From contig PUKZ01000191.1 in assembly GCA_003550725.1 (NCBI GenBank), forward strand, positions 18,636-82,635: a stretch of 64,000 bases of DNA. Reading direction: 5' to 3'. The DNA comes from Bacteroidales bacterium. Its GTDB lineage: Bacteria; Bacteroidota; Bacteroidia; Bacteroidales; UBA7960. Under the pieces are notes generated by a model. The model was given only the letters and a program-made list of their open reading frames with translations, had not been told where the DNA came from and made no database searches. Within the stretch, counting starts at the first letter, position 1, and each line of letters begins with the position of its first letter. The position numbers were made by a program, and so were the translations under genes. Shown piece after piece: positions 1 to 64,000 of the stretch.

Positions 1-1681
1 TATCGGCATACATTATAACTTTGCTGTTAAGGTTTCTGGCTGCTCTTCCCGAAGTTTGTATAAGTGATCGTTCTGATCTCAGGAATCCTTCCTTGTCTGC
101 ATCGAGTATTGCTACTAATGATACTTCAGGCAGGTCAAGCCCTTCTCTTAAAAGATTTACACCAACAAGTACATCAATATTGCCAAGGCGCAGGTCGCGA
201 AGAGTTTCTACACGTTCAACGGTATCTATATCGGAGTGAATATATTTGCATTTTATGTCTGCTTTGGTAATATATTTTGCCAGCTCTTCTGTCATACGTT
301 TTGTTAAAGTTGTGACTAATACCCTTTCATTGCTACTAATTCTTATATTAATTTCTTCGAGCAAATCATCAATTTGGTTAGTACTTGGCCTGACATCAAT
401 TGGTGGTTCAAGCAAACCGGTTGGCCTGATAAGCTGTTCAACTACAATTCCTTCGCTTTTATTCAATTCGTAATCAGCAGGTGTAGCGCTAATAAAAATT
501 GCCTGGTTGATTACCTGTTCAAATTCTTCAAATTTTAAAGGGCGGTTATCCAAAGCTGAGGGCAATCTGAAGCCGTATTCCACAAGTGTTTGCTTTCGAG
601 AACGGTCTCCACCATACATGGCATGAATTTGTGGTACAGTTGCATGGCTTTCATCAATGACTATTAGGTAGTCATCAGGAAAATAGTCCAGCAGACAAAA
701 AGGCCTGGCTCCCGGTTTGCGGTTATCAAAATAACGTGAATAATTTTCAATCCCCGAGCAATATCCTAACTCCCTTAGCATTTCCAGGTCATAATTAACC
801 CTGTCTTCAAGTCTTTTTGCTTCGGTATGTGCTCCTATATCATTGAAATATTCCAACTGCTTTACAAGATCATCTTGTATGTTACGAATAGCTGAATTCA
901 TTTGATCTTTAGAGGTTACAAAAATGTTTGCGGGATAAATAGCTATGTCATTAAAGGTATCTATACGCTGACCTGATATAGGATTTATCATTTCCAGGGC
1001 TTCAATTTCATCGCCCCAAAATATTATCCGGTATGCATTATCTGAGTATGCGGGGAAAACGTCTACCGTATCACCTCTAACTCTAAAGCTGCCTCTTTTA
1101 AATTCAGCCTCTGTCCTTTGATGAAGGCTCTCAACAAGCTTGTGTAGCAGTTTATTGCGACTTATTTTCTGTCCGGTATGCAGCCTGGTAACATTGGCAT
1201 TAAAGTCATCAGGATTTCCAATTCCATAGATACATGATACCGAACTTACCACAATAACATCTCTTCTGCCTGATAGCAGGGCACTGGAAGCACTCAAACG
1301 AAGCTTTTCAATTTCTTCGTTAATAGACAAGTCTTTTTCTATATAAGTGTTTGTTGTGGGCAGGTAAGCCTCCGGTTGATAATAATCGTAATAAGATACA
1401 AAATATTCTACCGCATTATTCGGAAAAAAGTGTTTAAATTCTCCGTATAATTGTGCAGCAAGGGTTTTGTTGTGGCTTAATATTAATGTTGGTCGTTGTG
1501 TTTTTTCTATTACATTGGCTATGGTAAAAGTTTTGCCCGAACCGGTCACCCCGAGAAGCGTCTGAAAAGGGTTTTTGCTTTCAATACCACTTACCAGTTG
1601 ATTAATGGCTTCCGGTTGATCGCCTGTAGGTTCAAAATCAGATACAAGCCTAAAACCAATATTTTTATTGTTACCACACAT
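1..1681 (-). CDS. uvrB: Excinuclease ABC subunit B (UvrB), N-terminal ~560 codons; 3' end lies beyond position 1
   Basis: Absent from the ORF track because it is open at the window edge. My translation of the minus strand from the ATG at 1681-1679 gives [35 protein letters not shown]...[65 protein letters not shown]...[17 protein letters not shown]. It has the Walker A motif GVTGSGKT and the UvrB-typical [10 protein letters not shown] segment. The frame stays open for 560 codons. Confidence 0.93.
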
Positions 1682-2150
1682 ATCTTATTGAAAATCCTGC
1701 TCCCATGAATAATCCGGTGTGTCCTAAAATATTTAACCTCGGCATTACGTCAAGTGATAAGCTAATAGGAATTTCTTCTATTTTATAATCCAAACCCACT
1801 ATACCATCAACTCCCAGTGTAATATATGTTTTATCATCAGGAAACCAACCCCTTGGATGGTTTTCGCCATATATACCCATATGGGCTCCTAGTCCGTAGT
1901 ACCATTGCAAACCGGGAACATCAAAAGCAGTAGTATGAAATTGATACAGGCCAGTAACCAATAATCCTCCACGGTGAAAAGCTACAATGCCTTCTATTGC
2001 GTTTTCAGGCGATAAAAAATGCTTGAGATTTATTCCACTTGAAAATCCGCCGCGCAAGCCAATTCCTGTTTTGTATTCCTGCGAATTTACATTATCCGGG
2101 CTTAAAACTAACATAATAAATAGTGTTAATACTGCTATAAGCTGTCTCAT
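1671..2150 (-). CDS. Small outer-membrane beta-barrel-like protein (hypothetical)
   Basis: 159 aa with signal peptide [17 protein letters not shown]. It has Gly/aromatic-rich alternating strands and the aromatic C-terminus GFSIRYVW. It overlaps the uvrB start by 11 nt. Confidence 0.5.
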
Positions 2151-2176
2151 CTCTAATAAATTTAAATATTTATAAA

Positions 2177-3076
2177 TTATTTTCCCATTTTAAACAATAG
2201 TTTTTTTTCTTCTTTAGTAAGGCTATCATATCCATTTTTGGATATTTTATCCAGTATTTTGTCAATTTTCTCCTGGGTTTCAATTTTTTGCTTATTATAT
2301 TCTTCATCTGTTAACGGTCTGTGTCTGTCATATTTGCTGTATTTTACACGCATTTTGGGCTTTGGTTTGAAAAGCGATTGTATCTTTTCAAATAAGGTAT
2401 TGAAAAATACACCTGTATCATGTCCTCTTTTGAGTAACATTACGTAAAGGAAACCATAAGCTGCTCCGCCGAGATGTGCTATATGCCCACCGGAATTACC
2501 TTTATCTATACTTATCAGATCAATAATTACAAAGAAAACAGCAATGTATTTTAGTCTTATTCTTCCCAGCAGTATTAATGGCAGTTGAAAATTAGGTATA
2601 TATGTTGCAATGGCAATAAAAATTGCCATAACTGAAGCTGATGCCCCTATTGCTACTGATATTTCGGCATATTCGTGAAATACAGGAAAAAAGTTATAGG
2701 ATAAAATGAAAAAAAGGCCACCAATAAGCCCCCCGATTATATATGTGCCTAATAGTCTTCTTTCACCAATATATTGGCAAAACAACCTTCCTCCTACATA
2801 AAAAACTATCATATTGAACAGAATATGAAATAAACTGAGGTGGGTAAACATATAGGTTATAACTGTCCATGGCCTTGCAACAATGATTCCAGGGTTTGAT
2901 GATATGCCCAGCCAGTGAATTATCGCTTGTGCATCAGAACTGGCAGCCATTAGAAAAAACACCAAACTTATAAGATTTGCCAGGATAAATATTCCGACAT
3001 TTACAAATATCAGCTTTGATAACATATTACCCTGCAAAAAATAGTTTTTCATTTCGTGAAACATCGACTGATGCAT
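2177..3076 (-). CDS. Rhomboid family intramembrane serine protease
   Basis: 299 aa polytopic membrane protein. It carries the catalytic Ser motif GASASVMAI and the His motif HIAHLGGAAYG. It has a Lys/Glu-rich C-terminal tail (...SLTKEEKKLLFKMGK). Confidence 0.85.
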   Translation of the reverse strand: MHQSMFHEMKNYFLQGNMLSKLIFVNVGIFILANLISLVFFLMAASSDAQAIIHWLGISSNPGIIVARPWTVITYMFTHLSLFHILFNMIVFYVGGRLFCQYIGERRLLGTYIIGGLIGGLFFILSYNFFPVFHEYAEISVAIGASASVMAIFIAIATYIPNFQLPLILLGRIRLKYIAVFFVIIDLISIDKGNSGGHIAHLGGAAYGFLYVMLLKRGHDTGVFFNTLFEKIQSLFKPKPKMRVKYSKYDRHRPLTDEEYNKQKIETQEKIDKILDKISKNGYDSLTKEEKKLLFKMGK

Positions 3077-3315
3077 AATAACTTAATTTTTTAAAACAGT
3101 AAAGTTTGACAACAACAAAATTTTTTAACGGATTACAAACAATTATATTTTAAGTAATCTCAATAACTAAAACAATTAAAACCTGCCTGGAAAGTTTTTG
3201 TTGGACAATTAAATGTTTTTTAAATTTATTATTTGTTTTTTTACTTGTTGCAATGCTTTTTCACAATACTTTACTTTTAAACTAATTTTTTATTAATGAT
3301 TTTGGAAGATTATCA

Positions 3316-4158
3316 TTAATATAAATTTCCTTTTCTACTCCAATATTTTATCATCAGATAGCCAAAAAGCATACCGCCAAGATGTGCAAAGTGGGCAATA
3401 TTTCCACGCCCTCCTGTAATACCGAAGTATAATTCCAAAGCTCCGAATATCATTACAAAATACTTGGCTTTTATAGGAATAGCAAAAAACAGGTATATAT
3501 AGGTATTAGGAAACATCATTCCAAATGCAAGCAAAATTCCAAATACAGCACCTGAAGCTCCAACAACTATGTGGGCATTTAACAGGTCTACCCGGTATTG
3601 GTTCATAAAATTCACGGCTTCAACCATTGCTGCTTCTTTGTTGTTTAGTTGCATTAATTTGTTATATTCACTTGCAAAATCCTGGTAGTATCTTTGCATC
3701 TCGGTGCTAACGATCATAAAATGTTCAGAATTTAAAAACAGCTGTAATTTATCGTGTGAGGGATCAGCAACAAATTCATTTATTGCCTGGAGAGTTGGTA
3801 TCATTTGCAAATACATCACACCGTAATGAATAATAGCAGCTCCTATGCCTGTTACAAAATAATATTTTAAAAAGCGTTTGGGCCCCCATACATTTTCAAG
3901 TACATTGCCAAACATCCATAGGGCAAACATGTTAAAAAACAGGTGGGTGAATCCACCATGCATAAACATATATGTTATAAACTGGTATGGCTCAAAATTA
4001 GTGGCACCGATAAAATGAAGCCCCAGCACTTTATAAAGATCAATATTGAAGGTATTTAAAAATGAAATAGTAGCCAGGAAAGCCAGTCCATTAATTATCA
4101 AAAGGTTTTTTACAACGGGTGGTAATATATTAAAACCCCGGGGGCTGTATGATCTCAT
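3316..4158 (-). CDS. Rhomboid family intramembrane serine protease (second paralogue, with soluble insertion)
   Basis: 280 aa with GASGAVFG (Ser) and AHLGGMLFGY (His) motifs. A non-hydrophobic insertion of about 75 aa (QAINEFVADPSHDKLQLF...NQYRVDLLNAH) lies between TM segments. Confidence 0.85.
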   Translation of the reverse strand: MRSYSPRGFNILPPVVKNLLIINGLAFLATISFLNTFNIDLYKVLGLHFIGATNFEPYQFITYMFMHGGFTHLFFNMFALWMFGNVLENVWGPKRFLKYYFVTGIGAAIIHYGVMYLQMIPTLQAINEFVADPSHDKLQLFLNSEHFMIVSTEMQRYYQDFASEYNKLMQLNNKEAAMVEAVNFMNQYRVDLLNAHIVVGASGAVFGILLAFGMMFPNTYIYLFFAIPIKAKYFVMIFGALELYFGITGGRGNIAHFAHLGGMLFGYLMIKYWSRKGNLY

Positions 4159-4321
4159 TTTATATCTTTTTTATAACAAATAAATAATTTTATTCTTTAC
4201 TTTTCTTCCATAACTCAAATATCGGCCTTAATTAAAGAACATAATGTTATTTGCCGGTACCAGCTTACATTATCAAATAATGTATACGGTATTTAATAAT
4301 CGTAATGACAAAAATACAATT

Positions 4322-6175
4322 TTATTTAAATCTGTCACTTAACTCCTGATAACTTAGGATGAAGAGTGTGGGTTTATTGCCGGGTGATACATCAGGCATT
4401 GAGCAGGTAAAAAGTTCACCAACCAATGTGTTCATTTCTTTATCACTTAGCAATTTTCCATGTTTTATCGATTGATTTTTAGCCAATGCTCTTGAAATTT
4501 TTTTATTGATTTCAAGTTTAGGTTCTGAAAGATGTTTTTTATAGTTTTCTAACAGGTCTTCAATTAATTGGTCTATATTTTCTGTTTCTTTTACTTCGGT
4601 CGGAACAGCATTTATTACGAAAGAGTTTCCTCCAAAAGTGCTGATCTCAAATCCCAGTGCAATAGTATGTTGCAGTATTTCTTTCATCAAGCTGGCATCA
4701 GATTCAATGAGTTCAATTTTTGCGGGGTACAACAATTGCTGAGAAGAGGGTTTTTGGTTTTCGTATTTATTTAAGAATTTTTCATATAATATGCGTTCAT
4801 GAGCTCTTTGTTGGTCAATGATCATCAACCCCGATTTTACGGGTGTTAGGATATACATATTGTTTAATTGCCAGAATTTTTTTTCATTTTCACCAGGTGT
4901 TTTGTGAGATTCCTGGTTTAAATCGGACTTCAAAAAGTCTCCAAAAATATTTTTAGATCCTTGTTGATTATTCTCTTGTATTCCTGTTTTATCTACATCG
5001 GGGTAGAGGTTTTCCCAATTTTTTGGTTTTTTCCGGTCTGATAAAAACTTACTGCCGGATTTGCCGGTTTCAAAAGGGTTGTAATTTTGGTCAACTTTTA
5101 TTGTTGGAGGTATAACAGGGCGGTTTTTATCAAAAAGAACATCATCGAAAGCTGTTTCTCTTTCAAAGTCAAGAGAAGGTGAAATATTAAATTTCCCCAA
5201 GGCTCTTTTTATAGCCGACATTAATATTTTGTAAATATCAGATTCATTTTGAAATTTTATTTCTGTTTTTGTAGGGTGGACATTAATATCAATATTTGAG
5301 GGGTCAGTTTCGAGGAAAAGAAAAAAAGACGGATGAGATCCTTCCGGTATGAGTTCACTAAAAGCATTTTCGACAGCATGGTTAAGGTATGGTACTTTAA
5401 CAAATCTCTTATTTATAAAAAAGAATTGTTCACCCCTGCGTTTTTTGGCAAATTCGGGTTTACATACGAAGCCCGAAACTGAGATAATATCCGTTTTTTC
5501 TTCAACAGGTATAAGTCTTTGATTGGTATTTTTTCCAAATAATCCTGCGATTCTTTGTATAAGATTAGATTGGTCTATTTGCAGTACCAGTTTGTTATTA
5601 TAATAATACTTAAAGCCTGTTAGGGGGTTTGCCAAGGCAACTCTTACAAGTTCGTTAAATATATGTGATCTTTCTATGTTTTCAGACTTCAAAAAGTTGC
5701 GTCTGGCGGGTGTATTATAAAAAAGATTTTTTACTGCAATTGTTGTTCCTTGCGGGCATTGGCATGGATTTTGACTTTCAATAACCGAGCCTTCCACTAT
5801 AACTTCTGTGCCCAATTGCGCATCTTTGATCCGGCTTTTTAGCTCTACACGGGCAATAGATGCAATTGAGGCAAGCGCTTCACCTCTGAAGCCCATGGTT
5901 TTTATTTTAAACAAATCCGAGGCATTCTTAATTTTTGATGTTGAGTGTCGTTCAAAACACATCCTGGCATCAGTCTCAGACATGCCGGATCCGTTGTCGG
6001 TAACCTTGATAAGTGTTTTCCCACCATCTTTGATAATAATGGTAATAAGGCTTGCTTCTGCATCAATGGAATTTTCCAGTAACTCTTTAACAACTGAGGC
6101 GGGCCTCTGAATCACTTCGCCTGCAGCAATCTGGTTAGCGACAGAATCGGGTAAAAGCTTTATAATATCAGGCAT
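4322..6175 (-). CDS. mutL: DNA mismatch repair protein MutL
   Basis: 617 aa with GHKL ATPase motifs LPDSVANQIAAGEVIQRPASVVKELLENSIDA, DNGSGM and GFRGEALASI. The C-terminal dimerisation region is present. Confidence 0.95.
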   Translation of the reverse strand: MPDIIKLLPDSVANQIAAGEVIQRPASVVKELLENSIDAEASLITIIIKDGGKTLIKVTDNGSGMSETDARMCFERHSTSKIKNASDLFKIKTMGFRGEALASIASIARVELKSRIKDAQLGTEVIVEGSVIESQNPCQCPQGTTIAVKNLFYNTPARRNFLKSENIERSHIFNELVRVALANPLTGFKYYYNNKLVLQIDQSNLIQRIAGLFGKNTNQRLIPVEEKTDIISVSGFVCKPEFAKKRRGEQFFFINKRFVKVPYLNHAVENAFSELIPEGSHPSFFLFLETDPSNIDINVHPTKTEIKFQNESDIYKILMSAIKRALGKFNISPSLDFERETAFDDVLFDKNRPVIPPTIKVDQNYNPFETGKSGSKFLSDRKKPKNWENLYPDVDKTGIQENNQQGSKNIFGDFLKSDLNQESHKTPGENEKKFWQLNNMYILTPVKSGLMIIDQQRAHERILYEKFLNKYENQKPSSQQLLYPAKIELIESDASLMKEILQHTIALGFEISTFGGNSFVINAVPTEVKETENIDQLIEDLLENYKKHLSEPKLEINKKISRALAKNQSIKHGKLLSDKEMNTLVGELFTCSMPDVSPGNKPTLFILSYQELSDRFK

Positions 6176-6286
6176 TGGGCGTATTTAATAATATTTTTTT
6201 ATTTGAAAAACATACATTTTTTGCCTGTAAAATAGCAAAAATCATGTACCTGCTATACTTCTTTGGTTTTCCTGACCCGCTATCTA

Positions 6287-6562
6287 TCAAATATAAAATA
6301 TTAAGTAAACTAAAAGGAATAAAACGATTAATATAATAGTAAGTCGGCCTTTGGCTGCTGCACGTGCTTTTGTCTGTGCAGACCTCTTCCATCTGAGCTG
6401 CATACGGTCACGTAGTGCTTCTTCATATTCCTTTTTTCCCTCTTTGGCCTCTGAATAAGCTGTCTTTGAAAGTTTTTCCAGAGCTTCTTTTCGCGGATCG
6501 TAATACACAGGCTTATATCCATATTGCTTATGCTTGGGTGTTTTGAAAAATGTTATAGCCAT
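6287..6562 (-). CDS. Small C-terminally membrane-anchored protein (hypothetical), first gene of the mutL operon
   Basis: The track ORF 6287..6592 starts at a TTG. An ATG at 6562 gives MAITFFKTPKHKQYGYKPVYYDPRKE... (91 aa). It has a charged middle region and one C-terminal TM helix (LTIILIVLFLLVYLIFYI). A -7 promoter box lies 17 nt upstream of that ATG. Confidence 0.45.
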   Translation of the reverse strand: MAITFFKTPKHKQYGYKPVYYDPRKEALEKLSKTAYSEAKEGKKEYEEALRDRMQLRWKRSAQTKARAAAKGRLTIILIVLFLLVYLIFYI

Positions 6563-6579
6563 GGCTTGTTTCTTTTGTA

Positions 6580-6587
6580 CAAAGTTA
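6580..6587 (-). promoter_or_regulatory. Bacteroidota-type -7 promoter box TAACTTTG
   Basis: The plus-strand caaagtta is TAACTTTG on the minus strand, matching the TAnnTTTG consensus. It sits 17 nt upstream of the ATG at 6562. Confidence 0.35.
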
Positions 6588-6955
6588 TTCAATTAACCCG
6601 AATTTGTCAAATCTTTTGATGAAATAAGACTATAATTTCTAATCAATAGTATCAATAATAATTATTGATGGGCTGATATAATATCGAATAGACCATAAGA
6701 TTGATTTTGCTGTGATTACAAGATTTCTGACGTTAGCCTTTAATTTTTTCAAGCTGGTATAGGCAATAATTATCTTTGGGCCATAAAAGTTGTATTTAAT
6801 AACTGTTCTTTTAATTTTCGATTTTTTTGGAAATGATTTTGCTTTTTTTATAAAAAAACTTATATTTACGGTTGGATTTAAAGTGGTTAAAAAACAATAA
6901 GCCATATTGTTTAGAATAATTAATATAAATACTTATTAATCAAAAACAAAAATTT

Positions 6956-7615
6956 ATGAAGAAATTACTGTTTATTCCAATTATTGGTTTAGTTATGATG
7001 TTTTCAGGATGTCCGGCGGAAGAGGTAGAGAAGCCGGAAAAGGTTGAAAAGCATAAAAAAGGTAAAGTTGCTGTACTGGTAGGTGAGGGCTTCCATGATG
7101 GTGAAGCTTATATGCCAATTGGTTATTTAACTAATATGAAGTTTCATACACTTGTAATTGGGCCTGAAAGAGGTATAGTAGAAGCCTATAACTCTGATTT
7201 TACGATCAAAATTCATAAGGGTGTAGATGAAGTCTCTGTTGATTATTTTGATGCATTAATACTTCCGGGCGGTGAAGCTCCTTCTAAGTTAAGAGAGAAC
7301 GAAAAAGTAGTTGATTTTGTAAGAGAGTTTTACAAAACAGGCAAAACAGTTGCAGCAATTTGTCATGGGCCACAGGTACTAATCACTGCAGGAGTTATGG
7401 AGGGTAAAACAGCAACAGGTTTTGAGGGCATAAAAGACGAGCTGGAAGAGGCCGGAGTTGAGTATAAAGACGAGGCGGTAGTTATAGATGGCAATATTAT
7501 TACTTCAAGAACACCTCCTGACTTATATGATTTCAGCCGTGCTATTGCAAAAAGCATTAAGCCAGAAGACTGGAAAAAAGAAAAGGTAGATAAAAAGGAG
7601 AAAAAAAAGAAATGA
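6956..7615 (+). CDS. DJ-1/PfpI family protein (type 1 glutamine amidotransferase-like) with lipoprotein signal peptide
   Basis: 219 aa with lipobox MKKLLFIPIIGLVMMFSGC. It has the nucleophile elbow AAICHGPQVL and LILPGGEAP. The C-terminus is a poly-Lys tail, KKEKVDKKEKKKK. Confidence 0.85.
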   Translation: MKKLLFIPIIGLVMMFSGCPAEEVEKPEKVEKHKKGKVAVLVGEGFHDGEAYMPIGYLTNMKFHTLVIGPERGIVEAYNSDFTIKIHKGVDEVSVDYFDALILPGGEAPSKLRENEKVVDFVREFYKTGKTVAAICHGPQVLITAGVMEGKTATGFEGIKDELEEAGVEYKDEAVVIDGNIITSRTPPDLYDFSRAIAKSIKPEDWKKEKVDKKEKKKK

Positions 7616-7673
7616 TGATAGTAAAGTAATTATTTAGTAATTAGTTTATTTGATATTTCGATTGTTATAAATT

Positions 7674-7733
7674 AAACCATTAAGCCACAGGCAGACCAAG
7701 TGTTGCGCCTTGGTGGTTTAATGGTTTTTTTAG
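7674..7733 (+). terminator. Rho-independent terminator
   Basis: A 15-bp stem pairs aaaccattaagccac (7674-7688) with gtggtttaatggttt (7713-7727), including one G-U pair. A T7 run follows. Confidence 0.75.
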
Positions 7734-7773
7734 TTAAGTGTCTTGGCTTGCAAATTAATACAAGTTATTAATA

Positions 7774-8181
7774 ATGTTTATCAACAGCATTACAATATAT
7801 CATTTTCTTGATTGGTTTTTTCTTATTTTTCATTTTCCCCTGATAATATTTATCTTGTTTGGGTGGGTATTCAAATCATTGCGACCATATAATCTTATAG
7901 TAATAATTCTCACCTTTGCATCATGGACTTTGTTGGGTATTTGGTATGGCTTCGGGTATTGCCCGTTTACAGATTGGCACTGGCAGGTATTGTGGGAAAT
8001 GGGTCATACCGGTTTGCCGGCTTCTTATGTCAGCTATCTTTTTCAAAGAATACTCAACGTTGAACTGTCACAAACTTTTGTAGATTGGTTGACAGGAGGT
8101 TTGGCCGTAATGGCTTTTATTATATCTTTGGTGCTAAATATTCGTGATTTTATATATAAAAGAATACAAAAACAGGTATAA
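7774..8181 (+). CDS. Small integral membrane protein (possibly DUF2784-like)
   Basis: 135 aa with four predicted TM helices. The GYCPFTDWHWQVLWE motif resembles the CPLT motif I recall for DUF2784. The family assignment is from memory only. Confidence 0.55.
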   Translation: MFINSITIYHFLDWFFLIFHFPLIIFILFGWVFKSLRPYNLIVIILTFASWTLLGIWYGFGYCPFTDWHWQVLWEMGHTGLPASYVSYLFQRILNVELSQTFVDWLTGGLAVMAFIISLVLNIRDFIYKRIQKQV

Positions 8182-8255
8182 TCCGATTAAGACTTAAATT
8201 CCACAATTTTTATAATTTTTTCTAGTAATTTCATATAATTATTTAAGATAGCACT

Positions 8256-8633
8256 ATGACAAAAGAGATAAAACTTAGCAAAAAGATTAAAGCTACTCCT
8301 GAAGAGATTTTCACAGCGATTACTAATCCACTTACTATTGAATTATGGACAGGTATGCCTGCGAAAGTTGAACTTGAGCCCGGGGGTAATTTTAGTATGC
8401 TTGACGGAGAAATTTCCGGAAAAATTGTAGATTTTGAACATAACCAAAAACTTGTACAGTTGTGGAGCTTTGGTGAGGAAAACGAACCATCGCTTGTCAG
8501 TATTGAATTGAAAAAAGATAAAAATAATACCATTATTACAGTTCATCAGAATAATATCCCCAAAGAAGCTTATGAAAATATGGTGGAAGGATGGAAAGGT
8601 GTTATTTTTAAAGGTTTGGCGGATTTTTTCTAA
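8256..8633 (+). CDS. SRPBCC/AHSA1-like domain protein
   Basis: 125 aa. The N-terminus KIKATPEEIFTAITNPLTIELWTG... and the overall size fit the Aha1/START-like SRPBCC fold family. Confidence 0.65.
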   Translation: MTKEIKLSKKIKATPEEIFTAITNPLTIELWTGMPAKVELEPGGNFSMLDGEISGKIVDFEHNQKLVQLWSFGEENEPSLVSIELKKDKNNTIITVHQNNIPKEAYENMVEGWKGVIFKGLADFF

Positions 8634-8725
8634 ATAATAATGACTTTATTCTCGCATATATATCAATTCACCTGTTATTATAGTGGTTTTGATTAATTAT
8701 TAAAATGTGTTGCTAAGTAATCTTA

Positions 8726-9739
8726 TTATGGTTTATATCTTGACTTAACCAGGATATTTTCAGCATCAGTTTTATGAATAAGTTCATTTAATTCTACATC
8801 ACTGTTTCTTCTCATGTATTCTCTTACAATTTGCCAGCCGATCCATACAGCTACCCTGGGTGGTGATTTTCTGGAAAAAGCTGCTGTGAAAGGGGCGTCT
8901 GTAATAAAATTATTTATTTTGCTTCTGTTAGATGAAAACAAAAGCTCATTGTTAAGAATATAGCTCCATACATGGCCCTGGTTATGCTTCATCCATTTTT
9001 CCTGCTTTGATGTGTAAGCAATTTTTATAGTGTCGTGAGTGTGTGGCATCATACAATCAAGAAAATAAAGCTTAATACCCTTATATATCATATGTTCAAT
9101 AAGGGTTTCAGGGTTGAAATTATTCTCAGTTTTATTCTTTGCTATGGTATAAATTACATCCCTGGTAATAAATTCAGGTGAGCGTTTCATAAGTTGATAT
9201 TTTGGTATCCCAATTTTGGTATATTTTTTAAAGTCTTCTCCAAGATAGGTGTCAAGTGCAATAGCAAGGTTTTGGCGGTTATATTTAATAGGATTAGATA
9301 TATCCAGGCCTGAGACATATGAGTATGTTTCGGGAATTTCATTTTCGGGGAAATGATAGCTGTAATAAGTGAAAGCTTCAGTAAGTTCTTCTTCGAGATT
9401 GTTCAAATCCGGGAAAATAATCATAGTTTCATTATAAAGATCTATTATTGCCGGATCAGTTATGTAATCGTATAACTGTCTTTTAGCCAACGGATTGTCA
9501 ATTTCATCACCAAGGAAGAATTTATATTTTTCTATATATGGGTCTAATTCTTGTCGCAACTTAAAAGGATTGATATTAAAAAGCACTTTTTCAAACCTGT
9601 TAATTTGCAACGGCTCAATCTCAATATCAGAAACATCTGCCTCATAAGGCAACTTTCTTAATGATTTAGTATAAATAACAACAAACACTATTGCCGATAT
9701 TAATAATAAACCAATTAATATGTATGTTTTTCTTTTCAT
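8726..9739 (-). CDS. gldB: Gliding-motility protein GldB-like (DUF2268-type fold)
   Basis: 337 aa with an N-terminal membrane anchor. The C-terminal pattern FITDAPFTAAFSRKSPPRVAVWIGWQIVREYMRRNSDVELNELIHKTDAENILVKSRYKP matches my recollection of Flavobacterium GldB (...SPGRVG-WIGWQIV-SYM-NN-VSL..LL...A..IF..S-YKP). Confidence 0.65.
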   Translation of the reverse strand: MKRKTYILIGLLLISAIVFVVIYTKSLRKLPYEADVSDIEIEPLQINRFEKVLFNINPFKLRQELDPYIEKYKFFLGDEIDNPLAKRQLYDYITDPAIIDLYNETMIIFPDLNNLEEELTEAFTYYSYHFPENEIPETYSYVSGLDISNPIKYNRQNLAIALDTYLGEDFKKYTKIGIPKYQLMKRSPEFITRDVIYTIAKNKTENNFNPETLIEHMIYKGIKLYFLDCMMPHTHDTIKIAYTSKQEKWMKHNQGHVWSYILNNELLFSSNRSKINNFITDAPFTAAFSRKSPPRVAVWIGWQIVREYMRRNSDVELNELIHKTDAENILVKSRYKP

Positions 9740-9750
9740 CTGAATAAGTT

Positions 9751-9940
9751 GTGGTTATTAAGCTGTTTTACAATGATTTACATTTTTATGTTTAGATATT
9801 TAATTTTTTAGTGACGGGTAATTCCGAAAAAACCGGGATTTTGTTGCCACTAAAAGAGTAACTGACCTGACCCGTCCTAAATTTTACCTGTCACACCCGT
9901 CACTCGTTACCCGTTACCATTATGTGCTACCGCTAAGTTC
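9751..9940 (+). repeat. Intergenic repeat element, copy A (leader block + GTGACGGGTAA box + A-loop hairpin + GTYACYC heptamer run)
   Basis: The leader block is 9751-9807. The GTGACGGGTAA box is at 9811-9821. The hairpin is AATTCCG/aaaaaac/CGGGATT at 9820-9840. Heptamers gtcactc gttaccc gttacca occupy 9899-9919 and TACCGCTA is at 9928-9935. A 10-bp perfect long-range complement pairs 9810-9819 (agtgacgggt) with 9895-9904 (acccgtcact). Confidence 0.7.
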
Positions 9941-10079
9941 ATACTCTTTTGTTCACCTTTGCCGGATAAAGGCTTCATATAAGTATAACTCTTTTATTAA
10001 CACATGTCTAACGTAAAAATTTATTGTAAATATATTATAAAAGCATTTTTTCTTATACTTTTTTTGGCAAAATTTTTTC

Positions 10080-10937
10080 TTATAATTTTTTAAGACAGAT
10101 ATCCAGGCTATGCCTCCAATATGGAATATTTACCATAAAATCATTTTTGATTTTATGTTTGCACAATAAAGAAAAAGAGGGGCGTTTGGCAATAGTCGGG
10201 AATTCTTCACTTCTTACCGGCTCAATATTACATGATAGTCCTTTAATATCAGATATAGCTACTGCAATATCGTACCAGCTGGCAACTCCCTCATTGGAGT
10301 AGTTGTAAATCCCGGTATTTTTGAAAGTTTTAATTGCTTCGGGCAATATTTTAAGAGTTGTATATGCCAAATCGGATGAAAATGTCGGTGAGCCTATTTG
10401 ATCATAAACGACTCTTAAATGCTTTTTTTCACTGCCTTTTAAAAGAATGGTTTTTACAAAATTATTTCCATATGCGGAGTATAGCCATGCCGTTCTTATT
10501 ATTAAACCTCGTGCGGCATTAGCAATAATTTGTTTTTCGCCTTTAAGTTTACTTATTCCATAAACGGTTTGAGGATTTGCAGGGTCATTTTCGGAATAAG
10601 GTTGGTTTTTATTGCCATCAAAAACATAATCGGTGGAGAAATGCACAAGAAAAGTATCTGTTTTTGCTGCTGCTAAAGCCAGGTTACCTGCCCCGTCAGA
10701 GTTGGTTTTTAATGCTTTTTCAGTATCATTTTCTGCTTGATCAACATTAGTATATGAAGCGCAATTAATTATACAATCAAACCTGTTGTTTTTTAGAGCA
10801 CTTTCAACAACTTCATAATTAGAAATGTCAAATTTATTGCGATCGACAAATGTGAATTTTTTGTCATTATGCAAATCGGATAAGTCTTTAAATTGACTTC
10901 CCAACTGCCCGTTACAACCGGTAACTAATATATTCAT
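10080..10937 (-). CDS. rfbD: dTDP-4-dehydrorhamnose reductase
   Basis: 285 aa with the Rossmann motif VTGCNGQLG and catalytic YGISKLKGE (YxxxK). Length and pattern are typical of RmlD. Confidence 0.85.
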   Translation of the reverse strand: MNILVTGCNGQLGSQFKDLSDLHNDKKFTFVDRNKFDISNYEVVESALKNNRFDCIINCASYTNVDQAENDTEKALKTNSDGAGNLALAAAKTDTFLVHFSTDYVFDGNKNQPYSENDPANPQTVYGISKLKGEKQIIANAARGLIIRTAWLYSAYGNNFVKTILLKGSEKKHLRVVYDQIGSPTFSSDLAYTTLKILPEAIKTFKNTGIYNYSNEGVASWYDIAVAISDIKGLSCNIEPVRSEEFPTIAKRPSFSLLCKHKIKNDFMVNIPYWRHSLDICLKKL

Positions 10938-10994
10938 AGCTATTTTAAAGTTTTAATTTTGCCGATTTTTAAAATATTAACCTTCATTCTATAT

Positions 10995-11002
10995 CAAAAT
11001 TA
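10995..11002 (-). promoter_or_regulatory. Candidate -7 promoter box TAATTTTG
   Basis: The plus-strand caaaatta is TAATTTTG on the minus strand. It lies 58 nt upstream of the rfbD ATG. Confidence 0.3.
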
Positions 11003-11145
11003 TTTGAACATAGGCAGTTATTTAAACTTTTGTATATCATCTTTTTATTATGTTATTGATTATAATATTTTAAATGGATATTTCAGGATATTCTTAAAAT
11101 TAAAAAGAAAGTAACTGATATAAAATTCTTATCATAAGGTTGTTT

Positions 11146-12084
11146 TTAAATAATTTTCCTGAAGTATTTTATGGTTTCTTTAAGCCCATCATCCAGATCA
11201 ACTGAAGGTTTCCAATTAATAATATTTTCAGCTTTTGTTATATCTGGTTTACGTTGCATTGGATCATCTTCCCTGAGAGGTTCAAAAATAATCTTTGAGC
11301 TGGAGCCGGTTAGGCTTAATATTTTTTCTGCAATTTCCAAAATAGAATATTCGACAATATTTCCTATGTTAACCGGCCCGGTGATGTTATCCGGTGTATC
11401 CATAAACCTTGTAATCCCCTCAATCATATCATCAACGTAGCAAAAACTTCGTGATTGCTTGCCGTCACCGAAAATTGTAATATCTTCATTTTTAATTGCC
11501 TGAACAATGAAATTGCTGATAACCCTGCCATCATTATAATCCATCCTGGGGCCATAAGTGTTGAAAATCCTGAGAATTTTTATTCTCACATTATTTTGTT
11601 TGTGATAATTATAAAACAGGGCCTCGGCACATCTTTTACCTTCATCATAGCATGCACGTTCGCCAATCGGGTTAACATTACCCCAATAACTTTCCGTTTG
11701 AGGATGCTCTTCAGGGTCGCCATAAACTTCACTTGTTGAGGCCTGAAGAATTTTTGCTTTTATACGTTTTGCCAATCCAAGCATATTTACAGAGCCCATG
11801 ACTGAGGTCTTAATGGTTTTTATTCCATTATATTGATAATAAATAGGAGATGCCGGGCATGCCAGGTTGTATATTTCGTCTGCTTCAATATAAAAAGGCA
11901 TGGTAATATCATGCCGTATCATTTCAAACCATGGATTGTCAAGTAAGTGCAATATATTCTCTTTATGACCGGTAAAAAAGTTATCAAGGCAATATACTTC
12001 ATTACCCCTGTCCAGAAGTTTTTCGCATAAGTGGGAACCCAAAAAACCGGCCCCACCCGTAACAAGAATTCTTCTTTTTTTCAT
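11146..12084 (-). CDS. UDP-glucuronate decarboxylase (UDP-xylose synthase, SDR family)
   Basis: 312 aa with [20 protein letters not shown] and catalytic [10 protein letters not shown] (YxxxK). The [23 protein letters not shown] segment is typical of UXS. Confidence 0.88.
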
Positions 12085-12094
12085 CTTTATAAAA

Positions 12095-12275
12095 TGTGTT
12101 TAAAGTTCAGATATTTAAATTTTTAGTGACGGGTAATCTCGGAAAACCTGGATTTTATTGCCGATCAAGGGGTGACAGGTAGCTTTTAATTTACTCATCA
12201 AATCAACATATCATCAATTGTATCGTGCCTTACTTAATTCATCTGTTCTCGTTACCCGCATACCGCTACAAGTAA
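12095..12275 (+). repeat. Intergenic repeat element, copy B
   Basis: The 5' module is aaatgtgtttaaagttcagatatttaaatttttaGTGACGGGTAAT. The hairpin is AATCTCGG/aaaa/CCTGGATT at 12135-12154. TTGCCGATCAAGGGGTGACAGGTAGC follows. The heptamer run is 12245-12264 (gttctc gttaccc gcatacc) and TACCGCTA is at 12261-12268. Confidence 0.7.
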
Positions 12276-12442
12276 TACTTTTTTTATAAAAATTACCAAG
12301 ACAAATTTATTTAAAATTCGGGATGATTATTAATTTTTTGCTTAATAATAAAAACAAATATCTTTATATTTGGTTTTAGATTTGTTATGCTAAGTCGAAA
12401 TTACTAAGATTTATATTTATTTCATTGCATAATATGCATATA

Positions 12443-12555
12443 ATGTTCAGGTATTTATTTTTTAGTAACGGGCAATCCCGAAAAACGGGATTTCGCTGCC
12501 GCTCAAAGGGTGACGGGTAACGCTTATTCTACTCAACAAATAAATTAAATTGAAA
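12443..12555 (+). repeat. Intergenic repeat element, copy C (5' half only, abutting the next gene)
   Basis: The 5' module is atgttcaggtatttattttttaGTAACGGGCAAT. A perfect hairpin AATCCCG/aaaaa/CGGGATT is at 12474-12492. CTGCCGCTCAAAGGGTGACGGGTAAC occupies 12496-12520. The sequence ACTCAACAAATAAATT that follows resembles copy B. Confidence 0.7.
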
Positions 12556-12572
12556 ATATTAAGTTTAAGCTC

Positions 12573-13970
12573 ATGGAAACTGTTGACACTAGCCGTAAGG
12601 CTTTATTAATTAATCTTGAGGAATCCATATATGGTTCGTTTGCTGAAATAGGTGGTGGACAGGAAGTATCGCGTCATTTTTTTATTTCGGGCGGCAGTTC
12701 GGGCACGGTAGCTAAAACTATTTCTGCCTATGATATGGTTTTTAGTGATACTTTGTACGGTAAGCGGTCGGACAAACGGTATGTTTCTGAATCCAGGCTT
12801 CTGCAGATGATGGATTTTGAATATAACAATTTGATAAACGTTTTGGGAGATATTCGTGATAATAATACCCGTTTTTTTTCATTTTGCAATACGGTTTCAA
12901 CTCTAAACTACAAAAAGGATAATGAGGCCCATGGGTGGCTGGGTGTGAGGTTTCAGTTAAGCCCTGGAGGAGAGCCTAATGATGTTGTACTTCATACCCG
13001 GTTGCTTGAAAACGACAGTCAATTGCAGCAAAACACTTTAGGAGTATTGGGTGTAAATCTTATTTATGCTTGTTTTTTTAATTATAATCATCCTAACATC
13101 TTTTTAAAATCATTGACAGAAAATATCTCTAAAGACCGTATTGAAATAGATATGATCAGTATGAGGGGGCCGGAACTGGACTATGTCGATAATCGATTGT
13201 TGGCAGTACAGTTGGTTAAAAATGAAATGACCAGTGCTTCTATATTTAATCGCCACGGAAATGTCATGCAGCCAAATGATTTGCTTTATAAACAGAATAT
13301 TATGTTATTGCGAGGCAGTTTCAGGCCAATTACTTATGTGGGCTTTGACATGCTAAAAACCGGTTTTTCTCTGTTTAAAAAAGATGTCGGCTTCAAAAAA
13401 GAAAAGACAGTTGTTTTATGCGAAATGACAATGAATAACCTTATGAGCACCGGTGAATTTGATGAAAGAGATTTTCTTGACCGCGTGGATATATTGTGTG
13501 GTATGGGGCAAAATGTTATGGTATCTAATTTCCGTGAATTTTACAAACTTACAGTTTGGTTAAAACGGTTCAAGCTTGAAAATATTAGAATGGTCATAGG
13601 GGCTTTGACTTTTAAAAATGTTATTGATGAAAAATATTATCAGCACTTACGAGGGGGAATTATGGAGGCCTTAGGTAAATTATTTATTGATAATTTAAGG
13701 GTGTATATTTATCCCGGCAAAGAAAAAAATGATAATGAAATAATCACCGTCGAAAATATGCCCTTGTCTGATAATATAAAGCATTTATATAAATACATTC
13801 TTGATAACGGTTTTATTGTCAATATTGATAATTTTCGTAAAGAAGTATTGCCATACTTTTCGCACATAGTTTTGGAAAAAATAAAGAATAATGATCCCGA
13901 GTGGGAGACTATGGTGCCTAAGTTTGTATCGGCATTTATTAAAAACAAAAAACTGTTTGGGTATAATTAG
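12573..13970 (+). CDS. Conserved uncharacterised cytoplasmic protein (465 aa)
   Basis: A long clean ORF with no signal peptide or TM helix. It has a Gly-rich N-terminal segment, YGSFAEIGGGQEVSRHFFISGGSSGTVAKTISAYDMVFSD. I cannot assign a function. Confidence 0.7.
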   Translation: METVDTSRKALLINLEESIYGSFAEIGGGQEVSRHFFISGGSSGTVAKTISAYDMVFSDTLYGKRSDKRYVSESRLLQMMDFEYNNLINVLGDIRDNNTRFFSFCNTVSTLNYKKDNEAHGWLGVRFQLSPGGEPNDVVLHTRLLENDSQLQQNTLGVLGVNLIYACFFNYNHPNIFLKSLTENISKDRIEIDMISMRGPELDYVDNRLLAVQLVKNEMTSASIFNRHGNVMQPNDLLYKQNIMLLRGSFRPITYVGFDMLKTGFSLFKKDVGFKKEKTVVLCEMTMNNLMSTGEFDERDFLDRVDILCGMGQNVMVSNFREFYKLTVWLKRFKLENIRMVIGALTFKNVIDEKYYQHLRGGIMEALGKLFIDNLRVYIYPGKEKNDNEIITVENMPLSDNIKHLYKYILDNGFIVNIDNFRKEVLPYFSHIVLEKIKNNDPEWETMVPKFVSAFIKNKKLFGYN

Positions 13971-14034
13971 AATAAAATATACCTGTGTAATTGACAATGG
14001 TTTTTTTAGTTTGCTTTTCAGGTATTAAAGCATA

Positions 14035-16560
14035 TTAAAATTCATCAAAATCATCCATGGTATCCATTTCATCTCTATCGGGCCGATCCCTGTCTCTGGT
14101 GAAATCGTGTATACGGTATGTGAAGCCAAGGAAGATCATACGGCTTCTTCTTTTACGTTCCCAGGTCATTTCAAAATTATTTCCTTCCGTATACATATTA
14201 AACTTTTGTGTATTAAATATATCACTTACACGAAGTGTAATGCTTCCATTGTTATCAAGTATATTGTATCGCATTCCCATATCAGCTGAATACATTGCCT
14301 TTCTTTCACCCTGTAGCATTACTACCGGCGACCTGTAATTGCCGGATAGTTGCATTGAAAAGTTATTACCTATTCTGAAGTTATTATTTATTCTGGCTGT
14401 CCATGAATAGCTTTCACTATCATATACATTTTCTTCTGTTCTTCCTTCAACAATTCTGTGGAAGTAGCTAAAGTTACCATTAACGCGCCACCAATCAGCA
14501 ATTGTTTGAGATGCAATTAACTCAAGGCCATAGTTTGTGCTTGTTCCGATGTTTTCCCATGAAGTAGTTGTCACACCTTCATTATCCATAGTACGATAGC
14601 GTGATATCATCTGGTCGGTATATCTATAAAAAACCGATGGATTAAGGGTGGTGTAATCCCAGTATTTTGTATAGCCTAATTCAATTGAATGAATGTATTC
14701 GGGCAATAAGTTGGGATTTCCTTTTCTAAGATTATACGGGTCGGAGTATCTTGTAAAAGGATTGAGTGCCCATCTTCTTGGTCGGTTGATTCTTTTACTG
14801 TAGCCTAACTGAACTTCCTGGTCGTTTTCAAAGCTTCTGCGCAGATGGGCACTGGGAAACAAACTAAAATATTCGTTATCAACATCACCATCTGTCATTT
14901 CCAGCTGTTCTCCTTTAATAAATGCTTGTTCAGCTCTTAACCCCCCTTCTATGTTATAATTACCCAGGGTGGTGGAATATATACCGTATGCCGAATATCT
15001 TTGTTCATCAAAGAGGAAACGATCGGTACGGTTTGGGTCTATAATAAAATCATTTTCATTATGATCAAATTTATAAAAACGCATATCATTATCGCTGCTC
15101 CTGTATCTAAATTGCCCGCCGGCTTCAAATTTGCTGTTCTCATTTAACGGGTGGGTATAATCAATTTCTGCCCTATAATTATTGTTTATTGATTCATTAT
15201 CAACTAATTCACGATTATCAAAATTAGTTTGATTATCGTAATCCAGGAAAGACTTATTATCTTCTTCTCTCAGAAAATCACTATCCGAATATCTAAGGTC
15301 GATATTTAACTTACGGTATTTTTCATCAAAATCTCTTTCATAGTTGAGAGAGTAGTCAAACCCATCGCGAGCCATTAAATTATCTGCTGTTCTGAATTCG
15401 GGCTGCTCTTCGGGATAATTGATAAACTCGTAATATGTTTCACTGAAATTATCTCTTGCCCAGTTGCTGTACCTGGTACTAAAAGTAATAGTGTTTTTAT
15501 CATTGATATTATAATCAACTCCAAATTGAAAGTTATATGTGTCCATGCTTCTATCAAAGTCCATATCCTGGTTCAGTTCCGATTCATGCCTTTGCCCGTT
15601 TTCATTTTCAAACCAGCTAACTCTTTCGGACTTGCCCCATCCGTCCATATTGAAGAATCGCCCGCTTGCATTTCCGAAAAAATTTATTTTCTTGCCCGGC
15701 CTTACATTAAAGTTAATTGAGCCGCTATACCTGTTATTATTACCGGCACTAATATTAACCATACCGTTATATCCGGGTCTTTCTTCTTTTTTGGTTACAA
15801 TATTAATGATGCCTGCTGTTCCGTCGGGATCGTATCTTACCGAGGGGTTGGTAATAACTTCTATACGATCAATCATTTCGGCAGGAAGTTGCTCAAGCAC
15901 GGCATCATCATCCAAACCGGTCAGTGTTGAAGGGCGGCCGTCAACAAGTATTGTAACATTTTCACTACCCCTTAAACTAATATTTCCGTCAAAATCAACA
16001 TTAACTGAAGGGATATTTTCCATTAGCTCAAGTGCAGTACCTCCTGCAGCCGTCAGCTCCTGCCCGACATTTATCACTCTTCTGTCAAGGCCGGTTTCCA
16101 TCATTTCCCTTGTGGATTCTATTACCACTTCCGAGAGATATTCGGCACTTGGACTGATCTTAATAGTCCCGGCATCGTATACTGGCTCCTCACGGGTTAT
16201 TTTTATTCCGTTATACTTTTGAGTTGGATAACCTACAAATTGTAATTGAAGATAATATTGACCGGGTGGAACATTTTCAACCATAAATCCGCCTTCCTCA
16301 TCAGAAACAGATCCACTAACCATTACAGAATCGCTCTCACGATACAAAACCACACTGGCATACATTAAAGGCTCTCCGGTCGTATCATCTATTAATTCTC
16401 CTTTTACAGTACCGATTCCGCCACGCGAACCTTCACCTCTCTCCCCGCGCTGAGATCCGGGAGGTTGTTCGGAAAACAATTCAGGTGTAAATAATATAAA
16501 TACAAATAATAGAATAACACTATTTAATATTAGCCGCGTCTTCAAAATCCAATTATGCAT
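14035..16560 (-). CDS. TonB-dependent-receptor-like outer-membrane beta-barrel protein with CarboxypepD_reg-like N-domain
   Basis: 841 aa with a signal peptide. It has a carboxypeptidase-regulatory-like domain (TVKGELIDDTTGEPLMYASVVLY...VENVPPGQYYLQLQFVGY) and a plug-like region (NVTILVDGRP...IEVITNPS). A long beta-barrel is rich in aromatic/Gly strand ends. Confidence 0.85.
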   Translation of the reverse strand: MHNWILKTRLILNSVILLFVFILFTPELFSEQPPGSQRGERGEGSRGGIGTVKGELIDDTTGEPLMYASVVLYRESDSVMVSGSVSDEEGGFMVENVPPGQYYLQLQFVGYPTQKYNGIKITREEPVYDAGTIKISPSAEYLSEVVIESTREMMETGLDRRVINVGQELTAAGGTALELMENIPSVNVDFDGNISLRGSENVTILVDGRPSTLTGLDDDAVLEQLPAEMIDRIEVITNPSVRYDPDGTAGIINIVTKKEERPGYNGMVNISAGNNNRYSGSINFNVRPGKKINFFGNASGRFFNMDGWGKSERVSWFENENGQRHESELNQDMDFDRSMDTYNFQFGVDYNINDKNTITFSTRYSNWARDNFSETYYEFINYPEEQPEFRTADNLMARDGFDYSLNYERDFDEKYRKLNIDLRYSDSDFLREEDNKSFLDYDNQTNFDNRELVDNESINNNYRAEIDYTHPLNENSKFEAGGQFRYRSSDNDMRFYKFDHNENDFIIDPNRTDRFLFDEQRYSAYGIYSTTLGNYNIEGGLRAEQAFIKGEQLEMTDGDVDNEYFSLFPSAHLRRSFENDQEVQLGYSKRINRPRRWALNPFTRYSDPYNLRKGNPNLLPEYIHSIELGYTKYWDYTTLNPSVFYRYTDQMISRYRTMDNEGVTTTSWENIGTSTNYGLELIASQTIADWWRVNGNFSYFHRIVEGRTEENVYDSESYSWTARINNNFRIGNNFSMQLSGNYRSPVVMLQGERKAMYSADMGMRYNILDNNGSITLRVSDIFNTQKFNMYTEGNNFEMTWERKRRSRMIFLGFTYRIHDFTRDRDRPDRDEMDTMDDFDEF

Positions 16561-16571
16561 ATTTTTAAATT

Positions 16572-16628
16572 ATAGTTATTAAACTGTTTTGCAATGATTT
16601 ACGTCTTAATGTTTATATATTTCAATTA
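16572..16628 (+). repeat. Repeat element copy D, leader block
   Basis: 46 of 57 positions are identical, without gaps, to 9751-9807 by my hand alignment. Both blocks start about 11 nt from the ATG of the flanking minus-strand gene. Confidence 0.7.
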
Positions 16629-16789
16629 CCTTTAATTCTGCACTTGCTGAAAAACTCTATTGGTATATATATAATCTTTTTTAAACCTTTCACTAATGAG
16701 GGTTTTATCTCAATAAGTTATACTAACAAGTTGGCTTATAATTATTTGCAATTTAAGGTTGTAATTTTTTATTATTTCTAATTATCGGC

Positions 16790-16915
16790 GACACACATAA
16801 TTCACTCGTGACGAATCAACGAATTAACTAATCAATAATTGTATCGCATATTACTTTATTCACTTGTTACCTATCACTAATATTACCCGGTAATGAAATC
16901 GCTAACGTTAAGTTT
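16790..16915 (+). repeat. Repeat element copy D, degenerate 3' half
   Basis: The sequence GGCGACACACATAATTCACTCGTGACGAATCAAC...ATCAATAATTGTATCGCATATTACTTTATTCACTTGTTACCT...AATCGCTAACGTTAAGT is collinear with copy B at 12170-12272. Confidence 0.55.
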
Positions 16916-17152
16916 ATTATCTTTTCTGAACATCTTGCTGATGAGGATCTCATTATATATCATTTCAAAACAAGCATTTGTTCCATATGATTAAAACCTT
17001 ATTTTTTTTAGTTTATTCATAAGACAATTATTATTGCAAAAAGTTTAATATATGAAAAGTTTTTTCAAAATATTTTAAGTGTAAAAATTTTTCATATCTG
17101 AATTTCAAAATTTCAATTTACTATAACAGCTCAAAGTGCCGGTCAAAGTGAA

Positions 17153-17173
17153 GCTGCAACTCAAAGGGTAGAT
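17153..17173 (+). repeat. Short degenerate fragment of the same repeat family (copy E)
   Basis: gctgcaactcaaagggtagat compares with copy C gctgccgctcaaagggtgacg (12495-12515). Confidence 0.3.
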
Positions 17174-17491
17174 ATTGTGGTTTAGTGAATACCTTTTAAT
17201 TATTTATACGAAAAAAAACATAGCTGACCGTAGCGAACATTTGCAAACTGATTAAGTAAAAGATATATTATTTTTTTTATTTATAATTTTTTAAGAATTT
17301 CAGGCAACATTTAAAAGCTGTTATAGATCATTTCAGGCTTATTAATCATTAATAATTTTCAACATTTGAGTTTTTTGTTACCTGGAATATTTGGCATAAG
17401 CCTGTTTATTAGTTTTTTATAAAAATAATTTGGTGTGATTAATTGTTAATAACGATATTGAGCTGACAGGCCAATTATTTTTACTTTGTTA

Positions 17492-17499
17492 TATATTTG
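17492..17499 (+). promoter_or_regulatory. -7 promoter box TATATTTG upstream of parE
   Basis: Exact TAnnTTTG match, ending 28 nt before the ATG at 17528. Confidence 0.45.
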
Positions 17500-17527
17500 C
17501 ACCTTAAACAGATAAGGGAGTGTAGTT

Positions 17528-19369
17528 ATGGCTGAAACGGCGATATATTCTGAAGATAGTATTCGCACATTAGACTGGAAGGAGCATATTCGGGTCAGGC
17601 CCGGGATGTATGTCGGCAAATTAGGTGACGGTGCATCGCCTGATGATGGTATTTATGTTCTTCTTAAGGAGATTATTGATAATTCCATAGATGAATTTGT
17701 TATGGGGTTTGGCAAGACTATTGAGGTTAAGGTTAAAGATAAGACTGTAACTGTAAGGGATTACGGACGCGGCATACCTTTGGGGAAAGTTGTCGATTGC
17801 GTATCAAAAATAAATACAGGTGCTAAATATGACAGTAAGATATTCAAAAAAACTGTAGGATTAAATGGAATTGGCACAAAGGCTGTTAATGCATTATCTT
17901 CTGATTTTTCAATCAAATCAATCCGTGAGGGAAAGTCTAAAGATGCAATATTTAAAAATGGCAGTCTTATAAACGAATCGCAATATGAAGATACTTCATA
18001 CCGTAAAGGTACAATAGTAACATTTATGCCCGATGAAAATATTTTTGGTAATTATCGTTTTGTAGATGAGTTTGTTGAGCGTTTGCTATGGAATTATGTA
18101 TTTCTTAATCGCGGTTTGACTATTTTATATAACGGGCAGCGACTTTATTCTGAGAACGGCATTAGTGATCTTCTTAAAAAAAACATTGATGCTCCCACCA
18201 TTTATCCTGTAGTTCATATTGTTGAAGACGATTTGGAGGTTGCATTTACTCATAGTGCTACTCAATACAGCGAACAGTTTTTTTCGTTTGTTAACGGTCA
18301 GCATACTGTTCAGGGCGGTACACATCAAGCTGCATTCAGAGAGTCATTTGTAAAAACTATCAGGGATTTTTATAAAAAAGATTTTGATGCCAATGATATC
18401 AAGACTTCTTTGATTGTTGCATTAAGTATTAAGGTGCAGGAACCTGTTTTTGAATCTCAAACCAAAACCAAGCTGGGGTCGCAGCATATAGAGCCGGGAG
18501 GAACAACCATACGCAATTATGTAGGTGAAATTTTAAAAAAGAGGCTGGATAATTACTTGCATATAAACCCCGATGTTGCTGATGCATTGCTGAAGAAAAT
18601 CCTTCAGTCGGAAAAAGAAAGAAAAGAGCTTGCCAACATCAAGAAAACAGCCAAAGAAAGAGTTAAAAAAGCAAATATTCATAATAAAAAGCTTCGTGAT
18701 TGCAAAGTTCATTATAATGACAATCATTCCAAAAGACTTGAATCTACACTTTTTATAACCGAGGGTGATTCGGCAAGCGGGTCAATCACCAAAGCCCGCG
18801 ATGTAAATACCCAGGCTGTTTTTACTTTGAAAGGGAAACCTCTTAACTGTTATGGTTTATCAAAAAAAGTAGTTTATGAGAATGAAGAATTTAACCTTTT
18901 ACAGGCAGCTCTTAATATTGAAGACAGTTTGGAAAACCTGCGCTACAACAACGTGGTAATTGCAACTGATGCTGATGTTGACGGAATGCATATCAGGTTG
19001 TTGCTGATAACATTCTTTTTGCAGTTTTTTCCTGACCTGGTACGCAACGGACACCTTTATATTTTACAAACACCATTGTACAGGGTTCGTAATAAGAAGA
19101 AAACTATTTATTGCTATAATGAAAATGAAAGAATAAATAGTTTGAATGAGCTTGGTGAAAACGCCGAAATAACCAGGTTTAAAGGCCTGGGTGAGATATC
19201 TCCCGATGAATTCGGCCGGTTTATAGGCAAGAACATTCGGTTAGATCCTGTTATAATGAGAAAAGAAAATGGTATTAGTGAAATGTTAAAGTTTTATATG
19301 GGTAAAAATACTCCCGACCGGCAAAACTTTATAATTGACAATCTCAAATTTGACCTTGATATGGTATAA
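17528..19369 (+). CDS. parE: DNA topoisomerase IV subunit B (type IIA topoisomerase B subunit)
   Basis: 613 aa with GHKL motifs [16 protein letters not shown] and GLNGIGTKA. Toprim motifs are [11 protein letters not shown] and [12 protein letters not shown]. The short length and the N-terminus [29 protein letters not shown] fit Bacteroidota ParE better than GyrB. Confidence 0.8.
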
Positions 19370-19446
19370 ATATCCGGCCTTATCAAGCAATAACCGTAAA
19401 CAGGTTTATCATTTTGCTGATAGCAAAGTAAACCGGTTTTTTTGAT

Positions 19447-20244
19447 TTACTCTATTAATTTAAATTTATCCCAATCATTGGCTACTCCGAATTTTTTTCG
19501 AAAATCATCTAGCCGGGCTCTTTCCATGGTTATAGTTTCTGTTTTTTCTTCGAAGGGAGTTATGGTTGATAAATGTTCACCTAACGGGTTAATTAGGGCC
19601 GAATCACCTGAATGATCAGTTCCCTTGGCATCTTTTCCAACTCGATTTACACCTGCCACATAAGCCTGGTTTTCAATTGCGCGCGCCATAAGTAATATAC
19701 TCCAGTGATTACTTCGTGGTGCAGGCCAGTTGGCAATGTTTATTATACAGTCATAATCAAACCCGTTTTGAGGGTTAAAGTTATTTTTACACCAAACAGG
19801 AAAACGTAAATCATAACAAATCAAAAGTAAAATTTTCCAGCCTTTGTATTCAACAATAACTCTTTTTTTACCCGGAGTATAATTTTTTGTTTCCCCGGCA
19901 AAGCTAAACAAATGCTTCTTATCGTATTGGTAATAGTTGCCGTCGGGCTGCATCCAAATTAATCGGTTATAGAATTTATCGTTTTCTTTTGTTGCAATAC
20001 TACCTGTAATAACCGTATTTTTTTTGGCGGCTGTTTGTTTCATCCATCTAAAGGTTTTGCCTTCATTAGAGTCAGCGCAATTTGCCGGCTCCATTGTAAA
20101 ACCTGTGGTAAATACTTCTGGTAAGATTATAATTTCTGTGGGCTCTTTGATTTTATTTATTTTTTTTTCAAGCATTTCCCTGTTGGCTTCGGGATTTTCC
20201 CAATGCAAAGATGTTTGAATAAGTGTTACTTTTATATTTGACAT
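19447..20244 (-). CDS. Carbon-nitrogen hydrolase family amidohydrolase (omega-amidase YafV-like)
   Basis: 265 aa with the nitrilase-superfamily triad context: ILPEVFTTGF (Glu), YDKKHLF (Lys) and LLICYDLRFP (Cys). Confidence 0.82.
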   Translation of the reverse strand: MSNIKVTLIQTSLHWENPEANREMLEKKINKIKEPTEIIILPEVFTTGFTMEPANCADSNEGKTFRWMKQTAAKKNTVITGSIATKENDKFYNRLIWMQPDGNYYQYDKKHLFSFAGETKNYTPGKKRVIVEYKGWKILLLICYDLRFPVWCKNNFNPQNGFDYDCIINIANWPAPRSNHWSILLMARAIENQAYVAGVNRVGKDAKGTDHSGDSALINPLGEHLSTITPFEEKTETITMERARLDDFRKKFGVANDWDKFKLIE

Positions 20245-21389
20245 AATATTTCTCCTGCTTTTTCAAGGGTTTCTTCTGATTTGGCAAAACAAAATCTTAA
20301 TATAAAATTATTTAATGGTTTATTGTAAAAAGATGATACAGGCACAGATCCAACTCCGTGTTCTTTGATAAGCTTTTGGGCAAAAACCATTTCAGGATCT
20401 TTAGTTATGTTGCTGTAGTCAAGCAATTGAAAGTAAGTTCCTTTTGATGGTATTAATTTGAAGCGCGAATCTTCTAAAAGGTCTGCAAAATAATCTCGTT
20501 TATTTTCATAAAACTCTCCCAATCCTTCATAATTTGATTTGTCTTTTAAAAAATCGGCAATTGCATGTTGTATTGGGCTGTTAGAACAAAATACTATAAA
20601 TTGGTGTACTTTACGAAATTCTTTCATAAGGTTTTCGGGGGCAATACAATAGCCGGTTTTCCATCCTGTAGCATGAAATGTTTTTCCAAATGAACAGGTC
20701 ACCAGGCTTCTTTCTGCCAGGGAAGGATAGCGGCAAACACTTTGATGCTTTTTGCCGTCGAAAATTATATGTTCATAAACTTCATCACTGATTATTATTA
20801 TACCTGTATTTTTTGTTATTCTTTCAAGTTGTTTCATATCGCTATCAGTAAGGATGCTTCCCGTGGGGTTGTGCGGGGTATTAATTATTATCATTTTGGT
20901 GCGTTGGTTCAGCATTTTTCGCACTTCGTCCCAATCAATATGATAATCAGGCATTTTAAGAGGGATGCAAACAGGCACACCTCCATTAAGCTTTATAGCC
21001 GGCACATAACTATCGTAAGCAGGCTCAAATACTATAGCCTCATCATCTTCCTTTATAAAAGCAGTGATAGCAGTATATATAGCTTGTGTAGCACCGGCAG
21101 TAACTGTTATTTCGTTTTCAGGATTATATGATGCAGAATACAAATATTCTGTCTTTTCTGCAATTGCCTCACGCAATTTCATTACTCCACCCATTGGCGC
21201 ATATTGATTATACCCATTCTTCATATAATAACTAACCAATTCTATAAGCTTTGGAGAACAATCAAAATCAGGGAAGCCCTGTGAAAGATTTATAGCTTTA
21301 TAATCATTGGCCATACTCGACATAACAGCAAATACTGATATACCTGTATTTGGCAGCTTTGAACTAATCATTTCAGGATATGGTTTCAT
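20232..21389 (-). CDS. PLP-dependent aminotransferase class I/II (methionine aminotransferase YbdL-like)
   Basis: 385 aa with INLSQGFPDF, NTPHNPTG and the PLP-lysine context SFGKTFHATGWKTGY. It overlaps the downstream amidohydrolase by 13 nt. Confidence 0.85.
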   Translation of the reverse strand: MKPYPEMISSKLPNTGISVFAVMSSMANDYKAINLSQGFPDFDCSPKLIELVSYYMKNGYNQYAPMGGVMKLREAIAEKTEYLYSASYNPENEITVTAGATQAIYTAITAFIKEDDEAIVFEPAYDSYVPAIKLNGGVPVCIPLKMPDYHIDWDEVRKMLNQRTKMIIINTPHNPTGSILTDSDMKQLERITKNTGIIIISDEVYEHIIFDGKKHQSVCRYPSLAERSLVTCSFGKTFHATGWKTGYCIAPENLMKEFRKVHQFIVFCSNSPIQHAIADFLKDKSNYEGLGEFYENKRDYFADLLEDSRFKLIPSKGTYFQLLDYSNITKDPEMVFAQKLIKEHGVGSVPVSSFYNKPLNNFILRFCFAKSEETLEKAGEILCQI

Positions 21390-21630
21390 AATATGTTTTT
21401 TTTATTATTTCCAGCTATACTTTATTTTGTGTTTACTAAATCAAAAATGAAAAAAATGAAATTTTTTAATATTTTTGTTTCAATCAAGAAAGATGCAAAT
21501 TTACAATAAATTTAATAATAAAATTTTTAAACTTTACTTTAGCTGATTTGTCTTAATCGATAATATTTGTTTGTTTGTATTAGTAACCAATTAATTAACA
21601 GGATTTAATTTACATAAAACATAATTAGAT

Positions 21631-22833
21631 ATGATACATATTGACAATTATAATTTTAAAGGAAAAAGGGTAATTATAAGGGTTGATTTCAATGTACCCC
21701 TTGACAAAGATTATAATATCACTGATGATTCAAGGATCAGGGCAAGTATTCCCACGATAGAAAAAGTTTTAAATGACGGTGGTTGTGCGGTTATAATGTC
21801 GCATATGGGGCGGCCTAAAGAAAAGGGGGAGGAAAAGTATTCATTAATACATATTGTTGATCACTTAGCAGGATTGCTTAAAACAGATGTTAAGTTTGCC
21901 GGCGATTGCATTGGCGAATTGGTTGCTGAAAAGGTAAACAGTTTGAAGCCGGGAGAAGTTATCTTGATTGAAAATCTCAGGTATTATAAGGAGGAGACAA
22001 AAGGAGACAGGGATTTTGCCAGGGAGCTGGCGTCTTTGGGCGATGTTTTTGTTAATGATGCATTTGCTGCTGTTCATAGAGCACATGCATCTACTACTGT
22101 TATTGCTGATTTTTTTCCTCAGGATAAAATGTTTGGATATTTGCTTGAACGAGAGCTAAAAAGTATTGATAAGGTAATTAATGATATTCAAAGGCCTTAT
22201 CTGGCTATTATCGGTGGAGCCAAAGTATCATCAAAGATAGGTGTTTTGAATAACCTTATTGATAAAGTTGATGACTTGATAATTGGAGGAGGGATGATGT
22301 TTACCTTCATTAAGTCAAAAGGAGGAGAAGTTGGAGATAGTATTGTAGAAAAAGATTATTTATCAGAAGCACGTGAGATTGTTTCTTATGCCAATTCTAA
22401 AGGAGTAAACATTCATTTGCCGGTTGATACCGTTGTTGCCAATAAATTTTCCAATGATGCAGTTATAAAAACATGTGACAGTTATCAAATACCTAATAAT
22501 TGGATCGGAATGGATATTGGTGAAAAAGCAGCCCGAAATTTTTCATCTCTTATAGAAAGTTCAAAAAATGTGTTATGGAATGGCCCTATGGGTGTAGCAG
22601 AGATGCCGAAATTTGCTTCCGGAACCAAAACTATTTTAAAAGCCATGGCAAAAGCTACTGAAAAAGGGGCTTTTACTTTGGCCGGCGGTGGTGATTCGGT
22701 AGCTGTAATCAATAAATTTGAAATGGCTGATAAGGTTAGCTATGTTAGTACCGGTGGAGGTGCATTGCTTGAGTATATGGAGGGTAAGGAACTGCCCGGT
22801 ATCAAGGCTATAGTTAAAAGTAATAATCGTTAG
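21631..22833 (+). CDS. pgk: Phosphoglycerate kinase
   Basis: 400 aa with RVDFNVPLD, SHMGRPKE, and GGGDSVAV followed by STGGGALLEY. Confidence 0.96.
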   Translation: MIHIDNYNFKGKRVIIRVDFNVPLDKDYNITDDSRIRASIPTIEKVLNDGGCAVIMSHMGRPKEKGEEKYSLIHIVDHLAGLLKTDVKFAGDCIGELVAEKVNSLKPGEVILIENLRYYKEETKGDRDFARELASLGDVFVNDAFAAVHRAHASTTVIADFFPQDKMFGYLLERELKSIDKVINDIQRPYLAIIGGAKVSSKIGVLNNLIDKVDDLIIGGGMMFTFIKSKGGEVGDSIVEKDYLSEAREIVSYANSKGVNIHLPVDTVVANKFSNDAVIKTCDSYQIPNNWIGMDIGEKAARNFSSLIESSKNVLWNGPMGVAEMPKFASGTKTILKAMAKATEKGAFTLAGGGDSVAVINKFEMADKVSYVSTGGGALLEYMEGKELPGIKAIVKSNNR

Positions 22834-22855
22834 TGCTAACTTGTTTCTGGGTAGA

Positions 22856-23476
22856 TCAACAGCTGATTTCACCGGGGTCGAAAAGCTTAATGCATTCGTT
22901 TATGTAATGAAGTATTTCATTTCTCCCTGATGCTGTTTTTCCTGAAGAGACAAATACAGGCGGCAAAGGGTCCCATATTTCAGAAAGTTTTTCTAAATAA
23001 GAGTTTGTGTTTTTTTCAATCTTATACCTGCTTATTTTATCTATTTTTGTAAAAACAATAGCAAAAGGAAGCCGGTTTTTCCCCATCCATTGCATAAAAT
23101 TCATGTCTATTGATTGTGGCTCATGACGTATGTCAACAAGAAAAAAAGTGCATAATAATTGCTTTCTTTGAAGCAAATATTGGTTGATCATTTTCTCCCA
23201 CTTTTTTTTTTCCGGTAAAGGTGCTTTAGCAAAACCAAAACCAGGCAAATCAGTTAAATACCATGAACTGTTTATCAAAAAATGATTTATGAGTTGCGTT
23301 TTGCCCGGGGTCGAAGAAGTTTTTGCCAGATTTTTGCGGTTTACAAGCATGTTTATAAATGTTGACTTACCAACATTAGAACGTCCGATAAATGAAAATT
23401 CAGGAAGTTTTGCTTCAGGGCAATCACTTAATTTTGTGGAACTTTTAATGAATTCAGCACTGTTTATTGAAAACAT
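22856..23476 (-). CDS. engB: Ribosome biogenesis GTP-binding protein EngB/YsxC/YihA
   Basis: 206 aa with G1 GRSNVGKSTFINML, G3 DLPGFGF and G4 TKIDK. Confidence 0.9.
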   Translation of the reverse strand: MFSINSAEFIKSSTKLSDCPEAKLPEFSFIGRSNVGKSTFINMLVNRKNLAKTSSTPGKTQLINHFLINSSWYLTDLPGFGFAKAPLPEKKKWEKMINQYLLQRKQLLCTFFLVDIRHEPQSIDMNFMQWMGKNRLPFAIVFTKIDKISRYKIEKNTNSYLEKLSEIWDPLPPVFVSSGKTASGRNEILHYINECIKLFDPGEISC

Positions 23477-23663
23477 TTTTGTTCGGTTAAAAATCTTTTT
23501 AAACTACATTTAATAATATTGATAGAGTCCGGTTATCAACCAATTTTATCACTAATCATGCACCGGGCTTGTCGGAGTGACACAAAAACTTTAAGCATTG
23601 ATAATTCGTAATTTGCTTTTAATAAGAATAACCGAGAATAGAAATTTACGGTTGTTTTAATTT

Positions 23664-24599
23664 TTAGTTCTGTGCTTTCTTGTATGTATCAATATGCCTT
23701 TTTTTCTTCTGTTCATATATGTCATCTATATTAACCAGTATAGCAGTTTCTTCTACTCCGCCAAAATGTTCATTTATTACTGTGCCAAAAGTTTTCATGG
23801 TTGGGCTTAAGCCCATGTATGAATTTATTAATGGAGGAATATTTTCATTGTGCTTTCTTACTTCCTGGAATAATATTTTGTGGTTATCTTCAAAATTATT
23901 ACCCGTAAATAACCCGTTAAATTCTTCTGTGGGTGTTTCAATAGGGATAGGGTCATAAGGTGTGACCAGCTTTTTATTATCCGGAAAAAACTTATGAAGA
24001 AAATATAGTATCATATCCCTTGCTCTTTTATTGAAGTGTTTGTACATGGTTACTTTTCCAAAAAAGTATTTTTTTTCCGGATGATCAACAACAAGTGCAC
24101 CCAACCCATCCCACAAGTTATCAAGAGAGTATAACCCTTTACGGCTTTTACGCGAAGGTTGAAAATTGGGCTGAACAAACGAACGGCCCAGCTCAATGGT
24201 AAAAGGCAGGTATTCTTCAATAAACGTTTGGGAAAAGCTAAAATAATTTGATGTGGATAATAATGGCTTACCCCGGTTATCTTTTTTTGCCTCATCACAC
24301 AAAAAGTACCTGTAGCCGCCAATAATTTCCATTTCTTTTGGATCGTAAACTATTAGCTGCTTATATTGATTATTGCCGGTGTCATAATTGTCAAGATCAA
24401 TAGATTTACCGGTTCCTCCACCCGATTCACGAAAAGAAATTTCACGCAAACGGCCAATTTCCCTGACAACATTCGGAGCATCATTGTAGTCAATTATGTA
24501 TATAACATTGTCATTATAGTTGGTTTTACGAAGAATCTTATTATTCGACAACTCCTTTTCAATAATACTTCTATCAACCGGTGGAATAATTGGTTCCAT
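23664..24599 (-). CDS. GNAT-fold N-acyltransferase of the OlsB/GlsB (hemolysin-like) family
   Basis: 311 aa. The pattern RLREISFRESGGGTGKSIDLDNYD...LIVYDPKEMEIIGGYRY is typical of the acyl-ACP-dependent amino-acid N-acyltransferase family. It lies directly downstream of a lysophospholipid-type acyltransferase. Confidence 0.7.
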   Translation of the reverse strand: MEPIIPPVDRSIIEKELSNNKILRKTNYNDNVIYIIDYNDAPNVVREIGRLREISFRESGGGTGKSIDLDNYDTGNNQYKQLIVYDPKEMEIIGGYRYFLCDEAKKDNRGKPLLSTSNYFSFSQTFIEEYLPFTIELGRSFVQPNFQPSRKSRKGLYSLDNLWDGLGALVVDHPEKKYFFGKVTMYKHFNKRARDMILYFLHKFFPDNKKLVTPYDPIPIETPTEEFNGLFTGNNFEDNHKILFQEVRKHNENIPPLINSYMGLSPTMKTFGTVINEHFGGVEETAILVNIDDIYEQKKKRHIDTYKKAQN

Positions 24600-24643
24600 A
24601 ATATTTGTTTTATCCTTATTTTTCTATCTATTGCTTTTTTTAT

Positions 24644-25516
24644 TCAAACTGTAAACTCCGATTCATTTTCAGGTAAACGATATACATGTTCTTTTACCTT
24701 TTGAGCCCACTCATGGTGCGTTTTATCTTTGGTAAATAGTGTGTAAGATATTGGCTTGCCAAATGTAATGGTAATATTTTTATCTCTTTGCTTAAACATT
24801 TCATCAGGCAAGTAAAGCATTTCTATATTTAATTTAACTCCCAGTTTTTTCCTAATGTTAGCTAAATTATAGAAAAAATTGGAATTTTTTCCATGAATGT
24901 GCACAGGTATAATATCTCTTTGATGACGAATAGCTTTTGTTATAAAACTCTTTTTCCATGGAAGATCGCAAATAATGCCTTTCTGACGCCTTGAAACAAG
25001 ACCTGCAGGAAATACCAAAACCAATTGCCCGGATTCGTAAACCTCTTCAATGAGCTTTATCGAATCATAACTTTTTTTGCCATACTTATTTATTGGAACA
25101 AAAAGCTCTTTTAAATTTTCGAGTTCTAATAGAATATCATTTACTATAAATTTTATATCTTTTCTTTTTTTCCCTATCACATACATTAATGCTATTCCAT
25201 CAAGACCACCCAAAGGATGATTCGAAGCTATTATATAACGACCTTTTTTAGGAATGTTTTCAGGATTTGATACATGCACATCAATACAAAACTCATTTTC
25301 TATAAGTTGATCAATAAATTCAAGGCCATAATAGCCATTAAGGCGGTTAATAACATCATTTATCTCATTTTGGTGTGTTATGTGTTTTATGTATCTAATT
25401 ATAAATCCCGGAATAACCGTATATAATTTACCGCCTTTTTTTCTGAATACAGAATCAATGTCTATTAACTCTCTCTTTTGTTTTTCAGTAAGAGTATTAT
25501 TATTTGTTTGTGTCAT
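24644..25516 (-). CDS. Lysophospholipid/1-acyl-glycerol-3-phosphate-type O-acyltransferase (OlsA/GlsA-like)
   Basis: 290 aa with acyltransferase motif I variant ASNHPLGGLDG and motif III-like VFPAGLVSR. Confidence 0.72.
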   Translation of the reverse strand: MTQTNNNTLTEKQKRELIDIDSVFRKKGGKLYTVIPGFIIRYIKHITHQNEINDVINRLNGYYGLEFIDQLIENEFCIDVHVSNPENIPKKGRYIIASNHPLGGLDGIALMYVIGKKRKDIKFIVNDILLELENLKELFVPINKYGKKSYDSIKLIEEVYESGQLVLVFPAGLVSRRQKGIICDLPWKKSFITKAIRHQRDIIPVHIHGKNSNFFYNLANIRKKLGVKLNIEMLYLPDEMFKQRDKNITITFGKPISYTLFTKDKTHHEWAQKVKEHVYRLPENESEFTV

Positions 25517-25936
25517 TTATCAATTATATATATCAGATTTTTTGTTCTTCTTGAAAATTACTAAAAAAATAAAACATTTTAACCGTAAATATAAAAAACG
25601 TTAAAACTGCATTATTTAGTGAGTTTTTCAAAATTTTGATAGTTAAAACTGTAAAAAACTAACTCTTTTTATTCTTATTATTATGTTGATTAAACCAAAT
25701 TATGATTAGTGAACGACAAATATAAACAAATATTCGTTCAGCAACAATATAGCTTTATTGTATATTAATGCTTTTTTAACATTTTTTTTCGGATAACCAG
25801 GTAATTAATTTGATTTATTTTTTTTAAATAAAATATTGATAAACTCCGCTTTCCCTAATAAGATTTTGATAATCAAGGTTTTAGGTATTTTGTCGTTGTT
25901 TTTTGCTGGATTAAACTAAAAAAAGTTATCAACAAT

Positions 25937-25968
25937 GTGGTAAAAAGTGGTAAAATGTGGTAAATTTG
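25937..25968 (+). promoter_or_regulatory. Predicted MraZ operator (3 x GTGGT at 10-nt spacing) overlapping the dcw promoter -7 box TAAATTTG
   Basis: The sequence is caatGTGGTaaaaaGTGGTaaaatGTGGTaaatttg. GTGG starts at 25937, 25947 and 25957. TAAATTTG (25961-25968) matches TAnnTTTG and ends 39 nt before the mraZ ATG. Confidence 0.6.
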
Positions 25969-26007
25969 TTTATATATTTACAGTCAAAAATAACAAAAGT
26001 GTGAAAA

Positions 26008-26484
26008 ATGTCTTATTTATTAGGCGAATATGAAGTAAGAATTGATTCGAAATGCAGGTTTGTTTTGCCTGCGGGAATCAAGCGACAGCTTGGTACACAA
26101 GACCGGGAGCATTTTGTGGTCAACCGTGGTTTTGAAAAAAACCTCACACTTTACCCCGACAGTGAGTGGAAAGCAATAACACAGGAGATTAATTCATTAA
26201 ATTTATATAATAAGAAAAATCGCGAATTTGTAAGATATTTTTTTCGTGGTGCAACTGAGATTTCAATTGATTCGGCTAATCGTTTATTACTTCCCAAATC
26301 TCTTATTGATTATGCAGATATTGAAAAAGAGATAGTATTATTTGCTTATGGTCAAAGAATAGAGATATGGGCTAAAAATGTTTACAATGAGATGATGAGC
26401 AGTGAACCCGATGATTTTGCTTCATTGGCTGAAGAGGTGATGGGAAATTCAAAAACAAAAAACGAAGATGGCAAACTATCATGA
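26008..26484 (+). CDS. mraZ: Transcriptional regulator MraZ
   Basis: 158 aa with two SpoVT/AbrB-like MraZ repeats: DSKCRFVLPAGIKRQL and DSANRLLLPKSLIDYA. Confidence 0.95.
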   Translation: MSYLLGEYEVRIDSKCRFVLPAGIKRQLGTQDREHFVVNRGFEKNLTLYPDSEWKAITQEINSLNLYNKKNREFVRYFFRGATEISIDSANRLLLPKSLIDYADIEKEIVLFAYGQRIEIWAKNVYNEMMSSEPDDFASLAEEVMGNSKTKNEDGKLS

Positions 26485-27376
26485 ACCTGTTTTGCTGGAA
26501 AAAGTTATTGAGTGCTTAGATGTTAAGCCTGATGGTTTTTATGTTGATGCTACTTTCGGTGGTGGTGGCCATGGGCTCGAAATTCTCAAAAAGCTTAAAA
26601 ATGGTAAGCTTATAGCTTTTGATCAGGATGAAGATGCAGAGGCTAACTTGCCGGATGATGATCGCGTTATGTTTTTCAATCATAATTTCAGGTTCATAAA
26701 GAATTTTTTACAGCTTAATAAATTAGTTCCTCTTGACGGTCTTTTTGCTGATCTTGGTGTTTCATCACATCAGCTTGAAATTCCCGGCAGGGGGTTTTCA
26801 ACTCGTTTTTCAGGTCCGTTGGACATGAGGATGAATCAATCATCTGAATTGACTGCTGCTGATATTGTAAATGATTTTGACGAACAGCATTTAAGTAAAA
26901 TATTTAGGCACTACGGCGAATTAAAAAATGCTGATAAGCTGGCTAAAATAATAATTAAAGAAAGAGGCAAAAAAAGGATTCAAAATACTTATGATTTGGT
27001 TGGTTTAATAGAAAACTTAACAACTAAAAACAGGAGAAATAAGTTTTTAGCTCAAGTATTTCAAGCATTAAGGATTGAAGTTAATGATGAAATTAATGCA
27101 CTTAAAGAATTGCTTCAGCAATCGGTTGATATTTTAAAAACCGGCGGCAGGTTGGTTATAATATCGTATCATTCTATTGAAGACAGGCTTGTTAAGAATT
27201 TTATGAAAGCAGGAAATTTTGAAGGAATTGTTCATAAGGATTTTTATGGTAACAAACTTACTCCTTTTGAGGTAATACATAAGTTTGTAGTACCCGGTGA
27301 AGAAGAAATAATGAATAACAACAGGGCTCGTAGTGCAAAGTTGAGGACCGCCCGGAAAATTGCAACAAATGACTAA
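26468..27376 (+). CDS. rsmH: 16S rRNA (cytosine1402-N4)-methyltransferase RsmH
   Basis: 302 aa with YHEPVLLEKVIE, the SAM motif DATFGGGGH and ISYHSIEDRLVK. Confidence 0.95.
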   Translation: MANYHEPVLLEKVIECLDVKPDGFYVDATFGGGGHGLEILKKLKNGKLIAFDQDEDAEANLPDDDRVMFFNHNFRFIKNFLQLNKLVPLDGLFADLGVSSHQLEIPGRGFSTRFSGPLDMRMNQSSELTAADIVNDFDEQHLSKIFRHYGELKNADKLAKIIIKERGKKRIQNTYDLVGLIENLTTKNRRNKFLAQVFQALRIEVNDEINALKELLQQSVDILKTGGRLVIISYHSIEDRLVKNFMKAGNFEGIVHKDFYGNKLTPFEVIHKFVVPGEEEIMNNNRARSAKLRTARKIATND

Positions 27377-27779
27377 AAATAGTTTTAAAAATATTAAGGA
27401 AAAGGATAACAGTGAAAATAAGTTTTCAAAAACTTTTTATTCGCTTATAGATGGTTCATTTTTAACCAGGGATGGTATAATAAAAATGCTGCCGTTTTTC
27501 TTTTATTTAATGGGGTTAGCTTTATTTTTAATATTTAATTCTTATTATGCCGAAAAAAAAGCAAGAGAGAAGGAGGAATTGCGTGGAGAGATAATTGAGT
27601 TAAGGATAGAATATATAAATACAAAATCGGAGTTGATGTCTATTACAAATCAGTCGGTTGTTGCACGCAGGCTTGCTGAAAGGGGGCTGTCTGAATCGTC
27701 TGTGCCTCCCATAAGGATTGAGAAGCCAAAGGAGAAGCGCAGTTTTTTATCAACCATATTTGGATGGGAAGACAATTAA
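27360..27779 (+). CDS. ftsL: FtsL-like cell division protein
   Basis: 139 aa bitopic protein with one TM helix (MLPFFFYLMGLALFLIFN) followed by a coiled-coil. It occupies the canonical position between rsmH and ftsI. The true start may be the internal Met at MTKNSF. Confidence 0.6.
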   Translation: MQQMTKNSFKNIKEKDNSENKFSKTFYSLIDGSFLTRDGIIKMLPFFFYLMGLALFLIFNSYYAEKKAREKEELRGEIIELRIEYINTKSELMSITNQSVVARRLAERGLSESSVPPIRIEKPKEKRSFLSTIFGWEDN

Positions 27780-27806
27780 TGTTTTATATAAAAAAATTAT
27801 TATACT

Positions 27807-29909
27807 TTGAGCAATTTCAAAAGTGACATATTGTGGCGTGTTTACCTTGTATATTTTTTGGTGGCATTTTTTGCAATTTTGATTGTTGCAAAGGTTTTTT
27901 ATATTCAGTTTGTTGAGGGAGATAAGTGGAGAGATGCTTTAAATGAGACAAATTTAAGGTATGCTGAGCTTGATGCTACCAGGGGAGATATATTTTCAAC
28001 CGGTGGTAATTTGCTTGCTACCAGTGTACCGGTTTATGAAATTCGCATGGATATGAGCCCTGTTGTTATACCTGATGAATTGTTTTATTCAAAAGTCGAC
28101 TCTTTGGCAGCCAATTTGGCTTTTTTGTTTGGAGACCGTACTAAGGGGCATTATCGTAACATATTGATTAATGGCAGGGAAAATCAGGAGCGTTATCTTC
28201 TTATAAGGCGTAATGTTACTTATAGTGAATTAAATCAGTTGCGTAATTTTCCTTTATTCAGGAGGGGTCGTTTTGGTGGCGGGTTAATAGTTGAAGAGAG
28301 TTTAAGGAGAGAGATGCCATATAAAAATCTTGCTGCCAGAACTATTGGATATGAAAGAGGCGGATATTATGTAGGTTTAGAGGGTGCGTATCGTGATTAT
28401 CTTGAGGGCCAAAAAGGTAAAAGGTTGATGCAAAGAACTGGTGGCGGCAATTGGATACCTGTAAATGATAAAAATAAAATAGAGCCTCGCAATGGAAATG
28501 ATATTGTTACGACCCTAAATATTAATATTCAGGATGTTGTTGATAACAGTTTGCGCAATCAATTGCGCAGGTATGATGCTGATTATGGTTCGGTTGTGGT
28601 TATGGAAGTTGCTACAGGTAAGGTGCGAGCCATTTCAAATCTTACATTAACTGATAATGGCAATTACCAAGAATTATACAATTATGCTGTGGGCGAAAGT
28701 ATAGAACCAGGCTCTACATTTAAGCTTGCTTCTATGTTGGTTGCACTTGAAGAAGGTATTGTAACCCCCGGTGAACTTATTAATACCGGAGAAGGAAGCA
28801 TTGATTATGCTGACCGCACTATGCATGATGCCGAGGAGGATGGCTTTGGAACTATTTCAGTGCAAAATGCTTTTGAGGTTTCTTCAAATGTTGGTATTTC
28901 AAAAATTATTTATGAACATTATAAAAATGATCCCCAGTCTTATATTGATAAAATCAAGGCTTTAGGATTAGGAGATAAGTTAGGGCTTGAAATTAGAGGT
29001 GAAGGCAATCCTTTTATTAAAGATGCCGGCAGCTCAGGATGGTCGGGTGTATCTCTTCCATGGATGTCAATAGGTTATGGAGTTTCTTTTACACCATTGC
29101 AAATATTATCGTTATACAATGCTGTGGCAAATGATGGTATTATGGTAAAGCCCATGTTTGTGGAAGAAGTTCGACAAACGGGTAAAAAAATCAGAAATTT
29201 TGATACCCAGGTGATAAATAACCGTCTTGCTTCAGGACAAACTATTAAAAAACTTAATGACATGCTTGTTGGAGTTGTTAAAAACGGTACTGCAAAAAAC
29301 ATAAATACTGAGGCATATCAAATAGCAGGAAAAACTGGTACTGCGCAAGTTGCTGACACAAAATTTGGTTATCGAAGAGTATCAGGAGTATATTACAATG
29401 CTTCGTTTGTGGGTTATTTTCCCGTCGATAATCCCAAGTATTCTATGATTGTTAATATTCATAATCCTAAAGGATGGATATACACCGGCAGCCAGGTTGC
29501 AGCACCTGTATTCAGGGAAGTTGCCGATAAAATTTTTGCTTCACAAATGAATTTACCATCAAAGGATTTTAAAACTCCTTCTCTTGCCTACTATCCTTCT
29601 TTCAGAGCAGGTAATTATAATGATATTTCAAAAATATATCAGCATTTTGGATGTTATGCTGAAAATAAGCCTGAAAGCCAATGGGTTTCGGCCCAAGCAA
29701 GAAAGGATACAGTAATATTTCGGGATAGGGAGTTTATTCAAAATCTTGTGCCAAATGTAGTTGGAATGAGTCTTAAGGATGCCCTGTATATACTTGAAAA
29801 TGCAGGTATGGAAGTACGCTTTTCCGGTAAGGGCATTGTACGGCGGCAAAGCATCAGACCCGGACTGAGAATAAAACCCGGAAATGTTATTGTTTTAGAA
29901 TTATCATAA
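27807..29909 (+). CDS. ftsI: Penicillin-binding protein 3 (FtsI) with C-terminal PASTA domain
   Basis: 700 aa with a TTG start. It has an N-terminal TM anchor and transpeptidase motifs GSTFKL (SxxK), SSN and KTGT. A PASTA-like C-terminus is present (VPNVVGMSLKDALYILENAGMEVRFSGKG). Confidence 0.9.
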   Translation: MSNFKSDILWRVYLVYFLVAFFAILIVAKVFYIQFVEGDKWRDALNETNLRYAELDATRGDIFSTGGNLLATSVPVYEIRMDMSPVVIPDELFYSKVDSLAANLAFLFGDRTKGHYRNILINGRENQERYLLIRRNVTYSELNQLRNFPLFRRGRFGGGLIVEESLRREMPYKNLAARTIGYERGGYYVGLEGAYRDYLEGQKGKRLMQRTGGGNWIPVNDKNKIEPRNGNDIVTTLNINIQDVVDNSLRNQLRRYDADYGSVVVMEVATGKVRAISNLTLTDNGNYQELYNYAVGESIEPGSTFKLASMLVALEEGIVTPGELINTGEGSIDYADRTMHDAEEDGFGTISVQNAFEVSSNVGISKIIYEHYKNDPQSYIDKIKALGLGDKLGLEIRGEGNPFIKDAGSSGWSGVSLPWMSIGYGVSFTPLQILSLYNAVANDGIMVKPMFVEEVRQTGKKIRNFDTQVINNRLASGQTIKKLNDMLVGVVKNGTAKNINTEAYQIAGKTGTAQVADTKFGYRRVSGVYYNASFVGYFPVDNPKYSMIVNIHNPKGWIYTGSQVAAPVFREVADKIFASQMNLPSKDFKTPSLAYYPSFRAGNYNDISKIYQHFGCYAENKPESQWVSAQARKDTVIFRDREFIQNLVPNVVGMSLKDALYILENAGMEVRFSGKGIVRRQSIRPGLRIKPGNVIVLELS

Positions 29910-29921
29910 ACATTTTTTGAT

Positions 29922-31373
29922 TTGAAATATTTGAATGACATATTATACAAAAGTAAACTACTGAAAGTAGATGGAGCTACTAACATTGAAATCAGTAATG
30001 TGGTGTTTGACTCGAGGGAGGTCAGGCCGGGCGCACTGTTTGTTGCCATACGTGGTCTTAACACTGACGGTCATTTGTTTGTTGATCAGGCAATAGAAAA
30101 AGGCGCCATAGCTGTTGTATGTGAGGAGATGCAAAAAAACCGGTCAAAAAATGTTACATGGGTGAAAGTTGATAATAGCTCTAAAGCCTTAGGGCATATT
30201 GCATCCAACTTTTTTGATTCTCCATCTTCAAAATTAAAAGTTGTTGGAATAACCGGTACTAATGGGAAAACTACTATCGCAACGTTATTGCATGAACTTG
30301 CTTTAAAAGCAGGAGAAAAAGCCGGACTGATCTCTACTGTGGCTAATAAGATTGGCGAAGAAAAAAAAGAGGCAATATATACAACACCTGATGCAATTGA
30401 GTTAAACAGGATTTTTTGTGAAATGCTCGATAAAGGATGTAAATATTGTTTTATGGAAGTAAGCTCACATGCAATCAGCCAAAACCGTATTGAAGGTATC
30501 AGGTTTGCAGGAGCTGTATTTACTAATATTTCTCATGACCACCTTGATTATCACCAATCATTTGATCAATACCTGAAAGCAAAGAAGCGATTTTTTGACC
30601 TTCTTGATAATAAAGCTTTTGCCCTTACAAATATTGATGACAAAAACGGAAGATTTATTTTGCAAAATACCGCTTCAAAAAAGTATACCTATAGCCTAAA
30701 AAGTATGGCTGATTTTAAGGGTAAATTAATTGAAAACCTTGCTTCGGGTTTACAAATGCAAATTGACGGAATTGATTTATGGTGCAAGCTGGCAGGAGAG
30801 TATAATGCTTATAACCTGTTGGCAATATATGGAACAGCCTTGTTGCTTGGATTCGACAAAAGTAATACACTAAAGTTATTAAGTAGCCTCGAAGCTGTTG
30901 AAGGACGATTCGATTATTTCGTTAATAAAGACAAAATAATGGCTATTGTTGATTATGCCCATACACCCGATGCTCTTGAAAATGTCCTGGCTGCCATTTC
31001 GAATATGCGTACCAGGAATGAAAAGGTTATTACCGTGATAGGTTGCGGCGGAGATCGCGATACTGAGAAAAGACCATTGATGGCCATAATTGCTGCAAAA
31101 TATAGCGATAATGTGATTTTTACCTCCGACAACCCACGTTTTGAAGATCCTGAATTAATCATTGGGCAGATGGAAAAAGGGCTTGACCCGGTTGAAAAGA
31201 AAAAATCAATAAGTATTACTGATCGCCTTCAGGCAATAAAAACTGCATGTAAACTGGCTGAAAAAAATGATATTATCCTGGTGGCAGGGAAGGGTCATGA
31301 AAAATATCAGGATGTAAAGGGAGAAAAAAAACTTTTTGATGATAAAAAAATACTTGAAAATTTTTTACTCTGA
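29922..31373 (+). CDS. murE: UDP-N-acetylmuramoyl-L-alanyl-D-glutamate--2,6-diaminopimelate ligase
   Basis: 483 aa with a TTG start. Motifs are DSREVRPGALFVAIRG, the P-loop GITGTNGKTT, and DNPRFEDP. Confidence 0.94.
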   Translation: MKYLNDILYKSKLLKVDGATNIEISNVVFDSREVRPGALFVAIRGLNTDGHLFVDQAIEKGAIAVVCEEMQKNRSKNVTWVKVDNSSKALGHIASNFFDSPSSKLKVVGITGTNGKTTIATLLHELALKAGEKAGLISTVANKIGEEKKEAIYTTPDAIELNRIFCEMLDKGCKYCFMEVSSHAISQNRIEGIRFAGAVFTNISHDHLDYHQSFDQYLKAKKRFFDLLDNKAFALTNIDDKNGRFILQNTASKKYTYSLKSMADFKGKLIENLASGLQMQIDGIDLWCKLAGEYNAYNLLAIYGTALLLGFDKSNTLKLLSSLEAVEGRFDYFVNKDKIMAIVDYAHTPDALENVLAAISNMRTRNEKVITVIGCGGDRDTEKRPLMAIIAAKYSDNVIFTSDNPRFEDPELIIGQMEKGLDPVEKKKSISITDRLQAIKTACKLAEKNDIILVAGKGHEKYQDVKGEKKLFDDKKILENFLL

Positions 31374-31391
31374 ATCTTAAATAAATAATAT

Positions 31392-32651
31392 ATGTTTTAT
31401 TATATTTTTGACTTTCTTGATAAAAACTTTGACATTCCCGGAACAGGGCTATTTCAGTTTATTTCTTTTAGAGCCGGCATGGCAATAATATTGTCTTTGC
31501 TTATATCATTAATGTTTGGGAAAAAGATCATCAACTATTTGAAGAGATTACAAATTGGAGAAGAAGTTCGTGATTTAGGTTTGGAAGGACAAAAGCACAA
31601 GCAAGGCATACCTACTATGGGCGGCTTAATTATTGTTGCCGCTATAATTATACCCACATTATTGCTTTCAAAACCCGATAATATATACATTATATTAATG
31701 GTTATTTCAACAATATGGTTAGCTGTTATAGGTTTAGCTGATGATTACATTAAGGTTTTCAGAAAAGACAAAAAAGGCCTTCATGGCAAGTTCAAAATAA
31801 TAGGGCAGGTTATATTGGGTATTATAGTAGGTGCAACTATTTTTTTTAATGAGTCAGTTGTTATTAGAGAAAAAACAGAAACAGATTTTGAATTTGAGCA
31901 GCCCGTGGGGCTTTTAAATATGAATCAGGATGATGAAACAATATCGCCTTTTGCCAAAGAATCTGTAAAATCAACAAAAACAACAATACCTTTTGTAAAA
32001 GACAATGAGTTGGATTATTCTGTATTGATAACCATGATTTTTGGTGAACGATACCAAAAGTATGCCTATCTTGTTTATATACCGATTGTTATACTGATAA
32101 TAACAGCTGTTTCAAATGGTGCAAATCTCACTGACGGTCTTGATGGGCTCGCTACAGGCACTTCTGCCATAATTGGCTCCACACTGGCAATACTTGCTTA
32201 TGTGTCGGGTAATATACTTTTCGCTGATTATCTCAACATTATGTATATACCGCATACCGGTGAGCTTGTTATATTTATGGCAGCATTTATCGGTGCATGT
32301 ATAGGATTTTTATGGTATAATTCATATCCGGCACAAATATTTATGGGTGATACCGGCAGTTTATCACTGGGGGGCATTATAGCTGTATTTGCTATTGTTA
32401 TCAGAAAAGAGCTCTTGATACCAATTTTATGTGGCATATTTTTTATTGAAAGTCTGTCAGTGCTTATCCAGGTAGCATGGTTCAAAATAACCAAACGTAA
32501 ACTTGGAGAAGGCAGGAGAGTTTTCAGAATGGCTCCTATTCATCATCATTACCAGATGAAAGGGCATCATGAAGCAAAAATTGTGCAACGCTTCTTTATA
32601 ATAGGTATTCTATTGGCTGTATTTTCTGTTATAACACTTAAAATAAGATAA
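31392..32651 (+). CDS. mraY: Phospho-N-acetylmuramoyl-pentapeptide transferase
   Basis: 419 aa polytopic protein with GTPTMGG-like [16 protein letters not shown] and [14 protein letters not shown] soluble insertion of about 60 aa is seen in Bacteroidota MraY. Confidence 0.94.
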
Positions 32652-32716
32652 TCATGGTTAATAAATAAATCTATAAGTTGAAAAATGAATAACATAAAAT
32701 AAAAAAAGATAAACAG

Positions 32717-34063
32717 ATGGAAAGTACCGGTAATATAGTTGTATTGGGAGGAGGTGAAAGTGGAACCGGTGCTGCTTTACTGGCAAAGAAAAAAGGTTAT
32801 AGGGTATTTGTATCAGATAAAGGCAGGATAGATGATAAATATAAAGACGTTCTTAAAAATAATAATATTGAGTGGGAGGAGGAAAAGCATAGCAGGGCAA
32901 AAATTTTTAATAGTGACGAAATTATTAAAAGTCCCGGTATCCCTGAAAATGTTGATATAGTTAAAGAGTCAATTGCTTCCGGCATACCGGTAATATCGGA
33001 AATCGAGTTTGCAGGGAGATTTTCGAAAGCTAAGATGATATGTATCAGTGGAAGTAACGGCAAAACCACCACTGCAATAATGACTTTTGATATTTTAAAA
33101 AAGGCAGGATTGGATGTTTGTCTTGCAGGGAATGTGGGAGATAGCTTTGCGTGGAAATTGGCCGAGCGTGATTATGATTATTTTGTTTTGGAAATAAGCA
33201 GCTTTCAGCTTGATACAATGTTCAAGTTTAAAGCTGATATAGCTGTTTTGCTGAATATCACGCCTGATCACCTCGACAGGTATGATAAAGATTTTGTAAA
33301 GTACAGCAATTCCAAATTTAGAATTTTCCAAAATCAGGAAGTTGGTGATCATATTATTTATAATGCTGATGATCAGGTTATAGTTGAAAAAATAAAAAAA
33401 ATAAAAACAAAAGCTCTATGCTATCCTTTTTCACAAAAAGTAACATTAGATAAGGGTGCATACACAACAGACGACAAAAAAATCGTATTTAAAATTAAGA
33501 ATAAGGAGTTTTTTATGAATTTAACAGAACTACCACTACAGGGTAAACATAACATTTACAACTCAATGGCTTCGGGTATAACTGCACGTTTGCTTGATAT
33601 TCGTAAGGTTATTATCAAAGAGAGTTTGAGTGAATTCAAAAATGTTGAGCACAGGCTTGAATCAGTTAGTCTTGTCAGAGGGATAGAGTTTTTTAATGAT
33701 AGTAAAGCCACAAATGTAAATTCCACATGGTTTGCTCTTGAGAGCATGACTAAACCTGTAATCTGGATTGTCGGTGGCATGGATAAAGGTAATGATTACT
33801 CCGATTTGCAATACCTTGTAAAGCAAAAAGTTAAGGCTATTGTTTGTCTTGGAGTGAACAACGAACGCATTATTAAGGCTTTTAATGATTATAATATACC
33901 TGTTACTGAGACTCAAAGTGCCCGGGATGCTGTAAAAGCGGCATATAATATGGGCGCTCCGGGTGATGCCGTATTGTTATCACCCGCATGTGCAAGTTTT
34001 GACCTGTTTGATAATTATGAGGATAGGGGAAACCAGTTTAAACAAGCTGTTTATGATCTTTGA
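32717..34063 (+). CDS. murD: UDP-N-acetylmuramoylalanine--D-glutamate ligase
   Basis: 448 aa with VLGGGESGTGAALL and the P-loop GSNGKTTT, plus NITPDHLDRY. Confidence 0.94.
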   Translation: MESTGNIVVLGGGESGTGAALLAKKKGYRVFVSDKGRIDDKYKDVLKNNNIEWEEEKHSRAKIFNSDEIIKSPGIPENVDIVKESIASGIPVISEIEFAGRFSKAKMICISGSNGKTTTAIMTFDILKKAGLDVCLAGNVGDSFAWKLAERDYDYFVLEISSFQLDTMFKFKADIAVLLNITPDHLDRYDKDFVKYSNSKFRIFQNQEVGDHIIYNADDQVIVEKIKKIKTKALCYPFSQKVTLDKGAYTTDDKKIVFKIKNKEFFMNLTELPLQGKHNIYNSMASGITARLLDIRKVIIKESLSEFKNVEHRLESVSLVRGIEFFNDSKATNVNSTWFALESMTKPVIWIVGGMDKGNDYSDLQYLVKQKVKAIVCLGVNNERIIKAFNDYNIPVTETQSARDAVKAAYNMGAPGDAVLLSPACASFDLFDNYEDRGNQFKQAVYDL

Positions 34064-34172
34064 ATACTTAATAAATAAAAAAAGTATGCTTGTTTATATG
34101 CTTTTAATATAGTGCAATCATAAAAATATTTTTTATATAAACCAAAGCAATTTTAATTAACGAAAACAGAGA

Positions 34173-35336
34173 ATGAGTAGTTTTTTTAATAAAATAAAAG
34201 GAGATAAAACCATTTGGATGGTTGTTATTATTTTATCTGTAATTTCAGTGCTGGCTGTATACAGTTCAACCGGTACATTGGCTTATCGCATTAGAGGTGG
34301 TAATACCGAGTATTATCTTCTGAAGCATTTTATGATTTTGATTTTCGGTTTATTTTTAATGTTTTTGGCGCACAAGATCAAGTATACATATTATTCCAGG
34401 CTATCTCAAATAATGCTTATTATAGCAATACCCTTACTGATATTTACGCTTTTCCACGGTCAAACAATTCATGATGCTAACCGTTGGTTAATCTTACCTG
34501 TTATTAATATCAGTTTTCAAAGTTCAGATTTCGCCAAGCTGGCATTAATCATGTATCTTGCCAGGCTTCTTACAAAAAAGCAGGATCAGATAAAAGATTT
34601 TAAATCAGCATTTTTGCCTGTTATTTTGCCTGTATTCATTGTATGTGGCCTTATTTTGCCTGCTAACCTGTCTACTGCTATAGTTATATTTTTAACTTGT
34701 GTTGTATTGATGTTTGTAGGAAGGGTGAATTTCAAGTATATTTTTGCTATGTGTTCAATAGGCTTGGTTTTGCTTACTATATTTATTGCGGTAATGTTAA
34801 GATCACCTGACCAGGGCAGGTTATTTACCTGGCAAAGCCGGATAGAAAACTATCTTAATAAAGAGCATAGTGATACATATCAAAGTGATCAGGCAAAAAT
34901 TGCAATTGCTTCAGGCGGGGTTTTTGGTAAACTTCCGGGTAACAGTACACAACGAAACTTTTTGCCACAAGCTTTTTCAGACTTTATTTATGCAATAATT
35001 ATTGAAGAATACGGGTTAATTGCGGCTATAAGTATAGTGTTGCTCTATATGATACTTCTTTTCAGGGGTATAAGGATTGCACACCGAAGTCCCGGTAATT
35101 TCGGGACCTTACTGGCTACCGGGCTAACCTTCAGCCTGGTCTTCCAGGCAATGATCAATATGGCTGTGACGGTTGACCTGATACCGGTAACCGGCCAGCC
35201 TTTACCGCTCATAAGCATGGGAGGTACATCTTTGTGGTTTACAAGTATAGCTATAGGTATAATATTAAGTGTTAGCAGGACAATAGAAGAGAACCAGAAC
35301 CAGGAAATAGAAGGAGGTGATTATGCATCAGTATGA
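34173..35336 (+). CDS. ftsW: SEDS family cell-division peptidoglycan polymerase FtsW
   Basis: 387 aa polytopic protein with SDFIYAIIIEEYG and PLPLISMGGTS. Confidence 0.9.
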   Translation: MSSFFNKIKGDKTIWMVVIILSVISVLAVYSSTGTLAYRIRGGNTEYYLLKHFMILIFGLFLMFLAHKIKYTYYSRLSQIMLIIAIPLLIFTLFHGQTIHDANRWLILPVINISFQSSDFAKLALIMYLARLLTKKQDQIKDFKSAFLPVILPVFIVCGLILPANLSTAIVIFLTCVVLMFVGRVNFKYIFAMCSIGLVLLTIFIAVMLRSPDQGRLFTWQSRIENYLNKEHSDTYQSDQAKIAIASGGVFGKLPGNSTQRNFLPQAFSDFIYAIIIEEYGLIAAISIVLLYMILLFRGIRIAHRSPGNFGTLLATGLTFSLVFQAMINMAVTVDLIPVTGQPLPLISMGGTSLWFTSIAIGIILSVSRTIEENQNQEIEGGDYASV

Positions 35337-36432
35337 AAAATTAAGGGTTATTATAAGTGGTGGTGGTACCGGTGGACATGTGTTTCCGGCTATAGCTATA
35401 GCTGATGCCCTGAAAAAGAAAGTTCAGTTTCTACAGGTTCTGTTTGTAGGTGCAAAAGGTAAAATGGAGATGGAACAGGTACCTAAAGCAGGGTATCATA
35501 TTTTAGGACTTAATATATCAGGATTGCAGCGTAAAATTACCTACAAAAATTTATTTGTTATTCCACGGCTAATATCAAGTATGATCAAAGCAAAAAATAT
35601 CGTTAAAAGATTTAAACCCGATGTGGTGGTTGGTGTTGGCGGTTATGCAAGCGGGCCTGTTGTACATGTGGCATCAAAACGCAAGATACCTTGTGTTATA
35701 CAGGAACAAAATTCATATCCGGGGCTAACGAACAGGTTGCTTGCCAGGCGGGCAGACAGTATATGTGTTGCCTATGATGGCATGGATAAATATTTTCCCA
35801 AATCAAAAATATATTTTACCGGCAATCCTGTAAGACAAGATATTATCGATATTGAAAATAAATATGAAGAAGCAGTAAAGTTTTTCGGTCTTTCGGACCA
35901 GAAAAAAACTTTACTTGTTTTGGGAGGAAGTTTGGGGGCAAAGACAATAAACAAAAGTGTTATGGCCAATATAAACTTGTTTATTGATAATAATATACAA
36001 GTTATCTGGCAAACCGGGAAATTGTATTATCCCCAAGCCACCAAGTTTGTTAATGATAGGGCGATGGTGGGAGTTAAGATTTTGCCTTTTATTGACCGCA
36101 TGGACCTGGCTTATACTGTTTGTGATATGTTGGTTTCCAGAGCCGGAGCAATTAGCGTCAGTGAAATATGTGTAGTTCAAAAACCTGCTATTTTTATTCC
36201 GTCTCCAAATGTAGCTGAGGACCATCAAACAAAAAATGCCCTGGCTCTGGTTAATCATAATGCTGCATTGCTTGTTAAAGATTCGCAAGCAGTTGAAAAA
36301 CTTGGAAATGTGGTTTTGAATAACATTTTTGATGATGAAAAAATATATCGTTTAAAAGAAAAGTTAACCGGATTTACGGTAAAAGATTCGGCCGACAGAA
36401 TAACAAGTGTAATAATGAGTTCAATAAAATAA
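35317..36432 (+). CDS. murG: Undecaprenyldiphospho-muramoylpentapeptide beta-N-acetylglucosaminyltransferase
   Basis: The protein has SGGGTGGHVFPAIAIA and GGSLGAK. The track start is a GTG at 35317; the ATG at 35323 (MHQYEKLRVIISGGG) is the more likely start. Confidence 0.94.
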   Translation: MIMHQYEKLRVIISGGGTGGHVFPAIAIADALKKKVQFLQVLFVGAKGKMEMEQVPKAGYHILGLNISGLQRKITYKNLFVIPRLISSMIKAKNIVKRFKPDVVVGVGGYASGPVVHVASKRKIPCVIQEQNSYPGLTNRLLARRADSICVAYDGMDKYFPKSKIYFTGNPVRQDIIDIENKYEEAVKFFGLSDQKKTLLVLGGSLGAKTINKSVMANINLFIDNNIQVIWQTGKLYYPQATKFVNDRAMVGVKILPFIDRMDLAYTVCDMLVSRAGAISVSEICVVQKPAIFIPSPNVAEDHQTKNALALVNHNAALLVKDSQAVEKLGNVVLNNIFDDEKIYRLKEKLTGFTVKDSADRITSVIMSSIK

Positions 36433-36438
36433 TTTATT

Positions 36439-37812
36439 GTGGATTTAAAAACATTAAATAAGGTTTATTTTATCGGTATAGGAGGAATTGGTATGAGTGG
36501 TCTTGTCCATTTTTTCCTTGACAATGGTGTTTGCGTTGCGGGTTATGATAAAACTCGCTCGCCAATTACCGATAGGCTCATTGACAAAGGTGTCGATATA
36601 ATATTTGATGATAAACCTGAACTATTGCCTGAAAATATTGATCTTGTTATTTATACACCAGCCGTAAAAGATGAGCTCGGTATCATCAAAAAGCTCAAAA
36701 ATAGCGGCTTGAGGTTTATGAAAAGAGCAGAAGTGCTTGGAATGATTTCAAAAAATATCCCTACAATAGCTATTGCCGGCACTCATGGGAAGACTACCGT
36801 TACTTCTATGCTGGTTCATATAATGAAGTATGCCGGCATTAGAATTAATGGATTTGTAGGAGGGATAACCAAGAATTACTCTTCAAACTATATCGGTGAT
36901 GACAATCCTCAATGGATAGTAGTAGAAGCCGACGAATTTGATAAGTCTTTTCTTAAACTCAAACCTTATTATGCTGTTATAACATCAATGGATGCAGATC
37001 ATCTGGATATATATATAAATCAAAAATCACTGAAAGAAACATTTTTTCAGTTTATAAATAGTATTGATAAAAACGGACACCTGGTTATACATGACAGTTT
37101 ACCGTATCCCGATGATTTAATCGTTAAAGTAACCGGTTACAGTGTTGAAAAGCCAGGCGACATTTTTACCAGAAACTTTAGGCATAAAAATTTAATTAAC
37201 TACTTTGATGTAAAAGGTTGTGTTGATATAGATAATATAAAACTTAAAGTTCCGGGTTATCATAATGTTGAAAATAGCCTTGCTGCTATTGCAATATCTC
37301 ATTTGTTAGGTATAAAAAGCGACACAATAACGAATGCTTTAAGTACTTATGAAGGTGTTAAGAGAAGGTTTGATATAAAATGTTATAGTGATAATATAGC
37401 ATATATAGATGATTATGCACATCATCCTGAAGAGCTTAAAGCTTTTATCGGTTCTGTAAGAAATTTGTTGCCGGGGAAAAAAATAACAGGGGTCTTTCAA
37501 CCTCACCTTTACTCGCGGACAAATGATTTTATGGATGAGTTTGCTGAAAGCCTGCAGCTTCTTGATGAGCTTTTGTTATTAGATATCTACCCTGCTCGTG
37601 AAAAACCCATACAAGGGGTTTCGAGCAAGGCATTGTTCGAAAAAATAAAGCTCGAAAATAAATACATTCTTAGGAGTGACCAGGTCGTTGAATTTTTAGA
37701 AAAAAAAGATGTGGAAATACTTCTTACGATGGGCGCAGGAGATATTGACAGGCTGGTTGACCCATTAACTATATTGATGAATTACAAAATTAAAAATGAA
37801 AAGTATGGTTAA
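36439..37812 (+). CDS. murC: UDP-N-acetylmuramate--L-alanine ligase
   Basis: 457 aa with a GTG start. Motifs are FIGIGGIGMSGL, the P-loop GTHGKTT, and DDYAHHPEE. Confidence 0.94.
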   Translation: MDLKTLNKVYFIGIGGIGMSGLVHFFLDNGVCVAGYDKTRSPITDRLIDKGVDIIFDDKPELLPENIDLVIYTPAVKDELGIIKKLKNSGLRFMKRAEVLGMISKNIPTIAIAGTHGKTTVTSMLVHIMKYAGIRINGFVGGITKNYSSNYIGDDNPQWIVVEADEFDKSFLKLKPYYAVITSMDADHLDIYINQKSLKETFFQFINSIDKNGHLVIHDSLPYPDDLIVKVTGYSVEKPGDIFTRNFRHKNLINYFDVKGCVDIDNIKLKVPGYHNVENSLAAIAISHLLGIKSDTITNALSTYEGVKRRFDIKCYSDNIAYIDDYAHHPEELKAFIGSVRNLLPGKKITGVFQPHLYSRTNDFMDEFAESLQLLDELLLLDIYPAREKPIQGVSSKALFEKIKLENKYILRSDQVVEFLEKKDVEILLTMGAGDIDRLVDPLTILMNYKIKNEKYG

Positions 37813-38596
37813 GAAAATATTCAGGGTTTTTTATTATATACTTATTCCTGTTTTAATTTTTGTTTTGATGGGCTTAGCTATTGAATCAAATAATTTACTT
37901 GTTTGCAACTCTATTAACGTCAATGTTGATCGTTCTTGTGGAAATTATTTTATTGAGCCGGCTGAAATAAATCAAGAGGTTTACACAAAGTTTGATACCA
38001 CCGGTGGAAATTATTTAAACAGACAGAGTTTGAACAAAATTGAGAATTTCATTACCGGAATGACTTATGTGAGGGATGCTGATGTGTATAGAACAATTAA
38101 CGGTAAGCTTCATACTGATATTACTCAACGCCGGCCTTTAATTAGAGTGGTTAATGCTAGCGGGCAAAGTTTTTATATCGATACTGATGGCCGGTTAATG
38201 CCTTTGAGCAGTGATTATACTGCACGTGTCATGGTTGTTAGTGGTAGTATAAACAGCCAATATTCACCTTTAGTTGATTTGAATCAGTTGTCGGAAGAGG
38301 AGTTGAATGAGCAGGAATATTCAGTGATGAAAGACATTTTTAAATTAGCTGAATATATTGATAATCATAGTTTATTGAATGTTTTTATTGGCCAAATGTA
38401 TGTTTGTTCAGATAAAAAATTTAAGCTTATTCCCAAAAATGGTTCACATATAATTGAGTTTGGCAGTATTGACAGAATGGAACAAAAATTTAACAAGCTT
38501 TGGGTTTTTTATAATTACGGGCTTACTCAAACAGGATGGAATAAATATTCTAGAATAAATCTTAAATATAAGAATCAAGTTGTTTGTGCAAAATAA
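37796..38596 (+). CDS. ftsQ: Cell division protein FtsQ
   Basis: 266 aa with a single N-terminal TM helix and a POTRA-like region. It occupies the canonical murC-ftsQ-ftsA position. Confidence 0.75.
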   Translation: MKSMVKKIFRVFYYILIPVLIFVLMGLAIESNNLLVCNSINVNVDRSCGNYFIEPAEINQEVYTKFDTTGGNYLNRQSLNKIENFITGMTYVRDADVYRTINGKLHTDITQRRPLIRVVNASGQSFYIDTDGRLMPLSSDYTARVMVVSGSINSQYSPLVDLNQLSEEELNEQEYSVMKDIFKLAEYIDNHSLLNVFIGQMYVCSDKKFKLIPKNGSHIIEFGSIDRMEQKFNKLWVFYNYGLTQTGWNKYSRINLKYKNQVVCAK

Positions 38597-38608
38597 AAAA
38601 ATAAATAT

Positions 38609-39871
38609 ATGGCAACATCAGAAATAATAGTTGGTTTAGACATTGGTTCAACAAAAATTGCATGCATTGTTGGGCGCCGGAATGAATACGGCAAAATCGA
38701 AATATTAGGTATGGGTAAGGGTAAGTCGCTTGGTGTTAACCGGGGTATAGTATCCAACATTCAACACACTGTTGATTCGATGCATGCTGCAGTTAAAGAA
38801 GCCGAACAAAGTTCGGGAGTTGAAATTAATGTTGTTAATGCCGGTATAGCCGGCCAGCATATTCGCAGTCTTCAACACAGGGGTAATATTATCAGGAATA
38901 GCATGGAAGATGAGATCAATCAGCAAGATATTGATACGCTTGTTGAAAACATGTACAAGCTTGTTTTGCCTCCGGGTGAAGAGATCATACATGTAATTCC
39001 ACAGGATTATATCATAGATAATGAGCAAGTGACACGTCATCCAATTGGTATGGCAGGTATATGTCTGGAGGCAAACTTTCATGTAATAACAGGATTGGTA
39101 TCGGCGGCAAAAAACATTGAAAAATGTGCTACAAAAGCCGGTTTAAATATATGCGATATGATACTTGAGCCGCTGGCATCTGCCGAAGCCGTATTAAGCC
39201 AGGAGGAAAAGGAAGCCGGTGTTGTTCTTGTTGATATAGGGGGAGGAACAACTGACATAGCTGTTTTTCAGGATGATATTATTCGCCATACTGCTGTAAT
39301 TCCATTGGGAGGTAATGCGATTACTGAAGATATAAAGGAAGGCTGTTCAATCATTAAAAGCCAGGCAGAAGCTTTGAAAATTGGATTTGGGTCAGCCCTT
39401 GCAAGTGAAAATAAAGATGAAGAAGTAGTTTCAATACCCGGCTTAAAAGGCCGTGAACCAAAGGAAATATCATTGCGCAATCTTGCACATATCATACAGG
39501 CGAGAATGGAGGAAATTATTGAACATGTATATTATGAAATAAAAACTTCAGGCTATGAAAAAAAGCTTATAGCAGGAGTTGTTTTGACCGGTGGTGGAAG
39601 CCAAATGAAGCATGTGGCACAGCTCTCGGAGTTTATCACCGGTATGGATACAAGAATAGGATATCCCAACGAGCATCTTGCAAAAACCCTTTCAGGGGAA
39701 ATTAGTCAGCCGATGCATGCTACAGGTGTGGGGTTGGTTATTAAGGGTTTTCAGAATATGAGTAATAAAAAGAAAAAAAAGAGCGGAATAGCTACACAAA
39801 GCAAAAACTTAAAAAACAGCTTCTTGTCAAAGATAAAGCAGTTTTTTGAAGATGAAGATAGTACAACTTAA
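38609..39871 (+). CDS. ftsA: Cell division protein FtsA
   Basis: 420 aa with actin-fold motifs VGLDIGSTKI, VLVDIGGGTTDIAVF and VVLTGGGSQ. A C-terminal amphipathic helix follows a poly-Lys segment. Confidence 0.95.
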   Translation: MATSEIIVGLDIGSTKIACIVGRRNEYGKIEILGMGKGKSLGVNRGIVSNIQHTVDSMHAAVKEAEQSSGVEINVVNAGIAGQHIRSLQHRGNIIRNSMEDEINQQDIDTLVENMYKLVLPPGEEIIHVIPQDYIIDNEQVTRHPIGMAGICLEANFHVITGLVSAAKNIEKCATKAGLNICDMILEPLASAEAVLSQEEKEAGVVLVDIGGGTTDIAVFQDDIIRHTAVIPLGGNAITEDIKEGCSIIKSQAEALKIGFGSALASENKDEEVVSIPGLKGREPKEISLRNLAHIIQARMEEIIEHVYYEIKTSGYEKKLIAGVVLTGGGSQMKHVAQLSEFITGMDTRIGYPNEHLAKTLSGEISQPMHATGVGLVIKGFQNMSNKKKKKSGIATQSKNLKNSFLSKIKQFFEDEDSTT

Positions 39872-39957
39872 TTAAAAAATATTGCAGTTTGCAAAAACTC
39901 TTAACTGTTTTTTTATTAAACAAACTCTTATTAAAAACCCAACAAAATTGAATAATA

Positions 39958-41496
39958 ATGAAAAATGATACAATGATAAAATTCGATTTACCAAAAAACC
40001 AATCATCTATAATCAAGGTTTTAGGTATTGGTGGTGGTGGCAGAAATGCTGTTAACCACATGTTCAAACAAGGAATTGAAGGTGTTGATTTCATAGTTTG
40101 CAACACCGATTCACAGGCATTGCAAAAGAGCCCTGTGCCTAACAAGATACAGTTGGGAGCAGGGCTTACTGAAGGCAGGGGTGCGGGAAGCCTCCCCGAA
40201 GTCGGCAGAAATGCCGCTATTGAAGATATTGACAGTATTAAAGAAGTTTTGGAAAAAAACACCAAAATGATCTTTATTACTGCCGGAATGGGAGGGGGTA
40301 CCGGCACCGGGGCAACCCCGGTTATAGCTAAAGAAGCTAAAGAGCAGGGAATACTTACCGTGGGTATTGTAACTCTTCCCTTTGCTTTTGAAGGAAGAAA
40401 ACGGAAGATGCAAGCAGACGAAGGTATTAAAGAACTAAAAGAAAATGTAGATACACTTCTTATCATTTGTAATGATAAGTTGAGAGAGCTGTATGGCAAC
40501 CTCTCGGTTTCAGAAGCTTTCGCTAAAGCTGACAATGTTCTTACAACTGCTTCAAAAGGTATTGCTGAAATAATAACACGCACCGGATATATTAATGTTG
40601 ATTTTGCAGATGTAAAAACCGTAATGCTCAACAGTGGCGTGGCTATTATGGGAACAGGTATTGCAGAAGGTGATAACAGGTCGGTAAAAGCTATTGAAAC
40701 AGCCCTTGCATCGCCATTGCTTAACGATAACAATATACATGGCGCAAGCAATATATTGCTTAACATAACCAGCGGCAAAGAAGAAGCATTAATGGATGAG
40801 ATTACCGAAATTACCGAATACATACAGACAGAAGCAGGATCGAATGCCGAAATAATCTGGGGGTTGGGTAAAGATGAAAACCTGGGCAATAATATAAGTG
40901 TTACTCTTGTGGCTACAGGATTTAGCTCTCATACTAAATTCGGATATGATTTTGAAGATCAGGACAAAGAAAAAAAGGTTGTGACATTGGAACCTGAAAA
41001 ACCCTCTGTAAAATCCGAACCCAAAGATTATAGCGAGCCTTCAAACGATATAAGGCTCGTGAATAAAGCAAAGCAGAAAGAAAGTAAAAAAAACCAGGGA
41101 TCAGCTAATGATGACCCGTCTCAGAAAAAACTGACAATTGAGTTTGATGTCGACACTTCTCAAAATAAAAAGACAAGTGAGAAAGAGGTTGATGATGCTG
41201 CCGAACAAAAAAATGATGAGAATAAAACAGGCGAACAAATATACAACGAAGAAAAATTACAACAAAGGATCCATGAACGGGAGAAAAAACTTAGAGAGCT
41301 TAGCCTGAAAATTAAAACCCCCGAGGGATTAAAAGATGTTGAAAATGAGCCGGCTTTCATAAGAAGAAATGTCGTTTTAAGCAAAGTACCCTCAAGCAAT
41401 GAATCACAAGTATCACATTATACTCTTGATATTGATAAAGAAAAAAAGGCTAAAATAAAATCAAACAACTCATTTTTGCATGATAATGTTGATTAA
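39958..41496 (+). CDS. ftsZ: Cell division protein FtsZ
   Basis: 512 aa with GIGGGGRNAVNHM and the tubulin signature GMGGGTGTGATPVIA. It has a long charged linker, the conserved C-terminal peptide EPAFIRRN, and a further extension ending SFLHDNVD. Confidence 0.97.
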   Translation: MKNDTMIKFDLPKNQSSIIKVLGIGGGGRNAVNHMFKQGIEGVDFIVCNTDSQALQKSPVPNKIQLGAGLTEGRGAGSLPEVGRNAAIEDIDSIKEVLEKNTKMIFITAGMGGGTGTGATPVIAKEAKEQGILTVGIVTLPFAFEGRKRKMQADEGIKELKENVDTLLIICNDKLRELYGNLSVSEAFAKADNVLTTASKGIAEIITRTGYINVDFADVKTVMLNSGVAIMGTGIAEGDNRSVKAIETALASPLLNDNNIHGASNILLNITSGKEEALMDEITEITEYIQTEAGSNAEIIWGLGKDENLGNNISVTLVATGFSSHTKFGYDFEDQDKEKKVVTLEPEKPSVKSEPKDYSEPSNDIRLVNKAKQKESKKNQGSANDDPSQKKLTIEFDVDTSQNKKTSEKEVDDAAEQKNDENKTGEQIYNEEKLQQRIHEREKKLRELSLKIKTPEGLKDVENEPAFIRRNVVLSKVPSSNESQVSHYTLDIDKEKKAKIKSNNSFLHDNVD

Positions 41497-41624
41497 TAGC
41501 TTATCAATAAATAAAGCTTTTTAATAAATCAATTTTTGTAAATCATACTATCGAGATATAATATTTATTATCTTTGTAATGGACTTAAATTTACATAATT
41601 ACGGGTTTATAGCAGGCGGTGCTG

Positions 41625-41903
41625 ATGGCTTTACCAGGTAAAAAATATAACGGGTTACGAAAAGTTCTTAATGAACAAAAGTCATGGCCATGTGTTTACA
41701 TGTTTAAGTTTATAATGCCGGCTGACAACAAAGTAATGGCACAGGTGGAAAGTATGTTTTATGAAAATGCGAAGATATACCGTAAAGAATCAAAAAAAGG
41801 TAAATATCTTTCTGTAACAATAAAAGATACAATGAACAAACCCGAAGATGTTATTTACATATACAAAAAGGCTGAAGAAATACCCGGAGTTATGATTTTA
41901 TAA
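41625..41903 (+). CDS. DUF493 (YbeD-like) family protein
   Basis: The track ORF starts at a GTG at 41619; the ATG at 41625 gives MALPGKKYNG... (92 aa). SWPCVYMFKFIMP resembles the FPCxYxFKVIG signature of UPF0250/DUF493. Confidence 0.55.
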   Translation: MALPGKKYNGLRKVLNEQKSWPCVYMFKFIMPADNKVMAQVESMFYENAKIYRKESKKGKYLSVTIKDTMNKPEDVIYIYKKAEEIPGVMIL

Positions 41904-41938
41904 TCAGGTAAATTATAAAAAAAATAAAAATATATAAA

Positions 41939-42226
41939 ATGGCTACTATAAAGAATCTGAAAAAAGATATAAATTTTCTTTCTGATGAGGTTATTGGCAA
42001 TTGTTTTTTGCAATACTATTTTGCCGAAGAAAACAAACGTAAAGAAATTAATAAAATAATAGAAGAAATCGTTACAATGCGAAATGACCTTATAAAGAAA
42101 GTTAATAATCCTCCTAAAGATATTGACAACAAAGAAAAGAAGTCATACTTTCGTAATATACAAGAAGAACTTATTAAAAAAGCAAACGATGCTTTTGCAC
42201 AACTTGAGCAGCAGCCCGAAAAGTAA
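41939..42226 (+). CDS. Small helical hypothetical protein
   Basis: 95 aa charged, helical ORF with compact spacing after the previous gene. A strong terminator follows it. Confidence 0.5.
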   Translation: MATIKNLKKDINFLSDEVIGNCFLQYYFAEENKRKEINKIIEEIVTMRNDLIKKVNNPPKDIDNKEKKSYFRNIQEELIKKANDAFAQLEQQPEK

Positions 42227-42260
42227 AATATAAAAGGTTTTGATTCCTAACACAAAAGCA

Positions 42261-42305
42261 AAAAAAAAACGGGAAAAAACAATAAGTGTTTCTTCCCATT
42301 TTAAT
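42261..42305. terminator. Bidirectional rho-independent terminator
   Basis: The stem pairs gggaaaaaaca (42271-42281) with tgtttcttccc (42287-42297), 11 bp with one mismatch and loop ataag. It is flanked by A10 upstream and ATTTTAAT downstream. It sits between convergent genes. Confidence 0.65.
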
Positions 42306-42340
42306 AATTAGCTTATAATATGCAAATCAATTAATATTTA

Positions 42341-42928
42341 TTACCACAACTTTACAACTTCAAATGCATTATCTTCCATCCGCTTGTAATACTTTTTTGG
42401 ATGATTCCAGCTTACGTAGGGGGCATCTTTATTTAATTCGGCTAATTTTTTAGTTTCAACATCAAACAGTAATGTGCCGTCATAATCATAATCAGATGGG
42501 TGATAAAAATGTATTGAAACTGAAACATCCAAAGGCGACGGATTTGATATTTGATGAATAATATTTAATGGTTCAAATATAATTTCTCCTTTATTTATTG
42601 TTCTTGATGGATGAATACTCAACAACTTTTTTTTATCATCAAATGCATATAGTGATTCCGAAACTACACCTTCTAAAACCCCGATATATCCCCAGTACTT
42701 ATTGTGCTGATGAATCGGGAGGCTCACTTGTGCAGGCCAGGTTACAATAAAGATCTGTAAAGGCTTTTCTTTAACAATAATCTTGTTATATTTTTTCAGA
42801 TCATAACCTTCGAGATAATTCTTATAATCTAGACAAGTAAAATCAATTTTGTCAAGTACATTTTTTACTAAATTTGAATTAATACTTGTTTGCGAAATTT
42901 TGCTTAATGCTGATAATAATTGTTTCAT
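42341..42928 (-). CDS. Cupin-fold protein, cysteine-dioxygenase-like 3-His type
   Basis: 195 aa. Cupin motif 1 is PIHQHNKYWGYIGVLEG, with HxH but no Glu at the usual position. Motif 2 is IHQISNPS...SIHFYHP. Confidence 0.55.
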   Translation of the reverse strand: MKQLLSALSKISQTSINSNLVKNVLDKIDFTCLDYKNYLEGYDLKKYNKIIVKEKPLQIFIVTWPAQVSLPIHQHNKYWGYIGVLEGVVSESLYAFDDKKKLLSIHPSRTINKGEIIFEPLNIIHQISNPSPLDVSVSIHFYHPSDYDYDGTLLFDVETKKLAELNKDAPYVSWNHPKKYYKRMEDNAFEVVKLW

Positions 42929-43278
42929 GAGGTTATTATTAGTTTATATTAATTGTATTTTAGTTGTTATAAAAAATATTCAAACTTCGTATAACAAAAA
43001 ACATTTAGCTGAAAATGACAAAAAATATTTATCTTAGAAAGATAAAGATACAATAAAATGTCAGATTATAGTTATCTTTTTTTATTTTTAAGATAATATG
43101 ATTTGTAAAATTTTTTAAGCATTATTCAGAATATTGGCTGCCGGCATAAATTGATTACTTTGTTGCTATAATGTATATATTTTAATATTGATAAATAGCA
43201 ACAATTTATTTATAAATACTTATTTTAGCAGGCCAATTTGATGTATGTTTTTTTGCGCGTCAAAAATATAATAAAATA

Positions 43279-44088
43279 ATGACTTTACCATACTTTAAAA
43301 ATAAAACTCATCTTCATGATTCGGCAACAAACAGGAAAGTATATTTTTTATCCGATGCACATTTGGGAGTTTCGGGGTTTAAGACCAGCCTGGAGAGAGA
43401 AAAGCTTTTGGTCAGGTGGTTAGATATTATAAAATCACAGGCCGGGGAAATATATTTTTTGGGTGATATTTTTGATTTTTGGTTTGAATACAAGGATGTT
43501 GTTCCTAAAGGTTATACACGTTTGTTTGGTAAGCTTGCCGAATTGACTGATTCGGGTATTAAGATATTTTATTTTACCGGCAATCATGATATGTGGAACT
43601 TTCATTATTTTCAGAAAGAGCTGAATTTGCATGTATTCTCAAAACCTGCCGAAAAATATATTGGCAACAAGTATTTTATGATAGGTCATGGCGATGGTTT
43701 GGGTCCTGATGATAAAAGCTACAAGATCATTAAGAAAATATTTCAAAACAGGATCAGCCAAAAGATTTTTTCTTTTTTTCATCCTCGAATAGGTATTGGT
43801 TTAGCTAATTTTTTTTCGCGTAAAAGTCGCATTAATAATGCTCAGGAAGTTTTTTTGGGTGAAGATAAAGAGCGGTTGGTATTATATTGTAAGTATAAAC
43901 TTACACAAAAACATTATGATTTTTTTGTTTTCGGTCACAGGCATTTACCCATGTCTGTATCTGTTGGCAAAAACAGTTTATATGTTAATACCGGTGAATG
44001 GATTAATACTTTTTCTTATGCTGTTTTTGACGGCGAGGATGTAAAGTTGGAATATTTTGACCCTAAAAAAGAAGCAGTTCATGCATAA
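43279..44088 (+). CDS. lpxH: UDP-2,3-diacylglucosamine diphosphatase
   Basis: 269 aa with metallophosphoesterase motifs FLSDAHLG, FLGDIFDFWFEY, GNHDMW, GHGD and GHRH. Confidence 0.85.
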   Translation: MTLPYFKNKTHLHDSATNRKVYFLSDAHLGVSGFKTSLEREKLLVRWLDIIKSQAGEIYFLGDIFDFWFEYKDVVPKGYTRLFGKLAELTDSGIKIFYFTGNHDMWNFHYFQKELNLHVFSKPAEKYIGNKYFMIGHGDGLGPDDKSYKIIKKIFQNRISQKIFSFFHPRIGIGLANFFSRKSRINNAQEVFLGEDKERLVLYCKYKLTQKHYDFFVFGHRHLPMSVSVGKNSLYVNTGEWINTFSYAVFDGEDVKLEYFDPKKEAVHA

Positions 44089-44161
44089 TTACTACATGAA
44101 CTGCCTTTACAAAAGATATTTTTAGCCGGCAATTAAATAAACTCACTTAATTGCAAGCGTA

Positions 44162-45178
<1,017 letters not shown>

Positions 45179-45205
45179 TTAATTGTTTTTGATTAAATAA
45201 AGTGT

Positions 45206-45213
45206 CAAATTTA
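45206..45213 (-). promoter_or_regulatory. -7 promoter box TAAATTTG upstream of gap
   Basis: The plus-strand caaattta is TAAATTTG on the minus strand. It lies 40 nt upstream of the gap ATG. Confidence 0.4.
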
Positions 45214-45464
45214 ATAAAAATAATGCTTCTTACTAAGAATTATAAAATAAGCGCAGAATATTTTTCCATATTCAATATTTTAACTTAGGTCTTCATTTAT
45301 TTCTAAAATTTTATGGGTTAGGAAAATTTTAAGGCGGGCAAATCTCACGTTATCCTTAACCGGCCTGTATTACTGACCGGTTAAGAATAACTGAGGTTCT
45401 TTAATGGTTTTACTTTAATTAATCAATCTTATAATAGAATGGTTTAACCTGCTTAGCTGTGTAA

Positions 45465-46292
45465 TTAATCTTTTATACAACGAACCGAGAAGCCGTTATT
45501 ATTCATATCTACACCTTCATAGAGTTTGTTGCTCCCACGCCTTATGTATCGCCTTCTTGCGAACCCGCTTGTTGCAGTTTCGTCGGCTGTCCAGAACTTG
45601 GCATAATCTCCTATATGATAATAAGCTCCATTTGGATACCGGTAACCTGAAGGAAGAGCTGAAAATCCAAAAATATCTTTTCCGAAGGCTTCATCTGAGA
45701 TGTTCCACCTTGGATGTTCTTCTGTATCACAATTACCTCCTTCGGGCGATTCAACCTGGCGGCATGATTTTAACGCCTGGCCAATATTATCCGGTTTAAT
45801 ATCATCATAATTATCAATAAGGTATTCTCTTAGTTGTGTCCAGTCATCATCACTTGGAGCAACCCAGCCTGCAGGACAAAGGCCTCTTGTATCATCAACT
45901 GCATACCAGTTATATAATTTGCCATAAGCATCTGCCATTTCTTCATCGGATTCAATCCCCTCAATATCATCTTCATGAACACCGCCATCATGAGGATAAA
46001 CGGCCATTGCACCCGATTTTGTGTTAGACCATTCAGTGTTATCCTCTAAGTAATAAATAAGCGATCCATCTGAATATTTTGTAGTGCGCAGATTCTCAGT
46101 CATCCATTCCTGATCACCCAATATAACTGTAACATACTCATTACCATCAATGTCGGTAACAGTGCCATACTCAATAGAATGACCGTTATCGGGTTTTGTT
46201 TCATCATCGTCACTGCAACTCAAGTTAATAAACATAAATGATGCAATAATCGCCATAGCGCAAATCCGGAACATAATTCTTCTGTTTTTCAT
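45465..46292 (-). CDS. FISUMP-domain (Fibrobacter succinogenes major paralogous domain) lipoprotein
   Basis: 275 aa with lipobox FINLSCS. Motifs are DIDGNEYVTVILGDQEWMTENL, GKLYNWYA, LCPAGWVAPSDDDWTQL, GFSALPSGYR and FSVRCIKD. Confidence 0.8.
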   Translation of the reverse strand: MKNRRIMFRICAMAIIASFMFINLSCSDDDETKPDNGHSIEYGTVTDIDGNEYVTVILGDQEWMTENLRTTKYSDGSLIYYLEDNTEWSNTKSGAMAVYPHDGGVHEDDIEGIESDEEMADAYGKLYNWYAVDDTRGLCPAGWVAPSDDDWTQLREYLIDNYDDIKPDNIGQALKSCRQVESPEGGNCDTEEHPRWNISDEAFGKDIFGFSALPSGYRYPNGAYYHIGDYAKFWTADETATSGFARRRYIRRGSNKLYEGVDMNNNGFSVRCIKD

Positions 46293-46335
46293 GTTAAAAT
46301 GGTTTTTTATTATACTAAAAAAAGTTATTTTGTTA

Positions 46336-46343
46336 CAAAAATA
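46336..46343 (-). promoter_or_regulatory. Candidate -7 promoter box TATTTTTG
   Basis: The plus-strand caaaaata is TATTTTTG on the minus strand. It lies 44 nt upstream of the FISUMP gene ATG. Confidence 0.35.
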
Positions 46344-46718
46344 ATATTTTTAACAAATATTAATAATTATATAAAAATTTTTTTTAAAAAAGAATACCCA
46401 GCAATAAAAATGCCATTCTATATTAATTGCAGTTGACTTTCATTATAACATGACCTGCAGCAGATTTAAAACATTTATTGGGAAGGTCGCATAAGTCAGT
46501 ATTACACGTTATGATTTATGTGGCGCATATTAGGCATAAGCTTATGGAAAAGTAATTACATCATTGAAAGCCCAAACTCAAAGAGTAGGTTTATATAGAT
46601 GCAACGGCGATAGTCGGAAGTAGCAAACCCTTACCTGGTGAGGTTTCTCTTAACCGGAAGTCAGCAGACGCCATGGTAGCCGTTAGTAATGAGCCTGATT
46701 TAATAAAGGCAGGACATA

Positions 46719-46760
46719 AAAAGAGAGAACAGCCACAACCTGTTCTCTCTTTTGGGTTTT
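46719..46760. terminator. Bidirectional rho-independent terminator
   Basis: A perfect 11-bp stem pairs agagagaacag (46722-46732) with ctgttctctct (46740-46750), extendable by A-T pairs, with loop ccacaac. TTTGGGTTTT follows on the plus strand and TTTTTAT on the minus strand. It lies 14 nt after the stop of the minus-strand aminotransferase. Confidence 0.78.
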
Positions 46761-46773
46761 GCAGTCAAAAAAT

Positions 46774-47973
46774 TTATATAGTACGTCCGGGATATATCTT
46801 TAATGCTTCTTCGAGGCATTTCATTGCTTTTTTCAGGTCTTCTACATTAAGGACATAGCTAATACGTACCTCATTAATACCTTTACCCGGCGTTGAATAG
46901 AATCCTGTGGCCGGAGCCATCATTACGGTTTGGTTTTCATAGTTAAACTCTTCGAGCAACCATTGACAGAATTTGTCTGTATCATCAACCGGCAATTTTG
47001 TTGTTACATAAAAAGCACCGCTTGGATTAGGACAAACTACTCCTTCCATTTTATTGAGTGCTGCAACTAATGTATCGCGCCTTGCTTTATATTCGGTGAT
47101 CATTTCATCGAAGTAGCTGTCAGGTGTATCCATAGCGGCTTCAGAAGCAAATTGCCCCAGCGACGGTGGGCTTAGTCTTGCCTGTGCAAATTTCATGGCA
47201 GTGCTTATAACCTCTTTGTTGCGTGAAATCATAGAACCAACTCGAATACCACATGCACTATAGCGTTTTGAAACAGAATCAAACAGTACTACATTATTTT
47301 CTATTTCTTTTAGATTCATTACAGAAAAATGTTTCCTGCCGTCATAGCAAAACTCCCGGTAAACCTCATCGGCAAAAAGATATAAGTCATATTTTTTTAC
47401 TATTTCGCGTAAAGTTTCAAGTTCCTTTTCTGAATACAAATATCCTGTGGGATTATTAGGGTTGCATACCATTATTGCTTTTGTAGCCGGTGTAATTACT
47501 TTTTCAAATTCAGAAATAGGCGGTAATGCAAAATCTTCTTCAATGGTTGAAACTATTGGTTTCACTTTTACACCGGCACTGGTTGCAAAGCCATTATAGT
47601 TGGCATAGAAGGGTTCAGGAATAATTATTTCATCGCCCGGGTTAAGGCATGTTTGTACGGCAAAAAGGATGGCTTCAGAAGCCCCCGCAGTTACAATTAT
47701 GTCATCGGGGGTAATATGGATATCATGCCTTGCATAATATTCGCACATTTTTCGCCTGTACGAAATAATACCAGCCGAATGGCTGTATTCGATGACCTTA
47801 ACATCAAGATTATGCATAGCATCAATCATAGATTGAGGTGTTTCAATGTCGGGCTGACCAATGTTGAGATGAAACACCTTCCTTCCTTTCTCTTTAGCTT
47901 TTTCAGCATATGGAACCAATTTTCTGATTGGCGATTCAGGCATTTTTTGCCCTTTTTGTGAAATTTTCGGCAT
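46774..47973 (-). CDS. Pyridoxal-phosphate-dependent aminotransferase (aspartate/aromatic type)
   Basis: 399 aa with MPESPIRKLVPYA, LNIGQPDIETP, NPNNPTG and the PLP-lysine context SVSKRYSACGIRVG. Confidence 0.9.
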   Translation of the reverse strand: MPKISQKGQKMPESPIRKLVPYAEKAKEKGRKVFHLNIGQPDIETPQSMIDAMHNLDVKVIEYSHSAGIISYRRKMCEYYARHDIHITPDDIIVTAGASEAILFAVQTCLNPGDEIIIPEPFYANYNGFATSAGVKVKPIVSTIEEDFALPPISEFEKVITPATKAIMVCNPNNPTGYLYSEKELETLREIVKKYDLYLFADEVYREFCYDGRKHFSVMNLKEIENNVVLFDSVSKRYSACGIRVGSMISRNKEVISTAMKFAQARLSPPSLGQFASEAAMDTPDSYFDEMITEYKARRDTLVAALNKMEGVVCPNPSGAFYVTTKLPVDDTDKFCQWLLEEFNYENQTVMMAPATGFYSTPGKGINEVRISYVLNVEDLKKAMKCLEEALKIYPGRTI

Positions 47974-48078
47974 TTTTTATAATATTAAAATATTTATAAT
48001 CGAAAAATTATTAATCTTTAAAAACATAATATTTTGTTGGGTTATTGTTATACCTCACCTTTTCTTTCTCACTACCAA

Positions 48079-49323
48079 TTAATCAAGTGTATGCACAACC
48101 AACCCGCTTCTGAGTTTTGGCTCAAACCATGTTGTTTTAGGTGGCATTATATTACCGGTATCAGCAATATCCATAAGTTGTTTCATTGTAACCGGATAAA
48201 GTGCGAAAGCAACTTTCATTTCACCACTGTCCACACGCCTTTCAAGCTCTTCAAGACCGCGAATACCACCAACAAAATCAATTCTCTTGTCGGTACGAAG
48301 GTTTTTTATTCCTAATATTTCATCCAGTACATATTTTGATAAGATGGTTACATCCAGCACACCTATAGGGTCATTATCATCATACGTATTATCTTTTGCT
48401 TTTAATGAATACCATTCTCCTTCTAAATACATTCCAAAAGTATGTAATTTAGCGGGTTTATAAGGTTGGCTGCCTTTTTTTTCTATTTCAAAATTCTCTT
48501 TTAATTTATTAATGAACTCTTCTTCGCTCAAACCATTTAAATCTTTAACCACCCTGTTGTAATCAATAATAGTAAGTTGGTTATCGGGGAATAATACAGC
48601 CATAAAATAGTTGTATTCTTCGTTACCCGTATGGTTGGGATTATTCTTTTTCTTTTCGTTTCCAACCAATGCAGCTGCTGCAGTTCTATGATGACCATCA
48701 GCCACATAAAAGTTTGGAACTTTATCAAAAAGCTTTTCCAGTTTTTGAATTGTTGAATCATCTTCAATAATCCAAAAATGATGTCCGAAATTATCATCAC
48801 TTATAAAATCATAAACAGGTTCATTTTTAACAACCCCGGCAACAATATCATCAATTTCCTTTTGTGCCGGGTAAGTAAAAAATACTGGCTCTGCATTTGC
48901 ATTCGTTATACGTACATGTTTCATGCGGTCTTCTTCTTTATCCGGCCTGGTGAGTTCGTGCTTTTTTATGATGTCATTCATGTAATCTTCTACTCCGGCG
49001 CAACCGACAATACCATACTGAGTTTTATTTCCCCAGGATTGAGCATAAACATAGAAGTGTCTTTTATTATCCTGAACAAGGTACCCATTATTTATAAATT
49101 TTTTAAAATTTGATAGTGCCTTGTCATAAACAGACTGGGAATATAAATTAGTATCTTCCGGCAGCTCTATTTCAGGTTTTACTACCCTTAGAAAGCTATA
49201 AGGATTAGTTCCTGCTTCTTTACGTGCTTCATCAGAATCTAATACATCATAAGGCCTTGATGCGAGGTCTTTTACTATTTCTTTTGGTGGTCTATAACCC
49301 TTAAAAGGCTTAAGTGTTGCCAT
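48079..49323 (-). CDS. DUF1015 domain-containing protein
   Basis: 414 aa. The N-terminus MATLKPFKGYRPPKEIVKDLASRPYDVLDSDEARK and YVADGHHRTAAA are typical of DUF1015. Confidence 0.85.
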   Translation of the reverse strand: MATLKPFKGYRPPKEIVKDLASRPYDVLDSDEARKEAGTNPYSFLRVVKPEIELPEDTNLYSQSVYDKALSNFKKFINNGYLVQDNKRHFYVYAQSWGNKTQYGIVGCAGVEDYMNDIIKKHELTRPDKEEDRMKHVRITNANAEPVFFTYPAQKEIDDIVAGVVKNEPVYDFISDDNFGHHFWIIEDDSTIQKLEKLFDKVPNFYVADGHHRTAAAALVGNEKKKNNPNHTGNEEYNYFMAVLFPDNQLTIIDYNRVVKDLNGLSEEEFINKLKENFEIEKKGSQPYKPAKLHTFGMYLEGEWYSLKAKDNTYDDNDPIGVLDVTILSKYVLDEILGIKNLRTDKRIDFVGGIRGLEELERRVDSGEMKVAFALYPVTMKQLMDIADTGNIMPPKTTWFEPKLRSGLVVHTLD

Positions 49324-49423
49324 ATTTTTTTGAATATTTTTTGGTTTAACAAAACAGGACTGTATTGCAAGTCAGCCGTAATTAATTATTTATAGTGAAT
49401 TCTAAAATTATAATAAGATAATA

Positions 49424-49500
49424 TAGGATTATATTAACATATCCTATATGGCACATACATACAGCACTATTAATTAGGGCGGTATGTATGTGCCGGTTTT
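49424..49500. other. Two adjacent stem-loops between serA and the DUF1015 gene
   Basis: Hairpin 1 pairs ataggat (49424-49430) with atcctat (49442-49448). Hairpin 2 is a 13-bp perfect stem pairing ggcacatacatac (49451-49463) with gtatgtatgtgcc (49483-49495), followed by GGTTTTT on the plus strand. Confidence 0.55.
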
Positions 49501-49553
49501 TAAATTAAAAATTTTCAGGTCAATCATGTTCTGATAGTGAATATATATTTGTT

Positions 49554-50477
49554 TTATTTATTGACCTGAAACTTAGTATCGCCTTTTTCAAAATAATTTA
49601 TAATTTGTTGAGCTGCGGCAATACCTGCTTTAATGTTTGCTTCAGAAGTTTGTGCACCCATTTTTTTTGCAGTAAATACATATCTGCCCGGGTATTTATT
49701 TTCTATTATATCTATACAATCAGGTGCAACATCTGAGAGATAAGAAAAATCTTGTCTCTCTTCAAATATTTTAAGCAACTCATCTTCGTTAATCACTTCT
49801 TTCCTGGCTGTATTAACTAATTTGGAATCTTTTGGCATCAATGAAAGCAACTGATAACCAATAGATTTTTTAGTTGTATCGTTAGCGGGTATATTAAGCG
49901 AAACATATTGACATGTTTTATAAAGCTCCTCAGCACTTTCAAGAACTTTCACGCCTTTCTTTTTAATTTCATCTGTTGAGACAAACGGATCATATGCATA
50001 TACATCCATACCAAAACCTTTGGCAATTTCGGAAACAAACATTCCTACATTACCAAAAGCATGTATTCCGAGCTTTTTATCCCTAAGTTCATTACCCGGC
50101 TTGCCATTAAAACCATTTCTGATATGATAAATCATCATACCAAAAGCCAGTTCAGCAACGGCATTAGAATTTTGGCCGGGGGTATTCATAGCTACTATTC
50201 CTTTGGCTGTACAGGCATCGAGGTCAAGATTGTCATAGCCGGCTCCTGCACGAACTACAACTTTTAAATTCTTTGCTGCATTAATTATATCCTGTGTAAC
50301 TTTGTCGCTCCTGACAATCAGTGCATCTACATCACTGACTTCTTTTTTAAATTCATCAACATCAGTGTATTTTTCCAGTAAAACCAGTTGATAACCGGCT
50401 TTATCCGTAACCTTTTTTATTTGCTCTACCGCAGCAGGAGCAAAGGGCTTTTCTGTTGCTATTAATACTTTTTTCAT
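49554..50477 (-). CDS. serA: D-3-phosphoglycerate dehydrogenase (short form, no ACT domain)
   Basis: 307 aa D-isomer 2-hydroxyacid dehydrogenase with the NAD motif GIHAFGNVGMFV. It is adjacent to serC. Confidence 0.82.
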   Translation of the reverse strand: MKKVLIATEKPFAPAAVEQIKKVTDKAGYQLVLLEKYTDVDEFKKEVSDVDALIVRSDKVTQDIINAAKNLKVVVRAGAGYDNLDLDACTAKGIVAMNTPGQNSNAVAELAFGMMIYHIRNGFNGKPGNELRDKKLGIHAFGNVGMFVSEIAKGFGMDVYAYDPFVSTDEIKKKGVKVLESAEELYKTCQYVSLNIPANDTTKKSIGYQLLSLMPKDSKLVNTARKEVINEDELLKIFEERQDFSYLSDVAPDCIDIIENKYPGRYVFTAKKMGAQTSEANIKAGIAAAQQIINYFEKGDTKFQVNK

Positions 50478-50622
50478 AACAATAATATTTTTTAAAATAA
50501 TTTATTTGTGTATTATATTACATTTTACTTGAAAATCAATCAAATAATAAGCCTAAACAACTTAACCAACATCATATAATTGTTAATCTGAATTTGAAGT
50601 TACAAATTGCTGAGTAAATGAT

Positions 50623-50654
50623 AATAAACCGTTTAAATGAATAAACGGTTTATT
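50623..50654. terminator. Hairpin (weak or partial terminator) between serC and serA
   Basis: A 13-bp perfect A/T-rich stem pairs aataaaccgttta (50623-50635) with taaacggtttatt (50642-50654). Only a weak U-tract follows on the minus strand. Confidence 0.4.
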
Positions 50655-50719
50655 AATTTAGAACTTCTTTAGCTTAAAATATAGATTTTTTATTAAGATA
50701 AAGCAAAGAATTATTTTTT

Positions 50720-51790
50720 CTAAGCATGTTTTTTCTCGAATTCCTGCATAGCATCCACAAGTGCTTTCACGCTATCTATTGGCATAGCATTGTATATTGA
50801 AGCTCTGAACCCGCCAACCGAGCGATGTCCTTTTACGCCTATCATATTTCTCTCAGTTGCAAATTCCAGGAAATCTTTTTCTAAATCCTTATAATCAGGA
50901 TTCATGACGAAACATACATTCATTAGCGATCGCGATAATTCTTCTGCTGTTCCTTCAAATAGATTATTTCTTTCAATTTCATCGTAAAGAATTTGAGCTT
51001 TTTCTTCGTTACGCTGTTGCATTTTTTCCAGGCCACCTAAATTTTTAATCCAACGTAATGTTTCAAGACAAACATAAATAGGCAAACATGGCGGGGGATT
51101 GAACATTGATCCTTGTTCAATATGAGTTCTGTAGTCAAGCATAGTCGGTATCTGACGGCTCACTTTGCCCAGGAGATCCTCACGAACAATAACAAATGTA
51201 ACACCGGCAGGGCCAAGATTTTTCTGTGCTCCTCCATAAATAATTCCATATTTGGAAACATCAACCGGTCTGCTAAAAATATCAGATGACATATCAGCAA
51301 CTAAAGGTATGGGACTGTCAATATCTTCTTTTATTTGCGTTCCAAAAATGGTGTTATTTGTAGTTATATGAAAATAATCCGCATCTTCGGGTATCATATA
51401 ACCTCTTGGAATATAATTAAAGTTGTTGTCGGCAGATGAACCCACAACGTCAACACTGCCAAAAAGTTTCGCTTCTTTTATCGCTTTTTTTGCCCATGAA
51501 CCGGTTTCAAGGTATGCAGCTTTCAAAGCCAATAAATTATAAGGAACCATACAAAATTGCATGCTGGCTCCTCCTCCTAAAAATAATACATGATACCCCT
51601 GGGGAATGTTTAATAGTTCTTTAAACAAAGCTACGGTTTCATCAATCACAGCCTGAAAGTCTTTACCTCTATGTGAGATCTCCATTATCGACAATCCAAT
51701 GCCATTTAGATCCTTAACCGCTTTAGCCGTGTTATCAATAACTTCGGGAGCCAATATGGATGGTCCGGCACTAAAATTATGCTTTTTCAT
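50720..51790 (-). CDS. serC: Phosphoserine aminotransferase
   Basis: 356 aa with the N-terminus [14 protein letters not shown] and the PLP-lysine context [11 protein letters not shown]. Confidence 0.95.
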
Positions 51791-51923
51791 AACTACTTGC
51801 TTTTAAAATTTTAAATTTTGATTTTATTAGTATAGTGATTTATGTGCAAATTTTATCAAAATTATTTTGATAAACCAAAAAAATATAAAAAATTATTAAA
51901 TACCTGATAGCTAATTATTATTT

Positions 51924-52844
51924 TTATTTTAGCTCAATTCTTTCCGGTTCAGGTATTTCACGTTCCGGATTCCTGGCATCAATATTAGGGAAAAAAACCC
52001 ATTTCCCATTTTTAAAAATAAAACCGTCTGATATGTTTGTTACCGGTTTGTAAAATTGATAATGGTTTTCTAAAGAATCTTCTATTGGATCCAATCTGTC
52101 AAAAACAATCATGCTTGTTTTAATTTGTTTTGAGTCGATATTTGCATTATTAATTAATAAGAGAGAATCATAATTCAACTCCATTGATACTCTTGAAGAA
52201 TAACTAAAAATGGCCCGGCAATAATAATCGTCTTTATAACTTAATATAGGCTGTCCGAAAACAGGCTCATTTTCAGAGTTCAATCTTATCGGCTCTATTA
52301 AACGCTGCCTTACCAATGGGTTTTTACCTTTCCATCCCAGCAAAGTATAATAATCCTTACCAGCGTACTGACTATGTATTAAATCGTAATAATAAGCTCC
52401 AAACCAGTTTTTATGATTAAGCTCCTTAAATTCGGCTTCTTCAACCTTCTCGGAGGGATGTGTCAGCTCATAAATTTTCTTTTTATTTGCAGATTTATCT
52501 TTAATTTGAAAAAATCCATAATATTCATAATATCCATTAACCAAAGGTACATACCATGTTATGATTCTGAATTTTTCATCAGGTGATCGTAATACCGAAA
52601 TTGTTTCAAGAGAATCAAAAGGGTAGTCAAAAGAACCGTCTTTGTGCAAAGTCTCCAGAAAAAGATCATATAATTTGTTGTTTTGCTCTAGCCGCTCAGC
52701 ATTTTGGTGAAAATCTATTATTGCCAAAGCTTTTTTATTCAACTTTTGCTCCAGAACGGTAAAATCTTCCTGATTTTGACCAAAAATATTGATCGAAATA
52801 GTAAAAAAAACAGACAGAAGAACTATGATTATAATCCTGTACAT
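51924..52844 (-). CDS. Secreted hypothetical protein
   Basis: 306 aa with signal peptide MYRIIIIVLLSVFFTISINIFG. It is Tyr/Phe-rich and has no motif I recognise. Confidence 0.6.
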   Translation of the reverse strand: MYRIIIIVLLSVFFTISINIFGQNQEDFTVLEQKLNKKALAIIDFHQNAERLEQNNKLYDLFLETLHKDGSFDYPFDSLETISVLRSPDEKFRIITWYVPLVNGYYEYYGFFQIKDKSANKKKIYELTHPSEKVEEAEFKELNHKNWFGAYYYDLIHSQYAGKDYYTLLGWKGKNPLVRQRLIEPIRLNSENEPVFGQPILSYKDDYYCRAIFSYSSRVSMELNYDSLLLINNANIDSKQIKTSMIVFDRLDPIEDSLENHYQFYKPVTNISDGFIFKNGKWVFFPNIDARNPEREIPEPERIELK

Positions 52845-53430
52845 TGGTTAAATAATTTATATACAAAACTTTTTTGTAAAATAAAGGGTTAAATGTTAAC
52901 TATTCGTTATAGTTGATTATGTTATATAAGTGATTTTTGTTTTTGTTCAAAGTTAATTAAAACATCGAAATTATAACAAATAATTAATTTAATTAATCAA
53001 AAATCAATTAAATATTATTTAAGCAAATATTTAAGCCAGGTATATTTTTTATGTTTATATAATATAACAAAATTTATAAAAAACAGGTATTTTAAAGAAC
53101 ATTTGCCGAAAAACGTAAATAAAAACCCTGCAAAATTTACAAAGAATAAGTTTCTGGGTATTGCAAAAGTAAAGATGGTAATTTTTTCCGGGCTAATTAT
53201 TAAGGCTCTAAACTATGAAATTATTTTTTAATATTTGTTATTGTTGTTATTGTTGTTACTGTTATTAAAGGAAAACAAACAATTTTAGTAATTTTAATCG
53301 GATACTATTGAAATCTACTAACAAAACAATAAAAGTTTTGTATTTTTATAAAATTGAATTATTATTGTTTTTAACAATTAAAAACAATTTCAGAGGCAGC
53401 TGATATTAAAAACTCAAAAAGCTTAGAGAT

Positions 53431-55089
53431 ATGATGGAGAAAAAACTGGTAGAACTTATACAAGACAGCATAACTAATAATTGGGATATCCAGGCAATGA
53501 CCAATTACAAGGGTGATAGTGTTACTTATGGTGATGTGGGTGAAAAAATTGCAAGTTTGCATATCATTTTTGAGGCATGTCATTTAAAGAAAGGTGAACA
53601 TGTTGCCTTGGTGGGTAAAAATTCTGTAAATTGGGCAATTACTTATTTGGCTGTTGTTACATATGGAGGAGTTATTGTTCCTGTTTTACCTGATTTTAAG
53701 CCTAATGAGATGCATCATATTATAAATCATTCTGATTCAAAGATTTTATTTGTGGCTGATAATATATTCGAAGAGCTTGATAAATCAAAGATTAAGGAAA
53801 TTAGCCATGTGTTTTCCTTAACAGATTTTTCATTGCTTTTGCCTGCAAAACAAAAAAATGTTAACAAGGTATTGGAAGACCTTCCCGGAGCTTTAAAAAA
53901 GAAATTTCCGGAAGGGTTTAATTCAAAAGTTTTGAAATTTGATTCTATTGATAATGATGAACTTGCTAAAATAAGCTATACTTCCGGAACTACTGGCTTT
54001 ACGAAAGGTGTGATGATTTCTCATAACAACCTGGTTGCTAATATTATTTATGCCAATAAGAATATGCCTCTCGAACCCGGCGACAACATTGTGTCATTTT
54101 TACCCCTGGCACATTGTTATGGTTGTGCATTTGAGTTTCTTTGGCCTTTTACCCTGGGATGCCATATTACCTTTCTTACCAAGAATCCATCTCCGCAAGT
54201 TATACTACAGGCGTTCAGGGAAATAAGGCCTAAACTTGTATTGGCAGTGCCTTTGATTATAGAGAAGATATATAAAAAACAAATCCTTCCCCTGCTTAAC
54301 AAATCAAGTATTAAATTACTTTTGAAAACACCTGTATTAAATAGAGTTTTAAAAAACAAGGTTCGTAAAAAACTTACAGATGTTTTTGGTGGTAATTTCC
54401 ATGAAATTGTCATTGGCGGGGCTCCTTTAAATAAGGAAGTTGAAGAATTTTTAAATGAAATTAAATTTCCGTTTTCTATAGGATATGGTATGACCGAATG
54501 TGGCCCCTTAATTAGTTATGCTAACTGGGATAAAACAAAACTTGGCTCTGCAGGCAAAGTGGTAGATACTTTACAAATAAAGATAGATTCAACTGATCCT
54601 TTTGAAAAGGCAGGGGAAATTATGGTTAAGGGCGAAAATGTGATGAAAGGGTATTATAAAAACCCTGAGGAAACCAATGTTACCTTTGAAGATTATGGAT
54701 GGATGCGGACGGGTGACCTGGGGCTTTTGGATAAGGAAAACTTTGTTTTTATTATGGGAAGAAACAAAAGTATGATACTAGGGCCTTCAGGCCAAAATAT
54801 TTATCCCGAAGAAATTGAGGCTAAATACAATAACATGCCTTACGTACAGGAATCGTTGGTAATCGAAAAGGAAAACAAGCTTATTATATTAATATATCCT
54901 GATTATGAGCTAATGGATAAAAATAATATTTCAGATAAAGAATTAAAAGATATCTTTGAATCCCACCGAAAGACATTAAATGATCAAATGCCCGGTTTTA
55001 TGGGAATATCAGATACAAAAATCTTTGCCGAAGAGTTCGAAAAAACACCCAAGAAAAGCATTAAAAGATTCTTGTATGATAATGTTTAA
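53431..55089 (+). CDS. AMP-dependent synthetase/ligase (long-chain fatty acid--CoA ligase-like)
   Basis: 552 aa with AMP-binding motif I YTSGTTGFTKGV, GYGMTE, and TGDLG followed by GRNKSMI. Confidence 0.85.
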   Translation: MMEKKLVELIQDSITNNWDIQAMTNYKGDSVTYGDVGEKIASLHIIFEACHLKKGEHVALVGKNSVNWAITYLAVVTYGGVIVPVLPDFKPNEMHHIINHSDSKILFVADNIFEELDKSKIKEISHVFSLTDFSLLLPAKQKNVNKVLEDLPGALKKKFPEGFNSKVLKFDSIDNDELAKISYTSGTTGFTKGVMISHNNLVANIIYANKNMPLEPGDNIVSFLPLAHCYGCAFEFLWPFTLGCHITFLTKNPSPQVILQAFREIRPKLVLAVPLIIEKIYKKQILPLLNKSSIKLLLKTPVLNRVLKNKVRKKLTDVFGGNFHEIVIGGAPLNKEVEEFLNEIKFPFSIGYGMTECGPLISYANWDKTKLGSAGKVVDTLQIKIDSTDPFEKAGEIMVKGENVMKGYYKNPEETNVTFEDYGWMRTGDLGLLDKENFVFIMGRNKSMILGPSGQNIYPEEIEAKYNNMPYVQESLVIEKENKLIILIYPDYELMDKNNISDKELKDIFESHRKTLNDQMPGFMGISDTKIFAEEFEKTPKKSIKRFLYDNV

Positions 55090-55254
55090 TTTTTAGGCTT
55101 TATTGATGTTTACTTGCTTTCCAGGTTTTTACGCTGAGAGTTTTTAAATTCCAATTAAACAATAATTCCATAGTTTTAAAAAATTGCGATATTATTCGCG
55201 TGTTTCATAAAACCGCCTATTTGTCTTGTTGGTGGGATAATTGTACCGGTCCCT

Positions 55255-55377
55255 AAATTCTTCGCTTCGATGGTGCTTCACAGGATAACATTTTTTTTTG
55301 ATGGGGCATTGCCAAAGCTTTGGAAAAGCTTGTTATGTTTGTGAAGCGAAGAATTTCGTTAGAATGCCTACATTTTT
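55255..55377. repeat. Complex inverted repeat / nested hairpins
   Basis: A 14-bp perfect outer stem pairs aaattcttcgcttc (55255-55268) with gaagcgaagaattt (55343-55356). An inner stem pairs ataaca (55285-55290) with tgttat (55331-55336). The palindrome ccaaagctttgg lies at 55312-55323. Loop ggcatt (55305-55310) is complementary to aatgcc (55363-55368), followed by T5 (55373-55377). Confidence 0.55.
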
Positions 55378-55442
55378 GCCGGACAATAATAAACAATAAT
55401 ACAAAACCTTTGTTATTTTATTAACAATTGGATTTTTTTTGT

Positions 55443-55450
55443 TACTTTTG
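55443..55450 (+). promoter_or_regulatory. -7 promoter box TACTTTTG
   Basis: Exact TAnnTTTG match, ending 49 nt before the ATG at 55500. Confidence 0.4.
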
Positions 55451-55499
55451 TATGAAAGCAGAAAATAATTAAATATAAACATACACTCTATTATAACAT

Positions 55500-57236
55500 A
55501 TGAATAAAACCTTAAAGATACGTGATGTTACGCTTCGCGACGGACAGCAATCACTTTTTGCAACACGAATGACCCAGGAACAGATTGACAGTGTGTTACC
55601 ATATTTTAAAGAAGCTAATTTTTATGCTATGGAGGTATGGGGTGGAGCAGTTCCTGACTCGGTTATGCGTTATCTCAATGAAGATCCGTGGGAGCGTTTA
55701 GAAAAGATAAATAAAGTTATCGGGGATACCTCCAAGCTTACTGCTTTGTCGAGGGGGAGAAATCTTTTCGGTTATAATCCATACCCCGACAGGGTTATTG
55801 AAGGCTTTAACCGTAATGCCATAAAATCAGGTATTGATATTATGCGGATTTTTGATGCTCTTAACGACACAAATAATATTAAATCTACTATAAAATATGT
55901 GAAAGAGAACGGGGGAATTGCTGATTGTACTGTTTGCTATACTGTAGACCCAAAATTTAAAAAAAGAGACCGTGTAAGAGCGTTTTTGCAAGGAAAGAGA
56001 TTGCCGGGTAAGGTTTTCACTATAGAGTACTTTGTTAAGAAAGCAATGGAGCTTGAAAAATTGGGCGCTGATATTGTTACTATTAAGGATATGGCCGGGC
56101 TCATTCCACCGGTAAAAAGCGGTATAATTATTGATTTAATGAAACAGGAAATTAATATCCCTGTTAACTTTCATACTCATTCAACCCCGGGCTATGGTTT
56201 AGCGTCTGTTCTCACTGCCATCATTAATGGAGCTGATATAATAGATACCTCAATAATGAATTTTGCCGGCGGTCCTGCTGCACCTGCTTTTGAAATTATT
56301 CAATTATTCTGCAATAAATTGGGTATTAAGACCGATGTAAATCTTGAAGCAATTGTAAAAATTAACACTGCTTTGAAAGATATACGCAAAGAACTTGAAC
56401 CCTTCGATACATATAAAATATTTCCCCGTGATTTTGATATTACAAAAGATAAGCTTCCCCCCGAGGTAGATGAATTGTTTGATCAGGCAATTGACCTTGC
56501 ATATCGTCGAAAAGAAAAAGCTTTACTTGAAACAACACAAAAGATAGAAGCCTATTTTAATTTTCCTCCACCAGCAGAAAATGTACGTAAAGCAGAAATC
56601 CCCGGTGGAATGTATTCAAATATGCTTGCACAACTTAAGCAACAAAAAATGGAAAATTTGCTGCAAAGAGTACTCGATATAATTCCAAGCGTGAGATTAG
56701 ATGCAGGTTGCCCACCGCTGGTTACTCCTACCAGCCAAATAGTAGGGGTTCAGGCTGTAAATTGTATTGTTGACGAAAACAATGGAAGGCCTTTTTACAC
56801 AACCAAATCAACACAGTTTGTCAATCTTGTAAAGGGAATATATGGTAAAACACCTTTGCCTGTCGATCCTGAATTCAGAAAAAAAATTGCTGGGCATAAG
56901 AAAGAAAAACCATACAACCCCAATAGCTACGAAAAACCCGAAAACCCTATACTCGACGAACTTGGTGGGATGAGACTTGCTCAAAATGAAAAGGAAGAAC
57001 TATTGCTCGAACTATTTCCGGCTGTAGCAACAAATTTTTTGCAAAACCGTGCCGAAAATAGATATATTGAACAAATAAATGCCATAGAGGAAGAAAAACG
57101 CCGAAAATACCAGGAGGAAAAAGAAAAATATGAAAGCCTTTCAGATGAAGAAAAAAAGGAACGACTCCTGAAAGGACTTTATAATTACCAATGGTCTACT
57201 TTTGACGGAGAGGTTTCAGATGATGATGATGATTAG
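55500..57236 (+). CDS. Oxaloacetate decarboxylase alpha / transcarboxylase 5S-type carboxyltransferase, without biotinyl domain
   Basis: 578 aa with IRDVTLRDGQQS, KDMAGL (carbamyl-Lys context) and HTHSTPGYG. No AMKM biotinylation motif is present anywhere. The C-terminus is a charged coiled-coil ending DDDDD. Confidence 0.85.
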   Translation: MNKTLKIRDVTLRDGQQSLFATRMTQEQIDSVLPYFKEANFYAMEVWGGAVPDSVMRYLNEDPWERLEKINKVIGDTSKLTALSRGRNLFGYNPYPDRVIEGFNRNAIKSGIDIMRIFDALNDTNNIKSTIKYVKENGGIADCTVCYTVDPKFKKRDRVRAFLQGKRLPGKVFTIEYFVKKAMELEKLGADIVTIKDMAGLIPPVKSGIIIDLMKQEINIPVNFHTHSTPGYGLASVLTAIINGADIIDTSIMNFAGGPAAPAFEIIQLFCNKLGIKTDVNLEAIVKINTALKDIRKELEPFDTYKIFPRDFDITKDKLPPEVDELFDQAIDLAYRRKEKALLETTQKIEAYFNFPPPAENVRKAEIPGGMYSNMLAQLKQQKMENLLQRVLDIIPSVRLDAGCPPLVTPTSQIVGVQAVNCIVDENNGRPFYTTKSTQFVNLVKGIYGKTPLPVDPEFRKKIAGHKKEKPYNPNSYEKPENPILDELGGMRLAQNEKEELLLELFPAVATNFLQNRAENRYIEQINAIEEEKRRKYQEEKEKYESLSDEEKKERLLKGLYNYQWSTFDGEVSDDDDD

Positions 57237-57390
57237 AGTTTATAAAAACTCCTGCATAAAAATTTTATAATTAAAATAATAATCTCTTTATTTATTTTAA
57301 TTATAACAAAGAGGATCAATTAATAACCCAATCCAAATTTATTTTAACACAATTTGAGTTGTTATAAAAATAACAATTCAAAAATTTTAT

Positions 57391-57398
57391 TACTTTTG
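57391..57398 (+). promoter_or_regulatory. Candidate distal -7 box TACTTTTG for the V-ATPase operon
   Basis: Exact TAnnTTTG match, but 254 nt upstream of the atpE ATG. I saw no closer match. Confidence 0.25.
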
Positions 57399-57651
57399 CA
57401 ATTTATTAGTGAAAAAACCACAGGAAAAGTTAATTTGATATATTATTTTTAACAAAAGAAAACGTTTGTATATTTTTTTTAAATTCGCAACTGTGATTTA
57501 CAAGTATTTATTTTTATTTTAAAAAATCCTATTTTATTTTAAAAATAATTATAACCATTAAGGAGTTTAGTTTACTTAATATAAAGATTATGCTCTAAAA
57601 TTATAGTTCATAACAAGAAATACAAACGTCAAATAAATTATAATTATAAAT

Positions 57652-58275
57652 ATGCAAAACAAACTTCAGGAATTAACAGATAAACTATACCAGGAAGGTG
57701 TAGATAAAGCTAATGAAGAAGCTAAAAAGATTGTTAATGATGCTAAAAAAGAAGCCGATGAAATAGTATCAAAAGCAAGGGATAAAGCGGATAAAATATT
57801 GAAAGATGCAGAAAAGAATGCAGAGGAAATTAAGAAGAATTCACTAAACGAATTACAGTTAGCTTCCAAGCAAGCTATTTCTGACCTGAAACAGCGTATA
57901 ATAAACCTCATAGAAACGAAGGCCTTAAAACCTTCTACAAAAGAGGCTTTTGAAGATAAAGAGTTTACTAAAGATATTATATTAACTATTGTTAATAACT
58001 GGGATCCACAAAAAGAATCACAGGTTGAATTGAAAATTGTACTTCCAGAAAAAAAGCAGAAAGAATTTGAAAACTTTTTTAAATCAAAAGCTAAAAGCCT
58101 GCTTGATAAAGGTGTTGAAATTGAATTTTCCGAAAGTGTTAAAGGAGGTTTCAGAATTGGGCCAAAAGATGGCAGCTATTTAATATCTTTTACTGATAAA
58201 GACTTTGAAAACTTCTTTAAAACTTTTTTAAGGCCTCGCCTTGTTGAAATGCTTTATGGTAAAGGTGACAAGTAA
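57652..58275 (+). CDS. atpE: V-type ATP synthase subunit E
   Basis: 207 aa with a long N-terminal charged helix (KLYQEGVDKANEEAKKIVNDAKKEADEIV...) and a C-terminal globular part. It is the first gene of the V-ATPase operon. Confidence 0.82.
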   Translation: MQNKLQELTDKLYQEGVDKANEEAKKIVNDAKKEADEIVSKARDKADKILKDAEKNAEEIKKNSLNELQLASKQAISDLKQRIINLIETKALKPSTKEAFEDKEFTKDIILTIVNNWDPQKESQVELKIVLPEKKQKEFENFFKSKAKSLLDKGVEIEFSESVKGGFRIGPKDGSYLISFTDKDFENFFKTFLRPRLVEMLYGKGDK

Positions 58276-58447
58276 AGAGTAAACGGGTTTATGTGTTAAA
58301 TAAACTCGTTACACTTAATTAGTTATCCGTTATAAATAAGTATTATTATTTAAAAACGGAGAGGATAGAGAAGATATAAATATTAAACTATAAAATATAA
58401 AAGCTATGAGCGAACGGGTCAATTGTTACCCGTTACTCGTTACTCAT
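58276..58447 (+). repeat. Repeat-family element, copy F, inside the V-ATPase operon
   Basis: gagtaaacggg (58277-58287) is complementary, with a 1-nt bulge, to cccgttactc (58429-58438). A local hairpin pairs aacgggt (58413-58419) with acccgtt (58428-58434). The heptamer run gttaccc gttactc gttactc (58425-58445) is like copy A at 9899-9919. Confidence 0.55.
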
Positions 58448-58453
58448 AAATAT

Positions 58454-59290
58454 ATGTTTGGGAAAATAAAAAGAAATTATTATTGTTTGGTTGCCGGCTT
58501 GCAGGATATTGAACTGGATACCCATAAGCTTCTTTTAAAACAGGAGGATCTTAAGGACTATCTCAGTTATGAGCTCCATAAGGATGATTTTGCCTTAGTT
58601 GAAAAGCTTTACTTGCCTTACGATAATAAGAATTTGCTAAATGTTTTAAAGAAATCGGAAGAACCGTTTAATGAAAAGGGTAAATTTTCTCTTGAATTGA
58701 TTGAAGAGCAGATCAAGGAACCAACCATCCTGCCTGAGTATATGATTAAGTTTATTAAAGCTTTTAAAGAAAAGGAGCCGTTTTTCCCGGAAATGAGTTC
58801 AGAAAATGAGCTTACATATTTGTTTTATAACGAAATGCTCAAGGATGATAATGATTTCATAAGGTGGTGGCATGAGTTACAGATGAATTTGCGAAATATC
58901 CTTACAGGTTTGAATTGCAGGAGATATTCACTTAACCCTGAGCATCATATTATTGGTAATAACGAAATTGCCGAGAGTATTAGGAAGAGTCATGCCAAAG
59001 ATTTTGGCCTTTCAAATAAGCTCGATTATGCTGAAGAAATAATTTCTATAGGACGAATAGAAGATATTCATGAACGGGAGCTTGCAATTGACAAGTTTTG
59101 CTGGAACCGTTTGGATGAACATATATTTTTTGAATATTTTACAATTGAGCGTATTTTGGCTTTTGTTCTGAAAACCTTTATGGTTGAACGCTGGCTTTCT
59201 ATAGATAAAGAACAAGGCAGGGAAATGTTCAAAAAGCTTATAGAAGATTTACAAAAAAGTTACGATTTACCGGAAACATTTAAGAAATAA
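58454..59290 (+). CDS. DUF2764 family protein (Bacteroidota V-ATPase operon component, probable subunit C analogue)
   Basis: The track ORF begins at 58406 inside the repeat. The ATG at 58454 (MFGKIKRNYYCLVAGLQDIELD..., 278 aa) is more plausible. Position between E and A matches the Bacteroidota V-ATPase operon layout as I recall it. Confidence 0.72.
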   Translation: MFGKIKRNYYCLVAGLQDIELDTHKLLLKQEDLKDYLSYELHKDDFALVEKLYLPYDNKNLLNVLKKSEEPFNEKGKFSLELIEEQIKEPTILPEYMIKFIKAFKEKEPFFPEMSSENELTYLFYNEMLKDDNDFIRWWHELQMNLRNILTGLNCRRYSLNPEHHIIGNNEIAESIRKSHAKDFGLSNKLDYAEEIISIGRIEDIHERELAIDKFCWNRLDEHIFFEYFTIERILAFVLKTFMVERWLSIDKEQGREMFKKLIEDLQKSYDLPETFKK

Positions 59291-59305
59291 TAATTATTTA
59301 CGTTT

Positions 59306-61267
59306 ATGAAGACAACTGGTAAGATAACCGGAATTATTGCCAACCTTGTTATTGTTGAAACAGAGGGAAATGTTGCTCAAAATGAGATATGCTATATCAA
59401 ACATGGGGATGAGCTTCTGATGTCGGAGGTTATAAAAATCATGGGTGAAAAGGCATATATACAGGTTTTTGAAAGTACCCGTGGAGTTAAGGTTGGAACT
59501 GAAGTTGAATTTACCGGACACATGCTTGAGGTTACGCTTGGACCGGGAATCCTTTCCAAAAATTTTGACGGGTTACAGAATGACCTTAATAAGATGGAAG
59601 GGGTTTTTCTGAAAAGAGGTGAATATACCTACCCGCTTGATGTTAAGAAGCAGTATGAGTTTAAGCCATTAGCGAAAAAGGGGGATAGTGTTAAAGCAGG
59701 TGACTGGCTGGGGGAGGGAACCGAAAACTGGATACCCCATAAGATTATGGTTCCATTTAAGTTTAATGGAAACTTTAAAATCAAATCAATCGAAAACAAA
59801 GGTAAGTATAAGATTGAGGACACTATTGCTGTTTTGACTGATGATGATGGCAAAGAACACAAGGTGTCAATGATCCAGAAGTGGCCTGTAAAAGTGCCTA
59901 TCAAAGCATATAAAGACAAACCCAGGCCATTCAAAATTTTTGAAACAGGCATACGTGTATTTGACACTTTAAATCCAATGGCTGAGGGTGGTACCGGTTT
60001 TATTCCGGGGCCTTTCGGTTCTGGTAAGACAGTTTTGCAGCACAATATTTCAAAAAATGCCGAAGCAGACCTGGTTGTTATTGCAGCTTGTGGTGAGCGT
60101 GCTAATGAGGTCGTAGAGATATTCACCGAATTCCCTGAGCTGGATGACCCAAGAAGCGGCAGAAAGCTTATGGAACGTACAACAATTATTGCCAACACCT
60201 CTAATATGCCTGTTGCAGCACGTGAAGCTTCAGTTTATACAGCAATGACAATTGCTGAGTACTACAGGGCAATGGGATTAAGAGTACTCTTGCTAGCTGA
60301 TTCTACTTCAAGGTGGGCTCAAGCGCTGCGCGAAATGTCAAACAGAATGGAGGAATTGCCGGGGCAAGATGGTTATCCTATGGACTTGCCTGCTATTATC
60401 TCAAATTTCTACTCAAGAGCTGGATTCGTTTACCTTAATAATGGTGAAACCGGCTCTATTACCTTTATTGGAACAGTATCGCCTGCAGGTGGTAACTTAA
60501 AAGAACCTGTAACCGAGTCAACAAAAAAAGCCGCAAGGTGCTTCTATGCATTGTCACAGCAGCGTGCCGACAGTAAAAGATATCCTGCCATAGATTCTCT
60601 GGATAGCTATTCAAAATATCTTGAATATCCGGAAATTATTGAATACCTTAATGAGAATTTAGACAGTAAATGGACAGAGAATGTTCATTATGCCAAGGAT
60701 ACATTGCTGAGAGGAAAAGAAGTTTTCGAACAAATTAACATCCTCGGTGATGATGGTGTGCCAATAGATTATCATATCAAACACTGGAAAGCTGAGTTGG
60801 TTGACTTTGTGATTGCTCAACAGGATGCCTTCGACAAAACCGATGCGTCATCTTCTTTTGACAGGCAGAGCTATATGCTGGAAAAGATTGTGAATACTTG
60901 TAAAATGGATTTTGAGTTTGATGATTTTGAAGAAGTGGGAGCATATTTTAAAAAGATGATCAACCAGTTTAAGCAAATGAACTTTTCTGAATTTGATTCT
61001 GATGATTTTAAAAAGTACGAAAAAGCTGTTGAAAAAACTTTGAAAGAAAGACGTGTAGAAGAAGGTAGTGAAGAGGATGAAGACAAAGCGGAAGAAAAGT
61101 CAAAGGAGAAAAAGTCTGCGGAGCCTAAAGAAAAAGATGATAAAAAAGAGTCAAAGTCTTCTGAGTCTAAAGATGAAGATGATAAAAAAGAGTCAAAGAC
61201 TGCTAAACAAAAAGACAAAGATTCTAAATCTAAGAAGCAAAAAGATAAAAAATCTAAGGATAAATAA
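59306..61267 (+). CDS. atpA: V-type ATP synthase catalytic subunit A, with ~70-aa Lys/Glu/Asp/Ser-rich C-terminal extension
   Basis: 653 aa with Walker A GPFGSGKTV and LLADSTSRWAQALRE. The tail is EGSEEDEDKAEEKSKEKKSAEPKEKDDKKESKSSESKDEDDKKESKTAKQKDKDSKSKKQKDKKSKDK. Confidence 0.95.
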   Translation: MKTTGKITGIIANLVIVETEGNVAQNEICYIKHGDELLMSEVIKIMGEKAYIQVFESTRGVKVGTEVEFTGHMLEVTLGPGILSKNFDGLQNDLNKMEGVFLKRGEYTYPLDVKKQYEFKPLAKKGDSVKAGDWLGEGTENWIPHKIMVPFKFNGNFKIKSIENKGKYKIEDTIAVLTDDDGKEHKVSMIQKWPVKVPIKAYKDKPRPFKIFETGIRVFDTLNPMAEGGTGFIPGPFGSGKTVLQHNISKNAEADLVVIAACGERANEVVEIFTEFPELDDPRSGRKLMERTTIIANTSNMPVAAREASVYTAMTIAEYYRAMGLRVLLLADSTSRWAQALREMSNRMEELPGQDGYPMDLPAIISNFYSRAGFVYLNNGETGSITFIGTVSPAGGNLKEPVTESTKKAARCFYALSQQRADSKRYPAIDSLDSYSKYLEYPEIIEYLNENLDSKWTENVHYAKDTLLRGKEVFEQINILGDDGVPIDYHIKHWKAELVDFVIAQQDAFDKTDASSSFDRQSYMLEKIVNTCKMDFEFDDFEEVGAYFKKMINQFKQMNFSEFDSDDFKKYEKAVEKTLKERRVEEGSEEDEDKAEEKSKEKKSAEPKEKDDKKESKSSESKDEDDKKESKTAKQKDKDSKSKKQKDKKSKDK

Positions 61268-61305
61268 ATAAGGAAATAATTAAATAAACCTGGAAAAGAA
61301 AACTA

Positions 61306-62637
61306 GTGATGGAACAAGATACAAAAGCATTTCAACGAGTATATACCAAGTTGTTTCAGTTAACCAAAGCTACTGTTTCGCTTCAAGCTTCGGGAGTTGG
61401 GAATGAGGAACTGGCTATTGTTGATGGCAGGCCTGCGCAGGTGGTAAAAATAATGGATGATATTGTTACTTTGCAGGTATTTCAGGGTACTGAGGGAATT
61501 GCAACAGATGCAGAGGTTATTTTTACCGGCAAAGCACCTACATTGAAGGTAGGTGATGACCTGACAGGGAGGTTTTTCGATGCTTATGGATCGCCAATGG
61601 AGGGAAGTAAAGAGATAATGGGAAATGAGGTTGAGGTTGGGGCTCCTTCTGTGAACCCGGTTAGAAGAAAACAGCCATCAGAATTTATAGCTACCGGTAT
61701 TGCAGGTATAGACCTGAACAACTCACTGGTTACCGGACAAAAAATCCCATTTTTTGCCGATCCTGACCAGCCTTTTAACCAGGTAATGGCAATGGTTGCC
61801 CTGCGTGCAAAAGCTGATAAAATCATCCTTGCCGGAATGGGGCTTACCAATGATGACTATCTGTTTTTTAAAAATATATTTGATAGCGCGGGAGCTCTTG
61901 ACCGTATTGTTGGTTTCATCAATACTACAGAAAACCCACCGGTTGAGAGATTACTGGTACCCGATATGGCTCTTTCTGCTGCTGAATATTTCGCTGTTGA
62001 AAAAAATGAAAAGGTGCTGGTGCTGCTAACTGATATGACTCTTTATTCTGATGCCCTAAGTATAGTATCAAACAGGATGGACCAAATACCTTCAAAAGAC
62101 AGTATGCCCGGATCACTCTATTCCGACCTTGCAAGGCTTTACGAAAAGGCAGTTCAATTCCCGGATGGTGGCTCAATTACAATTGTTGCAGTAACAACCC
62201 TTTCAGGAGGTGATATTACTCACGCAATTCCCGATAATACTGGTTATATCACCGAAGGACAGCTATTCTTAAGAAAAGATACTGATGTGGGTAAAGTTAT
62301 TGTTGACCCGTTCAGAAGCCTTTCACGCCTTAAACAATTGGTTATAGGTAAAAAAACAAGAGAAGATCACCCCCATGTAATGAATGCTGCCGTCAGACTG
62401 TATGCCGATGCAGCAAATGCCAAAACAAAGCTTGAAAATGGTTTTGATTTGACAGAGTACGATGAAAGAACACTTGATTTTGCCAAAGCATATTCAGAAA
62501 AACTGCTGGCAATAGATGTCAACATTGAAGTTGAAGAAATGCTTGAAACGGCTTATCAGTTGTTTGCTAAATACTTTTCACCCGAAGAGGTGGGTATGAG
62601 ACAGGAGTTTGTTGACAAATACTGGAAAGACAATTAA
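61306..62637 (+). CDS. atpB: V-type ATP synthase subunit B
   Basis: The protein has VNPVRR, SAAEYFA and GYITEGQLFL. The track start is a GTG at 61306; the ATG at 61309 (MEQDTKAF) is likely. Confidence 0.94.
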   Translation: MMEQDTKAFQRVYTKLFQLTKATVSLQASGVGNEELAIVDGRPAQVVKIMDDIVTLQVFQGTEGIATDAEVIFTGKAPTLKVGDDLTGRFFDAYGSPMEGSKEIMGNEVEVGAPSVNPVRRKQPSEFIATGIAGIDLNNSLVTGQKIPFFADPDQPFNQVMAMVALRAKADKIILAGMGLTNDDYLFFKNIFDSAGALDRIVGFINTTENPPVERLLVPDMALSAAEYFAVEKNEKVLVLLTDMTLYSDALSIVSNRMDQIPSKDSMPGSLYSDLARLYEKAVQFPDGGSITIVAVTTLSGGDITHAIPDNTGYITEGQLFLRKDTDVGKVIVDPFRSLSRLKQLVIGKKTREDHPHVMNAAVRLYADAANAKTKLENGFDLTEYDERTLDFAKAYSEKLLAIDVNIEVEEMLETAYQLFAKYFSPEEVGMRQEFVDKYWKDN

Positions 62638-62664
62638 TAACTAAAGGAAAATTTCGCTTAAAAT

Positions 62665-63273
62665 ATGGCGATAAAATTTCAATATAATAAAACAGCGCTG
62701 CAGTCTCTTGATAAACAACTCAAGATACGATTAAGGGCTTTACCCACATTGCAAAATAAAGAGGCAGCTCTGCGTACAGAAGTTAAAAAGGCTAAAACTG
62801 AAGCCGAAAAGCTTGATGAAAAGCTCGAGCAGAAGATGAAGGCCTATCATAAAGCTACAGATCTGTGGGAAGAGTTTGACAACAGCCTTGTGAAAGTTGA
62901 AGATGTGGAGCTTTCAGTTAAAAAGATTGCAGGGGTTAAAACTCCAATACTTGAAGAGGTGAAGTTTGAAGTTGACGATTTTAGCGTTTTCAACAAACCA
63001 CAATGGTACCTGGATGGTATAGATATTGTTAAGCAACTGGCCGAAATTGCAATCGAAAGAGAAGTCTTTTTAAGGAAAATGGAATTGCTTGATTATGCCA
63101 GAAAAAAAACAACCCAAAAGGTTAATTTGTATGAGAAGGTTCAAATACCGGGATTTGAAGAAGCTATACTTAAGATAAAGCGTTTTCTTGAAGATGAGGA
63201 AAATCTATCAAAAGCTTCACAGAAGATTGTTAAAGCCCGGCTTGAGCAACAACAAATGGAGGATAGCGTATGA
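62665..63273 (+). CDS. atpD: V-type ATP synthase subunit D
   Basis: 202 aa long-helix protein in the position after B. Its stop overlaps the next ATG (ATGA). Confidence 0.82.
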   Translation: MAIKFQYNKTALQSLDKQLKIRLRALPTLQNKEAALRTEVKKAKTEAEKLDEKLEQKMKAYHKATDLWEEFDNSLVKVEDVELSVKKIAGVKTPILEEVKFEVDDFSVFNKPQWYLDGIDIVKQLAEIAIEREVFLRKMELLDYARKKTTQKVNLYEKVQIPGFEEAILKIKRFLEDEENLSKASQKIVKARLEQQQMEDSV

Positions 63274-64000
63274 TTTTACCAATGCTTAAATATTCATTCC
63301 TGGTTTATCATGGCGATTACGAGAAGTTTCTCGATGATATAGGCAAGATCGGCGTTGTTGATGTTATTGTTAAGAAAGATGAGGATTCTGAAGAGCTAAA
63401 AGAGAAATACAGACATGTTAAAGAAATAACTTCAACAATCAAGTTTCTTGAAAAACGAGGGGTAGAAAAAAAGAAGCAAAAATCTGTTGAAGGAAAAGAC
63501 GTTTTCGAGGAGATCAACAAGCTTCGCAATGAACAGGAGGAGAAGCTACAACAGCTTAATTCATTAAAAAAAGAGATAAGCTTAATCTCTCCCTGGGGAG
63601 ATTTTTCTGTTGATACTATTGAAAAGCTTAAGGATGAAGGGATTAGGCTCAGGTTTTATACTTGTTCTTCAAAGCGTTATGATGAGCAGTGGGAACGTGA
63701 ATATCCTATTGAAGTTATAGATAAAAAGGCAGGGAATGTTTATTTTGTTGTTGTTGAGAGGGGTGAGGAGGAAATTGAGTTGGATGCTGAAGAGGTTCGG
63801 GCACCCGAAAAACCGGTTTCAGAACTCAAGCATTATGAAAAAAAGCTGGAAGAGGATATTCGAAACATTGAAAAGCAATTTGATAAGCATGCTTCTCAAA
63901 GCATAAAAGCGTTGGAAGAATACCGCAAAGAGATATGGGAAACTACCGAATATGAAAAAGTATGGGAGAACACTTTAGCTGAAGCAGATGATAAGGTTAT
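63270..64000 (+). CDS. atpI: V-type ATP synthase subunit I (N-terminal cytoplasmic domain; continues past the window end)
   Basis: Not in the ORF track because it is open-ended. My translation from the ATG at 63270 gives MILPMLKYSFLVYHGDYEKFLDDIGKIGVVDVIVKKDEDSEELKEKY...ISPWGDFSVDTIEKLKDEGIRLRFY... and stays open to 64000. Confidence 0.85.
   Translation, partial: MILPMLKYSFLVYHGDYEKFLDDIGKIGVVDVIVKKDEDSEELKEKYRHVKEITSTIKFLEKRGVEKKKQKSVEGKDVFEEINKLRNEQEEKLQQLNSLKKEISLISPWGDFSVDTIEKLKDEGIRLRFYTCSSKRYDEQWEREYPIEVIDKKAGNVYFVVVERGEEEIELDAEEVRAPEKPVSELKHYEKKLEEDIRNIEKQFDKHASQSIKALEEYRKEIWETTEYEKVWENTLAEADDKV

Follow-up and report, generated by a model that had tools for sequence, protein, structure and literature searches.

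GTTACYC heptamer arrays and a small cluster of composite intergenic repeats in an uncultured soda-lake Bacteroidales bacterium

Several spacers between envelope genes of an uncultured soda-lake Bacteroidales bacterium contain related non-coding sequence, which raises two questions: how large is this repeat family, and to what class of element does it belong? We analyzed a 64,000-nt stretch of one contig (the window) together with its flanks, and the copy counts given below cover ∼76 kb of the host genome. The initial annotation had described a uniform, co-oriented family of at least six copies. We labeled the candidate copies A, B, C and D, the piece at 17.15 kb fragment E, and the spacer between the V-ATPase E and DUF2764 genes F. 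The core was defined as the box GTRACGGGYAA, an A-loop hairpin and TGCC..AARGRGTRAC, and the heptamer unit as GTTACYC (complement GRGTAAC). The sequence features do exist, yet the family proved smaller and more heterogeneous than first claimed. A profile search with the core found it complete in three copies only (A, 9786-9875; B, 12101-12190; C, 12441-12530), so that the count of at least six was too high; D shares only the flanks, E is a fragment and F has only heptamers. Self-BLAST of 74.5 kb recovered the pairs A-B and A-D and no others. All core-related copies lie inside 7.5 kb and are clustered, not dispersed; the search for additional copies that the initial annotation had recommended yielded none in the other ∼67 kb of the host genome, either by profile or by self-BLAST. 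The common orientation of the ∼4 related copies is not significant (two-sided p ∼0.125). The coordinates of the features are collected in Table 1.

Table 1. Features of the repeat copies and of the adjoining promoter block (window coordinates).
Feature	Position	Strand	Remark
Copy A	9745..9962	+	between gldB start codon (9739, minus strand) and rmlD stop
A, 5' block	9745-9806	+	common to D
A, module 1/box1	9790-9822	+	
A, A-loop hairpin	9820-9840	+	
A, module 3	9845-9862	+	
A, heptamer array	9886-9919	+	
A, 3' block GCTACCGCTAAGTT..		+	common to D, B, C
Copy B	12095..12285	+	longest complete copy
B, module 1/box1	12105-12137	+	
B, degenerate hairpin	12135-12154	+	
B, module 3 and box2	12160-12182	+	followed by spacer common to D
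B, degenerate heptamer run	12245-12264	+	followed by TACCGCTAC
Divergent promoter block, not repeat	12296..12376	.	conserved in relatives
Promoter box TAAATTTG	12302-12309	minus	
Promoter box TATATTTG	12365-12372	plus	
Copy C	12441..12567	+	internally shortened, without inverted heptamers
C, module 1/box1	12443-12476	+	
C, perfect hairpin	12474-12492	+	
C, module 3 and box2 GTGACGGGTAAC	12497-12521	+	followed by short spacer
C, 3' block ..TTAAGTTTAAGCTC		+	after short spacer
Copy D	16566..16946	+	abuts OMP_b-brl_3 start codon (16560, minus strand)
Fragment E	17120..17173	+	2-3 TCAAAG-containing look-alikes of module 3 (..GTGCCGGTCAAAGTG.., CTGCAACTCAAAGGGTAG); read directly
F, 5' part	58263..58326	+	degenerate inverted heptamer arrays; hairpin directly after V-ATPase E stop codon
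F, 3' part	58412..58445	+	inverted unit AACGGGT, then direct units GTTACCC GTTACTC GTTACTC

Copies A-D are mosaics of common modules with internal deletions and are only ∼60-85% alike. The unique core (AT-rich block, box1 and A-loop hairpin) is 84% conserved between copies, and its best-conserved stretch, the AT-rich block with box1, is 97% identical between A and B over 29 nt. Module 1 and module 3 (TGCCrmTmAArGrGTrAC) were confirmed in A, B and C, as were the A-loop hairpins of these copies, the similarity of the spacers of B and D, and the non-coding nature of the element. The hairpins have the form AATYYCG/loop/CGGGATT and three copies were found in 76 kb; there were three exact matches to TTTTTAGTRACGGGYAAT (0.43 expected when up to 3 mismatches are allowed) and 8 matches to GTYACYCGTYAC vs 0.47 expected. 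Copy D has in common with A a 5' block of 62 nt at 82% identity; its 3' spacer/heptamer part matches B and leads through a heptamer array (16859-16879) into the end block, and its box/hairpin core is replaced or degenerate. The 17153-17173 piece of E is an 18-nt look-alike of module 3, and E is a marginal member. Copy A also holds one exact TAACTGA at 9858-9864.

The heptamer occurs in short direct arrays and in inverted arrays, and box1 and box2 of the core each consist of two inverted heptamer units. Arrays were detected at four sites vs 0.4 in shuffled sequences (9886-9919, 16859-16879, 58418-58445 and, inverted, 58263-58283), and in-phase GTNAC runs of three or more at two loci vs 0.06 in shuffles. 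All heptamer arrays are intergenic; two ACGGGT sites at 41601 and 41650 lie inside small coding genes and are unrelated. The runs originally reported at 9899-9919 and 58425-58445 are real, and the one in B is degenerate. The closing stem predicted between the 5' box and the 3' heptamers exists as a perfect 10-bp inverted repeat in A (9810-9819/9895-9904) and as a 7-bp repeat in B; it is not a feature of the family, because the heptamer run of B is degenerate and C has no inverted partner. Every core-related copy is located 6-25 nt from a start codon; in A, B and D the heptamer arrays themselves lie away from the start. The JGI contig L135 ends exactly at the array of A (window position 9886).

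The initial annotation had missed that A-D are absent from relatives and that F is conserved in place with a variable number of units. Since the orthologous spacers of relatives (73-85% protein identity) lack A-D, these copies are lineage-specific insertions. Empty, shorter orthologous spacers were found in L119, L120, L128 and L153-155: the gldB-rmlD spacer is 340 nt long in the host vs 84 and 69 nt in relatives, and the OMP-parE spacer 967 nt vs 465 and 390 nt. Copy B is flanked by the start codon of the UDP-glucuronate decarboxylase gene (12084, minus strand) on one side and by the conserved -7 box of that gene on the other, and C ends 6 nt before the start codon of a gene for a conserved 465-aa protein (12573, plus strand). 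Both copies thus lie between conserved promoter boxes and start codons, and the conservation of the divergent promoter block in relatives identifies them as 5'-leader insertions. The comparison shows that A-D were inserted into transcribed spacers or 5' leaders of neighboring envelope genes, i.e., those for gldB, UDP-glucuronate decarboxylase, the 465-aa protein and an OMP beta-barrel protein. In a relative with 85% identity, an insertion sequence (DDE_Tnp_1_4) occupies the upstream region of the same decarboxylase gene. Five assemblies of the host population, 99.96-100% identical, displayed no gaps and no variation in array length.

The history of F is different in that its heptamers were inherited in place and it has no core. 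The hairpin formed by its inverted arrays has a folding energy of -20.1 kcal/mol (z -4.1), and its direct run stops 8 nt short of the true start codon of DUF2764 (58454, corrected); DUF2764 as called is 16 codons too long. In the same spacer, L149 (92% protein identity) has 6 units vs 3 in the window. L151 carries inverted and direct arrays in its V-ATPase E/DUF2764 spacer, where the inverted-array hairpin reaches a z of -4.6. The arrays of L149 and L151 are 8-9 nt before the start codon; the position of the array has been kept across species though the surrounding sequence turned over.

The repeat unit falls into a class known from earlier work that the initial annotation did not recognize, the intergenic heptanucleotide tandem repeats (PMC4679880). 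Mazel reportedly described cyanobacterial STRR heptamers in 1990, and Mrazek is said to have treated "long simple sequence repeats" in 2007. TAACTGA repeats occur in Beggiatoaceae, Cyanobacteria and five Bacteroidetes; most of them closely precede a start codon, strains differ by 7-nt indels, and some relatives lack the repeats altogether. They have been suggested to act post-transcriptionally, S1, Csp or CsrA being the binding candidates (MacGregor, 2015, PMC4679880). Heptamer repeats in Nostoc affect expression (bioRxiv 10.1101/2022.06.06.494920). The present arrays resemble this class in that tandem 7-nt units (2-6 per set) are intergenic, the arrays of F, L149 and L151 point forward a few nt upstream of a start codon, close relatives differ by 7-nt steps (3 vs 6 units) and often have shorter, repeat-free spacers, and contigs break at the arrays. 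They differ from TAACTGA repeats in the unit itself (GTTACYC, with only TAAC in common, in one register), in the presence of inverted arrays that give hairpins, and in forming part of a longer composite, whose core of 60-90 nt is unique and conserved.

Two other groups of intergenic elements are worth comparing. REP/BIME elements are palindromes of 20-40 nt in which an unpaired GTAG or CGTC tag directly adjoins one end; they are high-copy elements, and the GTAG type goes with a RAYT gene. CGTC-tagged REPs, members of this group, have the arrangement CGTC-stem-loop-stem-CCA (Di Nocera et al., 2013, PMC3733652). Like REP/BIME, the present elements are short hairpins outside genes, with A/T pairs at the base of the stem and loops of 4-7 nt; they lie in transcribed spacers, opposed units can form larger folds, a transposase close by is not required, and mRNA stabilization is a proposed role. 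Unlike CGTC-REPs, their plus strand reads GACG-GGY-stem, i.e., stem-RCC-CGTC on the other strand, a mirror order with a 3-nt gap; they have neither a GTAG tag nor a CCA tail, the stem is 7 bp vs 8-9 bp, the copy number appears low over the 76 kb, and no RAYT gene was seen among the window ORFs scanned. Modular intergenic repeats include pneumococcal BOX (boxA-boxB(n)-boxC), enterobacterial ERIC and the Correia elements of Neisseria. The likeness to these lies in the composite build with conserved end modules and a variable number of short internal units, and in internal deletions, transcribed intergenic sites, folding potential and lineage restriction; the sequences themselves are dissimilar. 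Correia elements end in terminal inverted repeats of 26 bp and carry TA duplications, both absent from A-D, and BOX and ERIC exist in tens to hundreds of dispersed copies, in contrast to the one local cluster visible here.

We also examined whether the core has the properties of an RNA. Its fold z-scores do not go beyond -0.6 to -1.6, and neither B, C nor the isolated core is more stable than shuffled sequences; over cores and whole elements together the range is -0.6 to -2.2. The minus strand of copy A gave a z of -2.2, weaker than the hairpins of F and L151. Double-sided change was seen in 1 of 15 consensus pairs, from three sequences only, and with only three sequences in existence covariation is uninformative. 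The core offers little evidence of a conserved RNA fold, and the suggestion of a small structured RNA found little support. Rfam gave no match in the window at the gathering score, and none that overlaps any copy at E ≤ 10 over 9600-17600, in agreement with the initial annotation. The C-to-U wobble substitutions in the hairpins of A and B preserve pairing on the plus strand only; that strand is antisense to the neighboring mRNAs, which makes a simple mRNA stem-loop role there a poor fit. No canonical promoter was recognized, as no Bacteroidota -7 box TAnnTTTG precedes any core, and a sigma-70 promoter and terminator scan found nothing at the cores; a near-consensus TAnnTTTT is present 5-6 nt before box1, within the AT-rich block. 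The hairpin does not qualify as an intrinsic terminator (stem too weak, T-run too short). Among the roles suggested at the outset, a REP-like stem-loop in mRNA fits best, with stable inverted arrays at F and L151 and a weaker one in A.

We give about even chances to the reading that these are lineage-specific, composite, non-coding intergenic repeats built from GTTACYC, with REP-like mRNA stem-loops. Arrays would grow and shrink in 7-nt steps by replication slippage, and the composite would be copied locally by recombination or by some trans-acting activity other than a classical transposase. Facing inverted arrays would fold into REP-like stem-loops in the mRNA, which could shield the message upstream of them or allow neighboring cistrons to be expressed independently. 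Direct arrays a few nt before a start codon may modulate translation initiation in this Shine-Dalgarno-poor group. Copies B, C and D are likely near-neutral and in decay. Slippage of heptamers does not account for the unique core, and a local function, instead of neutral spread, could lie behind the close grouping of A-E near envelope genes.

An alternative that we consider unlikely takes the heptamers, as RNA or DNA, for iterated sites of a protein-binding platform, by which the insertions would wire gldB, the decarboxylase, the 465-aa protein, the OMP and the V-ATPase operon into one regulon. [quoted passage not shown] The units do not keep one orientation relative to the adjacent gene, however: they run forward in F, the arrays of A, B and D are reversed and distant from the start, and C has reverse boxes. 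A period of 7 bp is ill-suited to binding on one face of double-stranded DNA, relatives manage to regulate these genes with no such element, and no candidate binding protein was identified. A more elaborate version, which we regard as a long shot, would make GTTACYC arrays the docking site for a dedicated protein that binds RNA or single strands and controls how translation starts or how mRNA decays in Shine-Dalgarno-poor Bacteroidota, with unit number as an evolvable gain control and the core of A, B and C as the vehicle that spread this control to envelope and gliding genes. Plus-strand sRNA genes starting from the AT-rich block, acting antisense to the gldB and decarboxylase leaders or as a leader element of the 465-aa gene, are very unlikely: the TAnnTTTT in the best-conserved stretch and the plus-strand-only pairing of the A and B hairpins speak for them, and against them stand the missing TAnnTTTG, the lack of a terminator-like site after the cores, the poor fold scores, the empty Rfam search, the uninformative covariation and the absence of cores from all relatives examined.

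A non-autonomous mobile element (MITE or IS200/IS605-type PATE), served by a transposase in trans and clustered through local hopping, is a decidedly weak candidate. Lineage-specific insertions of ∼110-380 nt with common end blocks and internal deletions, empty orthologous sites, a subterminal hairpin with internal inverted repeats, the break of L135 at the array of A, as at multi-copy repeats, and the DDE_Tnp_1_4 insertion upstream of the decarboxylase gene in a relative would all suit such an element. The initial annotation was right that this is no classical MITE or IS end, as homology between copies extends beyond the inverted repeats on both sides (∼65 nt 5' of box1 and ∼40 nt 3' of the heptamers). 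At both outer ends the hexamer TAAGTT stands as a direct and not as an inverted repeat. Terminal inverted repeats are thus missing from the outer boundaries, and, with boundaries known within a few nt, A (ctgaa / cggat) and D (atttt / tgatg) show no target-site duplication. No transposase was found in the window or flanks, and the window ORFs scanned include no transposase, Y1 transposase or recombinase; the divergence of the copies and their absence from the other ∼67 kb also argue against mobility. A blastn search of plasmid and phage collections with the repeat gave no match. Scanning genome contigs with TTTTAGTRACGGGYAAT returned at least 118 single matches in unrelated phyla, all due to chance on inspection among the matches listed; 13 matches in viral contigs and 3 in metagenome contigs (22-base gapped pattern) were all chance as well, and the metagenome collection is incomplete for this purpose, since the pattern did not recover the host's own JGI contigs. 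The perfect inverted repeats of A (10 bp) and B (7 bp) also recall phase variation, in which box1 and the inverted heptamers would serve as recombinase sites on either side of a switchable promoter. Invertible promoters are well known from Bacteroidales. We nevertheless rate this as highly improbable: the repeats enclose only 75-115 nt with no -7 box inside, in C the inverted partner is missing, there is no recombinase gene nearby, and the five independent assemblies have one orientation and no gaps, although assemblies show the majority state only. Integron attC, retron, CRISPR, JUMPstart/ops and ECF promoter were set aside by reasoning on mismatched motifs, partner genes or spacing. A tRNA/tmRNA search found none, and the only literature matches to the heptamer string were Blastocystis PCR primers.

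Should the GTTACYC arrays influence expression, Bacteroidota would provide a second, independent example of heptamer repeats before start codons, a phenomenon known from Beggiatoaceae, Cyanobacteria and a few Bacteroidetes. Failing that, what remains is an intergenic repeat restricted to one species, probably decaying, and of limited general interest. The natural comparison of 3 vs 6 units in sister species, together with the conserved hairpin after V-ATPase E, makes the question testable with simple reporters. The arrays also have a practical cost in miscalled gene starts, as in DUF2764, and in assembly breaks.

We searched for the core of the repeat (box1, the A-loop hairpin and module 3) by ungapped repeat search, profile HMM and self-BLAST over 74.5 kb, made up of the window and 10.5 kb of flanking sequence taken from other assemblies. 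The motifs quoted in the initial annotation are all present at the annotated positions, and both the box (3 exact matches vs. 0.43 expected, the expectation allowing 3 mismatches) and the heptamer pairs (8 matches vs. 0.47 expected) occur above chance. Its count of at least six copies proved too high: the core was found only three times, in copies A, B and C, with 84% mean column identity. Copy D has a 62-nt 5' block in common with A (82%) and spacer, heptamer and end modules in common with B, and its core is degenerate; copy C retains the core, the 3' end block and a stretch of spacer. This composite, modular and with internal deletions, can be likened to BOX-type repeats. Fragment E, at 17.15 kb, is a short module 3 look-alike, and copy F lacks the core altogether. 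All core-related copies fall within 7.5 kb, and with about four of them the reported co-orientation is not significant. Nor is the closing stem a conserved family property, because C has no inverted heptamers.

Positions of repeat copies and neighboring genes, spacer lengths, and arrays on contigs of Vulcanimicrobiota
Feature	Positions	Strand	Length in window (nt)	Length in relatives (nt)
Core A	9786-9875			
Core B	12101-12190			
Core C	12441-12530			
Copy D	16566-16946			
Fragment E	17120-17173			
Conserved block, divergent spacer	12296-12376			
gldB	8726-9739	minus		
rmlD	10080-10937	minus		
UDP-glucuronate-decarboxylase-like gene	11146-12084	minus		
Conserved 465-aa protein, without Pfam domain	12573-13970	plus		
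OMP_b-brl_3 barrel gene	14035-16560	minus		
parE	17528-19369	plus		
gldB-rmlD spacer			340	84 and 69
OMP-parE spacer			967	465 and 390
Decarboxylase/465-aa divergent spacer			488	about 200
Vulcanimicrobiota arrays	L041 4128, 5075; L096 3052, 3666, 5245, 5680; L118 1317			

The source habitat of this uncultured Bacteroidales bacterium is hypersaline soda-lake sediment, and genes identical to the window's were found on MAG GCA_003553765.1, JGI metagenomes 3300027784 and 3300000557, and Logan assemblies SRR490150 and SRR490134; these assemblies match the window at 99.96-100% identity with zero gaps. Housekeeping envelope genes surround the region of copies A-D, and no transposase or recombinase was found among the window ORFs scanned. 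Conservation of the 465-aa protein extends very widely across Bacteroidales (>7,800 homologues at E<=0.001), and some records call it 'TonB-dependent receptor'; its gene is always flanked by the decarboxylase and OMP_b-brl_3 genes.

Gene order is kept in the relatives L119 (78% identity, 465-aa protein), L120 (73%), L128 (82%) and L153-155 (85%, decarboxylase), where the spacers are shorter and neither core nor heptamer array is present at the A-D sites. Copies A-D, located in leaders and spacers, are non-coding, lineage-specific insertions made of heptamer units. The conserved block of the divergent spacer is present in all relatives and bears the Bacteroidota -7 box TAnnTTTG, one per strand; B separates the minus-strand box from the decarboxylase start codon, and C separates the plus-strand box from that of the 465-aa gene. 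On the evidence of these motifs, B and C would be 5' leader insertions, the B transcript being the complement of the annotated 'plus' form and the C transcript the plus form itself. Directly upstream of the decarboxylase gene, the 85%-identity relative carries a DDE_Tnp_1_4 transposase gene (L153 440-1753); since this spacer holds B and C in the window, the site seems insertion-prone.

Box1 and box2, the latter adjoining module 3, are each made up of two GRGTAAC units, and GRGTAAC is complementary to the 3' heptamer GTTACYC. With a tolerant scan, arrays were detected in A, D and F and an inverted array on the 5' side of F (4 sites vs. 0.4 in shuffles). The called ORF for the V-ATPase subunit DUF2764 (start 58406, 294 aa) has absorbed the F array, because the array is open in frame. 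Since homologues measure 275-278 aa and residue 24 is where the Pfam profile sets in, the true start lies at 58454, which leaves 8 nt between it and the end of the array. The V-ATPase E/DUF2764 spacer of L149 (92% identity) is like that of the window but with six units vs. three. In L151/L152 (80%), four inverted and five direct units form a long hairpin directly after the E stop codon, and a further three direct units lie 9 nt upstream of the start codon; L150 (80%) has no heptamer arrays in this spacer. The hairpin after the E stop codon reaches -20.1 kcal/mol (z -4.1) in the window and -38.3 kcal/mol (z -4.6) in L151. The arrays are kept in place with variable unit number and give stable hairpins where inverted, and their occurrence at this spacer in relatives means that heptamer arrays predate A-D. 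They persist at their site amid turnover of the surrounding sequence, and their length varies by multiples of 7 nt. About 1.9 kb past the window end, a 61-nt palindrome (L124 13278-13338, 85% self-complementary) follows the last V-ATPase gene and is probably the operon terminator.

The GTTACYC repeat belongs to a known heptanucleotide-based or REP-like intergenic class, and it comes with a species-specific core that heptamer slippage does not explain. TAACTGA heptamers form intergenic direct repeats in five Bacteroidetes as well as in Beggiatoaceae and Cyanobacteria (MacGregor, 2015; PMC4679880). There, most repeats precede a start codon by a few nt, indels of 7 nt distinguish strains, and the spacers of close relatives are shorter and free of repeats; contig breaks fall within the arrays, and S1, Csp or CsrA-like proteins have been proposed to bind them. 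According to a preprint on Nostoc, contiguous heptamer repeats affect recF and recO transcription or translation. The GTTACYC arrays share the structural features of heptanucleotide repeats, although the unit differs. The window's hairpins are REP-like in where they lie and in the role proposed for them, without having the tag arrangement of GTAG and CGTC REPs (PMC3733652). An overall explanation along these lines, which we consider about evenly poised between right and wrong, would have arrays arise and change length by slippage and the composite spread locally through recombination or some trans-acting activity. Inverted arrays would function in the mRNA as REP-like stem-loops that uncouple, for instance, V-ATPase E from the cistrons after it, direct arrays near start codons would tune initiation, and B, C and D would be decaying. 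A dedicated regulator binding the heptamers is an unlikely alternative.

Movement in trans as a MITE or PATE is more doubtful still: the copies do not qualify as MITEs because their homology continues past the inverted repeats at either end, the identical hexamer at the outer ends is direct rather than inverted, and no target duplication is visible. Slightly less probable again are plus-strand sRNA genes. The cores of A, B and C have no canonical -7 box upstream and no terminator-like site 3' of them. An invertible promoter is very improbable. Plus-strand folds of cores or whole elements are barely more stable than shuffles (z -0.6 to -1.6), the minus-strand fold of copy A has z -2.2, and the consensus fold of the cores, from three sequences only, has a double-sided change in 1 of 15 pairs. 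Substitutions in the A and B hairpins are C-to-U, and only on the plus strand do they preserve pairing; this may reflect mutational bias, the events being few. As in the initial annotation, no Rfam match was obtained, with zero matches in the window at the gathering score and none on the copies within 9600-17600 at E<=10.

The repeat had no real match in viral, plasmid and phage collections or in metagenome contigs, an incomplete collection from which the organism's own JGI contigs were also not recovered; among the matches listed for public genome contigs there were chance matches only. Vulcanimicrobiota MAG contigs picked up by chance have several arrays of a similar heptamer, (GTCACGC/GTTACGC)n, per 8 kb. 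ATTACTC and GGTCATT arrays were seen at Nostoc and other cyanobacterial loci. JGI contig L135, from the same organism, stops exactly at 9886, the first base of the copy A heptamer array, as expected if similar arrays exist elsewhere in the genome or metagenome. A single exact TAACTGA in copy A (9858-9864), inside GAGTAACTGACCTGACC, may be a coincidence. The 52845-53430 spacer contains a TTGTTA-type simple repeat, TTGTTATTGTTGTTATTGTTGTTACTGTTAT (53235-53265), unrelated to the heptamer family.
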